Origin: Heterodontus francisci
Lineage: Eukaryota
Direction of reading: 5' to 3'
DNA length: 64,000 nt
Assembly (NCBI RefSeq): GCF_036365525.1
Contig: NC_090378.1
Coordinates: 25,821,953 to 25,885,952 of the forward strand
Part shown: positions 1 to 64,000 of the stretch, in pieces
Layout: the number at the start of each line of letters is the position of its first letter
How positions within the stretch are numbered: position 1 is the stretch's first letter
Position numbers and translations under genes: made by a program
The notes under the pieces: generated by a model
Seen by the model: the letters and a program-made list of their open reading frames with translations, nothing else
Databases searched by the model: none
What the model was told of the DNA's origin: nothing

Positions 1-600
1 TTTTACATTGAGTGGGAGGCCCTGCCCACTGGCCAAAATGCCAGAGGCGAGCCCACCTTAACTGGCCTCGGGCAGGACTTCCACCACTCTGAGCCAGGAA
101 GTCCCGCCAAATGGAGCTGTTGACCAATCAGCGAGCGGGCAGCTCTCAGTGCCAGCAGCGCCACCGGGAGCGGTGGCCACTGCCGGAACTGCACCCAGCT
201 ACAGCAGGATCGTGGACATGGGTCTGAAAAAAAAGTAAGACTCTGCGCCTTGCTGGGGACAGTCGGCCGGGCCCCGACGAGGCAAGGGAGGGTCAGACTG
301 GGGGGGGGGGGGGGGGGGAGGTAAGAGTGTTATGCAGTAGGGGCGGTGGGGCGGGGAGCCAGCCCTCCATGGGGCACAGGAGCCTACCCGCCCCGTCCCG
401 CCCAGCCTGCAAGGAGGCCGTTAAGTGGCAGTTAATTGGCCACTTAAGGGCTTTTATTGGCCTGGGGCAGGCAGGCCATTTCTCACCACCACAGCCCCTC
501 TTAAAATTGCAGTGGGGGTGGGAGAGCATCGGGAACAATCTTCCCCTCCCCTCCCACTCAATTTTACGATGCCTCAGCCACCAGCCCGCTCCCCGGCCGA
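1..600. mobile_element. GC-rich PIF/Harbinger-like MITE, partial (left end probably just outside the window)
   Basis: Shares internal motifs (gttaattggccacttaagggc, ccaatcag..ggcagctc) with the TIR-bounded copies at 8726, 13710 and 42617; contains a poly-G run at about 300-318. Confidence 0.6.
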
Positions 601-1084
601 TATTGAGTGTGTGGTCAATTCTTCACACACTGATGACAATGTGCTCTTACAGAATGTGCTCTTCGTGCTAAACTCTGATTCTCTTATGCTATCTCAACGT
701 CAGGAGTGTGGCTGGCTGCTCTCTTGCTGTTGAAGCCTCCTTGGACTGGGGTGGCCGTTGCTTCTTGCCAGCCAAGTCCTGAGATGGACCTGTTACAAGC
801 CACAATAACTGTGCAGGTGAATAGGCATCCTTAGCCCTACTGTCTTTTAGTCACATGTGCAGGCCTTGGAGGGGACTGGTGGGAATGCCTGCATGTGCTG
901 TTATCCCAAGAAGCAACATAATCAATAAAAACATGCATTTAGTGCTGCTGACATAGAAACCCTTCAAAATGTGCCACTCAGGCACAAGCAAAAGATGCAT
1001 GCCAAGGACATATTAGAAGGAGTGACCATTAGCTTGGGGGCAGACAGGGCCTCAGTTTAGCATCTCATCTGAGAAAAAAGACAA

Positions 1085-1503
1085 GATGTCCAAAGCACTT
1101 TACAGCCAATGAAGTACTTCTGAAGTGTAGTCATGATTTTGATGTAGGAAGCACGGCAGCTCATTTGCACACAGCAAAATCCCACAAACAGCAATGTGAT
1201 GGTGACCTGATTATCTGTTTTTGCGAAGTTATTTGAGGGATAAATATTGGCCAGGACACTGGGAAAAACTCTTCTGCTCTTTTTTGAAATAGTGCCATGG
1301 GATATTTTAGTCCACCTGAGAGGGCAGATGGGGTCTCAGTTTACATCTCTTCAGAAAGATGGCATCTCCAACAGTGCATCATTCCCTTAGTGCCACACTG
1401 GGGTGTAAGCCTCAATTTTTGTTCTCAAGTCCCTGGAGTGAGTCTTGAACCCAGAACCTACTGACTCAGAAGTGGTCAACTTACCAACTGAGCCATGGCT
1501 GAC
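1085..1503 (-). mobile_element. SacSINE1/DeuSINE-type tRNA-derived SINE
   Basis: Reverse complement of the recurring ...ggttcaag..actccag...gatcccatggcactattt...cacattgctgtttgtggg...ttcattggctgtaaag family seen more than 10 times in the window. Confidence 0.8.
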
Positions 1504-1595
1504 GCTTATTGAAGACAGCGTGTTTGGTTGCCACCAGAAACCTTGTACCCTTGTCATTGACTCCATCCCCACACCTTTCTGGTTACTGTTTCAAG

Positions 1596-4175
1596 AACAC
1601 AAGAAATAGGAGAAGTAGACCATGTGGCCCATCGAGCCTGCTCCACCATTCAATACGATCATGGCTGATCAATTCCACTTTCCTGCCCGCTCCCCATATC
1701 CCCAGATTCCCTGTGAAACCAAAAATCTATCTATCCCAGCCTTAAATGTATTCAATGATGGAGCATCTACAACCCTCTGGGTTAGAGGATTCCAAAGATT
1801 CACAACCCTTTGAGTGAACTAATTTCTCCTCATCTCAGTCCTGAATGATCCGCCCCTTATCATGAGACTGTTTCCCCGTGTTTTAGATTCTCTGACCAGT
1901 GGGAACAATCTCTCAGCTTCTGCCCTATCAAGCCCTTTCCGCATCTTGTATGGTTCAATTAGATCGCCTCTCATTCTTTTAAACTCCAGAGCATACAAGC
2001 CCAATTTACTCAGCCTCTCATAAGACAACCCCCTCATCCCAGGGACCAATTTAGTAAATCTTTGCTGCACCGCCTCCAGTGCAAGAATATCCTTTCTTAA
2101 TTGTGGAGACCAAAACTGCATACAGTATTCCAGGTGCGGTCTCTCCAAAGCCCTGTATAATTTTCGTAAGACTTCTTTATTCCTGTACTCCAGTTCCCTT
2201 GCAATAAAGGCCATCATGCCATTTGCCTTCCTCAAAGCCTACTGCACCTGCAGGTTAACTTTGTGCATTCCTTGTACGTGTACCTCCAAGTCTCTCTGTA
2301 CATCAACACCTTTCAACAGTTTCACACCTTTTAAAAAATATTCTGCTTTTTTACTTTTACAACCAAAGTGAACAACTTCACACTTCCCTGTATTATACTC
2401 CATTTGCCATCTTGTTGCCCACTCACTTAGCCTGTCTATATCTCTTTGCAGCCTTTCTACGTCCTCCCCACAGCTTACCTTTCCACCGAGCTTTGTATCA
2501 TCAGCAGACTTCGATACATTACTCTGTCTCTTCATCCAACTCATTAACAGAGTGCAAATAGCTGAGGCCTCAGCACTGATCCTTGCCGCATTCACTGCCT
2601 GCCAACTTGAAAATGCCCCATTTATGCCCACTCTCTGTTTCCTGTCTGTAAACCAATCCTATATTCAAGCTAATATATTACCCCCAACACCATGAGCCCT
2701 TATCTTGCCTATTAATCTTTTATGCAGCAACTTATCGAATGCCTTTTGGAAATCCAGGTATACTACATCCTTCTTTGGGCCTGCTTATCTCGAGAGACAA
2801 TGGATAAGCGCCTGGAGGTGGTCAGTGGCTTGTGAAGCAGCGCCTGGAGTGGCTATAAAGGCCAATTCTAGAGTGACAGGCTCTTCCACAGGTGCTGCAG
2901 AGAAATTTGTTTGTCGGGGCTGTTGCACAGTTGGCTCTCCCCTCGCGCCTCTGTCTTTTTTCCTGCCAATTACTAAGTCTCTTCGACTCGCCACATTTTA
3001 GCCCTGTCTTTATGGCTGCCCGCCAGCTCTGGCGAATGCTGGCAACTGACTCCCACGACTTGTGATCAATGTCACAGGATTTCATGTCGCGTTTGCAGAA
3101 GTCTTTATAGCGGAGACATGGACGGCCGGTGGGTCTGATACCAGTGGCGTGCTCGCTGTACAATGTGTCTTTGGGGATCCTGCCATCTTCCATGCAGCTC
3201 ACATGGCCAAGCCATCTCAAGCGCCGCTGACTCAGTAGTGTACACAAGCTGGGGATGTTGGCCGCCTCGAGGACTTCTGTGTTGGAGATACGGTCCTGCC
3301 ACCTGATGCCAAGTATTCTCCGGAGGCAGCGAAGATGGAATGAATTGAGACGTCGCTCTTGGCTGACATACGTTGTCCAGGCCTCGCTGCCATAGAGCAA
3401 GGTACCGAGGACACAGGCCTGATACACTCGGACTTTTGCGTTCCGTGTCAGTACGCCATTTTACCACACTCTCTTGGCCAGTCTGGACGTAGCAGTGGAA
3501 GCCTTACCCATGCGCTTGTTGATTTCTGCATCTAGAGACAGGTTACTGGTGATAGTTGAGCCTAGGTAGGTGAACTCTTGAACCACTTCCAGAGCGTGGT
3601 CGCCAATATTGATGGATGGAGCATTTCTGACGTCCTGCCCCATGATGTTTGTTTTCTTGAGGCTGATGGTTAGGCCAAATTCATTGCATCCACATTCCCT
3701 TTATCTACCCTACTAGTTACATCCTCAAAAAACTCTAATAAATTTGTCAAACAGGATCTCCCTTTAGTAAAACCATGCTGACTTGTTCTAATCATACTAT
3801 GCTTTTCCAAGTACAATGTTAAGACTTCTTTAATAGTAGCTCCCAGCAACTGATGTTAGGCTAACCGGCCTGTAGTTCCATGTTTTCTCTCTACCTTCTT
3901 TCTTGAAAAGCTGTGTAACATTTGCCAACTTCCAAACTGACAGGACCATTCCTGAATCTAAGGAATTCTGGAAAATCATAGCCAGCGCATATCTGCAGCT
4001 ATTTCTTTTAGAACCAGAGATGTAGGTCATCTGGTCCTGGGGACTTGTCAGATTTTAGTCCCTCAAGTTTCTCCAACACTTTTTCTTGGCTGACATTAAT
4101 TTCCTTAATCTTCTCACTCCTTTTAGCCCCTAGGTTACTGCCTGTTTCTGGTATGGAACTTGTGTCTTCTACTGT
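1596..4175 (-). mobile_element. CR1 (HER1-like) LINE, 5'-truncated and decayed, split by an RTE insertion
   Basis: RT/C-terminal fragments SADDTKLGG, RPHLEYCMQFWSP and NYRPVSLTSV; the CR1 sequence resumes at about 3687 after the RTE. Confidence 0.9.
2771..3686 (-). mobile_element. RTE-clade LINE 3' portion
   Basis: ORFs 3461-3643 (FTYLGSTI..EINKRMGKA) and 2822-3427 (LLYGSEAWT...RRLRWLGHV...CSTCGRACHSRIGLYSH), typical of the RTE C-terminus; catcc flanks both sides. Confidence 0.9.
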
Positions 4176-4179
4176 GGCT

Positions 4180-4745
4180 GAAACAAACTGTTCACATCCT
4201 TGGTGTCTTATTTTACTCTGATCAGAGCTTTCAATTTCATATCCTCTCCATTACAAAGAGCAATACCTTCATCACGGTAACGTCACCCACCTCTGCCTGT
4301 ACCTCAGCCATTCTGCTGTTAATATTCTCATCAATTCTTTTGATGCCTCCAAACTTAGCCTATTTCAATGCTTTTGTGGCCCACCTCCCATCCTTCACCT
4401 TCCATAAACTTCACCTTATCTAAAAAAACTCAGCTGCCTGTATCTGTTGACACCACATCCCGCTCGCCCATCAGCCCTGTCCTTCCTGACCTACATTGGA
4501 ACACTAGGAACCAATGTCTTGTATTTCATTCTCATCTCTATAACTTCCCCTAACAACTGCCTGCACCTCCCACCCAGTCAATTCTGTGTTCTTCTGACTC
4601 AGCCCGTTGTCTATCTCGCTCCCTTTTGTCTCTCATTGGTTGCTGTTCCTTCAACTACATTGGTCCCATACTTTGGGTCTCGTTACCCTGGGCCTCCATG
4701 CCTCCCCACCTGCCTCTTCTTTTTTAAGATTCTCTTTAAAGCCTT
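4180..4745 (+). mobile_element. Old L2-like LINE 3' fragment
   Basis: Degenerate ILGVLF..SFQFHI and ISPVLPDLHW motifs, typical of the L2 ORF2 C-terminus. Confidence 0.6.
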
Positions 4746-5569
4746 TTCTTTAGAAATTAAAGGAAACTTCCTGTACGGGTAATGAGTTAAATCTGTTTGG
4801 ACAATGTGGCTAGTTCTTGTCTGTCCTCAGGTAGAGATAAAAATGCATTTGCAGCACAACATCTGACACCACCTCTAGAAATGTTTGATGTTCTGAAACT
4901 ATGCTTCTTTTAAAAGCAGGACCCATGAGAACAGATCCCCTGTTTCTTCAGCTAAGAGACAATGGGTCATAATCCTCCTAGTGGGAAACAGCTGCCACCT
5001 GATTCACCTTCTCCCTCATCTTCGAGTTCCAGGAAATAAAAATGACCAAGAGGTATCATCACCCAACATCCCGCCTTCCTTTTACTCATAGTAATATCAG
5101 CCTAATCCATGATCTAGCCACATTGTGCAAAGATTTAACTTTTTACCTATACAGGAAATTTCATTTAATTTCTAAAGCAAAATCACTAATTAAAATCTCC
5201 CATTGTGTCACAGTAAAGGATTGAATAGGATTCGGAAACACCTGATTGCGGAGTTTTTACTGTCTACTTAATGAATAAGAATATGATGCAGTGCACCTTC
5301 ATATTCTGTACAGTTCCAAACACACCAACATATTTATAGGTTGCTCTGATTGCTTGAATATTATGGGCTGCCAATTGCTAATTTCAGGTGTTGAACAACA
5401 TTTTTGTTTGGCTAAGTAGCAGCTGAACAAACTGGATTGTTGGGAGTAATACGCACGACTTTAAGGTTAACAGAAAGATTTGCTCAGGTAGCTATGCTTT
5501 CTTGCATTACCTCTCTTGACTGCTGTGCGGTGCTAAGGTTAACCCACGCTAGTGTAGAAAGAAAAAGAC

Positions 5570-5930
5570 AAACTTGCGTTTACGTAGCATCTTTTACAAC
5601 CTCTGGGCACCACTAAGTGCTTTAAAGCTAATTAAGTTCTTTTTGAAGTGCAGTCACTGTTTGAGGAAACAAGGCATCCAATTTTCACACAGCAAGCTCC
5701 TACAAACACCACTGTGATAAAGGCCAGACAATCAGTTTTAGTGATGTTAGTTCAGAGGTAAATGTTGGCCAGGACACAGGAGAGAACGCCCCTGCTCTTC
5801 TTTGAAATAGTGCCATGTGATCTTCTACGTCCACTTAAGAGGGCAGATGGTTTAATATCTCATGCAAAAGATAGTACCTCCCACAGTGCAGCACTCCGTC
5901 TGTATTGCACGGAATGTTAGCATGAGAGTC
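5570..5930 (-). mobile_element. SacSINE1/DeuSINE-type SINE
   Basis: Same family motifs as 1085-1503. Confidence 0.75.
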
Positions 5931-7744
5931 AACTGACACATCTCCCTCAGCAGCATGGAACAGTTTAGGGAACAAAAGGAGGAAATATCCACTGACTGTG
6001 GTAATTGTGATTACAACGAAGATCTGTGAAAAAACTCATACCGACACATGTATGCTTTTGTTGTAAATATACTTGAAAGCAGTTAGGAAACAAACCCGGT
6101 TAGGAATGAGAGTAAGGTGAGAAAAACAATTGAAAGGAGAGATGTATAAGAAACGACAAGAATATAATGTCAAACCTTTTAAAAGAAGGAAAAAGTAAAA
6201 CAACGCCATGAAGGTACAGAGCTAACATACAAACACAAGCATGGGAGCAATATAGAGAAATAAAGGGAAAGAATGCGAACGGAAAAAGGGGAAAACTAAA
6301 AGGTCAACAGGGAAGAGAAAAAGTGACAGCGAGAGAGATGGGAAATCAACTGTTGAGATTTATTACATTCAGAGAAAGACAGGAGAGAGAAAGAGCAAAA
6401 AAACAGGAAAAGCAAAAAAAGCATAAAGAAACCTGAAACAGCAGTTTCCCAGTCCAATAAATCTTCATTTGGAGACTCCAAAAGGCTTATCACCAAAGGC
6501 AGTGGTGTCCTCTTACACTGTAACAACACCGCAGATTCTTTGGTCTGTTGTGTTATAAATTCATTGTCTGCATCCCCAGCTAGTTACAATACTCTTAGGG
6601 TGCTTCTACTCCACAGGAATGCAGCTGACTGCAGACGTGTAGTTCTCCTGCCACTGGCGCGGCATCTTAACTATAAACAACTTCACCCACAGGAAACCAG
6701 TGGATTGTAGACCCAAAAAATTACAAACCTGCCATAGAATTAAGGCTCCTGTTGGAGAATGCTAATCATTCAAAGCCAGTCCCCTCAGGTCTTAGATCAG
6801 ACAACCAGGCCCCTGGAGACGAGCAACCAAAAGAAGGGGGTGGGGGTGGGGGGTTCGAACATGGAGATTGCTTTTTCAGGAGAGAAAATATGAATAAAAG
6901 CACCTTTAAAAAGCTAATGTATTTCATTCTAGATTCCCAAGAACACCAAAGAATGTTATGTACAGTATCAATGGTTAATAATTGAACTGAATTTCATAGC
7001 TAATGGTGAAAGCATTTACTGCAGTCAGTGATCTCACTTAACAGATCTGAGCGCCCATCACCCTCCTACAGTTTATTCACAGAGGAATTCTTTAATGACT
7101 GAATGACTGTAAATCAGGACGCCAGTGAAATTTGACTATAAGTGCCCATTTAAATTTAATCACAAATTCAGAACTACCATATTTGCCACAAATTTTTGTC
7201 AATAAAAGTACTGACAGCTTCGAGTTGCATAAAGATTGCTTGCACTTTTCCTCCAGTGCCCAGGACACAGATGAAGCTGTGTATTTCCTCAGAACAGACA
7301 TTTTGCTCCTCGGATTATGTCTCAGCAAAATATAAATGGCTGCAGAGCGGAAAAATAGAATTCCAAGCTCAGTCTCTCGACTCAGCCCATCATCCTCCCA
7401 CTGAGAGCAGAAAACCTGATCTCATTTCTCTAAAGCTTTTGGACTTGAGACTGGCAGCTGGCCAAGAGGTCTGTGAATGCAGCCTGTGAACACAGCACTT
7501 CTGTTCTGGTAAAATAGTACCAATCACTGGGGACCAGTCACAAGCCCTGCGGCTCTAATTCGTTGTCAAGGCTACAGAGGGTAGCGACATCCTTCTAATA
7601 GGCCATGGATGCTTCACCCACTGCCATACCGTAAAAACATTCGTACAGATCACAATCATTTCAAATATCTGTAGACAACACTCTAAAAATGGCCTAATTT
7701 GTAGGCAAATGAATTTTCCTCCACACAGTCCCAAACCTGCTTTA

Positions 7745-8000
7745 TGTGGCGGAGGTGCCATCTTTTGGAACAGACGTTAAACCAAAGCCCTGCTCTCTCA
7801 AGGGAGATGTAAAAGTTCTGATGGCACAATGTTGAAAAGAGTAGGGGAGTTCTCCCCGGTGCCACGGCCAACACTTATCCCTCAATCGTCAATAAAAAAA
7901 ACAGACTAACTGATCATTTATCTCACTACTGTTCATGGGACCTCTGCTGCGCGCAAATTGGCTGCCGCATTTCCTACAGCACAACAGTGACTGCATTTCA
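7745..8000 (+). mobile_element. SacSINE1/DeuSINE-type SINE fragment
   Basis: ggaggtgccatctttt...gacgttaaacc...gcgcaaattggctgccgcatttcctac. Confidence 0.75.
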
Positions 8001-8725
8001 TTTAGCAATGCTGTATGTTGCACAACCAAGTTTTAATAGGATTGAGGGGCTCCCTGATGGCTCGTTGGATTTATTCTGTAATTAACTGGGGAAGAAGTGA
8101 TAGCAACACCATAACTGGCCTCAGTTTCCCCGAGTTACACATGAGAAAAGTCTGCCAGTGCTCCCACTCCTGGTCTGTTTGGCACAACCCCAGTTAAAAG
8201 TGTTGGGTGTCAGCTGTAATGTTCCCCCCTTCACGTGGCAGAACGTCTTGCCAATAGTCACTGTTAAAGGCTCCCAAGTGAGGAACAGCTTGAAAATGTA
8301 TCAGCAGCAATAGAACCATACCTCAGCACCATCAGGAGAGAAGTAGTGTAAACTGGCAAGAGACAACATTAAACCTGAATAATCCAAAAACTACCGCAAG
8401 TGCACTGTCTGTATGGACAATCAGTAGGAGTAGCGAGGGGCAAACAATGCAAGGCAGGATGTTCCAGATGCTTCAAGAATAATCTTAAAAGTTGTGATCT
8501 GGCAACAACAGAACTTGCATTTTTATAGCATCTGTCATGACCTCAGGACATCCCAGAATGACTTATAGTCAATGATATACTTTTGAAGTAAGTCACTGTT
8601 TCAGTTTTTAATCCTCCTCACATATACTGATGTTCCATTATGAAGAACGTGGTACGGCATACAATCGTAGACAGCTAAGATTTGTACAGTTACCCCGAAC
8701 TGGATCTGCTATATTAAAAGAAAGT

Positions 8726-9393
8726 GGGTAGGATTTTGTCCTGCCCTGGGGAACGGGAATGGAGCAAACAAAATTGCAAGGGGTGGCATTGGGAGACATG
8801 CCTGGCAGTGTCCTGGCATCCTGCCATTTTGTCCAAAACCAATTGAGACGCTTAAGGGGTCAATTAATGGCCGCTCAAGGGAAGCTTCCCAACTCCACTT
8901 CCAATTTACTGAAGTTGGAGGGGCCTGCCGCTTCATGAAGGCACCGCCAGGTGAGATATGGCGGCCTCCTAGAGGGCTTGAGGGACGGGGTGGGGGGGGG
9001 GCTCCCTCCTCTGGGGGCAATCCATAGGCCCATGAAAGGCCCCTCTGGTGGCAAAGGCTTCCTCGCAGCATGGCTTCTCCATCCCGCCCTCACCAATTCC
9101 CTTCCCACTTGGGACTGCTCGTCTCTGGGGTCTCCAACATCTTCGTCACTCCAGGCCTCCTGCAGTTCTGGCAGTGGCCACTGATCCCGGTGGTGCAGCT
9201 GGCACCAGACCTCCGATTGGTAGGCAGCTCTGGAGGCGAGAGCTTGTCTCTTAAAGGGACGCTGTCCCTGATGGCGGGCAGATAACAGGCTGCCCGCTGT
9301 GAAATTCCACTGGGGATCCGACAGAGGGCCAAATCGGGGTCTTCCGCCTTCCGGCCTGCTGCCGGGACCCGTCACCAGGATAAAATCCAGCCC
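8726..9393. mobile_element. PIF/Harbinger-like MITE
   Basis: TIRs GGGTAGGATTTT / AAAATCCAGCCC, 3-bp flanking duplication AGT/AGT, GC-rich non-coding interior. Confidence 0.75.
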
Positions 9394-10084
9394 AGTATCT
9401 CTCTCTCTGATGATCAATCCTTTGGTATGAAAACCTATACAGCACACCTGGTTTACAGCTCTGTTACTGATAAGGAGATTAAAGTAAATGTTTCTTTGTG
9501 TGGATTTCACCTTGATGTACCAGACTGGCTCATAACACACAGATAAGAGCATGATGAGATTACAAATTAACCGGCACTTCTGTCAGAATGTCCGATATTA
9601 TGTTAATAAAACCTTTTTTTTTCCAAGCAGCTGGTACAAAGATCAGTCCATAGACACAATGTTTTTTACTGTGACAGTTTGAGAACAGGGGGGTGTTAAA
9701 AATATTAAGTAATAACATAACTGAAATGTTTCAGGTTAGAGTACACATGATACAGATTGCATCTCTATGTCCTGCAATCTATTTGAACCCCCAGCTTGTG
9801 TCATATCATATTCATGATAATTTTGTTGTCATTTTCTCCCTACCTCTTTTGAGGATGCTGACCCTTGCTGGTATAAATCTCTGCAGGAACTGACAGCATC
9901 CAGTACCTTGACATAATCTGCCCCATTATTCTTTGAGAGCCCGGACAGCTGAGTTTCAGCAGGTTTGAGATCCTGAGGTCAATCCTCCCCATGTCCAAAT
10001 ACTTGCACTTTCTAGCAGGGATTAATAAATAGCAACTAAGAGGCACCATTTTTTCTTTTCCCTAATCTATGGGGTGCTGGAGTT

Positions 10085-10170
10085 CTTTTCTTTCTTTTGG
10101 GCCTCCTTATCTGGAGAGACAATGGATACGCGCCTGGAGGTGGTCAGTGGTTTGTGAAGCAGCGCTTCAC
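10085..10170 (-). mobile_element. RTE LINE extreme 3' end
   Basis: Near-identical to 2771-2845 (gagagacaatggata.gcgcctggaggtggtcagtgg). Confidence 0.8.
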
Positions 10171-10394
10171 AAAATGTGTAAATGTGGCAAACAACTACCA
10201 TTAACCGGCAAACCAAAATCAGCATTCACTTAAATTTACATTTTGTCAGATAATGTAACAGCTGGTTTCATTCTACAGTAAAGTCTTTTTTATTACGAAA
10301 CTGATTAACGAAAGTTACAGAATTAAAAATAATCAGAAAGTACTAAATGATTACACAGATCTTCCAAAATGTCCAATTTTACTTTTTTTCACCA

Positions 10395-11945
10395 GAGGAA
10401 CAGAAGGCGGCCATTCAGCCCCTCCAGCCTGTCTGTCATTCAATGAAATCATGGCTGATCTGTGGCATAACTTCATATACCCCACTTTGGCCCATATCCC
10501 TTAATATATTTGGTTAACATAAATTTATCAATCTCAATTTTAAGCTTAAAAACAGATCTGGTTTTGGTTACCGTTTGCAGGAGAGAGTCCCAAACTTCTA
10601 CCACTCTTTTTGTGTAGAAGTGTTTCTTAATTTCACTCCTAAGGTCTGGCTCTAACTTTTAGACTATGCCCCCTAGTCCTAGACTCCCCAACAAGTGGGA
10701 ATAGTTTCTTCCTAGCTACTCTATTTGCTCCCTTAATATCTTGGAAACTTCAATCAAATCGCCCCTTTCCCTTCTAAATTTCAGGGAATACAACCCTAGT
10801 TTGTCCATATAAATAACATCCACAGACATTTCCCTGTCCACTACTTTAGATGCCTCATCAAAAAATTCAGTCAGATTCATCAGGTATGATCTGCCCTTTA
10901 CAAATCACACTGGTTCTCTCTAATCAGCTGAAAATTTTTAAAGGTGTTCAGTCACTCTATCCTTAATTATAGACTAGTAATTTCACAACAACAGTTGCTA
11001 GGCTAACTGGTCAGTTTACAATTCCCTGCTTTCCCTCTCTCGCCTTTCTTAAATAAAGTGACATGCACAATTTTTCAATCTATAGGAATGGTTCCCGTAT
11101 TGAGAGGACTTTGGAAGATGACAGTTCGGGCATTTGCAACGTTCTCACATACTTCTTTTAGAAACCTGTGATGAAAACTATTTGGCCTTGGGATTTGTCA
11201 TTACTGTTATTTTGCTTTTGTTAAATTGGGGAGTCTCTGTTCCAGTTTCAATGTTAATTTTGTCAAGCTGACCTCTTCCTCTACTGTAAATACTGATGCA
11301 AAGTAATCATTCAACATGTCCGGCACTTCCTTATTCTCATTGACAAATCCACAGTTATCAGTTTTCAAGGAGCACGCATTACTTCTGACCACCCTGTTCT
11401 TCCTAATAGAATTGAATAATTTTGTATGTCGATTTTGATAATCCTTGCAAGTTCCTTTTTTGTACTCCCTTTTTCATATCTCTTACTGTTCTGTCACCTT
11501 TCGCTGTTCTTTGTATCACTCTCATTCTCCAGGATCTGTCCTTTATTTTTGCATTTTTATATGCATTTTCTTTTCGTTTTAGGTTGCCTCTTAACTCTTT
11601 AGCCATTCATGGCTGTATTTTTTGGCTTGTAAAGCTCTTGCCCCTTACAGGTACATACTTATCCTGTATCACAAATCTTTTTGAACATTCCCCCACTGAT
11701 CTTTTGCCTTTTCGCCCAGATTTACCCAGTTTACTGTGGGCAGAATCTGTCTCATCCCATTGAAGTCAGCCGTGCCTAAATCTTGAACCTTCACAGCTAT
11801 TTCACATTTTTCCCTATCGAACACCATGCTAAATGTGATATCATGATCGTTATTAGATATACGTTCACACAGAGTTAGGCTGTTAACTAAATCTAAAATA
11901 GCATGCTCCCTAGTTGGTTCTAGGGCATATTATTGCAAAATAAAA
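10395..11945 (-). mobile_element. Decayed CR1 LINE
   Basis: MLNDYFASVFTVEE motif; CR1 3' tail ggccattcagccc; many stops. Confidence 0.75.
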
Positions 11946-13039
11946 CTATCCAGGCACATTCAAGAAATTCACGAACATTCAACATTGTGTTGGATATGAT
12001 TCATCAGTGCAAGATTTTCTCAAACAAAATGGTGAAATGCTTTTCCTCAATATTCACAAATACACTGTAAGGTTTTGTTACAGCACTGTGAAACATTGAG
12101 CGCTAATTGAACACAGATATTATTGAAAAGTTCCATGGGTCCGTGTTTAGAAAGAGGTTTTGTCCAAATGCAAGAATGTCACAGAAGCCTGAACTCGAAT
12201 GACTCAACCAAATGGGACTTTGAACTCTCAAAATATCAAGAGGTCACAAGCTGCTTTCCTCAAAAGGGGAAAAAAATTCATGACAACATCGGCCTTTCAA
12301 AAATTACTTCAATCTGTGTGTGGATGTTGAGTGAGAAGAGGATTGGGTTTGGCTGCAATGCCTCCCTATGGTAACTTGCAAACACTCTGTCATGGCTCAC
12401 ACATAAATAACAGCCACTGGGTAAAGCCCAAGGAAGTGATCCTCAGTAAAGAGTAAATATCTTCAGGGGATGAATAAAAATTGGCAAAAGAGAATCTCAA
12501 CTGACTATAGTTACATGGGTGGTCCTCGCTTTCATAAGCACTTGTGAGAAAAAAAATGACTAACTAGACACTCATGGGATATTTCCAGAGCAATATTTTT
12601 ACAATGAAACTTAACTTCCAAAAAATCTTTCAAGGTAACAAGATTCTCAAGTGTATACTAAAAGACTGCAAGAACCAGGATCACATTATTAACACTTGTA
12701 ATATTAACATAATTTGCATATATTCATACATTTGTATAGAACTTTTAGCAAAGTAAATATCTCAACATGCTTCCAAATCCTGCCTTATCTAATATAGTTA
12801 ACGTTTCTTCTGTCTGTAATTTGTGACAAGACAGTAAATTGGTGTATAAATGCTGAAAACTTACACTGCACCACGTTTATTCCTGTACATCACAGCATAC
12901 TTTGTGAAATATACCTCAGAGGTCGAGAAAGTAAAATGGCCTGGAAATTGGGCCACTCAGCACTTGTTTTTCAGGCACTAAAAGGGCTTCTAAGCCTCCA
13001 ATGTGGCAAGCAGGAAGCACATGCTCATTTCAAGCTGGA

Positions 13040-14500
13040 AGTAACAGAGAAAGGATTGTCAGAGGAACAGTGGGGCCAATTAGGGACCAAAACAGAGATC
13101 CAATGGTCGAAGCAGAAGGCACAGCTGAGGCAACTAAATGAATATTTTGCATCAGTGTTTACCAAGACTTTGCCAAAGTGATGGTGAACGAGTGGGTTGC
13201 CGGGACACTGGATGTGAAAAAACTAAAGTGGAGGTACGAAAAAAGGCCGGCAGTAGATAAGTCACTTAGTCCAAATGGGATCCCAGACTGAAGGAAATAT
13301 GGGCAGAAATTGTGGAGTTGCTGGCCACAATCTTCCGATCCTCTCTAGATACAAAGGAATAAAGGACTGCAAAAGTTACATCCTTGTTCAAAAAAGGGAA
13401 GAAAGATAAAACTGGCAATTACAGGCCAGTCAGTTTAACGTCAGTAGTGGGGAAGGTTTTAGAAACAATAATCCAGGAGAAAATTAACAGCCACTTGGAC
13501 AAGCATGGACCAATAATGCAGAGCCAGCTCAAATTTGTTAAGGGCAAAACATGTTTGGCTAACTTGATTTTTAAAGAGGTAACAGAGAGAGTGGATGAGG
13601 GTAGTGCAGTTGATGGGTATATGGACTGTCAAAAGGCATTTGATAAAGTACTACACATTAGACTGGTTAGCAAAATTGAAACCCACGGGACAAAAGGGGC
13701 AGTAACAGTGGGCTGAATTTTTCCAGCTCGCTGCGAGCTTCAAAAATGGCATGGCGCACATGCGAGATGCGCACCACAGAGCTACCATGATATTTATCGC
13801 AGCAGCTCATTTAAACGATAACGAGGAGGGGGAGGACGCTCCGCCCCAGCAACAGCGTCCGGCGCCACCACGCAAGCATCATTTTTAAAGGGCTTCAAGC
13901 CCTTCCAATTCAATACATTTTTTAAAGTAATAGGGAGAGTGAATTTAAATTTTAAAACTTAATAATACCCTCTCCCACCAAATCCCCCATGACAAAACAG
14001 ATTATTTGCCCACCCGCCACCAAAAAAATTACTTACCTCTCGGTCCCGATCCTCCCCCCACAAAGTTTATATACTTTGAACCATACCCCTTCTCACCATC
14101 CCCTAGACCAATCAAAATGGTTTCACCCCGCTTCCAACCCTCCCGCCCTGAAGACTTACTTCCTCCCCCTCCCCACCAGTGTCCTGCATTGGATCTCTGG
14201 TTGGAGATCCGAAGGCGCAGGAGTCCTGGCAACTGGCCGGAATACGGCAGCGGGACAGCCAATGGGAGCAAGTATGTTAATTAATGCATTAATTAATATA
14301 CTTAAATACGCCATGGCCAATAACATGGGGTGGGGCCTTCGGGAGAGGCTCACTACGGACCTCGATGCTGGGGAGGCATTTTCTGGGCCACCCCACCCCC
14401 CCCAACCCCACCCTGGCCATGACCCCTGACATCGGAGGGCTGGTAAAAATCCAGCCCAGCATTGATACAAAATTGGCTAAGGGACAGAAACCGAGTGATT
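13040..14500 (+). mobile_element. Decayed CR1 LINE RT fragment interrupted by a MITE
   Basis: GNYRPVSLTSVVGK and YMDCQKAFDKV motifs; resumes (attgatacaaaattggctaagggacag) after the MITE. Confidence 0.8.
13710..14457. mobile_element. PIF/Harbinger-like MITE
   Basis: TIRs GGGCTGAATTTTT / AAAAATCCAGCCC, flanks AGT/AGC; cleanly interrupts a CR1 RT. Confidence 0.8.
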
Positions 14501-14509
14501 GAGTCATGG

Positions 14510-14898
14510 AGTCATTTATGGCACAGAAAAAAGCCATTTGGTTCATTGAATCCATGCCAGCTCTCCATGGAGATGCAGTCAGTCCCACTCCCCGGCTCGA
14601 TCCCCATTGACCTGCAAGTCTTATTTCTCTCAAGTGGCGATCCAACTTCCTCTTGGAGTCATTGATCGTCTTTGCTTCCAACACCCTTGAGGGCAGCAAG
14701 TTCCAGGTCATTACCACCTGCTGCGTAAAAAGGTGGTTCCTCATATTCCCCCTGCATCTTTTGCCAAAACTTTCAATCCATATCCCCAAGTCCTTGTACC
14801 ATGAGTTAATGGGAACAGTTTTTTCTTGTCGAACTTATCTAAACCTGTCATAATCTTGTACACTTCTATGAAATCTCCCTTCAATCTTCTTTGCTCTA
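14510..14898 (-). mobile_element. CR1 LINE 3' end; the element continues at about 18125-18570 after the nested CR1
   Basis: LEQRRLKGDFIEVYKIM and LFTQQVVMTWNLLP motifs. Confidence 0.75.
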
Positions 14899-14899
14899 A

Positions 14900-17800
14900 A
14901 AATAGAAAATAGGAGGAGTAGGCCATTTGGCCCTTCGAGCCTGTTCCGCCATTCATTATGAACATGGCTGATCATCCAACTCAGTAGCCTGTTCCCGCTT
15001 CCGCCCCATACCCTTTGATCCTTTAGACCCAAGAACCAAATCTAACTCCTTCTTGAAAACACACAGTGTTTTGGCCTCAACTGCTTTCTGTAGTAGCGAA
15101 TTGCACGGGCTCACCACTCTCTAGGTGAAGAAATTTCTCCTCATCTCAGTCCTGAAAAGTTTACCCCCGCATCCTTAGACTATGACCCCTGGTTCAGGAC
15201 TCCCCCACCATCGTGAACATCCTTCCTGCATCTACCCTGTCAAGTCCTGTTAGAATTTTATAGGTTTCTATGAGATCCCCCCTCAATCTTCTGAACTCCA
15301 GCGAATATAATCCTAACTGACTCAATCTCTCCTCATACGTCAGTCCCGCCATCCCAGTATTCAGTCTGGTAAACCTTCGCTGCACTCCCTCTGTAGCAAA
15401 AACATCCTTCCTCAGATAAGGCGACCAAAACGGCACACGATATTCCAGGTGTGGCCTCACCAAGGCCCTGTATAATTGCAGCATGACAACCTTGCTCCTG
15501 TACTCGAATCCTCTTGCTATGAAGGCCAACATACCATTTGCCTTTTTTACCGCCTGTTGGACCTGCATGCTTACCTTCAGCGACTGGTGTACGAGAACAC
15601 CCAAGTCTCTCTGTATATTCCCTTCTCTCAGTTTATAGCCATTTAGATAATAATCTGCCTTCCTGTTTTTGCGACCAAAGTGGATAACCTCACATTTAGC
15701 CACATTATACTGCATTTGCCATGCATTAGCCCACTCACTCAACTTGTCCAGATCACCCTGAAGCCTCTCTGCATCCTCCTCACAACTCACCCTCCCACCC
15801 AGTTTTGTCTCATCTACAAATTTGGAGATATTACATTTAGTTCCCTCATCTAAATCATTAATATATATTGTGAATAGCTGGGGTCCTCGCACCAATCCCG
15901 GTGGTACCCGCTAGTCACTGCCTGTCATTCGGAAAAAGACCCATTTATCCCTACGCTTTGTTTCCTGTCTGCCAACCAATTTCTATCCATCACAATACAC
16001 TACCTCCAATCCCATGTGCTTTAATTTTACACGCTAATCTCTTATGTGGGACTTTGTCAAAAGCCTTCTGAAAGTCCAAATAAACCACATCCAATGGCTC
16101 CCCCTCATCAACTCTACGAGTTACATCCTCGAAGAATTCTAGTAGATTTGTCAAACATGATTTCCCTTTTGTAAATCCATGCTGACTCTGTCCGATTCTA
16201 CCACTGTCCTCCAAGTGCTCTGCTGTAAAATCTTTGATAATGGACTCTAGAATTTTCCCCATTATTGACGTCAAGCTGACTGGTCTATTATTCCCTGCTT
16301 TCTCTCTATCTCCCTTTTTAAATAGTGGGGTTACTTTAGCTACCCTCCAATCTGTAGGAACTGTTCCAGAGTCTGTAGAATCTTGGAAGATGACCACCAA
16401 TGCATCCACTATTTTTAGGGCCACTTCCTTAAGTACTCTGGGATGCAGACCATCAGGCCCTAGGGATTTATCAGCCTTCAATCCCATTAATTTCCCCAAC
16501 ACCATTTCTCTATTAATACTAATTTCCTTCAGTTCCTCTTTCTCACTAAGCCCTGTGTTCCCCAACATTTCTGGGATGATATTTGTGTCCTCCTTTGTGA
16601 AGAAAGAACCAAAGTATGCATTTAGTTGGTCAGCCATTTCTTTGTTCCCCATAATAAATTCCCGTTTCTGACTGTAAGGGACCCACATTTGTCTTCACCA
16701 ATCTTTTTCTTTTCACATACCTAAAGAAACGTTTACAGTCAGTTTTTATGTTCCCCGCAAGCTTGCTCTCATACTCTATTTTCCCCTTCTTAATCAATCC
16801 CTGGTCCTCCTTTGCCGAATTCTAAACTGCTCCCAATCCTCAGGTCTGTTGTTTTTCTTGGCAAATTTCTTGGCCTCTTCCTTGGATCTAATGCTATCAC
16901 TAATTTCCCTTGTAAGGCATGGTTTGGCTACCTTTCTCATTTTACTTTTGCGCCAGACAGGGATAAACAATTGTTGCGGTTTATTCATGCGCTCTTTAAA
17001 TGTTTGCCATTGCGTATCCACCATCATCCCTTTAAGTAAGGTTTCCCAATCTGTCATGGCCAACTTGCGCCTCATACCTTCGTAGTTTCCTTTACTAAGA
17101 TTCAGGACTCTAGTCTCAGAATCAACTACGTCACTCTCCATCTTGATGAAGAATTCTATCATATCATGGTCGCTCATCCCCAAGGGGTCTCTGCACCACT
17201 AGATTTTCAATTATTCCTCTCTCATTACATAATACCCAATATAGGATGGCCTGTTCTCTAGTTGGTTCCTCAACATATTGGTCCAGAGAAACATCCCGTA
17301 TACACCCCAAGCATTCATCCTCTACGGTATTGTGACTAATTTGATTTGCCCAATCTATCTGCAGATTAGAGTCATCCATAATTACAGATGTTCCTTTATC
17401 GCATGCGGATCTAATTTCCTGTTCAATGCCATTCCCAACATCACCACTACAGTTTGGGGGTCTATATACAACCCCCACTAACGTTTTTTGCCCCTTAGTG
17501 TTTCTCAGCTCTACCCAAACAGATTCCACATCGTCAGAGCCAATACCTTTCCTCACTATTGCGTTAATTTCCTCTTTAACCAGCAATGCAACTCCACCAC
17601 CTTTTACTTTTTGTCTGACCTTCCTAAATACTGAATACCTCTGGATGTTTATTTTCCTGGTCACCTTGCAGCCATGTCAACTATATCACACCCGTTTACA
17701 TCTATTTGTGCGATTAATTCATCCACTTTATTGCGAATGCTCCGCGTGTTAAAGCACAAAGTCTTAAGGCTTGTCTTTTTAACATTATTTGTCCCCTTCC

Positions 17801-18123
17801 CACTATTTTTCACTGTGGCCCTGTTTGATTCTGGCCCTAGATTTCTCTGCCCATCACTTTTCTTATTCCCCTTACTGTCTTTTGTTCTGGTCTTTGATCC
17901 CCCTTCTTTGACTGCTTGCAAAGGTTCCCATCCCCCTGCCATTTACGTTTAAACCCTCCCCAACCACTCTAGCAAATACTCCCCCCTAGGACATCAGCCC
18001 TGGTCCAGCCCAGGTTAACCCGTACAGTTTGTACTGGTCCCACCTCTCCCAGAACTGGTCCCAATGTCCCAAGAATCTAAAACCCTCCCCCTCACACCAT
18101 CTCTTCAGCCACGTACTCATTCG
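14900..18123 (-). mobile_element. Near full-length CR1 LINE (end of ORF1, APE endonuclease, RT), frameshifted
   Basis: APE motifs FNTRSIRNKVDEL, GGGVALLV, VGVVYRPP and MSDHDMIEF; RT motifs YLDFQKAFDKV and FVDETKLGG; CR1 3' tail. Confidence 0.93.
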
Positions 18124-18574
18124 AACAAACTCAGCATTTCCAATCTAACCTTGTAACTAAAATCTCCCACCCCTGGAACCATTCTGGTAAATCTCCTCTG
18201 CACCCCCTCAAGGGCCCTCACATCTTTCCTGAAGTTTGGTGACCAGAACTGGATGCAATACCCCAGGTGGGACCTAACCAGAGCTTTACAAAAGGTTCAA
18301 CATAACTTCCCTGCTTTTGAATTCAATGCCTCGGTTTATGAAATCCAAAATCCCGTATATGCTTTACTAACCACTCTGTCAATATGTCCTGCCACCTTCA
18401 AAGATCTATGCACATGCACCCCTAAATCCCTCTGTTCCTGCACACTCTTTAGAACTGTCATTAATATGTTGCCTCTCCCTATTCCTTCTGCCAAAATTCA
18501 TCACCTCACACTTGTCAGTATTACATTCCATCTGCCATGTCTCTGCCCATTCTGCTAGCTTATCTATAACCCTG

Positions 18575-18643
18575 TTACAGAGAATTAGCTTAGGCATCTG
18601 GATTACTAGTCCAGTAACATTACCACTATGCCACCATCTCCCC
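18575..18643 (-). mobile_element. tRNA-like head fragment of the SINE/LINE family at 19620 and 32339
   Basis: Reverse complement ggagatggtggcatagtggtaatgttactggactagtaatccag matches 32341-32380. Confidence 0.7.
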
Positions 18644-19130
18644 CTAAATATTGGGTACATCTTGGGCCTCATCATTCAGGTGCGCGTTTTGGTTCCTGCA
18701 TCCGCTGCATGCCCAAAAACGGGCCCATACAAATGTATTAATATGGCATGCTGTGTGAAAGGATCAATGGGGGTGTTTTACCAGTAAAAATATGATGGTC
18801 TTTAATTAGGTGTAGCGAATAGGCAGCAGTTTACTGAACTTCAGGCCTCCGTGCGCCATTACAGCTTACAATAGTGAAGAAAGCTGTCCATTTAAATGGT
18901 GCTTTATTTCTTCCCTTAGAAAAAGATTTCAAAACACATCACATGCAATGAATGTCTTTGAACTGCAGTGACTGTTATGAAGACAGACAAGGCAGCCAGT
19001 TTGCATAAAGCAAAAGTTCACAAATATCAGTGAAATAAATAACCATTTAACCATTTGTGCATGGGGTTGAAATGCTGGGCAGGTCACTTGCTGAAACTCC
19101 TGCCCATCTGCAAATAGTGCCAAGGGATTT

Positions 19131-19486
19131 TTAGATTTTTTAGATTTAGAGATACAGCACTGAAACAGGCCCTTCGGCCCACCGAGTCTGCGCTGACCAT
19201 TAACCACCCATTTATAGCAATCCTACACTAATCCCATATTCCTACCACATCCTCACCTGTCCCTATATTACCCTACCACCTACCTATACTCGGGGCAATT
19301 TATAATGGCCAATTAACCGGTCAACCTGCAAGTCTTTTTGCTGTGGGAGGAAACCGGAGCACCCGGAGGAAACCCACGCAGACACAGGGAGAACTTGCAA
19401 ACTCCACACGGGCAGTACCCAGAATTGAACCCGGGTCGCTGGAGCTGTGAGGCTGCAGTGCTAACCACTGCGCCACTGTGCCGCCC
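19131..19486 (-). mobile_element. HE1-type V-SINE
   Basis: tRNA head gggcggcacagtggcgcagtggttagc; V-domain gtctgcgtgggtttcctccgggtgctccggtttcctccca; CR1-like tail ggccgaagggcctgtttcagtgctg. Confidence 0.9.
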
Positions 19487-19617
19487 TGAACCATTAAAAT
19501 AAAACAGCAAACAGTTTAACATCTCGTTGGAAATAAATTAAAACAAGGGAAAGCTGGTAATAAAGGAAAGGTTAGGACCTTCAGAAGAGGAGATTAAATT
19601 CCAAAATAAAAGTGGAG

Positions 19618-20040
19618 GGGTATGATAGCAGAGTGGTTACGTTACTAGATTAGTAACCTAGTGGCCTGGACTAATGACTTGGAGATATGAGTTCAAATCC
19701 CACCATATCAGTTAGGGAATTTAAATTCAATTAATTAAATAAAATCTGTAATAAAAAGCTCAGATCAGTAATGGTGACCATGAAACTACCAGATTATGGT
19801 AACAATTAATTTGGTTCACTAATATCCTTTAGGGAAGGAAATCTGCTGTCCTTTTCTGGTCTGTGACATGTGACTCTGGCCCACAGCGATATGGTTGACG
19901 CCTAACTGCCCTCTGAAATGGCCTAGCAAGTCACTCAGTTGCCTTCAAGGTGGCGGCTCACCCCTGCCTTCTCAAGGGTAGTAAGGGATGGACAATAAAT
20001 GTCTTACCAGTGATGCCCACATCCAGTGAATGAATAAAAG
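19618..20040 (+). mobile_element. tRNA-headed SINE sharing its 5' ~310 bp and 3' ~100 bp with the LINE at 32339-35259
   Basis: A box TAGCAGAGTGG (19626), B box GAGTTCAAATCC (19689); body matches 32341-32655 and tail matches 35155-35250; ends tgaatgaataaa. Confidence 0.85.
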
Positions 20041-20189
20041 AAACATTAAACAGAACACGTGGCAGGGGCATTTGGTGGAGAGTGACAGTGGGAGAATGAT
20101 ACGGATGAGCATAGCTTAGTTTCCCCTCCAAATTGCTTTTGCATTTTCTGTTCAGTATATATCCTCTTCAGCATGACTCCCCTATCATC

Positions 20190-20890
20190 TTAAGTCAGAA
20201 GGTTGAGTTTCGAGAGATACAGCACTGAAACAGGCCCTTCAGCCCACCGAGTCTGTGCCGACCATCAACCACACATTTATACTAATCCTACACTAATCTC
20301 ATAGTCCTACCACATCCCCACCTGTCCCTATATTTCCCTACCACCTACCTATACTCGGGGCAATTTATAATGGCCAATTAACCTATCAACCTGCAAGTCT
20401 TTTTGCTGTGGGAGGAAACCGGAGCACCCGGAGGAAACCCACGCAGACACAGGGAGAACTCGCAAACTCCACACAGGCAGTACCCGGATTTGAACCCGGG
20501 TCGCTGGAGCTGTGAGGCTGCAGTACTAACCACTGCGCCACTGTGCCGCCCCAAAGGTTGATTAAGCCCCACTAGGGACTTAAGTACTCAAACAAGACTG
20601 AAACATCAGAGAGAGGGTGGCATTGTTGGAGGTGCTACCTTTATGATGGAACATTAAACAGAGACCCTGTCTGCTAAAGATTCCACGGCACCTTTTCCAA
20701 AGACGAGCAGGGAGATCTGGTGCTCTGGCCAACAATTATCCCTCAACCAATGTCATCAAAACGAATGAACTGGTCATTTACCTCCTTGCTGTTTGTGGGA
20801 GCTTCCGACATACAAACTGCTGTGTTTGCCTGCTAAACATGTGGCCATACTTCAAAAGAACAGCATTATATAAATGCAAGGCTTTTCTTT
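20190..20890 (+). mobile_element. SacSINE1-type SINE interrupted by an HE1 SINE
   Basis: agtcagaaggttg head split by the HE1 insertion with aaggttga duplicated; Deu-type body follows. Confidence 0.7.
20213..20552 (-). mobile_element. HE1-type V-SINE
   Basis: Highly similar to 19131-19486. Confidence 0.9.
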
Positions 20891-20931
20891 CTCATTCCTA
20901 AGTTTTTATGGTCCTGATTTTCTTTATATCG

Positions 20932-22325
20932 AACAAAGAACAGTACAGCACAGAAACAGGCCATTCGGCCCTCCAAGCCTGCGCCGATCTTGATGCTTGC
21001 CTAAACTAAAACCTTCTGCACTTCCGGGGACCGCATCCCTCTATTCCCATCCTATTCATGTATTTGTCAAGATGCCTCTTAAACGTCGCTATCGTACCTG
21101 CTTCCACCACCTACCCCGGCAGCAAGTTCCAGGCACTCACCACCCTCTGTGGAAAGAACTTGCCTCACACATCCCCTCTAAACTTTGCTCCTCTCACCTT
21201 AAATCTATGTCCTCTAGTAACTGACTCTTCCACCCTGGGAAAAAGCTTCTGACTATTCACTCTGTCCATGCCGCTCATAACTTTGTAAACCTCTATCATG
21301 TCGCCCCTCTACCTCCGTCGTTCCAGTGAAAACAATCCGAGTTTATCCAATCTCTCCTCATAGCTAATGCCCTCCAGACCAGGCAACATCCTGGTAAACC
21401 TCTTCTGTACCCTCTCCAAAGCCTCCACGTCCTTCTGGTAGTGTGGCGACCAGAATTGCACGCAATATTCTAAGTGTGGCCTAACTAAAGTTCTGTACAG
21501 CTGCAGCATGACTTGCCAATTTTTATACTCTATGCCCCGACCAATGAAGGCAAGCATGCCGTATGCCTTCTTGACTACCTTATCCACTTGCGTTGCCACT
21601 ATCAATGACCTGTGGACCTGTACGCCCAGATCTCTCTGCCTGTCAATACTCCTAAGGGTTCTGCCATTTACTGTATACCTCCCACCTGCATTAGACCTTC
21701 CAAAATGCATTACCTCACATTTGTCCGGATTAAATTCCATCTGCCATTTCTCCGCCCAAGTCTCCAACCGATTTATATCCTGCTGTATCCTCTGACAATC
21801 CTCATCACTGTCCGCAACCCCACCAACCTTTGTGTCGTCCGCAAACTTACTAATCAGACCAGCTACATTTTCCTCCAAATCATTTATAAATACTACAAAC
21901 AACAAAGGTCCCAGCACTGATCCCTGCGGAACACCACTAATCACATCCCTCCATTCAGAAAAGCACCCTTCCACTGCTACCCTCTGTCTTCTATGACTGA
22001 GCCAGTTCTGTATCCATCTTGCCAGCTCACCTCTGATCCCGTGTGACTTCACCTTTTGTACCAGTCTGCCATGAGGGACCTTGTCAAAGGCTTTACTGAA
22101 GTCCATATAGATAACATCCACTGCCCTTCCTTCATCAATCATCGTTGTCACTTCCTCAAAAAACTCGATCAAGTTAGTGAGACACGACCTCCCCTTCACA
22201 AAACCATGCTGCCTCTCGCTAATAAGTTCGTTTGTTTTCAAATGGGAGTAAATCCTGGCCCGAAGAATCCTCTCCAATAATTTCCCTACCACTGACTAAG
22301 GCTCACCGGCCGATAATTTCCTGGA
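20932..22325 (-). mobile_element. Young 5'-truncated CR1 LINE with a 327-aa open RT
   Basis: YMDFSKAFDKV, SGVPQGSVLGP and FADDTK motifs; 3' UTR ends in a (TTCTTTG/TTC) tail. Confidence 0.95.
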
Positions 22326-22354
22326 TTTTATCGTTTTCTCTTTATATATTTCCC

Positions 22355-22770
22355 CTTTGTCAGTTGATAGCACTCTCAGTTTTGAGTCAGAAGGCTGTGG
22401 GTTCAAGTCCCACTCCAGAGATTAGAGCACAAAAATTGAGGCTGACACTGCAGTGCTGTACCAAAGGAGTGCTGTACTGCCAGAGGTGCTAACTTTTCGA
22501 TGCAACGTTAAACCGAGGCCCCGTCAGCCCCTCAGGTGAATGTAAAAGATCCCATGGCACTATTTCCCTCAATCAACATCACAAGATCAGATTACAGATT
22601 ATCTGGCCATTATGACATTGCTGTTTGTGGGACCTTGCTGTGCACAAATTGGCGGCTGGGTTTCCCACATTACAACAGTAATTACACTTCAAAAGTACTT
22701 CATTGGCTGTAACGCGCTGTGCGACATACTGAGGTTGTGAAAGGGCCTATATAAATGCAGGCCTTTCTTT
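22355..22770 (+). mobile_element. SacSINE1/DeuSINE-type SINE, near complete
   Basis: B box GGTTCAAGTCC, Deu-type body, tail tatataaatgcagg. Confidence 0.85.
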
Positions 22771-23196
22771 CCTTTGTATTTTGTCAGGTTCTTAATTTTG
22801 TTTTCTTCAGGTGCCTCCCCAGCATTGTATTAAATTGATTTGAAGCAGCTTTTAAATAAAGATAGCGGGAAGAACCTCTTTATTCAAAGAGAATTATACA
22901 CCAAGAACAATCTGTTGACTGGGCAGAAGAGATAAAAATATTAGGGAAATTCAAAACACTGCTGGATGAGCTATAATGGGAAAGTTAGAATGGATGAGCT
23001 TCATTGGAACAACTGGCCTTTTTGCTTTATTTTCTTCTCTCACGTTATTGTCTATTTTCTGAGCTTTTCTCACTAGTAACCCACAATGGCCTTGATCATT
23101 TTTCCTCCGGTTTTTAAACAAATCATTTTACTTTCTCCTGCAGCAGCAACTCACCACTGGTATCATCAATTTATCAAAATCAACATCTCTCCATCT

Positions 23197-23293
23197 CTGA
23201 TGAAGGGTCACTGACCTTAAACGTTAACTCTGCTTCTCTCTCCACAGATGCTGCCTGACCTGCTGAGTATTTCCAGCATTTCTTGTTTTTATT
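23197..23293 (+). mobile_element. Penelope pLTR 3' fragment with a degenerate hammerhead
   Basis: CTGATGAagggtcactgacctTAAAcgttaactc followed by gatgctgcctgacctgctgagt; tctctccatctctga is duplicated on both sides. Confidence 0.8.
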
Positions 23294-23999
23294 TCTCTCC
23301 ATCTCTGATTGACCTGTGCTCACAAGTCGTTAATTTTCAGTGCTTTCATATTTTTTTCACAAGAGATGGCTATGTTTTCTGCCTGACTGGCTGACACTGC
23401 CCTTGGCATAATTAACATTTTGCCCCATTCACCGAGACAACATCCACCTGCTATAGCTTCTCTGCTTTTGTTGAGTCAGCTGCCAAAATATTTAGTGATG
23501 GATTGAAGGGTTTTCTGGAGGATCCTTTTCCCTTTGTGGTGGACCCCAGACTTTCTTGCACAACTCTGCACTCACATTTTTTAAAATCCCAAATGGCAAT
23601 ACACACTTTATCTCCCACATGGCATAGGATTGCACACAAAAGTATAAGCATTAATTTCACAGCGTTCAAAACACCATCCTCACTCACGCACGGAAGTCCG
23701 AAATGTACAGATTCAGTTTAACACCCAAACGTCCACAAAAACATATTGTGTGCACTCCAAATGGAACAAAAATACATTTTGTGGTACCTGTGCAACTGTT
23801 ATCCACCTGGACTGGTGAAAAACCAGATTATAGCATGAAGCAATCAAAGCTGATCCATTGGCACTTGCTCGTGTGCACACTGCAGTAATGCAATGGGGAG
23901 AATTTTCACCGTCTCTTTAGCGGTAATCTGGTTTAGCGTATCATTCACCTTTTGGAGAAACTTGCCCAGGTTTCATCCCATTGAAAGCAAATTGGGCAC

Positions 24000-25215
24000 A
24001 AGAACAGAGAGGCCATTCAGCCCTTCCAGCCTGTTCTGCCATTCAATCTGTTCACAGCTGGTCTGTACCTCAAATCCAATTGCCTTCCAAGATAAATAAT
24101 CCGTTAACATCCTTGCCTAACCAAAATCCATCAATCTCAGTCCTGCGAAAATTTCAATTGATCCAGCAGAGTGTTCCAGATTTCCACCACACTTTGTGTG
24201 AAAAACTACTTCCGGATTTCATTGCTGAATGACCCAGCTCTCATTTTAATTTCTTGTTTTGGATTCTTCACTGGAGGAAATAGTATCTTTCTACCCTACT
24301 GAATCCCTTCTTCATTTTAAACATCTCAATTAGTTCACCCCTCAGCTTTTTAAACTCAAGGGAATACAAACCAAGATTATGCAACTTTTCTCCATAATTT
24401 AATCCTTTAAACCCTGGTTTCACGCTGGTTAATCTGAGATTTTCCCCCGCCAAGACCAATACCTCTTTCCTGAGGTGTGATGCCCAAAACTGAATGCAGT
24501 GCTACAGAAGGGGGTCTGACCAGGACTCTCTACAACGGAATCATAACTTCCTCCCCTTGTATTCCAACCCCATTGAGATAAAGGTCAATATCTCATTAGA
24601 ATTTGAGTACTTTTTTACCTCTGCACTAGGTTTTAGCAATTCATTAACATAGCCACCCAAATCCCTCTCCTCCTTCACAGTTCCTAGCCTATTAAGAAAA
24701 TATTCTTATTTATCTTTCTCAAATTCAAAATGGATGTCCTTGCATTTCCCCACATTAAACTCCATATGCCACTCTTTTGCCCACTCACTTAATCTGTAGA
24801 TCCCTTTGCAACTTCCTGCTCCCAGCTACACCACTTATTGTGTCTCCTAATTTAAATGTCATCGACAAACCTGGACATACACCCAAGTCATTGATGTATG
24901 AAAATCTAAAACCCTAGTACAGGTCCATGGGGAACACCACTTGTCACATTCTGCCAATCGGAGAAAGTTTCCTTTATCCCTACTCTCTATCTCCTGCTTC
25001 CCAACTAATTACCAACCCATGTCACAAGGTTACCTCCAATTGTGTGCGCTTTTATTGTTTTGCTAATAATCTCTTGCATAAAACTTTATCAATTGCCTTC
25101 TGGATGCCTATATAGACAGCATCAATAGACACTCCGCTATCCACCATATTAGTGACCTCCTCAAAAAAACATAACTAGATTACAGACTTGACTTATCTTC
25201 CACAAATCTATGCAG
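24000..25215 (-). mobile_element. Decayed CR1 LINE
   Basis: LNYGEKLHNLGLYSLEFKKLRGELIE motif and CR1 tail. Confidence 0.75.
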
Positions 25216-27014
25216 GTCCTACAATAAAGCGGGCAATGCACTCTTACAGATTACTGCACAGATGGCGATGGTGAACATTATCCCCAGTGTTCCGACAGCA
25301 AACTACACATGTTAAAATTCCTGCTTCTGCAGGACTTCAGCTTGCAGCTAGTTCACAGAATAAGCTCCAGCAGTCAGTAAACAGAGTGGAGTTACTGTCC
25401 AATCACTACGCTGAGTAAAAACACATTTTCCTGAACTGTGCAGAGAAGCAGGAGGTTTGTGTTAGGCTCCAACACTCAAAGCAGCAAGTTTGCTTCTCAT
25501 GTGGTAATCTGGCACTCATGCATCACATAATATTGAGGAAAAGAAATGGTATACATCAGGCAGTAAGGGGTAATGGTAGAAGCACTATCAAATGATTTTT
25601 TAAGTTGCCACAATTTTTTTGAATTCAAAATCAGAACTGCATTCTATTATGCTGCAAGAACACAATTTTCAACATGGGTGGGCTAAGGGGATTACAATTA
25701 AGTGCTCCCACCCAGCTGCCGTCTTAAACCCATTTCCTAGCAGTGAATATTACTAAGGCTAAAATGGTAGGCTTACCATTGCTTCTGTCACTGACCACGA
25801 CATGGGAATGAAACAGCAAGGAGTGGGCTAGACTAGACTGAAGGGTACTTCAAAGGAACAGTTATCAAATATTCTAATTTCTTTTTAAATCTCCTCAGCA
25901 GAAACGGTCACAGGTCAAATGGAGAATCATGGTTAACTTAAGAATGGTTCCAATACAGGGATCCCATCAAGCGGCTCGGACAGCATAAACCGCAATAGAG
26001 TGCATTACCATCATTTAAACCAGGACACTAGACAAAGTGACTCCTGAGACTTTGCTTTTAATAATTTATACTGCAGAGTTCACGGAGATATTTTTCCTGG
26101 GTTTTCTTTAGCCTGCAAGTAGGCTAATCACTGGTAATCACTGCAAGTTACCTGACTGAAAATCCACACTTGAGAGAAAATATCAGTATAATGCAACTCA
26201 CAATCTAACCAAATTATATTAACAATGAACTGAATTGGGGTGCATGCAAATGGAAATACTGGGAGATTGTACTCCCATTGGGTGATGCTGGCCTGAGCTA
26301 CTGCAGATCTAAGTATATACAGCACATTGTGCGGGGGTAAAACCCACACCCAAAATGGCAGGTCAAATGTACTAACAACATTTTGTACTTTTTTTTTTGA
26401 AGCTAACGGCAGTATCTTAGAATGAGCAACAAAAGCTTTATCTGTTCTCATAAAAGATCATTCGAATATGGAATGCATTATCGTAACTGGCTCTTGAAGC
26501 AGAGCCAAGTACAACATTTCAGAGTACACAAACATTCAAAGGAACTGGAAACAAGCAGGAACATTGGACACAAGTAGAAAGCTCCAATAGGCAGGCAGTT
26601 ACTGAAACAGACATGATTGGCTGGAAGGCCTCCTTTCATGATGAAATTTTTGCACAACAACCCATGTGTGACATACAACATCTTTTACAGTGAAGGAATC
26701 CAAAAACACAAAATCTGGGTGTTGTCCATACAAAACAAAAATAAGTAAGGCCTTCAGTTGCTGATTGTGGTTTAAGCTGAAATCGTAAAATACCTGAGCC
26801 ACTCACTGCATTCAATTTATCAACGTACAGATCGACTGCCGAACACTACAAGGCATTTCAGCTAAAATGTCATACGCTGTGTCTTTTTTTTTTACACAAG
26901 CAGAAGGGAAAAAATGTGAAAATAGCAAGAAAAAAGTAAGTGTATGTAGCTTGTATATCAGATATAGGCTGTGTAAGCTTAAATAGACGCCAATGTTAGT
27001 TTGGTTATACGTAC

Positions 27015-27137
27015 CACATCAGGTTTCAGCTGGAATACCAGTGGGATGGAATACAGCAGTGAATATATTGTAGATAACACCGAAGATGTCCAGGACTGGC
27101 AAACTTCACGACTACGAGGAATCCGGTGAATAGTATA
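27015..27137 (-). CDS. ALG14: ALG14 internal coding exon, equivalent to human exon 3
   Basis: 123 nt, translates to YTIHRIPRSREVCQSWTSSVLSTIYSLLYSIPLVFQLKPDV, matching the ALG14 IHRIPRSREV.QSW...KPD motif. Acceptor cacttgttttacag| and donor |gtacgt. In frame with the upstream exon; not present in the ORF track. Confidence 0.96.
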
Positions 27138-27750
27138 CTGTAAAACAAGTGATAGGTGGAAGTCATACTGAGGAAGATTTTTTGCACTAAAAAGGAGAAA
27201 GTAGTATTAAACCACAACAAGTGTGTGTAGCATTCACTCTACCAAGACTACATATATTGACCTTCAATTCAATTACTCACTATGGCTAGGTCTGCATCTT
27301 AACTGGTCAAGAATGTAGCATCTTCTGGCACATTTTAACCAGAGAGAGTCCTAAACAGCCCATAAATACCCCACCTAAACCCCCATCTCTTTTCTCATCA
27401 AGACTATGAGCAATTCCTTCCCAGAACCCCCTCCTCGACTCATTTCTTAAAAGTAAAAATCTCAAAAGTTAATTTAATATTTTCCACAACCTCAGAACTA
27501 TACAACCAATTAACTACTTTAGAAGTGTAGTCACTGTTTTAATGTAAGAAACGCGGCAGTCAATTTGCACACAAGGTTCCACAAATAGCAAGGTTTTATT
27601 AATGTTAGTTGAGGGATAAAAATTAGCCAGGACAAAGGGTAGAACTCTAAAATAAAAGCAAAATACTGCGGATGCTGGAAATCTGAAACAAAAACAAGAA
27701 ATGCTGGATTCACTCAGCAGGTCTGGCAGCATCTGTGGAAAGAGAAGCAG

Positions 27751-27787
27751 AGTTAACGTTTCGGGTCAGTGACCCTTCTTCGGAACT
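27751..27787 (-). ncRNA. Minimal type I hammerhead ribozyme motif in the Penelope pLTR (CCGAAGA core variant)
   Basis: AGUU-CCGAAGA-A-GGGUC(ACU)GACCC-GAAA-CGUU/AACU: stem I AGUU:AACU, stem II 5 bp, palindromic ACGU stem III. Confidence 0.7.
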
Positions 27788-28170
27788 GACAAATATTAGA
27801 AAAGTCACAGATTATAAACAAGTGAGGTGGGGGTTGGGCAAGAGATAACAAAGGAGAAGGTGCAGATTGGACCAGGCCGCATAGCTGACCAAAAGGTCAC
27901 GGAGCAAAGGCAAACAATATGTTAATGGTGTGTTGAAAGACAAAGCATTAGTACAGATTAGATGTGAATATACTGAATATTGAACATCAGCAAGTGCAAA
28001 CCTGAAGAAAAACAACCTGAAAAAAACAGTGGGTAAGCAAACTGAACAAACTAAGATGAAATGAAATAAATGCAAAAAAAGATTGTAAAAAATGTAAAAA
28101 GGAATGCAAAAAAAAAAAGGAAGAAAAAATAACTAAAAATGACTAAAAATGAAAGTAAAGTGGGGGGCTG

Positions 28171-30620
28171 TCATGCTCTGAAATTATTGAACTCAATGTT
28201 CAGTCCGGCAGGCTGTAGTGTGCCTAATCGGTAGATGAGATGCTGTTCCTCGAGCTTGCGTTGATGTTCACTGGAACACTGCAGCAATCCCAGGACAGAG
28301 ATGTGAGCATGAGAGCAGGGGGGAGTGTTGAAATGGCAAGCAACCGGAAGCTCAGGGTCCTGCTTGCGGACTGAGCGGAGATGTTCCGCAAAGCGGTCAC
28401 CCAGTCTGCGCTTGGTCTCCCCAATGTAGAGGAGACCACACTGTGAGCAGCGAATACAGTATACTACATTGAAAGAAGTACAAGTAAATCGCTGCTTCAC
28501 CTGAAAGGAGTGTTTGGGGCCTGGGATAGTGAGGAGAGAGGAGGTAAATGGGCAGGTATTACACCTCCTGCGATTGCAAGGGAAGGTGCCCTGGGACGGG
28601 GACGAGGTGGTGGGGGTAATGGAGGAGTGGACCAGGGTGTCGCGGAGGGAACGATCCCTTCGGAATGCTGACAGGGGAAGGGAGGGGAAGATGCGACTGG
28701 TAGTGGCATCACGCTGGAGGTGGCGAAAATGGCGGAGGATGATCCTTTGGATATGGAGGCTGGTGGGATGAAAAGTGAGGACAAGGGGAACCCTGTCACG
28801 GTTCTGGGAGGGAGGGGAAGGGGTGAGGGTAGAGGTGCGGGGAATGGGTCGGACACGGTTGAGGGCCCTGTCAACCACAGTGGGGGGGAAATCCTCGGTT
28901 GAGGAAAAAGGAGGTCATATCAGAAGCACCGTCATGGAAGGTAGCATCATCAGAGCAGATGCGTCGGAGACGGAGAAACTGGGAGAATGGAATGGAGTTC
29001 TTACAGGAGGTAGGGTGTGAAGAAGTGTAGTCGAGGTAGCTGTGGGAGTCAGTGGGCTTATAATGGATATTGGTAGACAACCTATCCCCAGAGATGGAGA
29101 CAGAGAAGTCGAGGAAGGGAAGGGAAGTGTCAGAGATGGACCATGTAAAGGTGAGAGAAGGGTGGAAATTGGAAGCAAAGTTGATAAAGTTTTCTAGTTC
29201 GGGGCGGGAGCAGGAAACGGCACCGATACAGTCATCAATGTACTGGAAAAAGAGTTGGGGGAGGGGGCCTGAGTAGGACTGGAACAAAGAATGCTCGACA
29301 TATCCCACAAAAAGACAGGCATAACTAGGACCCATGCGGGTACCCATAGCGACACCTTTTACTTGAAGGAAATGCATGGAGTTGAAGGAGAAGTTGTTCA
29401 ATGTGAGAACAAGTTCAGCCAGGCGGAGGAGGGTGTTGGTGGATGGGGACTGGTTGGACCTCTGTTCCAGGAAGAAGCGGAGAGCCCTCAAACCATCCTG
29501 GTGGGGGATGGAGGTGTAGAGCGATTGGACGTCCATAGTGAAGAGGAGGCGGTTGGGACCAGGAAACTGGAAATTGTCAAAATGACGTAGGGCGTCAGAA
29601 GAGTCACGGATGTAGGTGGGAAGAGACTGGACCAGCGGAGAAAAGATAGAGTCTAGATAGGAAGAAATAAGTTCAGTTGGGCAGGAGCAGGCTGATACAA
29701 TGGGTCTGCCGGGACAGTCCCGTTTGTGGATTTTGGGAAGGAGGTAGAAGCGGGCTGTCCGGGGTTGCAGGACTATGAGGTTGGAAGCTGTAGAGGGAAG
29801 ATCTCCAGAGGAGATGAGGTCAGTGACAGTCCTTTGGACGGTGGCTTGATGTTCGGTGGTGGGGTCATGGTCCAGAGGGAGGTAGGAAGAGGTGTCTGTG
29901 AGTTGGCGTTGAGCTTCTGCAAGGTAGAGGTCGGTACGCCATACAACAACAGCACCACCCTTGTCTGCAGGTTTGATGACCATGTCGGGGTTAGACCTGA
30001 GAGAACGGAGTGCCTCAAGTTCAGAGGGGGACAGGTTAGAGTGAGTGAGGGGGGCAGAGAAATTGAGACGACCAATGTCTCGCCGACAGTTTTCAATGAA
30101 GAGATCAAGAGCGGGTAAGAGGCCAGGGTGAGGGGTCCAGGTAGAGGGAGAATGCTGGAGGCGGGTGAATGGGTCTGCTGGTCGGGGGGAGGACTCCTGG
30201 TCGAAGAAGTGAGCCCGGAGGCGGAGGCGACGGAAGAAGAGCTCAACGTCATGCCGAGCGCGAAATTCATTGAGGTGGGGGCGTAAGGGGATAAAACTGA
30301 GACCTTTGCTGAGTACAGAACGCTCAGCATCAGAGAGGGGGAGGTCAGAGGGTATAGTGAATACACGGCAAGGGGTCAGATCAGAAGGGGTGGGGTCAGA
30401 GGGAAGTGAAGCGGAAGGAGGATCTGGAGGGGCATTAGTCCCCATCAGCTGCTGGAGCTTGCGTTCCTTAACACCTGAAAGGAAGAAAAAAAGTTTTTTG
30501 TTAATGCGTCGGATGAGACGTAAGATGAGATGAAACTGCGGAGTAGAACAGATTTGAGATAAGGTGAGACGGTGCTGCTGGAGAGAGAGGTCCAGTGTGT
30601 GCATACGGAGAAACTGGGAG
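28171..30620 (-). pseudogene. Penelope RT-GIY-YIG polyprotein, split by a single +1 frameshift in a C7 run (28882-28888)
   Basis: ORFs 28871-30703 and 28171-28878 join as ...FLNRGFPP|TVVDRAL... if one C is removed; no other stops. Confidence 0.88.
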
Positions 30621-30782
30621 AATGCTTTGTCTTTCAACACACCATTAACATATTGTTTGCCTTTGCTCCGTGACCTTTTGGTCAGCGATGCGGCCTGGTC
30701 CAATCTGCACCTTCTCCTTTGTTATCTCTTGCCCAACCCCCACCTCACTTGTTTATAATCTGTGACTTTTCTAATATTTGTC

Positions 30783-30819
30783 AGTTCCGAAGAAGGGTCA
30801 CTGACCCGAAACGTTAACT
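30783..30819 (+). ncRNA. Same hammerhead motif in the inverted pLTR
   Basis: agttccgaagaagggtcactgacccgaaacgttaact. Confidence 0.7.
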
Positions 30820-31369
30820 CTGCTTCTCTTTCCACAGATGCTGCCAGACCTGCTGAGTGAATCCAGCATTTCTTGTTTTTGTTTCAAAGGGTAGAACTCT
30901 CTTGCCTTCTTCGAAATAGTGCCTTAGGATTTTGTAGGTCCATCCGAGAATGTCTCATCCGAAAGATGGCACTTCCAACAGTGTAGCTGTCAGCTGAGAT
31001 TTTTGTGCTCAGGTCTCTGATGTGGGACTGGAACCCACAACCTTCTGACTCAGCTGCAGGAGTGCTATCAACTGAGCCACAGCTGACACTGCAAAACATA
31101 CTACACATAGAATGAGAAGACTTTTACAGTGATTCCATTCTCACCGCTAACTGGATTTCTGCTTAAAATGAAAACAATTCACAGTACAGGCAGAGAGCTC
31201 TCCATCTGGCATAGAGCTGAAGTTCCTTTCACCATTCGGTGGGTAAAGAGATAACTTAGCAAATATCCAGCCACGCAGATTGGCAGCATTTCAGGTGCAA
31301 TCATGGTTAGTACAGAGGCAGTTGATCTCAGTTGCACAGGTGATAAAGGAGCTTCAGGCTTTAGCAAAT

Positions 31370-32108
31370 CGACTGCAATAGGACATAGATAGGTTAGCAG
31401 AATGGGCAGACAAGTGGCAACTGGAATTTCATAAAGAGAAATGTGAGGTGATGCATTTTGGCTGAAGGGATAGGCAGAGGCAATACAGACTTAATGGCAC
31501 AAAGAGTTTTAAAGAGTGTGCAGGGACAGACGGATCTGGCGGTGCATGTGCATAGATCTTTGAAAGCGACAGGACATACTGACAGAGTGGTTAGTATCGC
31601 TGAACATTGATAAAGCTCTGGTTAGGCCACAACTAGATTACTCTGTCCAGTTCTGGTCACTACACTTTAGGAAGGATGTGAAGGTCCTTGAGAGGATGTA
31701 GAGGAGATTTACCAGAATGGTTCCAGGGATGAGGGATTTTAGCGACAAGGTTAGGTTGGAGCAAAGGAGATTGAGGGGAATTTCATAGAGGTGGACAAGA
31801 TTATGAAAGGTGGACAAAGAAAAGCTGTTCCCATTAGCTGATGGTATAAGGACTAGGGAACACAGATTGAAGTTTTGGGTAGGAGATGCAGGGGAGATGT
31901 GAGGAAGAACTTGTTTTATGCAGCGGGTGATAATGACCTGGAACTCACTGCCCAAGAGGATGGTGGAAGCGGAGACAATCAATGATTTCAAAAGGAAATT
32001 GGATGGGCACTTGAGGGAAATAAACTTGCAGGGCTACAGGGATAGAGCGGGGGATATGGGACTGACCGGATTTCTCTATGGTGAGCCAGCATAGAGTCGA
32101 TGGGCCAC
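31370..32108 (+). mobile_element. Decayed CR1 LINE 3' part
   Basis: gaatgggcagacaagtggca...tgtgaggtgatgcattttgg...gtccagttctggtcac...; CR1 3' UTR. Confidence 0.8.
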
Positions 32109-32338
32109 AAATGACTATGACATGTTTGGGCTGGGGGTAGACACTGACCCAGAAGGATTGTGCTCTTGATCTCTATCAGAAGATCATGCTGGGATTGACA
32201 CAGAAAAGTGACAAAAGTTGCAAATTGGAAAAAGGAAGAAAAAATTGTTGGAAATACACAGCCTTTGAAAAAAGGCAGGTTGACACTTCAGCCAGAGTCC
32301 CTTGATCAGAATTCCTGCTGGAAGAAGTGTGTACGTGT

Positions 32339-35259
32339 AGGCGGTGGCGTAGTGGTATTATCATTGGACTAGTAACCCGGAGACCCAGGGTATTTATCTG
32401 GGGACATGGGGTCGAATCCCACCACAGCAGAAGGTGGAATTTGAATTTAATTAATAAATCTGGAATTAAAAGCTAGTCTAATGATGGCCATGAAACCATT
32501 GTCGATTGTTCTAAAAACCCATCTGGTTCACTAATGTCCTTTAGGGAAGGAAATCTGCTGTCCTTACCTGGTCTGGCCTACATGTGACTCCAGACCCACA
32601 GCAATGTGGTTAACTCTTACATGCCCTCTGAAATGGCCTAGCAAGCCACTCAGTTGTACCTAACCGCTACGAAGTCAATAAAAAGAAATGAAACCAAACG
32701 GACCACCCGGCATTGACTAAGGCAACGGAAACGACAACGGCAAACCCAGCCCTGTCGACCCTGCAAAGTCCTCCTCACTAACATCTGGGGGCTTGTGCCA
32801 AAATTGGGAGAGCTGTCCCACAGACTAGTCAAGCAACAGCCTGACATAGTCATACTCACGGAATCATTCCTTACAGACAATGTCCCAGACACTGCCATCA
32901 CCATCCCCGGGTATGTCCTGTCCCATCGGCAGGACAGACTCAGCAGAGGTGGTGGCACAGTGGTATACTGTAGGGAGGGAGTTGCTCTGGGAGTCCTCAA
33001 CATCGACTCCGGACCACATGAAGTCTCATGGCATCAAGTCAAACATGGGCACGGTAACCTCCTACTGATTACCACCTACTGCCCTCCCTCAGCTGATGAG
33101 TCAGTACTCCTCCATGTTGAACACCAATTGGAGGAAGCACTGAGGGTAGCAAGGGCACAAATGTACTCTGGGTGGGGGACTTCAATGTCCATCAGCAGCA
33201 GCAGAATTGTACTCAACCACAATCTGTAACCTCATGGCCCGGCATATACCCCACTCTATCATTACCATCAAGCCAGGAGACCAACCCTGGTTCAATGAAG
33301 AGTGCAGGAGAGCATGCCAGGAGCAGCACCAGGCATACCTCAAAATGAAGTGCCAACCTGGTGAAGCTACAACCCAAGACTACTTGCATGCCAAACTGCG
33401 TAAGCGGCATGCGACAGAGCTAATCGATCCCATAACCAACGGATCAGATCTAAGCTCTGCAGTCCTGCCACATCCAGCCGTGAATGGTGGTGGACAATTA
33501 AACAACTAACTGAAGGAGGTGGCTCCACAAATATCCCCATCCTCAATGATGGGGGAGCCCAGCACATCAGTGCGAAAGATAAGGCTGAAGCATTTGCAAC
33601 AATCTTCAGCCAGAAGTGCCGAGTTGACGATCCATCTCGGCCTCCTCCTGAAGTCCCCAACATCACAGATGCCAGACTTCAGCCAATTCGACTCACTCCG
33701 CATGATATCAAGAAACGACTGAAGGCACTGAATATTGCAAAAGCCATGGGCCGACAATATTCCGGCAATAGTACTGAAGACCTGTGCTCCAGAACTTGCC
33801 ATGCCCCTAGCCAAGCTCCAACACTGGCATCTACCCTGCAATGTGGAAAATTGCCCAGGTATGTCCTGTACACAAAAAGCAGGACAAGTCCAACCTGGCC
33901 AATTACCGCCCCATCAGCCTACTCTCAATCATCAGAAAAGTGATGGAAGGTGTCATCAAGCAGCACTTGCTTAGCAATAACCTGCTCAGTGACACTCAGT
34001 TTGGGTTCGGCCAGGGCCACTCAGCTCCTGACCTCATTACAGCCTTGGTTCAAACATGGACAAAAGAGCAGAACTCAAGAGGTGAGGTGAGACTGACTAC
34101 CCTTGACATCAAGGTAGCATTTGACCGAGTATGGAATCAAGGAGCCCTAGCAAAACTGAAGTCAATGGGAATCAGGGGGAAAACCCTCCGCTGGCTGGAA
34201 TCATACATAGCGCAAAGGAAGATGGTTGTGGTTGTTGGAGGTCAATCATCTGAGCTCCAAGACATCACTGCAGTAGTTCCTCAGGGTAGTGTCCTAGGCC
34301 CAACCATCTTCAGCTGCTTCATCAATGACCTTCCTTCAATCATAAGGTCAGAAGTAGGGATGTTCGCTGATGATTGCACAATGTTCAGCACCATTCGTGA
34401 CTCCTCAGATGCTGAAGCAGTCAGTGTAGAAATGCAGCAAGACCTGGACAATATCCAGGCTTGGGCTGAGAAGTGGCAAGTAACATTCGCACCACACAAG
34501 TGCCAGGCAATGACCATCTCCAACAAGAGAGAATCTAACCATCTCCCATTGACATTCAACAGCATTACCATTGCTGAATCCCCCACTATCAGCATCCTAG
34601 GGGCTACCATTGACTAGAAACTGAACTGGAGTAGCCATATAAATCCCGTGGCTACAAGAGCAGGTCAGAGGCTTGGAATCCTGAGGTGAGTAACTCACCT
34701 CCTGACTCCCCAAAGCCTGTCCACCATCTACAAGGCACAAGTCAGGAGTGTGATGGAATACTCTCCACTTGCCTGGATGGGTGCAGCTTTAACAACACTC
34801 AAGAAGCTCGACACCATCCAGGACAAAGCAGCCCGCTTGATTGGCACCCTATCTACAAACATTCACTCCCTCCACCACCACACAGTGGCAGCAGTGTGTA
34901 CCATCGACAAGATGCACTGCAGCAATGCTCCAAGGCTCCTTAGACAGCACCTTCCAAACCCGCGACCTCTACCAACTAGAAGGACAAGGGCAGCAAATAC
35001 ATGTCAACACCACCACCTGCAAGTTCCCCTCCAAGTCACACACCATCCTGACTTGGAACTACATCGCCGTTCCTTCACTGTCGCTGGGTCAAAATCCTGA
35101 AGTCCCTTCCTAACAGCACTGTGGATATACCTACCCCAAATGGATTGCAGCGGTTCAAGAAGGCAGCTCACCACCACCTTCTCAAGGGCAATTAGGGATG
35201 GGCAATAAATGCTGGCCTGGCCAGTGACGCCCACATCTCATGAATGAATTAAAAAAAAA
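32339..35259 (+). mobile_element. ORF2-only LINE (CR1/L2-group APE-RT) with a tRNA-like Pol III promoter head; decayed copy
   Basis: A box TGGCGTAGTGG 32345-32355 and B-box-like GGGTCGAATCC 32409-32419; APE motifs VLLTNIWGL, PDIVILTES and GGGTVVY; RT motifs NYRPISLLS, LDIKVAFDRVW, VPQGSVLGP and FADD; tail tgaatgaatt(A)9; TSD-like tacgtgt/tacgcgt. Confidence 0.88.
32345..32419 (+). promoter_or_regulatory. Putative type-2 Pol III internal promoter (A box + B box)
   Basis: A box fits TRGCNNARYGG exactly; B box is one mismatch from GGTTCGAATCC, and the sister SINE has an intact GTTCAAATCC. Confidence 0.7.
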
Positions 35260-35504
35260 TACGCGTGGAGGTCGGATAAAGGGTTGAGCCGTGATGCCCC
35301 CTCAATGTTCAAATAAACGGCTAGTAGCTCAGTGTCAAAACTCTCAGATAGAGAATGGTTACTGGGGTGAGGTAGTGAAGAGCTGCTGGCTGCCATGATA
35401 CCATGGTCTAGTATCAGTCAGCAGGGAGAAAAGAAAACAATAGTACACTTAATTTTATAGTCTTGCCCCACACAAAGCATCTCTAAAGACAAGCAATAGT
35501 TTAT

Positions 35505-35830
35505 AACAAATAGGAGCTGGAGTGTGACATACAGCACCTCGTGCGCTGCCATTCAATAAGATCATAGCTGATCTTCTACCACAACTCCATTTCCCACCCT
35601 GTCCCCGTAATCACTGATTCCCTCATTGTCCAAAACTCTCAATGGTGAACACACTCAATGACTGAGTATCCACAGCCCTCTGGGGTAGAGAATTCCAAAG
35701 ATTCACAAACCTCTGACTGAAGAAATTTCTCATCTCAGTCCTAAATGGCCAACCCTTTATCCTGAGACAAGTTCCTGACTCTCCAACCGGGAGAAACAGC
35801 CTCTGTCAAGCCCTCTAAGAATTTTATGCA
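35505..35830 (-). mobile_element. CR1 LINE 3' fragment
   Basis: gccattcaataagatcatagctgatc...gaattccaaagattcac...ctcatctcagtcctaaat, shared with other CR1 tails. Confidence 0.7.
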
Positions 35831-37461
35831 GGAATGAGTTTGTTTAACAACAAACCAATTCGTGCAACCCATTTTTAGCAAGATTCCAATTAAAGCAATG
35901 GAAATAGATTTTCGTGGGATCAGCTGTTTTGTAATTTGTAATTTCATAGCTAGTTTACAACAGAGAGGCAAGCACATACAAAGAGCTGGGAACATGAACA
36001 TTCAGGACAATCACAGGATTTGCTATGGAGGATATAACTCATGCCTTTAAAGAAATTGAGGGAGCACATCCACCTCACCACCACAGCCCCTCTCCCACAA
36101 CATCTTGGATCTACGGTCTACAAATAATCTGTATATAATGTTGCGATGCTTAACCTCCATTTTAAAAACACAAAAATGTTAACTACGGTCAGGTTTTCAT
36201 TCTAATCAATCCCACCAAAAACTCATGAGCTAATCACAAGCAGTGCTCGGTGTTAAAAAAAAATACAGAACTGAGGGAATGTGGGGGATCGGGTAAAGGA
36301 ATAGCCTAATGTTTATTCATAACTCTGAAGTTTCATTCTCTCTTCAATTTAATTATGAGAGACTTTCACATTACATCATTAATTAAGTTTTGCAGCACTG
36401 TTGACCCTCAGGCATTTATTGAAATTTAATTCAGTTTCCTGTAACCCTCTAATATTTCTGCCTAATTTTCACTTTTCTGTGAATTCAAATATAGCTTTGC
36501 AATTTGGGCTCTCCCAAGACTTCGCACTTGTACCCAAAGCAAAAAAGTCAGCTCCTGTTGGCAAGGACACATTTCCTATGAAACATTAGCCTTTGACACA
36601 AAGCATCCAGGATGCAGAATTACCAGAGGCACGGACACTGGAAAATGGTATAATTTACCCTAGTAATTCCTGATCTCTCTGGAATCAGCAGAAAATAACA
36701 AGCTAACAGACCATATCATTCAGATTGAAAACCACTAATTGACAATTATTAAGAAACTGCAAGTACAGAGAAGCAAAATGGATCAATCGGCTGAGTGGGT
36801 ACAGTGGTAAAAATTTGATTCTTCACTACTTTAAAACCATTCCAAAACAGGAATCGTCCCATGTTCTTGAAATAACTTTTGTAGTTTGGATTATACATCC
36901 CTGATCAAAGCTTCTACATGAGTAACACACTTCGTGGAGTCTTGATAGCCTCCAACCAGTATAGTGGCACAGCAACACAAAGTTCATGTGCTGACAGTCC
37001 AAGTTATATATGCTCTCTTCCCTTTGATCTAGGCTAGTACTAAGGAAGACTGATATATATTATATAGCCAATCAAACCAGATTTCAATGTTACCAGGAAT
37101 AAACTGAAGAAATAGTCAATCAAGAACCTTATGCCAATGTCGAATAGCTCCATCACCTGGGTACACTTTAAATCTTTTAACACTTGCTGAGCAATTCAAG
37201 GCTGCATGTAGCCACACTACTAATCCCGACCAGAATGTAGACAATTGGTTAATTCCCCCTTCAATCAAGCCTGGAGACTGCACTGCTGTAAGTGGCTGGA
37301 ATTGATACCACACACATAATTTGTATTGTTTAACTATCCTTCACTTGCTGCACGTTACAGGAGAAATCACCCTGCTTTTATCGGGTGAAGTTGCTTCGTT
37401 TCAGTCATGAGTTCTGTTTGCTGCAGCTTGGATGGGCTCTTTTTAAGCAGACTCTATAAAT

Positions 37462-38060
37462 AGAAAAGCAAGATACTGTGGATGCTGGAAATCTGAAATA
37501 AAATAAACAGAAAATGCTGGAAATAATTAGCAGGTCTGGCAGCATCTGTGGAGAGAGGAAGAGTTAACGTTTCAGGTCTGTGACCTTTCATCAGAACTGA
37601 GAAAAGTTAGAAATCGAATAGGTTTTGAGAAAATGATGGAGGGAGGGGGAAGAACAACAAACGGGAAGGTCTGTGATAGGGTGGAGGGCAGGAGAGATTA
37701 AATGACAAAAGGGTTCATGGTGTAAGGCCAAAGGGAGTGGTAATGGGACACGTAAAGAAACAAAACCTGTGCCTAGAGGAAGTGTGAACGACAGGATCCT
37801 GAATAGTTGCTGTATGAATACAAAGCACATGAAATAAGACAGAAACAAGAGAAGAAAAAAATCAGTAAAGAAACACCAAACAAAATGGGGGCACAGGTAA
37901 TGTTTTAAAATGGTTGAACTCAGTGTTGAGCCTGGAAGGCTGTAAAGTGTCCAGTCGAAAGATGAGGAGGTATTCATTGAGCTTGCGTTGAGATTCACTG
38001 GAACACTGCGGCAGGCCAAGAACAGAAAGGTCAGAGTGGGAGCAAGGTGGAGAATTAAAA
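37462..38060 (-). mobile_element. Penelope-like 3' fragment (end of GIY-YIG + pLTR)
   Basis: Homologous to 27650-28330 (gatgctggaaatctgaaa; cactggaacactgc; gcttgcgttga). Confidence 0.85.
37562..37598 (-). ncRNA. Minimal type I hammerhead ribozyme motif, canonical core
   Basis: AGUU-CUGAUGA-A-AGGUC(ACA)GACCU-GAAA-CGUU/AACU. Confidence 0.8.
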
Positions 38061-38511
38061 TTAATATAAATAGACTATTTGGTGGGAGTCAGTCCCACCT
38101 CCAATTTACTAGCTGACATGATACTGTCAATAAAGACTCTGGCATTCAAACAGCTAAATCCCAAATAACTATATGCGGCTACTATAATCAGGAGACATCC
38201 AGAAACAATGTGACTGGCTTTTGAAAATAAAACACAAAGTTCATTTTGATCTCAACGCTGAGGGTTAATGATAGCAGCTCCCATCACAGCTGCTATCTTA
38301 CATACATTAACAGATCACAAGCCTGGGCTATTTGGTCAAACCATCTAGATTTGATGAAGGATTAAGATGTAAACAAAGGGCAGACTGACCCTGCCTGCCT
38401 GCCCTTCCCGCCCCCATTCAATGTCACCCATGCAGATTGTAGTCTCTCCCAGAAAGCAGTCTCCAAAGACACTTTTACAGCTGATGTTGTCACAGCTGTG
38501 CTGTCCTGTAA

Positions 38512-38512
<1 letters not shown>

Positions 38513-38568
<56 letters not shown>
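38513..38568. repeat. (TA)28 microsatellite
   Basis: Perfect TA run. Confidence 0.97.
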
Positions 38569-38570
<2 letters not shown>

Positions 38571-39569
38571 CTTGATATTGTGTATACATTAGAAAAAGGT
38601 TTGTATGACCTGAAACAGGACAGTTATGTATACGAAGACATGAAACTATCAGGCAATGACATCCCCCCATGCACCAATTTAAGAAATGCTCCACATTTTG
38701 TTTCATTTTCCCCGAGATGTTACTATCCCACCCCCTCCTGTTCTTGGCCAGCCAGGCAAACATGATTAAATTTCAATTTGAGGAAGAATGTGATTGTTCA
38801 TTAAAGCAAGAGTCGGGAGAGTCACTAAACCAACCGCATGTTGGCTAGTTCAACTCGCAAATAATTTAGTTTTTATTCTTTAAAACAGTAAAGAGCTATC
38901 CTTCTTCAGACCAAACTTGCACTGAATGCACAAGAAAACTGTGGTCCCTTCTAAAGAAAATGAGTGTTACTTTTGAGAAGGGGGCCATTGTATACTATGC
39001 AAGTACGTGCAAAACAATTTGATCACTGAATTTAATTAGAGAATAACTATGGTGGTGGGGGAGGGCGGGAGGACGTTCTAGGATAATTAGTTGATGAGCG
39101 TGGACCATCACATCCTACACTGAAGCAAGCAGAAGGCTACATATCAGCATGGAAAATAAAGCTCAATCATTCACCACCACGGATGTTTTGCTAGACTCTG
39201 GGTTACTGGATTGTAATATAATAAACAATAGTAAACCCCAGTGAAGGGAAAGTAAATTGCACTTTATTTTCAATAAAGAATGGTTAGAACCTTTGTCCTC
39301 ATCTGTAAATCCCTGTATGATTTCACTCTACCCAGTCTCTCAAATCTACTCCAGCCCTAAATCCCCTTCCAAATGTTCCATTTCTCTGATTCCAGCCCTC
39401 TGTGTATTCCTCTGTCCACTGCACCAGCAGTAACCCCCCCCCACCATCCACTTTCACCCTACCCAATCCGGCCTCACTCCACTGACGGCACGTTGTGCAG
39501 CTGCTTGTGTTCTACATTTTGGAGATTCCGCCTTAAACTTGCGTCTCTCCCTCCACCTCAAAAACTGAG

Positions 39570-39845
39570 GGAATGGCACACTGTTGGAAAAGGTGAGCAT
39601 AAAAGGTCCCATGGCATTATTTTGAAGAGGAGACGGGAAATTCTCCCTAGTGCCCTGGCCAGTCCTTCAACCAACATCACTTAACAAAAATAGATTATCT
39701 GATCACTATCACATTGCTGTTTGTGGGATCTTGCTGTGTGCAAATTGGCTGCAGCCTTTCCTTACAACAGTGACTGCATTTCTGGCTATAGAACACGTCT
39801 GGGCACTCTGAGGTCTGAAAGGCATTAAATAAATGCAAGTCTTTC
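39570..39845 (+). mobile_element. SacSINE1-type SINE fragment, preceded by an L2-like fragment at about 39290-39545
   Basis: cccatggcattatttt...cacattgctgtttgtgggatcttgctgtgtgcaaattggctg...taaatgcaagtctttc. Confidence 0.75.
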
Positions 39846-39999
39846 TTCCTTCATTTACAATAGGAACTGTTGATGTAAACTGCTAACATTAACTACATAC
39901 TCCCTCTGGTAGACACGTTGTAGCATCACCACTGGCAAGATGATGAAATTACAGCACAAGATGTTTACATTGCGTCACAAAAGGTTCTATTTTTACACT

Positions 40000-41772
40000 A
40001 GACTCTTGGACTTCTATGTGTTTAAAAAAAAAACTGAAAAAAGGATTTTGCTCAGTGAAAGACACCTGCAAAAATAAATGGAATTCCTGTACTGTTTTGA
40101 AAGGAAGTTAAACTTGGAAAAAGACAGGAAGGCCAGCAGTTTCAAGGAAACCCGAGGGGTTTGACCTTTCCTCAGAGCTGTTTTTGAACCGGGGGAGACA
40201 GTGTGTTTGGACGTGTGATCATATTCAGGAAGGTTCTTTTTTTAAACTTTGGACCCTTGTTACGACCAGGTGAGAAAGGTGTTTAGGGGTCCCTTTCAGC
40301 CTTCACCTGGCCTTACTGTAACAGGATTTAATTTTAAACACACCGTATTTTGAGCTTCCCCTTGGTGAATTCTTGTTCACTGCTTTCCAATTATAAGGCA
40401 AAGAAATGAGCACAAACAGGCTTTCTTAGGTTTAAAGAAGAAAACTGAAATTTATTAAAACTTAAATTCTAATTCGGTCTTCAATGGGTCTTGGAGTACC
40501 GTGAGAAAGAGATGGGAGCAGACAGGAGAGGCAGCGGCGAGCCAGCCATGAGAGGTTTGCTCCTGGACTGAAAAAATAGCTTTCTGCCAGATCAAAACTC
40601 TATGGCAAGTTCAAATTCAAAAAACTCAGGTTGTCCAGCAGTTTAATCATGTGACTAGTGGATGTGACCATGTCCATTTGTGTATTCGGCTATATTAGCA
40701 GTCAACCTGGAATGCGAGCTCCTCCACCTTCAAGGTCTGGTAATCAAAAGTCCACTGTGGATTAAATTGGAGCAAGGGGTAGCCCCTTTGTCCTTTCCAA
40801 GTACTGTCTGATAATATGCAAAAATGTCTCTCAGCAAAGGATCCATTGTGGGGTTTTTTTTTTTTTTTTTAAAAGCAGTTTTCTTCACTCCAGTAACACT
40901 TTAAAATTATTGTTCATGTGGGGGCCTGCATGACACCCTTTAAAAGCCTGTGAATTGGACAAAGGGCAGGTATTTGAAATCTTTGTTTGACCAGCCCGGA
41001 GCAACAGAGAAAAGACCCAGAAAAGTGCTACCTCTCTCTGTAAAGGAGACTTGCATCTCTTGAAAAGAAATCCTGCATTTGAAAAGTGGCTGATTCTTGT
41101 TGTCTCCCGTTCTGAAGAATTTCTGCATCCAGTGAGATTCCTGCTGCCTCCTGTGTTCTAAGAAATACTGAAATCTGAAGAATTCTTCTACTGTTAGACT
41201 GCTGCTTCAAAAACCCCAAGCAAATCTGTTGCTACACCCCTGACGGAAGACCTAAGTGACACCTGCTGCAGTTAAATCTCCGTGAAAGCCTACCAATCAC
41301 AGATTGTTCATCAACCTCACCTGGAGAGACTTCGAGTGGCATCCGATTATTCGATTCTGGGACACCTCACCGTACTGAAAACTTCCTACCAGAACATGAA
41401 CCTCAAATTTTTTTTTAAAAATTATTCCTTCTATTCCTAAGAAACAGTTATAATCCAAACCACCCTTTCAAAACCGGTTAACCGTTTCTGTTTCAATGTA
41501 TATGTTTGTGCATGAGGGTTAAGGGTTTAAGGAGTTTTTTCATGCATAGATTTATCTCGTTAGTAGTTAAGATTGATTAACTATTTTTTGGAAAAAAAAT
41601 AATGTTGTTGTTGTTTAAAGAAACCTGTTTTGGTGTGCTTTATTCAGGGGGGAAAATAGAGTGTTTAATTTGGCTAGTCTTCAGTAGGTGGGAAACTTTA
41701 TTTTATATGCTATGACCTGCGGAGTAGTGGGACTGAGTTAACAGTGCATTACTCCCGCGTTGGTCATAATAA
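40000..41772 (+). mobile_element. Older solo-LTR-like sequence hosting the 40258 LTR
   Basis: Ends in ...actcccgcgttggtcataat, resembling the reverse complement of the TGTTACGACC terminus; left boundary uncertain. Confidence 0.4.
40258..40935 (-). mobile_element. Solo LTR
   Basis: TGTTAC...ATGACA termini, 4-bp TSD CCCT/CCCT, AATAAA on the minus strand near 40450. Confidence 0.8.
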
Positions 41773-42616
41773 TTGACTGTTCCCAATATAAATGTAAAAT
41801 TAAGAATTTATATTGGTAGTGTAGAAAGAAGGACAGAATGGATGAATTCAAAATAGGGACTGTTAAATCTGCATGCTCTGATCCAATATCGCTGCCTTCT
41901 AATCCTGCTCCACCTGAAAACTTCTCGATCTCCACTCTTTGTGTGCTACAGCAGGGAAATCAACTTATAAAATACACAGGCGATCGTACTTTCTTGAGAA
42001 TCCAATTTATATATTTTTTTTAAATCAAAAAAGAAAAAGAAAAACGTCATCAGAAGATAAAGCAGCCTATGTGCACTTAAAACCATTACAGTGACACACA
42101 GCCATGGCTTAATGCATTTTGTCAGGCAGGTTTGGCACAGTTTGAAGTAAACTGCCTGACCCCATAATTTTCCAGGAGTAATACTGTGAACTTCTGACCT
42201 GCCAAAAATAAAACCACATTGGTTCCTTTTGAAAGCTATGAGTTCAGAAGAGGAAAAACAAAAAAACATTTTATTTATGGCCGAATTATGTGCATTCATC
42301 CTCAAGGGAAGAGAGAAACCTCCTCTTTACACACTGGCCCAAGAAATTACATTCATATATATATTTTGAGTTGATCTTCCATACCAGGCCAAGTGTAATT
42401 TTCAGCTGAAGCGAGGTTAAAAGGTGGGGATAATTGGGTCAGAGCACACAGGTGTAAACAGTCCCTATTTTCAAGTTGTACATTCTGTCCTCATTGTTCT
42501 ATTCCAGAAAGCCAGCTGAAGGATAGAAATGAAGCCAATTTTTACACACATTTATATTTATTTACAGAATTACACACTACAAGCATATACCTCCTAATCC
42601 AACAACCACAGCTTTA

Positions 42617-43292
42617 GAGCAGAATTTAATTTAATTCCGCCCTCAGGAGCGGGCTGGGAGGCGGTGGGGAACTGTAGAATCAAGGAGGGAGTCGAGTGCC
42701 TGTCACCTTCCCAACCTCCGATGAAGTCAGGGGTGAGAAAGTCGAGCGAAGCCTTCCCACCAAGAGGCCATTTAAGGGCCTCATCCCACCACGGCTAGTA
42801 TCCAGCAGGTGGGGGAGACCACACAGTTAAAGCTGGTGGCCTCAAGTGGGCCCTCACGATCGGGCACCCGTGACCAACGGAGGGCACTCCCCGATAGCAA
42901 GAACCTCTTCCTCGTACAGCAACCCACCCCCTAGACCCCTCCCCACAAAAGACACCCCAACTTGGGTCTGCCAACTGGCCCTGGCTAGTCCTACAAACTT
43001 ATCTTCATTCTGGGGCCTCCTCCATGTGGCTAGCCCTGGCCAGCTGCAGTCCCAGCAGTGGCCACCAATCCTGGTGGCGCTGCTGGGATTGAACAGCTAC
43101 CAGCTATCCAACTGGCCATCAGCTCTTGGAGGTAGGATTTCCCCCTTAAAGGGATGGAAGCCTTGATGGCAGGCAGTTAATTTCCCAATGGCCATGTAAT
43201 TGCACAGGACTTAAAAGAATGGCCGCAGCAGGGTTGCCCCCAGCTTTCCGGCCGGTGGACAGGGCCAGCACCGCGGCCATTAAATTCAGCCC
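42617..43292. mobile_element. PIF/Harbinger-like MITE inserted in the copia 3' LTR
   Basis: TIRs GAGCAGAATTTAAT / ATTAAATTCAGCCC, TSD TTA/TTA. Confidence 0.85.
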
Positions 43293-44289
43293 TTAGTCTC
43301 TATTTATAGGGCTCAAGTGAATCCCTGGTTAATGCCCACCACCTGCATACAATTAAACACAGTTAATTTACAATCAACAGATTCCTTTCTCTCTCTTCGA
43401 ATAAAGTTGGAGTTAATATGCACAAATAAAATTTCAAAACAAATTAAATCAAAAACCTCCATGTTGTGTACAAAGCATTGCATTGCAAGACACCCCTCCT
43501 TTAGGATCCTTAACAATTTCTTTGTACATGCAATTTTATTTGTAAAACAATTAGACAGTTGGACGATCGATTAAGAGATTTCCTTTCTCTCCAGCATTTG
43601 TTTCAAGCCAGCAAGGTCAATCTGTAACCTTTTCTCACTCACTTTTTGTAGAGTGTACATTATCCACATAACATTCAATGGGTATACGATCTTCAGTACG
43701 TCCCTTGCACAGAATTTCACTTAAAAGTTTTGATAAATCCCATATCCATTACCTGCACAAGAGCCAGTGTTTCAGCAGCTACAGTACTTTTAACACTGGT
43801 TTGTATTTTCTTAGCTTCCCAAGCTAAAGGACAACATTTCACATTTTCACCCATGAGATATTAAGAAGCCAGCTGCATTAGAATACCATCAGGAAGATTA
43901 GTATGTGAAGCATCATCAAAAATGACTAGCTTCATGTTCTTTGGGACACCTAAGGATGGGAACTTAAGTACATATTTCTACAGATCTAATTTTTTTAAAA
44001 TGTTTTATTTGCCCTTTAACATTCTCAACTTCAAGGTGTTTCATCGTAGTACTTAATTCCAACACATTGAAACTAATATCTGGTCTATTCTGAGCGCCCA
44101 ATCAGTTCAACTGACCAATCAAACTTTGCAATTGTTCCATCTCTTTCGATATAACCACATCTTTCTAATGATGACCTGGCATGATTAACCGGGATGGGAC
44201 TAACATGCTATAGATAGGATCATTGATTTAAAATGTTATTCTAGACTTATTCTGCTTAATATCTAAACCAATATATTGAAATGCCACAC

Positions 44290-44518
44290 AAGCCTGTCTC
44301 CCAGGCCGGAATGTAACAGTGAGGTGGTGGTCCCACCCACTGGCCGGAAAGTCAGGGTGAGCCCGCCTCCACCAGGCCTGGAAGCCAGGCTGCTAAAATT
44401 GCAGCAGGGGTCCGTAGGTGACGGACACGAAACCCCCCCTGCCTCCCACACAATTTTACATTCCTCCTCACCTCCTAGCCCACTCTGGGGGGGGGGGGGG
44501 GGCATTAAATTCAGTCCC
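44290..44518. mobile_element. Partial MITE of the same family inside the copia RT
   Basis: Right TIR attaaattcagtccc, GC-rich, poly-G run. Confidence 0.6.
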
Positions 44519-45064
44519 AATTACCCTAATCTTAACATGCTTCTCAAATTCCACAGTACCACCCTATAAGAAATCATCGGCATGCATCATGAAGATGCCT
44601 GAAAGTTTTCCTTTATGATACCAATAAAACATTGCTTTTGGTTGAATACAATCTATATTCAGGAAAACAGATTTCACTGAAAAATACCACATGCTGGAAG
44701 CATCATTCAGACCATAGACACATTTGTTTAGTTTCCTTAGTTTTTCTTCTGCATCTGCTGCCTCTTTGGGCAGTTTCAGAACCACCTCTCTCTGAAATGT
44801 ATCGTACTGTAGAGAAGGATTTTATGTCGATTGATCTACACTTCCATGAATATGTAGCAAAAAGAGCTAAAAGGACTTTCAAGAACACTTTTCCAGCTGT
44901 GGGAGAGACCACTCTAACAAGCAGCCACTCTTCAAAATCCCCTGCAACTAGCCTTGCTTTAGCCTTAAAGTCCCATCTGCAAGGATATTTTCAGTGCAGA
45001 TCTATGTGACAAAACTGGTTTCCCTCAGAATAAATTCCAAACTCTCCAACTATCTAATTCCTTT

Positions 45065-45416
45065 GGGCGGCGCAGTGGTTAGCACCGCAGCCTCACAGCT
45101 CCAGGGACCCGGGTTCAATTCTGGGTACTGCCTGTGTGGAGTTTGCAAGTTCTCCCTGTGTCTGCGTGGGTTTTCTCCGGGTGCTCCGGTTTCCTCCCAC
45201 AAGCCAAAAGACTTGCAGGTTGATAGGTAAATTGGCCATTATAAATTGTCACTAGTATAGGTAGGTGGTAGGGAAATATAGGGACAGGTGGGGATGTTTG
45301 GTAGGAATATGGGATTAGTGTAGGATTAGTATAAATGGGTGGTTGATGTTCGGCACAGACTTGGTGGGCTGAAGGGTCTGTTTCAGTGCTGTATCTCTAA
45401 TCTAATCTAATCTAAT
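45065..45416 (+). mobile_element. HE1-type V-SINE inside the copia element
   Basis: HE1 head and V-domain, (TCTAA)n tail. Confidence 0.9.
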
Positions 45417-47474
45417 CCTTTTGCTTTGCTTCTCTTATTAGTATACCAATTTTAATGACAGCCACCAAAAACTTCACAATCATGGAGGACTTCTGCTTCT
45501 AGTTCTGTGGTCTTCACTTCATTGTGTAATTTATTCAAGCTGGAGTCTCTATTTGCACTTTTTATGTCTGTCAGAACTACGACTGCAAGAAAGTCCTCTT
45601 TCACTAACGGCGGGTCTTCCTCCGTATTGTGATTGTTTTCCGACGCAAGAGTCAGTTCCAGACCCACTTTTAGAACTTGCACTGCGCTTCCTTATTCTAC
45701 ACTCTTTCACCCCATTTGCCAGTCCATGGACCTCACCTCTTGGCCATCCTCCTGAACATTCAACCAATATTTAAACTTGCCGGTAGCTTTCTCTGCACGT
45801 CCCACAATTGTCGCATCCCTCCATTCACTACACCTCTCTGGAATATGTCACCCAAGTACCCACTCTGGGCAATTGGCCTGCGGATGTGATATATTTGTCC
45901 TGCGGATGTGATATATTTGTCCTGTGTGACATGATCACTCACGTTATTACCATCCAGCCCTTGATCTACTGTATTCTGTTGCTCAGGACCTTCATGACAA
46001 AACACGGAGCACTTGAGGTATAAGGTGCCTTGTTTACTTCCATCAGCTGCTCAGAGTTCGAGATTTTATAATGAATTACGATTAATCGTGAGGATGAACC
46101 TTAACAGTTTGATCGCCATATTTGATAACTACTGTCTTATTATCATGACCTTTCCATTCTCTATGACCCATTTTCTTATAATACAGTAAATCTCCTGCAT
46201 TAAATTCTGTCCTAGATAGTTTTAAACTATGCATCAGAGCTCTGAATTTTCTCAGACCTCAGCTTTGATGAGAGCCCATCTCCCTGCATGTAAAGCATTA
46301 AAATGTGCAGGAAAAAAATGGAACTATAGTGCCTTCTAGAGCAGGTACAGCCACAGAAGGCAATTTGGGATTTTGCCCATAGACCAATTGATAGGGACTA
46401 CACCCTCCAACCATCTGAGTGAATTCTTTGCATGAACCACCTGTGCCAGTGGGGTTGTCAACATGCAGTCTGATTGAGCATGTAAAATTTTATGCGGCAT
46501 TTCATCAACCACCACAAGATTCCTTTCACACAGCCCACTGCTGAAAGGACTTTCAGTTGCAGTACTCATGACCCTGATGTTCATGTTTTCACATATCTCT
46601 GAACTCATCATTAGCAAATTCCCCTCCATTGGGAATCAGAAACTTAGCTGGTGCCCCAAGTTTAGTCCCTATCCATTCCTCCATGATTTTTTTATAATCA
46701 CGCTTACCAAGTATTATTACAAAAAGACTAAATCTGGTTGCCAAGTCTACAAAATGTACAAATGAAAATATCTGCCTTTATCCCATACCTTTAGAACCAC
46801 GGCAACTACCTAGTTAAAGTCACATGCCAATGAAAGGCTTACAAGATGTGGCGACATCCTCTGATACCTTTTACAGATTTCACACTTCTCACTAATGTCG
46901 GTTAGCTTTGTATACTCTTCATCAACCACACCCGCATCGTTCAGCAAGATTTTAAAGCTCTGACAAGTAGGGTGAACAAATTGTATATGTAATTTTAAGA
47001 CAATTTGGTTTTTTTTCTCTGACTCTTAGCACTGGATGCCATTAATACTTGTCTAACACTCTGATGAGAAACATCAGTTTTTGTTATGGGGATGCAATAA
47101 TGTCCTGACTGGGTCAGATCCACTGACTTTCCAAAAATAATTGCATTATCATTCTCCATGTCAAGTTTCATTTGTGCCTTTATCAAAGAATATTTACTCA
47201 ACAGCAAAGGTATTTCACTAGAGACTAGATCAGTACTGATAAAGTGGCTTACTCTAGCTATTTTACATGGAATTACAACTCCGTTTAGTGACCGCAGTGT
47301 GTTGTCATCACCAAACCTAAAGCAAGTAGTGCTTTTATTTTCTTTAACCTTGCAGCGATCCTCACTACTCAATGAATCAAAGTAACATTTTAACCAATCT
47401 GTCCCACATACTGTTGAAGTGCAAGCACCATCTAGCACTGTACAGTTAAATGAGTCCACAAACAACACATTCAT

Positions 47475-47678
47475 AGAAAATGCTGGAAATGCTCAGGTCA
47501 GACAGCATCTGTGGGGAGTAAAACAGAGTTAACATTTCAGTTCTGCTGATCTTGAAAGGTCACAGGAACCAGAAACTGTTTCTCTCGCCACAGATGCTGT
47601 CTAACCTGGAGTATTTCCAGCATTTTCTGTGGTTTGTTTCAGATTTCCAGCATCCGCATAATTTTGCTTTTGTATTGA
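47475..47678. mobile_element. Two inverted Penelope pLTR remnants inside the copia element
   Basis: gaaaatgctggaaat..gcatctgtgg..gagttaac followed by its inverse cacagatgctg...ttccagcatccgca; aacacattcat is repeated on both sides. Confidence 0.7.
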
Positions 47679-49725
47679 AGAACACATTCATCACAGGATT
47701 AAAACTCCTTGTGACCAGTATTATTTGTTCAAATTATCATCAACCTTCTCCTCAGAATTCTCTGTCATGTATCATTTTGAGGACCCTGCCTCTCCATTTT
47801 GGGCAGTTTATTGCACAATGATACTTTGAGTCACACCTGAAGTGCCTATGAGCTGTCCCTTGGGCATTCACCTATTATTGCTGTTCCAATTCTGTCTTCT
47901 GCTGTCATACCCAGATCTGCTAAAGGTGCTTTCATCCTCATTCTGCCTTTCTTTAATCCTTCCATTGTACTGATGCCTGCCTCAAGTATCTGGACCATTT
48001 TGAAATCTGGCAACCCTAGAGTCCTCTCTTCTTTGTGTCACTGTGGAATGTCCCATTTGTTCCACGAAGGCTGAAGAAAATGACTATTTCCCCAGTACTC
48101 TTTCCAAGGCAGCAGACATCTGATCCAACAGGGTCTCCCTCTCAGAGAACTGAACACCAGGTAGACCCAGAAACCTGTCCATATGCAACATCTTAACACA
48201 ATCCACCAATTTAACCTGTTGTATAAAAGATTGATGAAATTCAATCTGTTAAAGTCCATGATATATTTCGCCATGGAATGACCAACTGTTTTCCGAAATC
48301 TGTCAAATTTTAACCATGCCTCATAGGCATTTAATAGATCTTCTTTCTTGTAAATTTCATCCAAGAGCTCTAACAGAAGATCCAAACTTTCACCAGTATC
48401 CAACTGACGGGCATCCAGCTCACTAAATACTTTACTGCCGATTTTACTTTTTGTAAGAAACGACAATGCCAAGATCATATCTTGTTTTCTCTTTGGTAGA
48501 GATGTAACCAGTGCCCACATATCCACTTAATTCTCCCACTGGTCATATGGTTCAGACTCCGAGAACATTGGATGGTAATCATATCCCGACAATTTATACT
48601 TGCTTTCCGCCATTTCTCACAATGGCGATTAGGATTGGAGTTTACTCTGATTTTTTTTTCTTAGCTTCCAGCCTTCACTTTTACACAACCATTCTCTGCT
48701 ACCATGTTCTATTCCAGAAAACCAGTTGGTGAAGGATAGAGCTGGAGCCAATCTTTCCACGCTTTAATATTTATTTCAGAGTTACATATTGCAAGCATAC
48801 AATTCCTAACCCAGCAACCGGTTTCAGATTGTATCTGTTTATAGGGCTCAAGTAAATCCCCACTTAATGGCCATCATCTGCATACAATTAAACACAATTA
48901 ATATTCAAATAACACTCAGCTCCTGTCCTACAGTTGATGGGATAAAATAAAATGATTTTGGGCCAGGTTTCAGCTAGGTGTGCATGAATGAATTCATGGC
49001 TAAAAAGTGTGGTCAAAAAACACACACGGTCATATTTTTAATTCCACTTTCCCTAACTACATGCTTCACCTCAGCTATTCTGGCATTCCACCTTTGTAGC
49101 GATTCGGCACTAGAATGATCACATTGCCCTCGTCTAGTAGATATTTCCCCTACTGCTGCCCAAATTTGTAGAAGATATTTTATAGTCCAAAATGAAAACT
49201 AAACTGATGTCCAGACTCCTCTCCTTACATGGATATGGCTCTGGTTACGATTTGTTTTTTTTTGGAGATAAAGATTTTGATTATGACAGGTCTGACCGAT
49301 ATACCTCATTTCAGTTCAGGCTCTCTCCCAAAACTCTTCACTTGCGTACACAGAGCACAGACACAGTTTCCATAAATTGACCCTGGTCTCCTATGAAATG
49401 AAATTTGTTCCCTTATATACTGGTATGAATGGGGCAAAATGTTTAATATTTACCTTTCCTAAAGTATCTTTCACTAGATATGATGTGGTTTTCTCACTAC
49501 ATTCGTGAGCCCACACTGAAACACACTATTCTGGCAGCCCACCATGTACAGGCAAAACTCAATCAGTTAAATTTATTTGCAAAAAAATTATAGAGACAGA
49601 TGAATATAGCAACCAACCTTCAGTGTGATTATTTGACTCATACAATGATTAAACTCTTCTCTAAAAGAAGTTAAAAATCTAAATTGAAACTGTATAGAAA
49701 GAACCAAGTCTCTGTCGGTACATAT

Positions 49726-50080
49726 GGGCGGCACAGTGGCGCAGTGGTTAGCACCGCAGCCTCACAGCTCCAGCGACCCGGGTTCAATTCTGGGTACTGC
49801 CTGTGTGGAGTTTGCAAGTTCTCCCTGTGTCTGCGTGGGTTTCCTCCGGGTGCTCCGGTTTCCTCCCACACCCAAAAGACTTGCAGGTTGGTAGGTAAAT
49901 TGGCCATTATAAATTGCCCCTAGTATAGGTAGGTGGTAGGGAAATATAGGGACAGGTGGGGATGTGGTAGGAATATGGGATTAGTGTAGCATTAGTATAA
50001 ATGGGTGGTTGATGGTCGGCACAGACTCAGTGGGCCGAAGGGCCTGTTTCAGTGCTGTATCTCTAAATAACATAAATAAA
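49726..50080 (+). mobile_element. HE1-type V-SINE
   Basis: Full head, V-domain and tail. Confidence 0.92.
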
Positions 50081-50159
50081 AATATGTGGCAGACTTCGCA
50101 CACAGCCTCTTCCTCAATCTTAACTTGGAAATTCCCAGTCAAACGGGAAAGTCAAGATG

Positions 50160-50685
50160 CAGGAAAATAGGAAGAGTAGACCATTCGGCCCTTCGAGCCT
50201 GCTCCACCATTCATTATGATCATGGCAGATCATCCAACTCAGTAGCCTGTTCCCACTTTCACCCCATACCCTTTGATTCCTTTAGACCCAAGAGCTATAT
50301 CTAACTCCTTCTTGAAAACATACAATGTTTTGGCCTCAACTGCTTTCTGTGGTAGCGAATTCCACGGGCTCACCACTCTCTGGGTGAAGAAATTTCTCCT
50401 CATCTCAGTCGTGAAAGGTTTATCCCGTATCCTTAGACTATGACCCCTGGTACTGGACTCCCCCACCATCGGGAACATCCTTCCTGCATCTACCCGGTCA
50501 AGTCCTGTTAGGATTTTATAGGTTTCTATGAGATCCCCACCCCCTCACTCTTCTGAACTCCAGCGAATATAATCGTAACCGACTCAATCTCTCCTCATAT
50601 GTCAGTCCCGCCATCCCAGGAATCAGTCTGGTCAACCTTCGCTGCACTCCCTCTATAGTAAGAGCATCCTTCCTCAGATAAGGTC
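50160..50685 (-). mobile_element. CR1 LINE 3' end (same subfamily as 14900-18123)
   Basis: GVQRRLTRLIPGMAGLTYEERL and MRRNFFTQRVV motifs. Confidence 0.88.
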
Positions 50686-51379
50686 TTCTGGAACTCGAAG
50701 GCAGATTACAACACGAGATCACAGAAACTCATTCTTAATAGCCAGGCAATTATATCATAAATCAAGTTGATCATTAAAATAGATAGAGTGAGAACAGCAG
50801 TCATCACGGTGCTTTTGTTTTATTTTACTACCTGGTTTTGACATCAAACAGCTAGCCTGCTCTGACAGATCAAATATAACTCTACAAAGCTCACACTTCA
50901 AAAAGATGAGAACATTTCTGAAGCAATTCACTTATGAATGTATGCAACTTTCTGTAAGACATTAACTGCAGAAGACAGCCCTCATTTAAAAAGTAGACAT
51001 CCTGAGTAACTACTACTGTGCTGGCATTTTTCCCCAAAAAGGACATAAAAGACCTCAAGAATATGGATAACTGAAGTCCATTTTAAGTTCAGAATATTTT
51101 GCCTGGCTGAGGTCATGTGGAAAAACAAAGGTTAATAATGTCAGGACAGGTAAGAGTGACACCTGGTACACAGAAATATTTTCTCCTTCGCCAAGCTCTG
51201 CGCTAAACTCTGCTCAGTCATTGCGTCTATATTTTTAAAAACAAATACTTCTTGTGCCTTAGCCAGATGCACAGCTGGATTTCTGCTTCTTTTCTACTGC
51301 AAATACTTTGCCTATGAACACATGAATTTCCTACTGCATTTGCATCAGATTTCAGTATTTGCTGACTTACTGAGAAAGA

Positions 51380-51560
51380 ACTTGCATTTATACAGATCCT
51401 TTCATGACCTTGGGATGTCGCAAAGCACTTAGCACCCAATTAATTACACTTGCAGTCATTGTGTTAATTGTTTTGAAAATAAGGCAGCCAACTTGCACAC
51501 AGCAAGGCCCCACAACAGCAATGAGGCAAATAACCAGATAATCTGTTTTAGTGGCATTGA
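51380..51560 (-). mobile_element. SacSINE1-type SINE 3' fragment
   Basis: aacttgcatttata...caaagcactt...gcacacagcaag. Confidence 0.65.
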
Positions 51561-52729
51561 CTAGTGATGACTTTGAAAGTTAATAGCACCAGGTTATCCT
51601 GTTTTCTTTTGGGTAGTTAACATTCTCTTTTGGGAAGGCGGTCTCTAAAAACTGGTCAACATTTGCAGGATGTCCCCCAACATGGAAGGGTTTGAAAACC
51701 TCTACAGTATGTTTCTCCTTTTTCCATTTTTCCTTTTGGAAGGAAACTGGATGATCCATTTCTCAACACTGCTGGAGAATAACTTTGTGCCAATATATAT
51801 TTTAAGTTACTAGTTATGACTATCAACTCCTGATGGACAGGCTTGCCATTACACTACCATAATAATGGCAAATCAGAAATATCTGTGCTTTTTGCACTTG
51901 CAAAGGTTGCTAGGTCACTTACAGGTAGCCCCAATGCATTTCTTATCTTGTGAACTAAAAACCGACTCAAAAGAAATTAACAAAGCAAGTCACAGGGAGA
52001 ATTTACTAAGTTTAACACATTTACCATCCCACCTGCCTGAGTTTCTGCTTCAACCATTAAACCACATTATTGTTGGCTCTGCTGCCATCTGGCGATGGAA
52101 CTGAATTCAAACTTTTCCTCTTTCTTCACTAACAATCCTGGAGCATTCATTTGAAATGCATGGCAATCTGAAACTAGAAAACCACGATGTGCTTAACTTT
52201 GATCCCCAGCATACCAGCAAAGAAACACCATATTCCCGTAAAAGTAGTCCAGATGCTGGGAATCGGAAACAAGAACAGGAAATATTGGAAACACACACAG
52301 AGATGCCAGTCAGCACCTGGAGAGAACAGCCAAGTTTATGTTTCGGCTGCATGCTCTGCAACCCAGCTCAGTAACTTTAAACTTCAACCATAATGCTCAC
52401 TTTCAAACCCATTTTAATTTCATACCTGATCCAAAAGTTTTCCACCTCTCCCATTTCCCACGGTTGCCCACTTTCTTGACTATTTGCATATACTAATGTC
52501 CCTTTAATGTCGAATTCCCATTGTTTGACTGAGATGATCTGTTACATCACTCCACCCATGATTCCTCTCCCTATTACATACATTTCCCCCTCCACCATTT
52601 CTGATTTTATTAATGAAGGGAATTTTAATGCTTCCCGATCAGTGACAGAAGGGGAGGGACAGATAAAATGGAGAAGCTGCAATTCCTGTTCTAATAGTCG
52701 TTTAGTAGTACAGAACTCGAGTATTGCTG

Positions 52730-53460
52730 AAAATAGAGACATGTTGTCGAAGCTTTTCATCTTGCACTCATCAGGACAATCCGCAAGAATACCAATGTAA
52801 AAGGAAAACAACAACTTTATACTGCTTAAGAGGGTGCTGATTGGTTGGCGAGTGAACTCTGATTGGTAGAGGCGTTGCCATGGCGAATGCACCAGTTTAC
52901 GGTGACTGACAGTTAACTGCCAAGCTTTGTTTCAAGCTTTGAAATTTAAACCTGGCAGCTTGACTCTTGATTGGTTCATTCCTCAGGGCAATGCCTTGAC
53001 CAGTGAATGGCTGTCACTTATTTTGTTTAATTGAAACAAGTGCAATGTTTGTACATGTTCTTTCTGTCTGCAAAGAACAGGGCCCTGTGTATTAATATAT
53101 GTAGCTTCCAGTAGGCGCAAATGTGCCACACTGCGAGCCCGATTGACAATCGTAAATTGGTTGTCAGTGTAATTCTAGCACACTGAGTATTATTTAGCAA
53201 ATGTTGACCAATCGCGGAATCATATCTAATGTTGGACACTGTGTTTGGAGTTTTGCAAGCACAGGCTGGTCGGACACAGCCTGTACCTTCCCTGTTGCGA
53301 ACATCGAAAGGGATATGTTGTTTGTTACAATCCGCCAGTCTTTGGGACGGACGGCCTATATACCTAGCATCACACTGCATTGAAATTCATATATCACATT
53401 ACTCATTTGTGTGATGGGCAGAACGTCTTTTTGGCTTGACAGCAGCATCCTGTTAGTGGC
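52730..53460 (-). mobile_element. Second Penelope-like family: decayed GIY-YIG end + pLTR
   Basis: QCDARYIG...SQRL...SAIGQHLL (53027-53380), followed by a hammerhead at 52744-52779. Confidence 0.8.
52744..52779 (-). ncRNA. Minimal type I hammerhead ribozyme motif
   Basis: UUGUC-CUGAUGA-GU(GCAAG)AU-GAAA-AGCUUC/GACAA: stem I UUGUC:GACAA, palindromic AAGCUU stem III, UUC cleavage triplet. Confidence 0.82.
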
Positions 53461-54568
53461 GAACACCACACGTGTTGCTCCTGCATAGTAACAGTGTGAA
53501 ACAGCTAGTTTCCATACCCTTATTCCCCTCACATGCGAACCCCTTGTAGCAACCTCTTCCTAAATTCATCTTGCTGCCGGCTAGCCTTTGCTCTCTTCTG
53601 CTGACAGGCACCCTCTGAGCCACTCCACCTTTGTCCTCATCTACCAACCACTCTTGGAAGGCACGGCAGATTAAAATCCAGTGAACCTCAGATGCAGACT
53701 CCTGCACAGACTTGCCTTTCGCGTTCCCCAGCTTCTCGCTGGCACTTCAAAACAAAACAAAAAATTAGCCCTAATAGTTTGAGCACCTCGGAAAAATAAA
53801 CTTGCCTGCTCTCATCATAGATGCTGACTGACCTGCTGCCTATTGCCACCATTTCCAGTACCCAGCCTCACAAATGTGCAATTCATCTTTCAGGAGATTA
53901 ACATATTCAAATTCATTCAACTTTATGAATTAGAGAACTCAACAGCCAAGTAACTGAACACATGGCATCAAGTTCCATTAACTGGCAGCTCTGCAACAGC
54001 ATATCTGCCATCACTAATAGCCAAAAGTTGTTCCCAGCAGTTATGAACTAAACAGGCATCTACCACTTTCCAGTACCTCCATCTATTTTGTGTGGGGGCC
54101 TGGACAGCGAGTCTCTCTGCAAGCTCGTCAACTGTGGGGTCCATCATGGTAAGTCTCTCTTCTTCTGCGTCCATACATAAGCATATTTCCAGCAAATATT
54201 ACTGCATCATAAGTAGGTGCAGGAATCTAGCATTGATTCAGTCTTTGCTAAGTTATCTGATCTTGGCTACAATTGGCCTCAGTGTTTCCACTAGACTGGG
54301 GGTTGCAGGGTGGCCGGGGCGGTGGTGGTGAGGTGGGGGCGGTGGGACAGAGTGGGGTGTGTGGTTGAAGAAGAAATCTTCCAGTTCCCACTACTGATGG
54401 CTAACCAGGGACCTCTGCTGGTCATACTCATTTGTATGTCAGGCAAAGACATCATCGGACTTGGTGGTGATCAGAATAATTCTCCTGTTGGCGGAAAATA
54501 CCACAGAAAATGCGAAATAAGACAAAACAACAGTTGAAGCTATACCTCCAGTCCATGCTAACACTTAC

Positions 54569-54720
54569 CTGAGGTTCAGTATTTCCTTTAGTTCGAGCAG
54601 CCTCAAGGAAGCGGACTTTCTCTTCACTCATGCTGTCTGTGTTCGCAATGACATAATGCCTGGGAGCATATGAAGCAGAGAGGCTCTCCATTAGCCTGAG
54701 AATTTCTGTTGTGTGTCCCC
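54569..54720 (-). CDS. ALG14: ALG14 (UDP-GlcNAc transferase subunit) internal coding exon, equivalent to human exon 2
   Basis: Translates to (G)GHTTEILRLMESLSASYAPRHYVIANTDSMSEEKVRFLEAARTKGNTEPQ, matching the ALG14 GGHTTEILRL...PRHYVIA.TD motif. Acceptor ctttactcag| and donor |gtaagt; 152 nt, phase 1 to phase 0. Confidence 0.96.
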
Positions 54721-54969
54721 CTGAGTAAAGAATAATCAGACATGAAGCATAATGCTGGGCCAAACGAGTCACAATCGATTAGTTTTGCCACAAAAGTGCT
54801 GTAACCACTACAACAACTTGCATTTGTATAGCACCTTTAATGTAGCAATAATACCAACCACTTTGCAGGAGTGTTATGAGACAGAATTCAACACCAAGCC
54901 ACATAAAGAGTTATTAGGACATGTGGTCAAAGATCTAGGTTTTAAGGAATATCTTAAAGGAGGAGAGAC

Positions 54970-56435
54970 AGTGTCAGTTGTAGCTCAATTGGTAGCTCTC
55001 ACCTGAGTCAAGTCCAGGACTTGAGCACAAAAAAAAAATCTAGGCTGACAGTCCAGTGCAGTACTGAGCGAGTAATGCATTGTTGGATGCGCCGTCTTTC
55101 GGATGAGACGCTAAACCATGGCTCTCCCTGCCCTCTCAGGTAGACACAAAAGATCTCATGGCACTATTTTGAAGAACAAAGAACAGTACAGCTCAGGAAC
55201 AGGCCATTCGGCCCTCCAAGCCTGTGCCGATCTTGATGCCTGCCTAAACTAACACCTTCTGCACTCCCAGGACCCATATCCCTCTATTCCCATCCTATTC
55301 GTATATTTGTCAAGATGTCTCAAACGTCGCTATCGTATCTGCTTCCACCACCTCCCCCGGCAGCAAGTTCCAGGCACTCACCACCCTCTGTGTAAAAAAC
55401 TTGCCTCGCACATCCCCTCTAAACTTTGCCCCTCTCACCTTAAACCTATGTCCCCTAGCAACTGACTCTTTCACCCTGGGAAAAAGCTTCTGACTATTCA
55501 CTCTGTCCATGCCGCTCATAACTTTGTAAACCTCTATCATGTCGCCCCTCCACCTCCGTCGCTCCAGTGAAAACAATCCGAGTTTTTCCAACCTCTCCTC
55601 ATAGTTAATGCCCTCCAGACCAGGCAACATCCTGGTAAACCTCCTCTGTACCCTCTCCAAAGCCTCCACGTCCTTCTGGTAGTGTGGCGACCAGAATTGC
55701 ACGCAATATTCTAAGTGTGGCCTAACTAAGGTTCTGTACAGCTGCAACATGACTTGCCTATTTTTATACTCTATGCCCCGACCGATGAAGGCAAGCATGC
55801 CGTATGCCTTCTTGACTACCTTATCCACCTGCGTTGCCACTTTCAATGACCTGTGGACCTGTACGCCCAGATCTCTCTGCCTGTCAATACTCCTAAGGGT
55901 TCTGCCATTTACTGTATACCTCCCACCTGCATTGGACCTTCCAAAATGCATTACCTCACATTTGTCCGGATTAAACTCCATCTGCCATTTCTCTGCCCAA
56001 GTCTCCAACCAATCTATATCCTGCTGTATCCTCTGACAATCCTCATCACTGTCCGCAACCCCACCAACCTTTGTGTCGTCCGCAAACTTACTAATCAGAC
56101 CAACTACATTTTCCTCCAAATCATTTATATAAACTACAAACAGCAAAAGTCCCAGCACTGATCCCTGCGGAACACCACTAGTCACATCCCTCCATTCAGA
56201 AAAACACCCATCCACTGATACCCTGAGGGGTTATCCTCAGTGTCCTGGCCTATATTTATCCCTCAATCAACATCACAGAAACAGGCAATCTTGTCATTAT
56301 CACATTGTTGTGGGAGCTTGCTGTGCGTAAATTGGCTACTGCAATTCCTACAAGAGTGACTATACTTCATTGGCTACAATCTGCTTTGGAACGTCCTGAG
56401 GTCATGAAAGGCACGATATAAATGCAAGTGTTTCT
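54970..56435 (+). mobile_element. SacSINE1-type SINE split by a CR1 insertion
   Basis: Head 54970-55175 and tail 56225-56435 are collinear with 22355-22770. Confidence 0.8.
55175..56224 (-). mobile_element. Young 5'-truncated CR1 LINE with a 301-aa open RT C-terminus
   Basis: Near-identical to 20932-21980. Confidence 0.95.
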
Positions 56436-56439
56436 TTTT

Positions 56440-56960
56440 TTTTAAAAAGAGGTAGACAGGCAGAGTGATTCAGGGAGGAGATTCCAAAGTTGAATCCAAG
56501 CATGGCTGACAATGCTGCAGCAAATAAAATGGGGAATTTGCTGGAGGCCAGAACTGGAGATGCACAGAGATCATGCCGAGTTTCAGTGCTGGAAGAGGTT
56601 ACAGAGATAAGTTGGGACGAAGCCATGGAGGAGTTGGAGAGGATATGAGATCAGAAGCTCAGCTCAAGACCAAACAGGAAGTTGAGGTTTCTAACGATCT
56701 GGTTCAGATTCAGTTCCTAGGGAGGGGATGGAGTCAGTGGCTAGCGAATGGAGTTTGTGATGGGGAGCAAAGACAATGGCTTTGGTCTTCTGAATGTTTG
56801 ACTGGGGGAAATTTCTGCTCATTATTACTGGATGTCAGTCAAGCAGCGAAATAAAATCAGAGATAGTGGAGGTGTCAAGAGAAATGGTGGGAGGTAGAGC
56901 TGGGTGTCATCAGCATACATTTGGAACATGATGTGTTTTTGGACGATGTTGCCGAGGGCC
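56440..56960 (-). mobile_element. Old L2-like fragment
   Basis: gaggtagagctgggtgtcatcagcatacat corresponds to the YADDTQLY region on the minus strand. Confidence 0.65.
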
Positions 56961-57499
56961 AGAACCTAGGTATGAAGTATGATAAAAGGTTATGGCTTGG
57001 CAAGCACTAGGTTTATTTTGGGGAAGGTCACAATCAAGACCCAGAATTCTTCAACTGTCTGATCACACCAAACACTTTACACGTGTTTATAACAGTAAAA
57101 AAAACTCTTTTGTCTTTATTTAAAATTGAGTGACTTTGGGTATGCGGTACTGAGGCAATTGAATTAAGTGCAATCCTGTGATTTTAAAAAGAGGTGAACC
57201 TTATCTTGTGTATTTGAGCATTCAAATGCAGCTCACTCACGAGGGTGGGGTTTGGCCAAGTGTCTTTGGTCAGTAGCTCTAAATGATTTGGGTGTCACTG
57301 GTTTCCAGAATCTTGCCTATGAATAGCATTTTCTCAAAGGCAAGACCTATATCTAAAACATTAATAAAATTACTATCTACAAATCAGATGGGAGGACCAT
57401 ATCAGTCAGACAAGGCTAGATGGTGCTCTGATAAGAATTAGCTGCTCTCCAACAGGTTTTGAATAGAATATAAATGTAGCATAAATATTTTGTGTATAG

Positions 57500-58035
57500 G
57501 AACACAGGAGCAGGAGTAGGCCATTCAGCCTTTCAAGCCTGTTCTGCCATTCTAGACCATGGCTGATCGTCTACCTCAACGCCAGATTCCCACACTATCG
57601 CCATATCCCTTGACGTCATTAGCAACTATCAATCTAAGTCTTGAACTTACTCAGTGACTGAGCTTCCACCACCCTCTGGGGCAGAGAATTCCAAAGATTC
57701 ACCACCCTCTGAGCGAAGAAGTTCCTCATCATCTCAGTCCTAAATGGCTTGCCCTTTATTCGGAGATTGTGTCCCCTGGTTCTAGATCCCACAGTCAGGG
57801 GAAACATCCTTTCTGCTTCTACCCCGTCTTCCCCTTTAAGAATTTTGCAAGTTTCTATGAGATCGCCTCTCATTCTTCTAAACTCCAGAAAATACAGGCC
57901 CCGTCTCCTCAATCTCTCCTCATTGGACAATCCCACCATCCCAGGAATCAATCTGGTGAACCTCCGCTGCACTCTCTCTGGCAAGTATATACTTCCTCAG
58001 GCAAGGGGACTAGAACCGCACACAATATTCCAGGT
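57500..58035 (-). mobile_element. CR1 LINE 3' end
   Basis: VQRRFTRLIPGM...RGDLIET...VVNLWNSLP motifs. Confidence 0.88.
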
Positions 58036-60919
58036 GCTAGGAACATGCACTGATACCCATGATTCTTTAATAATAATTCTTTATATGGCTCATGCTTAAT
58101 GGCTACTCACAAGGGAAGGAGACAAGTATCAGGAGGGGTCACAAAGTGGTTGTCAGGGTTTTGGGAAATGTGGTGAGGAAAAGAATTGCAAGGTGGATTA
58201 TCTAACAATATTCTACCCTAGGAGCCAGAAAGGAAAGAAAGAAAAATTTATATAGCTCCTTTTACAACCTCAAGATGTCCCGAAGCATTTCATAACCAAT
58301 GGAGTAGTTTTGAAGTGTAGTCATTGTTGCAATATAGGGAAACACGACAGCAAATTTGGGCACAGCAAGGTCCCATGAACAGCAAATCAGATAAATGAGC
58401 AATTAAACTATTTGAGATGCTGGTTCAGTTATAAATATTGACTAGTACACCTGAAAAACTCTTTTGCACTTCTTTGAATACTGCCATGGGATCTATTACC
58501 CAAGAGGGTAGACTTGACCTCAGTTTCACATCTTATTCAAAAGGCAGTACTGTCACAACTCAGGCTGAAAGAATCACATTTAGAAGTGACAGATTTAACT
58601 TTAATAAAGATTTAACAAGCTTTTCACAGAGGCGCCTTTTTACTGCTGCAACATGTGCTATCTAACCTAACAACAACCCGGTCAGGTGACTCCCCGTAGT
58701 ACAAAGTGTTCCTTTCAGTTTCTATTCTAAGTACTGTATAGTATCTAATACTCAAGCGCACACACACAGCCATCATGCCATCCCTCCTTTATCAGACCAA
58801 AACATGACCATGATTTTCCTGTTTTGTGTATGTTGCTTAGACTCCATCGCTTACCAAATGTACTGCAATAAATTTTGCAAACTAACTTAACAAATCATTA
58901 TTTTCCTAACTCACTGAGTAAATGAATTTCCTCAATTACATTTACTTTCAAGGGCAGCGTTCAGCATACACCCTTTTTGTTGTAAACACAATCACAACAC
59001 AAAACTTCACATCTAGGCACACGCTTTGTGTCAAGATTTGCTGTTTTCAATTTAAAATCACATTGTTTTAAATCGCCAATTGTTGCTCCGAACTGATTTC
59101 CAATTTCATCTTCCGTCAAGAAATCACACACACAAAATCATCATATAGTTTGGTGGTCTCCTCCTGAGCCAGGGTCTGTCTGTCGTCTCAGGAACTCTGG
59201 TCACTGCGTCAGGATTAGGAAGTGTCATAGCCCCCTCTGGAACCGATGTTTCTCCCTCTAGATAGCAAACTGTCTGCCTGCCAACAGCATCACTGGCTTG
59301 GACTTCTGAATTGCTAGATGTCAGCTTCGCCTCTGCTCCTACATCTGGTTCATCTGCTGCTGTGTCTTTGTCACCATGATATTTTTAATGCATGAAGAAC
59401 TTCTGTCATACAGTCCTCCCTCTGGCAGCCGTGCAATCACACGGTTTCCCTTCTTGGCAATAACCGTGTAAGGTTTGGGATAACATGGTCCATCCATCTT
59501 ACTCAGACTCTCCCGTCTCAGCAATACTTCATCACCTGGCATCACATCAGACTGTCTAGCTCTTCTTCTGCGGTCAGCATAAAACTTTGCTGCACCCTTT
59601 TTCTCAGCATCGTGACGTTGAACCTCCTGATCAACTCTAATGTCCCTCAGCTCTGGTATCTTGGTGCGTATTTTGTGTCCAAATAACAACTCAGCTAGGC
59701 TCTTCCCGTCATAGTGTGTGTAGTTGCACTATGCACGGCCACATATGACAACGACACCTCCCCCAGTCTTTACCATCAGCCTGAGCAATCCTCATCCATT
59801 TCTCAAAGGATTGGTTTTGTCTTTCCACTACCCCATTTGCTTGCAGCCATTTAGGTGTTACTCTGTGATGGTGAATGCCTCTGAATTTCATGTAATCTGC
59901 AAAAGACTGTGAAATGAATTGTGGCCCATTGTCTGAATACAAAGTGACTGGTAAACCATGCCTTGCAAATATTTGTCAATGCAAACACCGTTTTCTCTGC
60001 CCTTGTAGATTTCATTACCACATACTCATAATAATGGCTGTAATTGTTCATCGTCACTTGTATGAACTCTCCTAATGCAAGTCGGCCTTAGAAGTCAACT
60101 GCTACATCCTCCCATGGTCCAGCCAGTAACAGTGTGCTGCGTACTTGTTCTGGTGAATTGGGTTTGCTGATAGGTTGACATCCATGACATGTTTTGACAA
60201 ACTGCTCCAAATCTTTCTCCATTCCTGGCCACCATACTTGGATACATAAGTTTTGCTTAGTAAGAACCACTCCCATGAGCTAACTAAGCTTTTGCAGCAT
60301 TACAAGTCTGTTGCCTCTGAGAATACACTTCCCAATTGTACACAGTTCATCTTATATAACAATGTATGCCTTGAATGGGCAATTCTCCCAATTTCCAACT
60401 TGGATTTGCGGTCTGACATCATCCAATTCTAGATCTTTGTTGGACTCTTTCAATCTCTCTAGTTGTCATTGCTCTGGGTGTAGCATGAACTGCCACAAAC
60501 TGCACGAACGATTCAGCTTCCCTCTCTCGTGAAGATCTGCGTGTTTGATCCTCCCTCAGTAGTCGTGACAGCGAGTCAGTAATGTGGCTCACCCATGGTG
60601 TTGGCCCTTCAGCTGGCTCTATGGTGTCTTGGTCAACCAATTCCTTGATCTTTGCCTCAACTTTCCCTCTCGGACCAAAAGGTGTTCTGCGTACAGGTTT
60701 CACATTCTCGACAATGGTTAACCTCAGTTGGCGGTTGTGCAACTTCCCAATTCCATGACTCCTCCCGAAGTTCTGCATCGGATTTCACTTTCAATCCAAT
60801 GTGTAGCGTCACCAAGGCTTGGGCAGTCTCTGCTGAGCAGAGGCTCACCAATCGCTTCAGTCACAACGAATTCTGCCTTAACATTCCAATTCCCAGCTCA
60901 CACTCGCAGTGAAGCATCC

Positions 60920-61260
60920 AACAGTTTGAAGGGAAAAACTGTTCCCACTCGCGAAAGGATCGAGAACAAGAGGACACAGATTTAAAGCGATTGGCAAAAG
61001 AAGCAAAAGCAACATGAGGAAAACTTTCTTCACGCAGCGAGTGGTTAGGATTGGAATGGGCTGCCTGGGAGCGTGACGGAGGCAGGTTCAAATCGAGGCA
61101 TTCAAAAGGGAATTAGACTATTATCTGAAAAGCAGGAATGTGCAGGGTTAGGGGGAGAAGGCAGGGGAATGACATTAGGTGAACTGCTCATCCTGAGAGC
61201 CGGTGCAGACATGATGGGCTGAATGGCCTCCTTCTGTGCGGTAACAATTCTGTGGTTCTG
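60920..61260 (+). mobile_element. CR1 3' end nested in the Gypsy element
   Basis: ctttcttcacgcagcgagtggttagga...gatgggctgaatggcctccttctgtgc. Confidence 0.75.
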
Positions 61261-61866
61261 TGAAGTGGGGTTTTAGATGTGTAAGGATAGAGCTTTTTGA
61301 CACATTTTCGAGGTGAGAACTTGATTCTCTTCATCTTCAGTTCCTCCCACAGTGCTCTACTGATGACATTACTGTCACTGCCTGAATCTATAATAATGCT
61401 CACTTCAACACCCCCAACAATCACTGGAACTTGCTCATGATTGTGCCCATCGACAGAAAACATGCACCCATGATTGCTATTCGTGTCCATACTCACCGTA
61501 TCTTCAACTCGTCTCACAGTTGTACTACTTTCAACTCTCTTTCCTTTACATGGTTTGCCAGGCTTTCCACTCTGTTCAGCTTTGCTTCTGCACTTCTTAG
61601 CAAAATGGTCTCTGCCCCCACATTTTCTGCACATCTTTCCCTTGGCAGGGCAGCAATCATCTCTTCCACAGTGCCCCAAGTTGCCACATCTGAAACACTC
61701 TCTCGCAGACTTCTGTTGTTTACATTTATACGTACCTGGATTCCGTTGTGTCACTCATTAACCTCCGATTTTGTTGTGCCGATGGCGGAAATGGGACCAA
61801 GTTTCATGCTGTGAACTTGTCCATCCATTGCTTCCAATGCAGCCGCTATCTTCAAAGTGTCATCCA

Positions 61867-62428
61867 AAGAACAAAGAAAATTACAGCACAGGAACAGGCC
61901 CTTCGGCCCTCCAAGCCTGCGCCGATCCAGATCCTCTACCTAAACATGACGCCTATTTTTTAAGGGTCTGTATCTCTTTGCTTCCCGCCCATTCATGTAT
62001 CTGTCTAGATACATCTTAAAAGATGCTATCGTGCCCGCGTCTACCACCTCCGCTGGCAACGCGTTCCAGGCACCCACCACCCTCTGCGTAAAGAACTTTC
62101 CACGCATATCCCCCCCTAAACTTTTCCCCTCTCACTTTGAACTCGTGACCCCTTGTAATTGAATCCCCCACTCTGGGAAAAAGCTTCTTGCTATCCACCC
62201 TGTCTATACCTCTCATGATTTTGTACACCTCAATCAGGTCCCCCCTCAACCTCCGTCTTTCTAATGAAAATAATCCTAATCTACTCAACCTCTCTTCATA
62301 GCTAGCGCCCTCCATACCAGGCAACATCCTGGTGAACCTCCTCTGCACCCTCTCCAAAGCATCTACATCCTTTTGGTAATGTGGCGACCAGAACTGCACG
62401 CAGTATTCCAAATGTGGCCGAACCAAAG
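61867..62428 (-). mobile_element. CR1 3' end nested in the Gypsy gag; a further CR1 tail lies at about 62490-62650
   Basis: VRPHLEYCVQFWSPHYQKD...RGDLIEVYKIM motifs. Confidence 0.92.
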
Positions 62429-64000
62429 ATGTTAGTCAGCTCCTCTTTCCAGCAGCTTGCACCTTAACTTATCCGGCTTGCAACGTTACATAGAAACATA
62501 GAAAAATAGGAGAAGTAGGCCATTTGGCCCTTCGAGCCTGCACCGCCATTCAATACAATCATGGCTGATCATCCAAACTCAGTACCCTGTTCCCGCCTTC
62601 TCCCCGGATCCCTTAAGCCCCAAGAACTATATCTAACTCTTTCTTGAATATATTTAATGATTTGGTTTATGTTGGACCACCTGATCCAGTATCTGGTTAT
62701 TCAGATCCGCCGCAATATAATTGCATCTATCTGACACTTGCCTAAAACAAGTCACAAATTGGGCTACTGTTTCCCCCTCTTTCCGTCTCATCTGACGGTA
62801 AACATGACTTTGGAATGTGGCATTTGGAGTCACCACATAATGGTCCTTCAAAGCTTTCACTGCACGTTCATAATCCACCTTTTCTTCCGTGTCAGGCAAT
62901 CTTGAAAGTCGCCCTCACCAAAGAACCTATATTGAGCATCAACCTCACTACGCTTTCTGCACCTCCATTGCCCTCTCCAAAAACAAACCACGACTGTCAG
63001 CATACACTTCAAACTGCCCCAGCCGCCTTTCCATTTCGCTGAAGGTACTGGCATCAGCTGTAGGATCAAACTGCTCAATTCCCCAGACTGCAGACATATC
63101 AGCTCCAGCAAATGCCATGACACAATCCTAAATATCTCTGTATATACCTCTGTACTTTTTTTTGTTATTTATTCCCGTTGCCAATGTCACCTCTCAGGCT
63201 CAAAGAATTACACTTGAAGTCATAGATTCAATAAAGATTTAAAAAGCTTTTAATGGAGGCTCCTTCTTACTGCTTGCGACATGTCCAACTGACCTTACAA
63301 CAACCCCCAGGTCAGGTTACTCCCCACAGTACAAAGTTTTCCTTTCAGTTTCTATTCCAAGTACCGTATACTATCCAATATTCAAGATCCAACCCCCACA
63401 TACAAACACAATCAGCCATCATGACAAGTATCACCAACAGTGTAGCACTCTTTTAGAACTACGCTGAGTGTCAGCCTGGATCACTCACTTAAGTCTGGTT
63501 TGACCTTCTAACCCAGAAGCATGAGTGCTAGCAGAGCCAAGGCAAGTCAGCTCATGAGCAGAAGAGTCTTGAAGCACCACTTGCTATCCACTCTCCGATA
63601 TCCAGTGAAATCAAGAGCATTAACATTGGGGAAATGTTTGAAGGAACATTTATCACCAGCGAGAATGATAAATTGCAAACCTGTTTAGACTTCGGGCTCT
63701 TGCAGTAGCAGTCAGGAGACTACAACGGGCTTCAACACCCCTGGACTAGAGAGGGGGAAGATCAGTCTGTGAGAATTAAGGCTTTCAGGAAACACTGAAA
63801 GAATATGGCAGAAAAACAGAAAGGGTGAACTGTGTCAGAACAGGTCACAATTTTGAACTAGAAAATTCGATTATCACCCCTAAGTGACACTTGACAAAGC
63901 TGGGGAAATAGGAGGGTGTGTGGGAGAGGGGTAGTTATATTAATATTTATTTGTCAACAAATACAATAATCATATTTAATACTACCAAACTTAACCTTTA

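Follow-up and report, generated by a model that had tools for sequence, protein, structure and literature searches.

A repeat family in the genome of Heterodontus francisci carries the tRNA-derived 5′ end of a SINE joined directly to the endonuclease and reverse transcriptase (RT) of a LINE. This SINE-like 5′ end on a LINE is real, and the hypothesis that RNA polymerase III (Pol III) transcribes the element is bold but well motivated. By its protein, its ends and the selection acting on it, the family is an APE-type LINE of the CR1/L2 group in which the usual ORF1 is absent. Judging from the sequence, the full-length element is likely to be transcribed by Pol III, with the head's A and B boxes as promoter. 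The fuller picture is that of a self-replicating protein-coding Pol III transcript, an 'autonomous SINE', which has been one of the main repeats of this lineage through several subfamilies, whose ORF has been purged of T-runs and is translated without cap or AUG, and whose Deu-type body is a ribosome entry element. We give that whole picture about an even chance of being correct.

The window copy and its family

The window, the whole 64,000-nucleotide stretch of H. francisci DNA that was analysed, holds a dead copy of the family at 32335–35259 on the + strand, with several frameshifts and stops and a deletion of ~330 bp in the endonuclease at ~33190–33197 (Table 1). A preliminary description of this DNA had taken the copy for an element of ~2.9 kb bounded by a pair resembling a target-site duplication (TSD). 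The full-length form of the family is instead ~3.27 kb, and a 7-bp near-TSD is indeed present but the true family 5′ end, GGG(T/G)AGGCGG, lies outside the start then assigned. Either the first 4 nt were lost behind the near-TSD or the copy starts at 32335. The perfect A box and the B box described earlier are both present, as is the direct passage from a tRNA-like head into an APE-RT: APE motif I and an RVT_1 match follow, with no ORF1. The copy's own endonuclease piece had no Pfam match at 1e-3; on a natural copy (L033), the endonuclease families PF14529/PF03372 and the RT were matched. ARAGORN called no tRNA in the window, and Rfam returned chance matches only, leaving the head unrecognised.

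Table 1. Features of the window copy and a second, free SINE in the window
Feature	Position	Strand	Remark
Left half of possible 7-bp TSD, TACGTGT	32332–32338	+	Covers the place of the family's first 4 nt
Head derived from tRNA-Thr(AGT), with ~20 nt inserted after the anticodon arm and ahead of the T arm; family 5′ end	32335–32430	+	Alignment to ARAGORN-called tRNA-Thr genes
A box TGGCGTAGTGG	32345–32355	+	Most frequent form (32 of the 60 copies that span it)
Anticodon-loop remnant CTAGTAA (AGT)	32369–32375	+	
TATTT, possible moderate Pol III terminator, between A and B boxes	32391–32395	+	Youngest subfamily only
B box	32409–32419	+	T>G at 32411 in window copy
Conserved non-coding body shared with free SINE	32431–32654	+	
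ATG-GCC-TAG mini-ORF, in frame with ORF2	32633–32641	+	Long frame opens after its TAG
126-nt leader, Arg-rich in ORF2 frame	32642–32767	+	Contains +1-frame 46-aa uORF (ATG 32688)
APE endonuclease, 5′ part; APE motif I at 32768	32768–33197	+	Frameshift near 33159 in window copy
Reverse transcriptase domain; FADD at 34363–34374	33877–34608	+	Pfam RVT_1, E 1.2e-35
ORF2 C-terminal part; family stop codon 35193–35195	34609–35195	+	Stops and frameshifts in window copy
3′ tail shared with free SINE; AATAAA at 35204; A tail 35251–35259	35183–35259	+	
Right half of possible TSD, TACGCGT	35260–35266	+	
Separate old free SINE of the same family	19616–20035	+	Head and body 76% identical, joined directly to tail

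The reported lack of runs of four or more T (T4+) on the sense strand was confirmed over 32340–35260, which has 8 TTT and 14 A4+, and neither strand of the window has a longer T4-free stretch than that from 31914 to 35452. For this single copy the absence is only marginal, with P(0 T4) = 0.0095 under mononucleotide shuffles and 0.117 under dinucleotide shuffles. The CR1 copies in the window do carry T4 on their sense strands, as had been stated, although one of them has a T4-free sense stretch of 1852 nt.

Of the three findings named earlier as grounds for refutation, two were looked for and neither came up. One of these was uniqueness of the head–ORF2 junction to this locus, and the junction recurs in many copies. 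A junction search of the 6.0-Gb genome gave 1246 candidates, and the 40 that were scored were all 95–100% identical. The common 5′ end was reached (within 7 nt) by 30 of the 39 other copies fetched, with unrelated flanks. With an old copy as query, nine old copies (72–80% identical to a young one) were found in which the endonuclease still follows on from the head or body, and random sampling yielded one further copy with head or body joined to APE. To avoid selecting on the junction, we also searched with the endonuclease protein alone, which gave 102,802 first-look candidates, of which 150 were scored and 29 opened. Seventeen of these 29 loci reach the common 5′ end. The remaining 12 are 5′-truncated at scattered points between positions 32 and 431, four of them at 343–354, and their flanks differ. 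None of the 29 showed an ORF1 or another 5′ UTR (25 nt inspected, plus further BLAST pieces), in keeping with the earlier claim that the element has no ORF1. When a foreign RT, 48% identical, served as query, all 12 loci opened (of 122 scored) belonged to this family, and no alternative 5′ end was seen among them. A chance SINE beside a truncated LINE is thus excluded by the recurrence of the junction across young, old and endonuclease-found copies.

The family shows the hallmarks of a LINE in its 5′ truncation, its A-rich 3′ end and its short or absent TSDs, and its RT is 31–38% identical to those of CR1 copies in the same genome. TSD-like pairs of at least 7 nt, with one mismatch allowed, flank 11 of 26 full-length copies compared with 12% of mismatched pairs, and many overlap the A tail. 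Ten of 20 arbitrary 10-kb stretches (200 kb) contained matches, made up of ~10 ORF-bearing pieces and 5 SINE-like ones, and by hand count the family occupies ~10.4 kb, roughly 5%, of the sample. A consensus of a family this abundant is probably already present in repeat libraries. No fully intact copy was seen among those opened, and at non-CpG sites the divergence of young copies is ~3%. Four natural copies that are full-length and nearly intact (L195–L198) have the head, frames of 705–941 aa and no T4, and in L196 the 941 aa are open up to the natural stop. A metagenome scan gave two distant loci at 33% identity, which were left out of the analysis. Counts exclude L097 (a duplicate of L095), L099 (wrong piece chained), and L029 and L082 (duplicate or no junction), and three intermediate copies were kept apart.

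The SINE-like 5′ end and its origin

The head aligns with tRNA-Thr(AGT) genes called by ARAGORN in the same genome, and none of 1000 shuffles aligned as well; part of this match is by construction, because the search pattern for the tRNA genes was itself derived from the head. Seven of the nine matches to that pattern are copies of the element that lack the ~20-nt insert and continue into the ORF, and ARAGORN calls two of these tRNA. The A box sits 10 nt downstream of the family 5′ end. The commonest state of the B box, from which the window copy differs by its T>G change, is GGTTCGAATCC, present in 26 of the 69 aligned copies covering the site. Old and young subfamilies alike retain both boxes. 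The body that follows, which we take to be Deu-domain-like, is the most conserved non-coding part of the element, with 7 differences between old and young in the 161 columns of its core compared with 20 in 111 columns of the leader. A fold of the first 445 nt of one copy gave z = −3.15, and we claim no structure. Set against the definition of a SINE2, the element has the tRNA head with A and B boxes but is neither short nor non-coding, at 3.27 kb and with an ORF under selection.

The same ends also occur in a free SINE. The preliminary description had spoken of a 'SINE that encodes its own RT', and head and ORF are indeed joined in many copies; it had overlooked that head and tail also exist as a free SINE. 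This SINE is 361–410 bp long including its tail (~390 bp) and consists of the LINE's head and its ~250-nt body joined to the last ~70 nt of the element. Compared by description, its layout (tRNA head, ~250-nt conserved body and LINE-shared tail, ~400 bp in all) fits that of SacSINE1/DeuSINE elements, and we presume that it is SacSINE1. Consisting of head and tail without the ORF, it would be mobilised in trans.

The most likely origin of the joined element is that the LINE took the head of its partner SINE by template switching, losing its own 5′ UTR and ORF1. The opposite course, which starts from the coding element with the body as its 5′ UTR and derives the SINE from it by internal deletion, is a tentative alternative that we consider rather doubtful, and it would be compatible with either polymerase. 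It would account for a SINE that is exactly the LINE's head plus tail, and 4 of 22 SINE heads are 95–96% like the young LINE head, three of these four also having a young tail; moreover, an excerpt of Kojima 2018 proposes LINE 5′ UTRs as a source of SINE bodies. Against it, the free-SINE loci have a single junction region across ages, with ~1 nt of microhomology, in the 24 readable of 25 opened (L155 is the unreadable row of the SINE table), which fits an exchange of ends better than repeated deletion. Deu-type SINEs also range from cnidarians to amniotes with different tails, as excerpted from PMC4824008.

Reading frame, T-runs and transcription

As a yardstick for the coding region we used the most frequent base per column in 76 young copies. 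One frame then stays open for 975 codons after ATG-GCC-TAG, with APE and RT in a single ORF. The first in-frame Met is at codon 287 and ten ATGs lie upstream; the ORF lacks a usable AUG, a feature missed in the preliminary description. Non-CpG singleton variants behave neutrally (471 synonymous, 1394 non-synonymous or stop; pN/pS 0.92), whereas those found in at least 6 copies comprise 50 synonymous, 32 non-synonymous and no stop changes (pN/pS 0.20; Fisher P = 3e-11 against singletons). Differences between old and young copies over 479 codons show the same bias, with 54 synonymous and 26 non-synonymous changes (pN/pS 0.14; 1.7 and 2.1 in the other frames). Because the variants shared by head-bearing copies are mostly synonymous, the head-bearing lineage must have kept a working protein while diverging, and this purifying selection supports the earlier view of the family as an autonomous LINE.

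The selection bears directly on whether the head-bearing form might instead be a non-autonomous or passenger chimera, its ORF untranslated and its copying in trans left to a conventional ORF1-bearing LINE that escaped the search. We regard this as highly improbable. It would be in keeping with the absence of an in-frame AUG before codon 287 and with the lack of a fully intact copy among slightly diverged young ones, and the loci opened were only the best-scoring of more than 100,000 candidates; however, synonymous changes predominate among both the shared variants and the old–young differences of head-bearing copies, the column-majority yardstick has an unbroken frame of 975 codons, and neither the endonuclease-found copies nor the distant-homologue search revealed another 5′ end.

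The leader is 126 nt long in most copies (63 of 72 young ones, 7 of 9 old ones), and in the ORF2 frame it shows no amino-acid constraint (ratio 0.96). The constant length suggests that translation enters upstream of the leader. Its 46-aa +1-frame uORF is not favoured as a mini-ORF1 or a frameshift start, since the ATG is missing in most old copies and the frame is unconstrained. At the leader TAG, GAG or CAG occurs in 14 of 70 young copies, which are scattered over the tree, and shows no linkage to the majority of other variants; mutation rates as high are reached at other CCTAG sites (15 of 75 and 13 of 61 copies). An autonomous sub-lineage with an open codon at this position was therefore rejected, the changes being attributed to a CTAG mutation hotspot. 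A PDB search for ORF2 structures returned those of L1 and R2 only.

The ORF is depleted of T-runs, and of T-runs specifically, on the coding strand only. It contains 4 runs of TTT or longer, all of them Phe codons, compared with 12.9 expected when its own synonymous codons are shuffled (0 of 2000 shuffles as low), and its A, C and G runs match expectation. There is one 5-mer with at least 4 T against 10.7 expected (P = 0.0025). T–T codon junctions number 6 against 25.8 expected, or 18.6 under a CpG-aware null in which T–A and T–C junctions are not depleted, and they are depleted in the old subfamily too (11 against 26.8). The absence of T4 from the ORF is not significant on its own (0 against 2.2, P = 0.076; 0 against 1.5, P = 0.19), nor is that of TNTTT (0 against 2.0, P = 0.083). 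In the comparison with codon-shuffled controls and other LINEs that had been proposed earlier, the signal lies in TTT and TT, and in T4 per kb relative to other LINEs of this genome, but not in the absence of T4 alone.

The depletion is also seen in natural copies and against other elements. Across 36 near-full copies (114 kb) there are 13 T4 compared with 491 A4; a recurrent T4 near position 1140 reflects CpG decay (10 copies), and 7 T4 lie at the 3′ end. In frame, the family has 0.05 T4 per kb (observed/expected (O/E) 0.05), compared, among controls from the same genome, with 0.9 in RTE at equal T content (O/E 0.66), 2.2 and 3.9 in CR1 (O/E 0.56 and 0.85) and 3.8 in Penelope. The O/E for T–T junctions is 0.23, compared with 0.66–1.02 in the other elements. 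These controls comprise RTE (a group that contains one locus twice, L008/L037), CR1 and Penelope, with no headless sister family among them, and other LINEs are themselves mildly T-run depleted (T4 O/E 0.56 in one CR1 group; T–T O/E 0.66 in RTE). As the copies are not independent, only about two lineages are tested. Avoidance of splice acceptors or poly(A) signals is unsupported as a cause, because neither pyrimidine tracts nor poly(A) signals show any depletion.

In the mechanism that we propose, TFIIIC and TFIIIB would bind the A and B boxes of the head, and Pol III would start at the shared GGG 5′ end and read 3.3 kb, the passage being possible because selection has removed terminator-like T-runs. 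Transcription would end at the T-run before the A tail in some copies, or otherwise at the next flanking T-run, which is where Alu transcripts end. After binding of ORF2p to the 3′ tail, target-primed reverse transcription would insert the RNA, and each full-length copy would in consequence carry its own promoter. The preliminary description had proposed an autonomous element read end to end by Pol III; autonomy, junction and T-run depletion stand, and the Pol III part we infer.

Some features of the copies count against Pol III. The 3′ tail of the family has the form ATGAATGAA-T(0-6)-A(n), and among the 35 3′ ends listed with the pattern used, the A tail is preceded by no T in 7, by a single T in 17 and by T4 or more in 6. 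With no or one T at 24 of 35 ends, most copies lack a terminator of their own. Another is the TATTT inside the head of the youngest subfamily, present in 32 of 56 young copies, with a G there in all 7 old copies covering the site. According to an excerpt of PMC8466645, TATTT is a moderate terminator in mammalian assays, ending 42–50% of transcripts.

The element could also be read as an autonomous LINE transcribed by Pol II, with a SINE-derived 5′ UTR in which head or body is the Pol II promoter and with a T-poor ORF that reflects inherited clade composition. In its favour are the TATTT of the youngest head, the easier translation of a capped RNA, the fact that Pol II generally transcribes LINEs (PMC5786205, in excerpt), the non-significance of T4 absence alone and the mild T-run depletion of other LINEs. 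We nevertheless judge Pol II transcription unlikely. The element shares its 5′ end with the SINE, 10 nt ahead of the A box, and the two boxes have survived from one subfamily to another. The depletion, confined to T and to the coding strand, far exceeds that in the controls, and with ten AUGs upstream, cap-dependent scanning would be blocked in any case. Assembled contigs from four presumed-RNA runs cover the head, the junction, the ORF and the SINE joint, and give no strand, 5′ end or level; the material comprised 23 runs from at least 8 organism codes, as contigs only, and most were only guessed to be RNA.

Translation is the least certain step of the Pol III mechanism. Pol III RNA is uncapped, which makes its translation hard, and L1 ORF2 is translated AUG-independently (both from an excerpt of PMC11485995). 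For the uncapped RNA of this family we favour either of two routes, namely initiation that is internal or uses no AUG, close to where the conserved body ends, or re-initiation after the ATG-GCC-TAG mini-ORF.

Relation to known elements

As a working rule, LINEs are coding and transcribed by Pol II and SINEs are non-coding and transcribed by Pol III, a tRNA-derived promoter being found normally on short non-coding SINEs only; Pol III is not known to make protein-coding RNA. If true, the proposal would break that rule and provide a natural translated Pol III transcript in a vertebrate. The role and source of the deeply conserved SINE bodies also become testable, as one of them here directly precedes an AUG-less ORF. 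For annotation, repeat libraries would split head-plus-ORF copies into a SINE and an adjacent truncated LINE. ORF1 is usual but not universal among APE-type LINEs, and R2, ZfL2-2, UnaL2 and RTE are ORF1-less LINEs with a single ORF. R2 is a Pol I transcript from the host rDNA promoter, with non-canonical initiation and a different endonuclease. We know of no element among these four with a Pol III promoter of its own. Our literature search, with most subscription journals, Repbase Reports and Dfam outside its coverage, found no account of an autonomous LINE that is driven by Pol III or headed by a SINE.

The published systems closest to the family, cited here from excerpts, each share part of its architecture. 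T+ SINEs such as B2 (PMC8466645) have AATAAA, a variable T-run and a short A tail that resemble the family 3′ end (T0–T6), but B2 is short and non-coding, and the likeness is a resemblance only, as the T-run variation here may be slippage. Bov-A and Bov-tA from Bov-B, and SINE2-1_ACar from Vingi-2_ACar (PMC4494074, PMC5786205), represent bipartite LINE derivatives and the tRNA-headed SINEs built on them, in which a SINE consists of the two ends of a LINE whose ORF1 is absent. In those systems only the non-coding derivative bears the tRNA head, and transcription of the LINE is attributed to Pol II, whereas here the coding element has the head; SINEs, according to the excerpt of PMC5786205, cannot encode protein.

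By description, the 5′ end resembles that of SacSINE1/LmeSINE1 of sharks, chimaera and coelacanth (PMC5499810), which likewise have a tRNA head with A and B boxes, a conserved body and a LINE-shared tail in ~400 bp. These are described as non-autonomous, SacSINE1 as a tRNA/Deu SINE with only its 3′ tail in common with a LINE, L2-2_CM, whereas in H. francisci the head and body are also the 5′ end of the coding element. The partner LINE of SacSINE1 is elsewhere listed as CR1-4_DR-like (PMC3747384). In both accounts (PMC5499810, PMC3747384) a CR1/L2-group APE-RT element supplies the SINE tail, as here; the excerpts mention no SINE-derived 5′ end, and the Repbase entries of these LINEs may already contain the head. 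Finally, in chimeric tRNA/L1 and U6/L1 insertions (PMC13174262) a small-RNA sequence is fused 5′ of a LINE, as in this family. Those chimeras are rare one-offs, with 21 tRNA cases that are mostly antisense halves, whereas the head described here is in the sense orientation, promoter-complete and carried by many copies and several subfamilies.

CTAG sites as a hotspot of mutation or reverse transcriptase error

In aligned young copies of the SINE-headed LINE family (14 CTAG sites), T within CTAG was changed to G or C at 8.7%, compared with 2.4% for other T, and A within CTAG was mutated at 6.8%, compared with 2.0% for other A. CTAG is a non-CpG hotspot in this family, either of mutation or of reverse transcriptase error.

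Other repeats in the window

The window also carries other repeats, tabulated below. A search of the genome with a CR1 RT piece returned 745,308 first-look candidates.

Other repeat features of the window
Feature	Position	Strand	Remarks
RTE-like LINE	2269-3460	-	
CR1 copies	15194-17676, 21309-22342, 55310-56230	-	At least two subfamilies; served as controls
Short heads, A-box or A/B-box	18578-18635, 20496-20540	-	Probably SINE fragments
Penelope-like element	28171-30721	-	Open frame of 616 aa and GIY-YIG-like frame of 247 aa; names presumed from motifs
LTR-like fragments	46995-48526, 61188-61754	-	Resemble LTR-retrotransposon gag/protease regions

Genomic arrangement and copies with a shortened head

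Young copies of the SINE-headed LINE are often found within or next to older ones (L058, L059, L099 and L104), and in another locus, L037, a family copy is interrupted by a 2.4-kb RTE-like copy with a 765-aa frame. Two nearly identical copies on contig G000:C43 (L095 and L097) have an inverted 3' third, and several similar matches cluster on the same contig, which together suggest a segmental duplication.

About 20 nt of the tRNA-derived head is missing in L204-L207, L209, L211 and L212. This loss restores tRNA spacing, and two of these copies were called as tRNA genes by ARAGORN. Copies of this kind are a source of false tRNA annotation.
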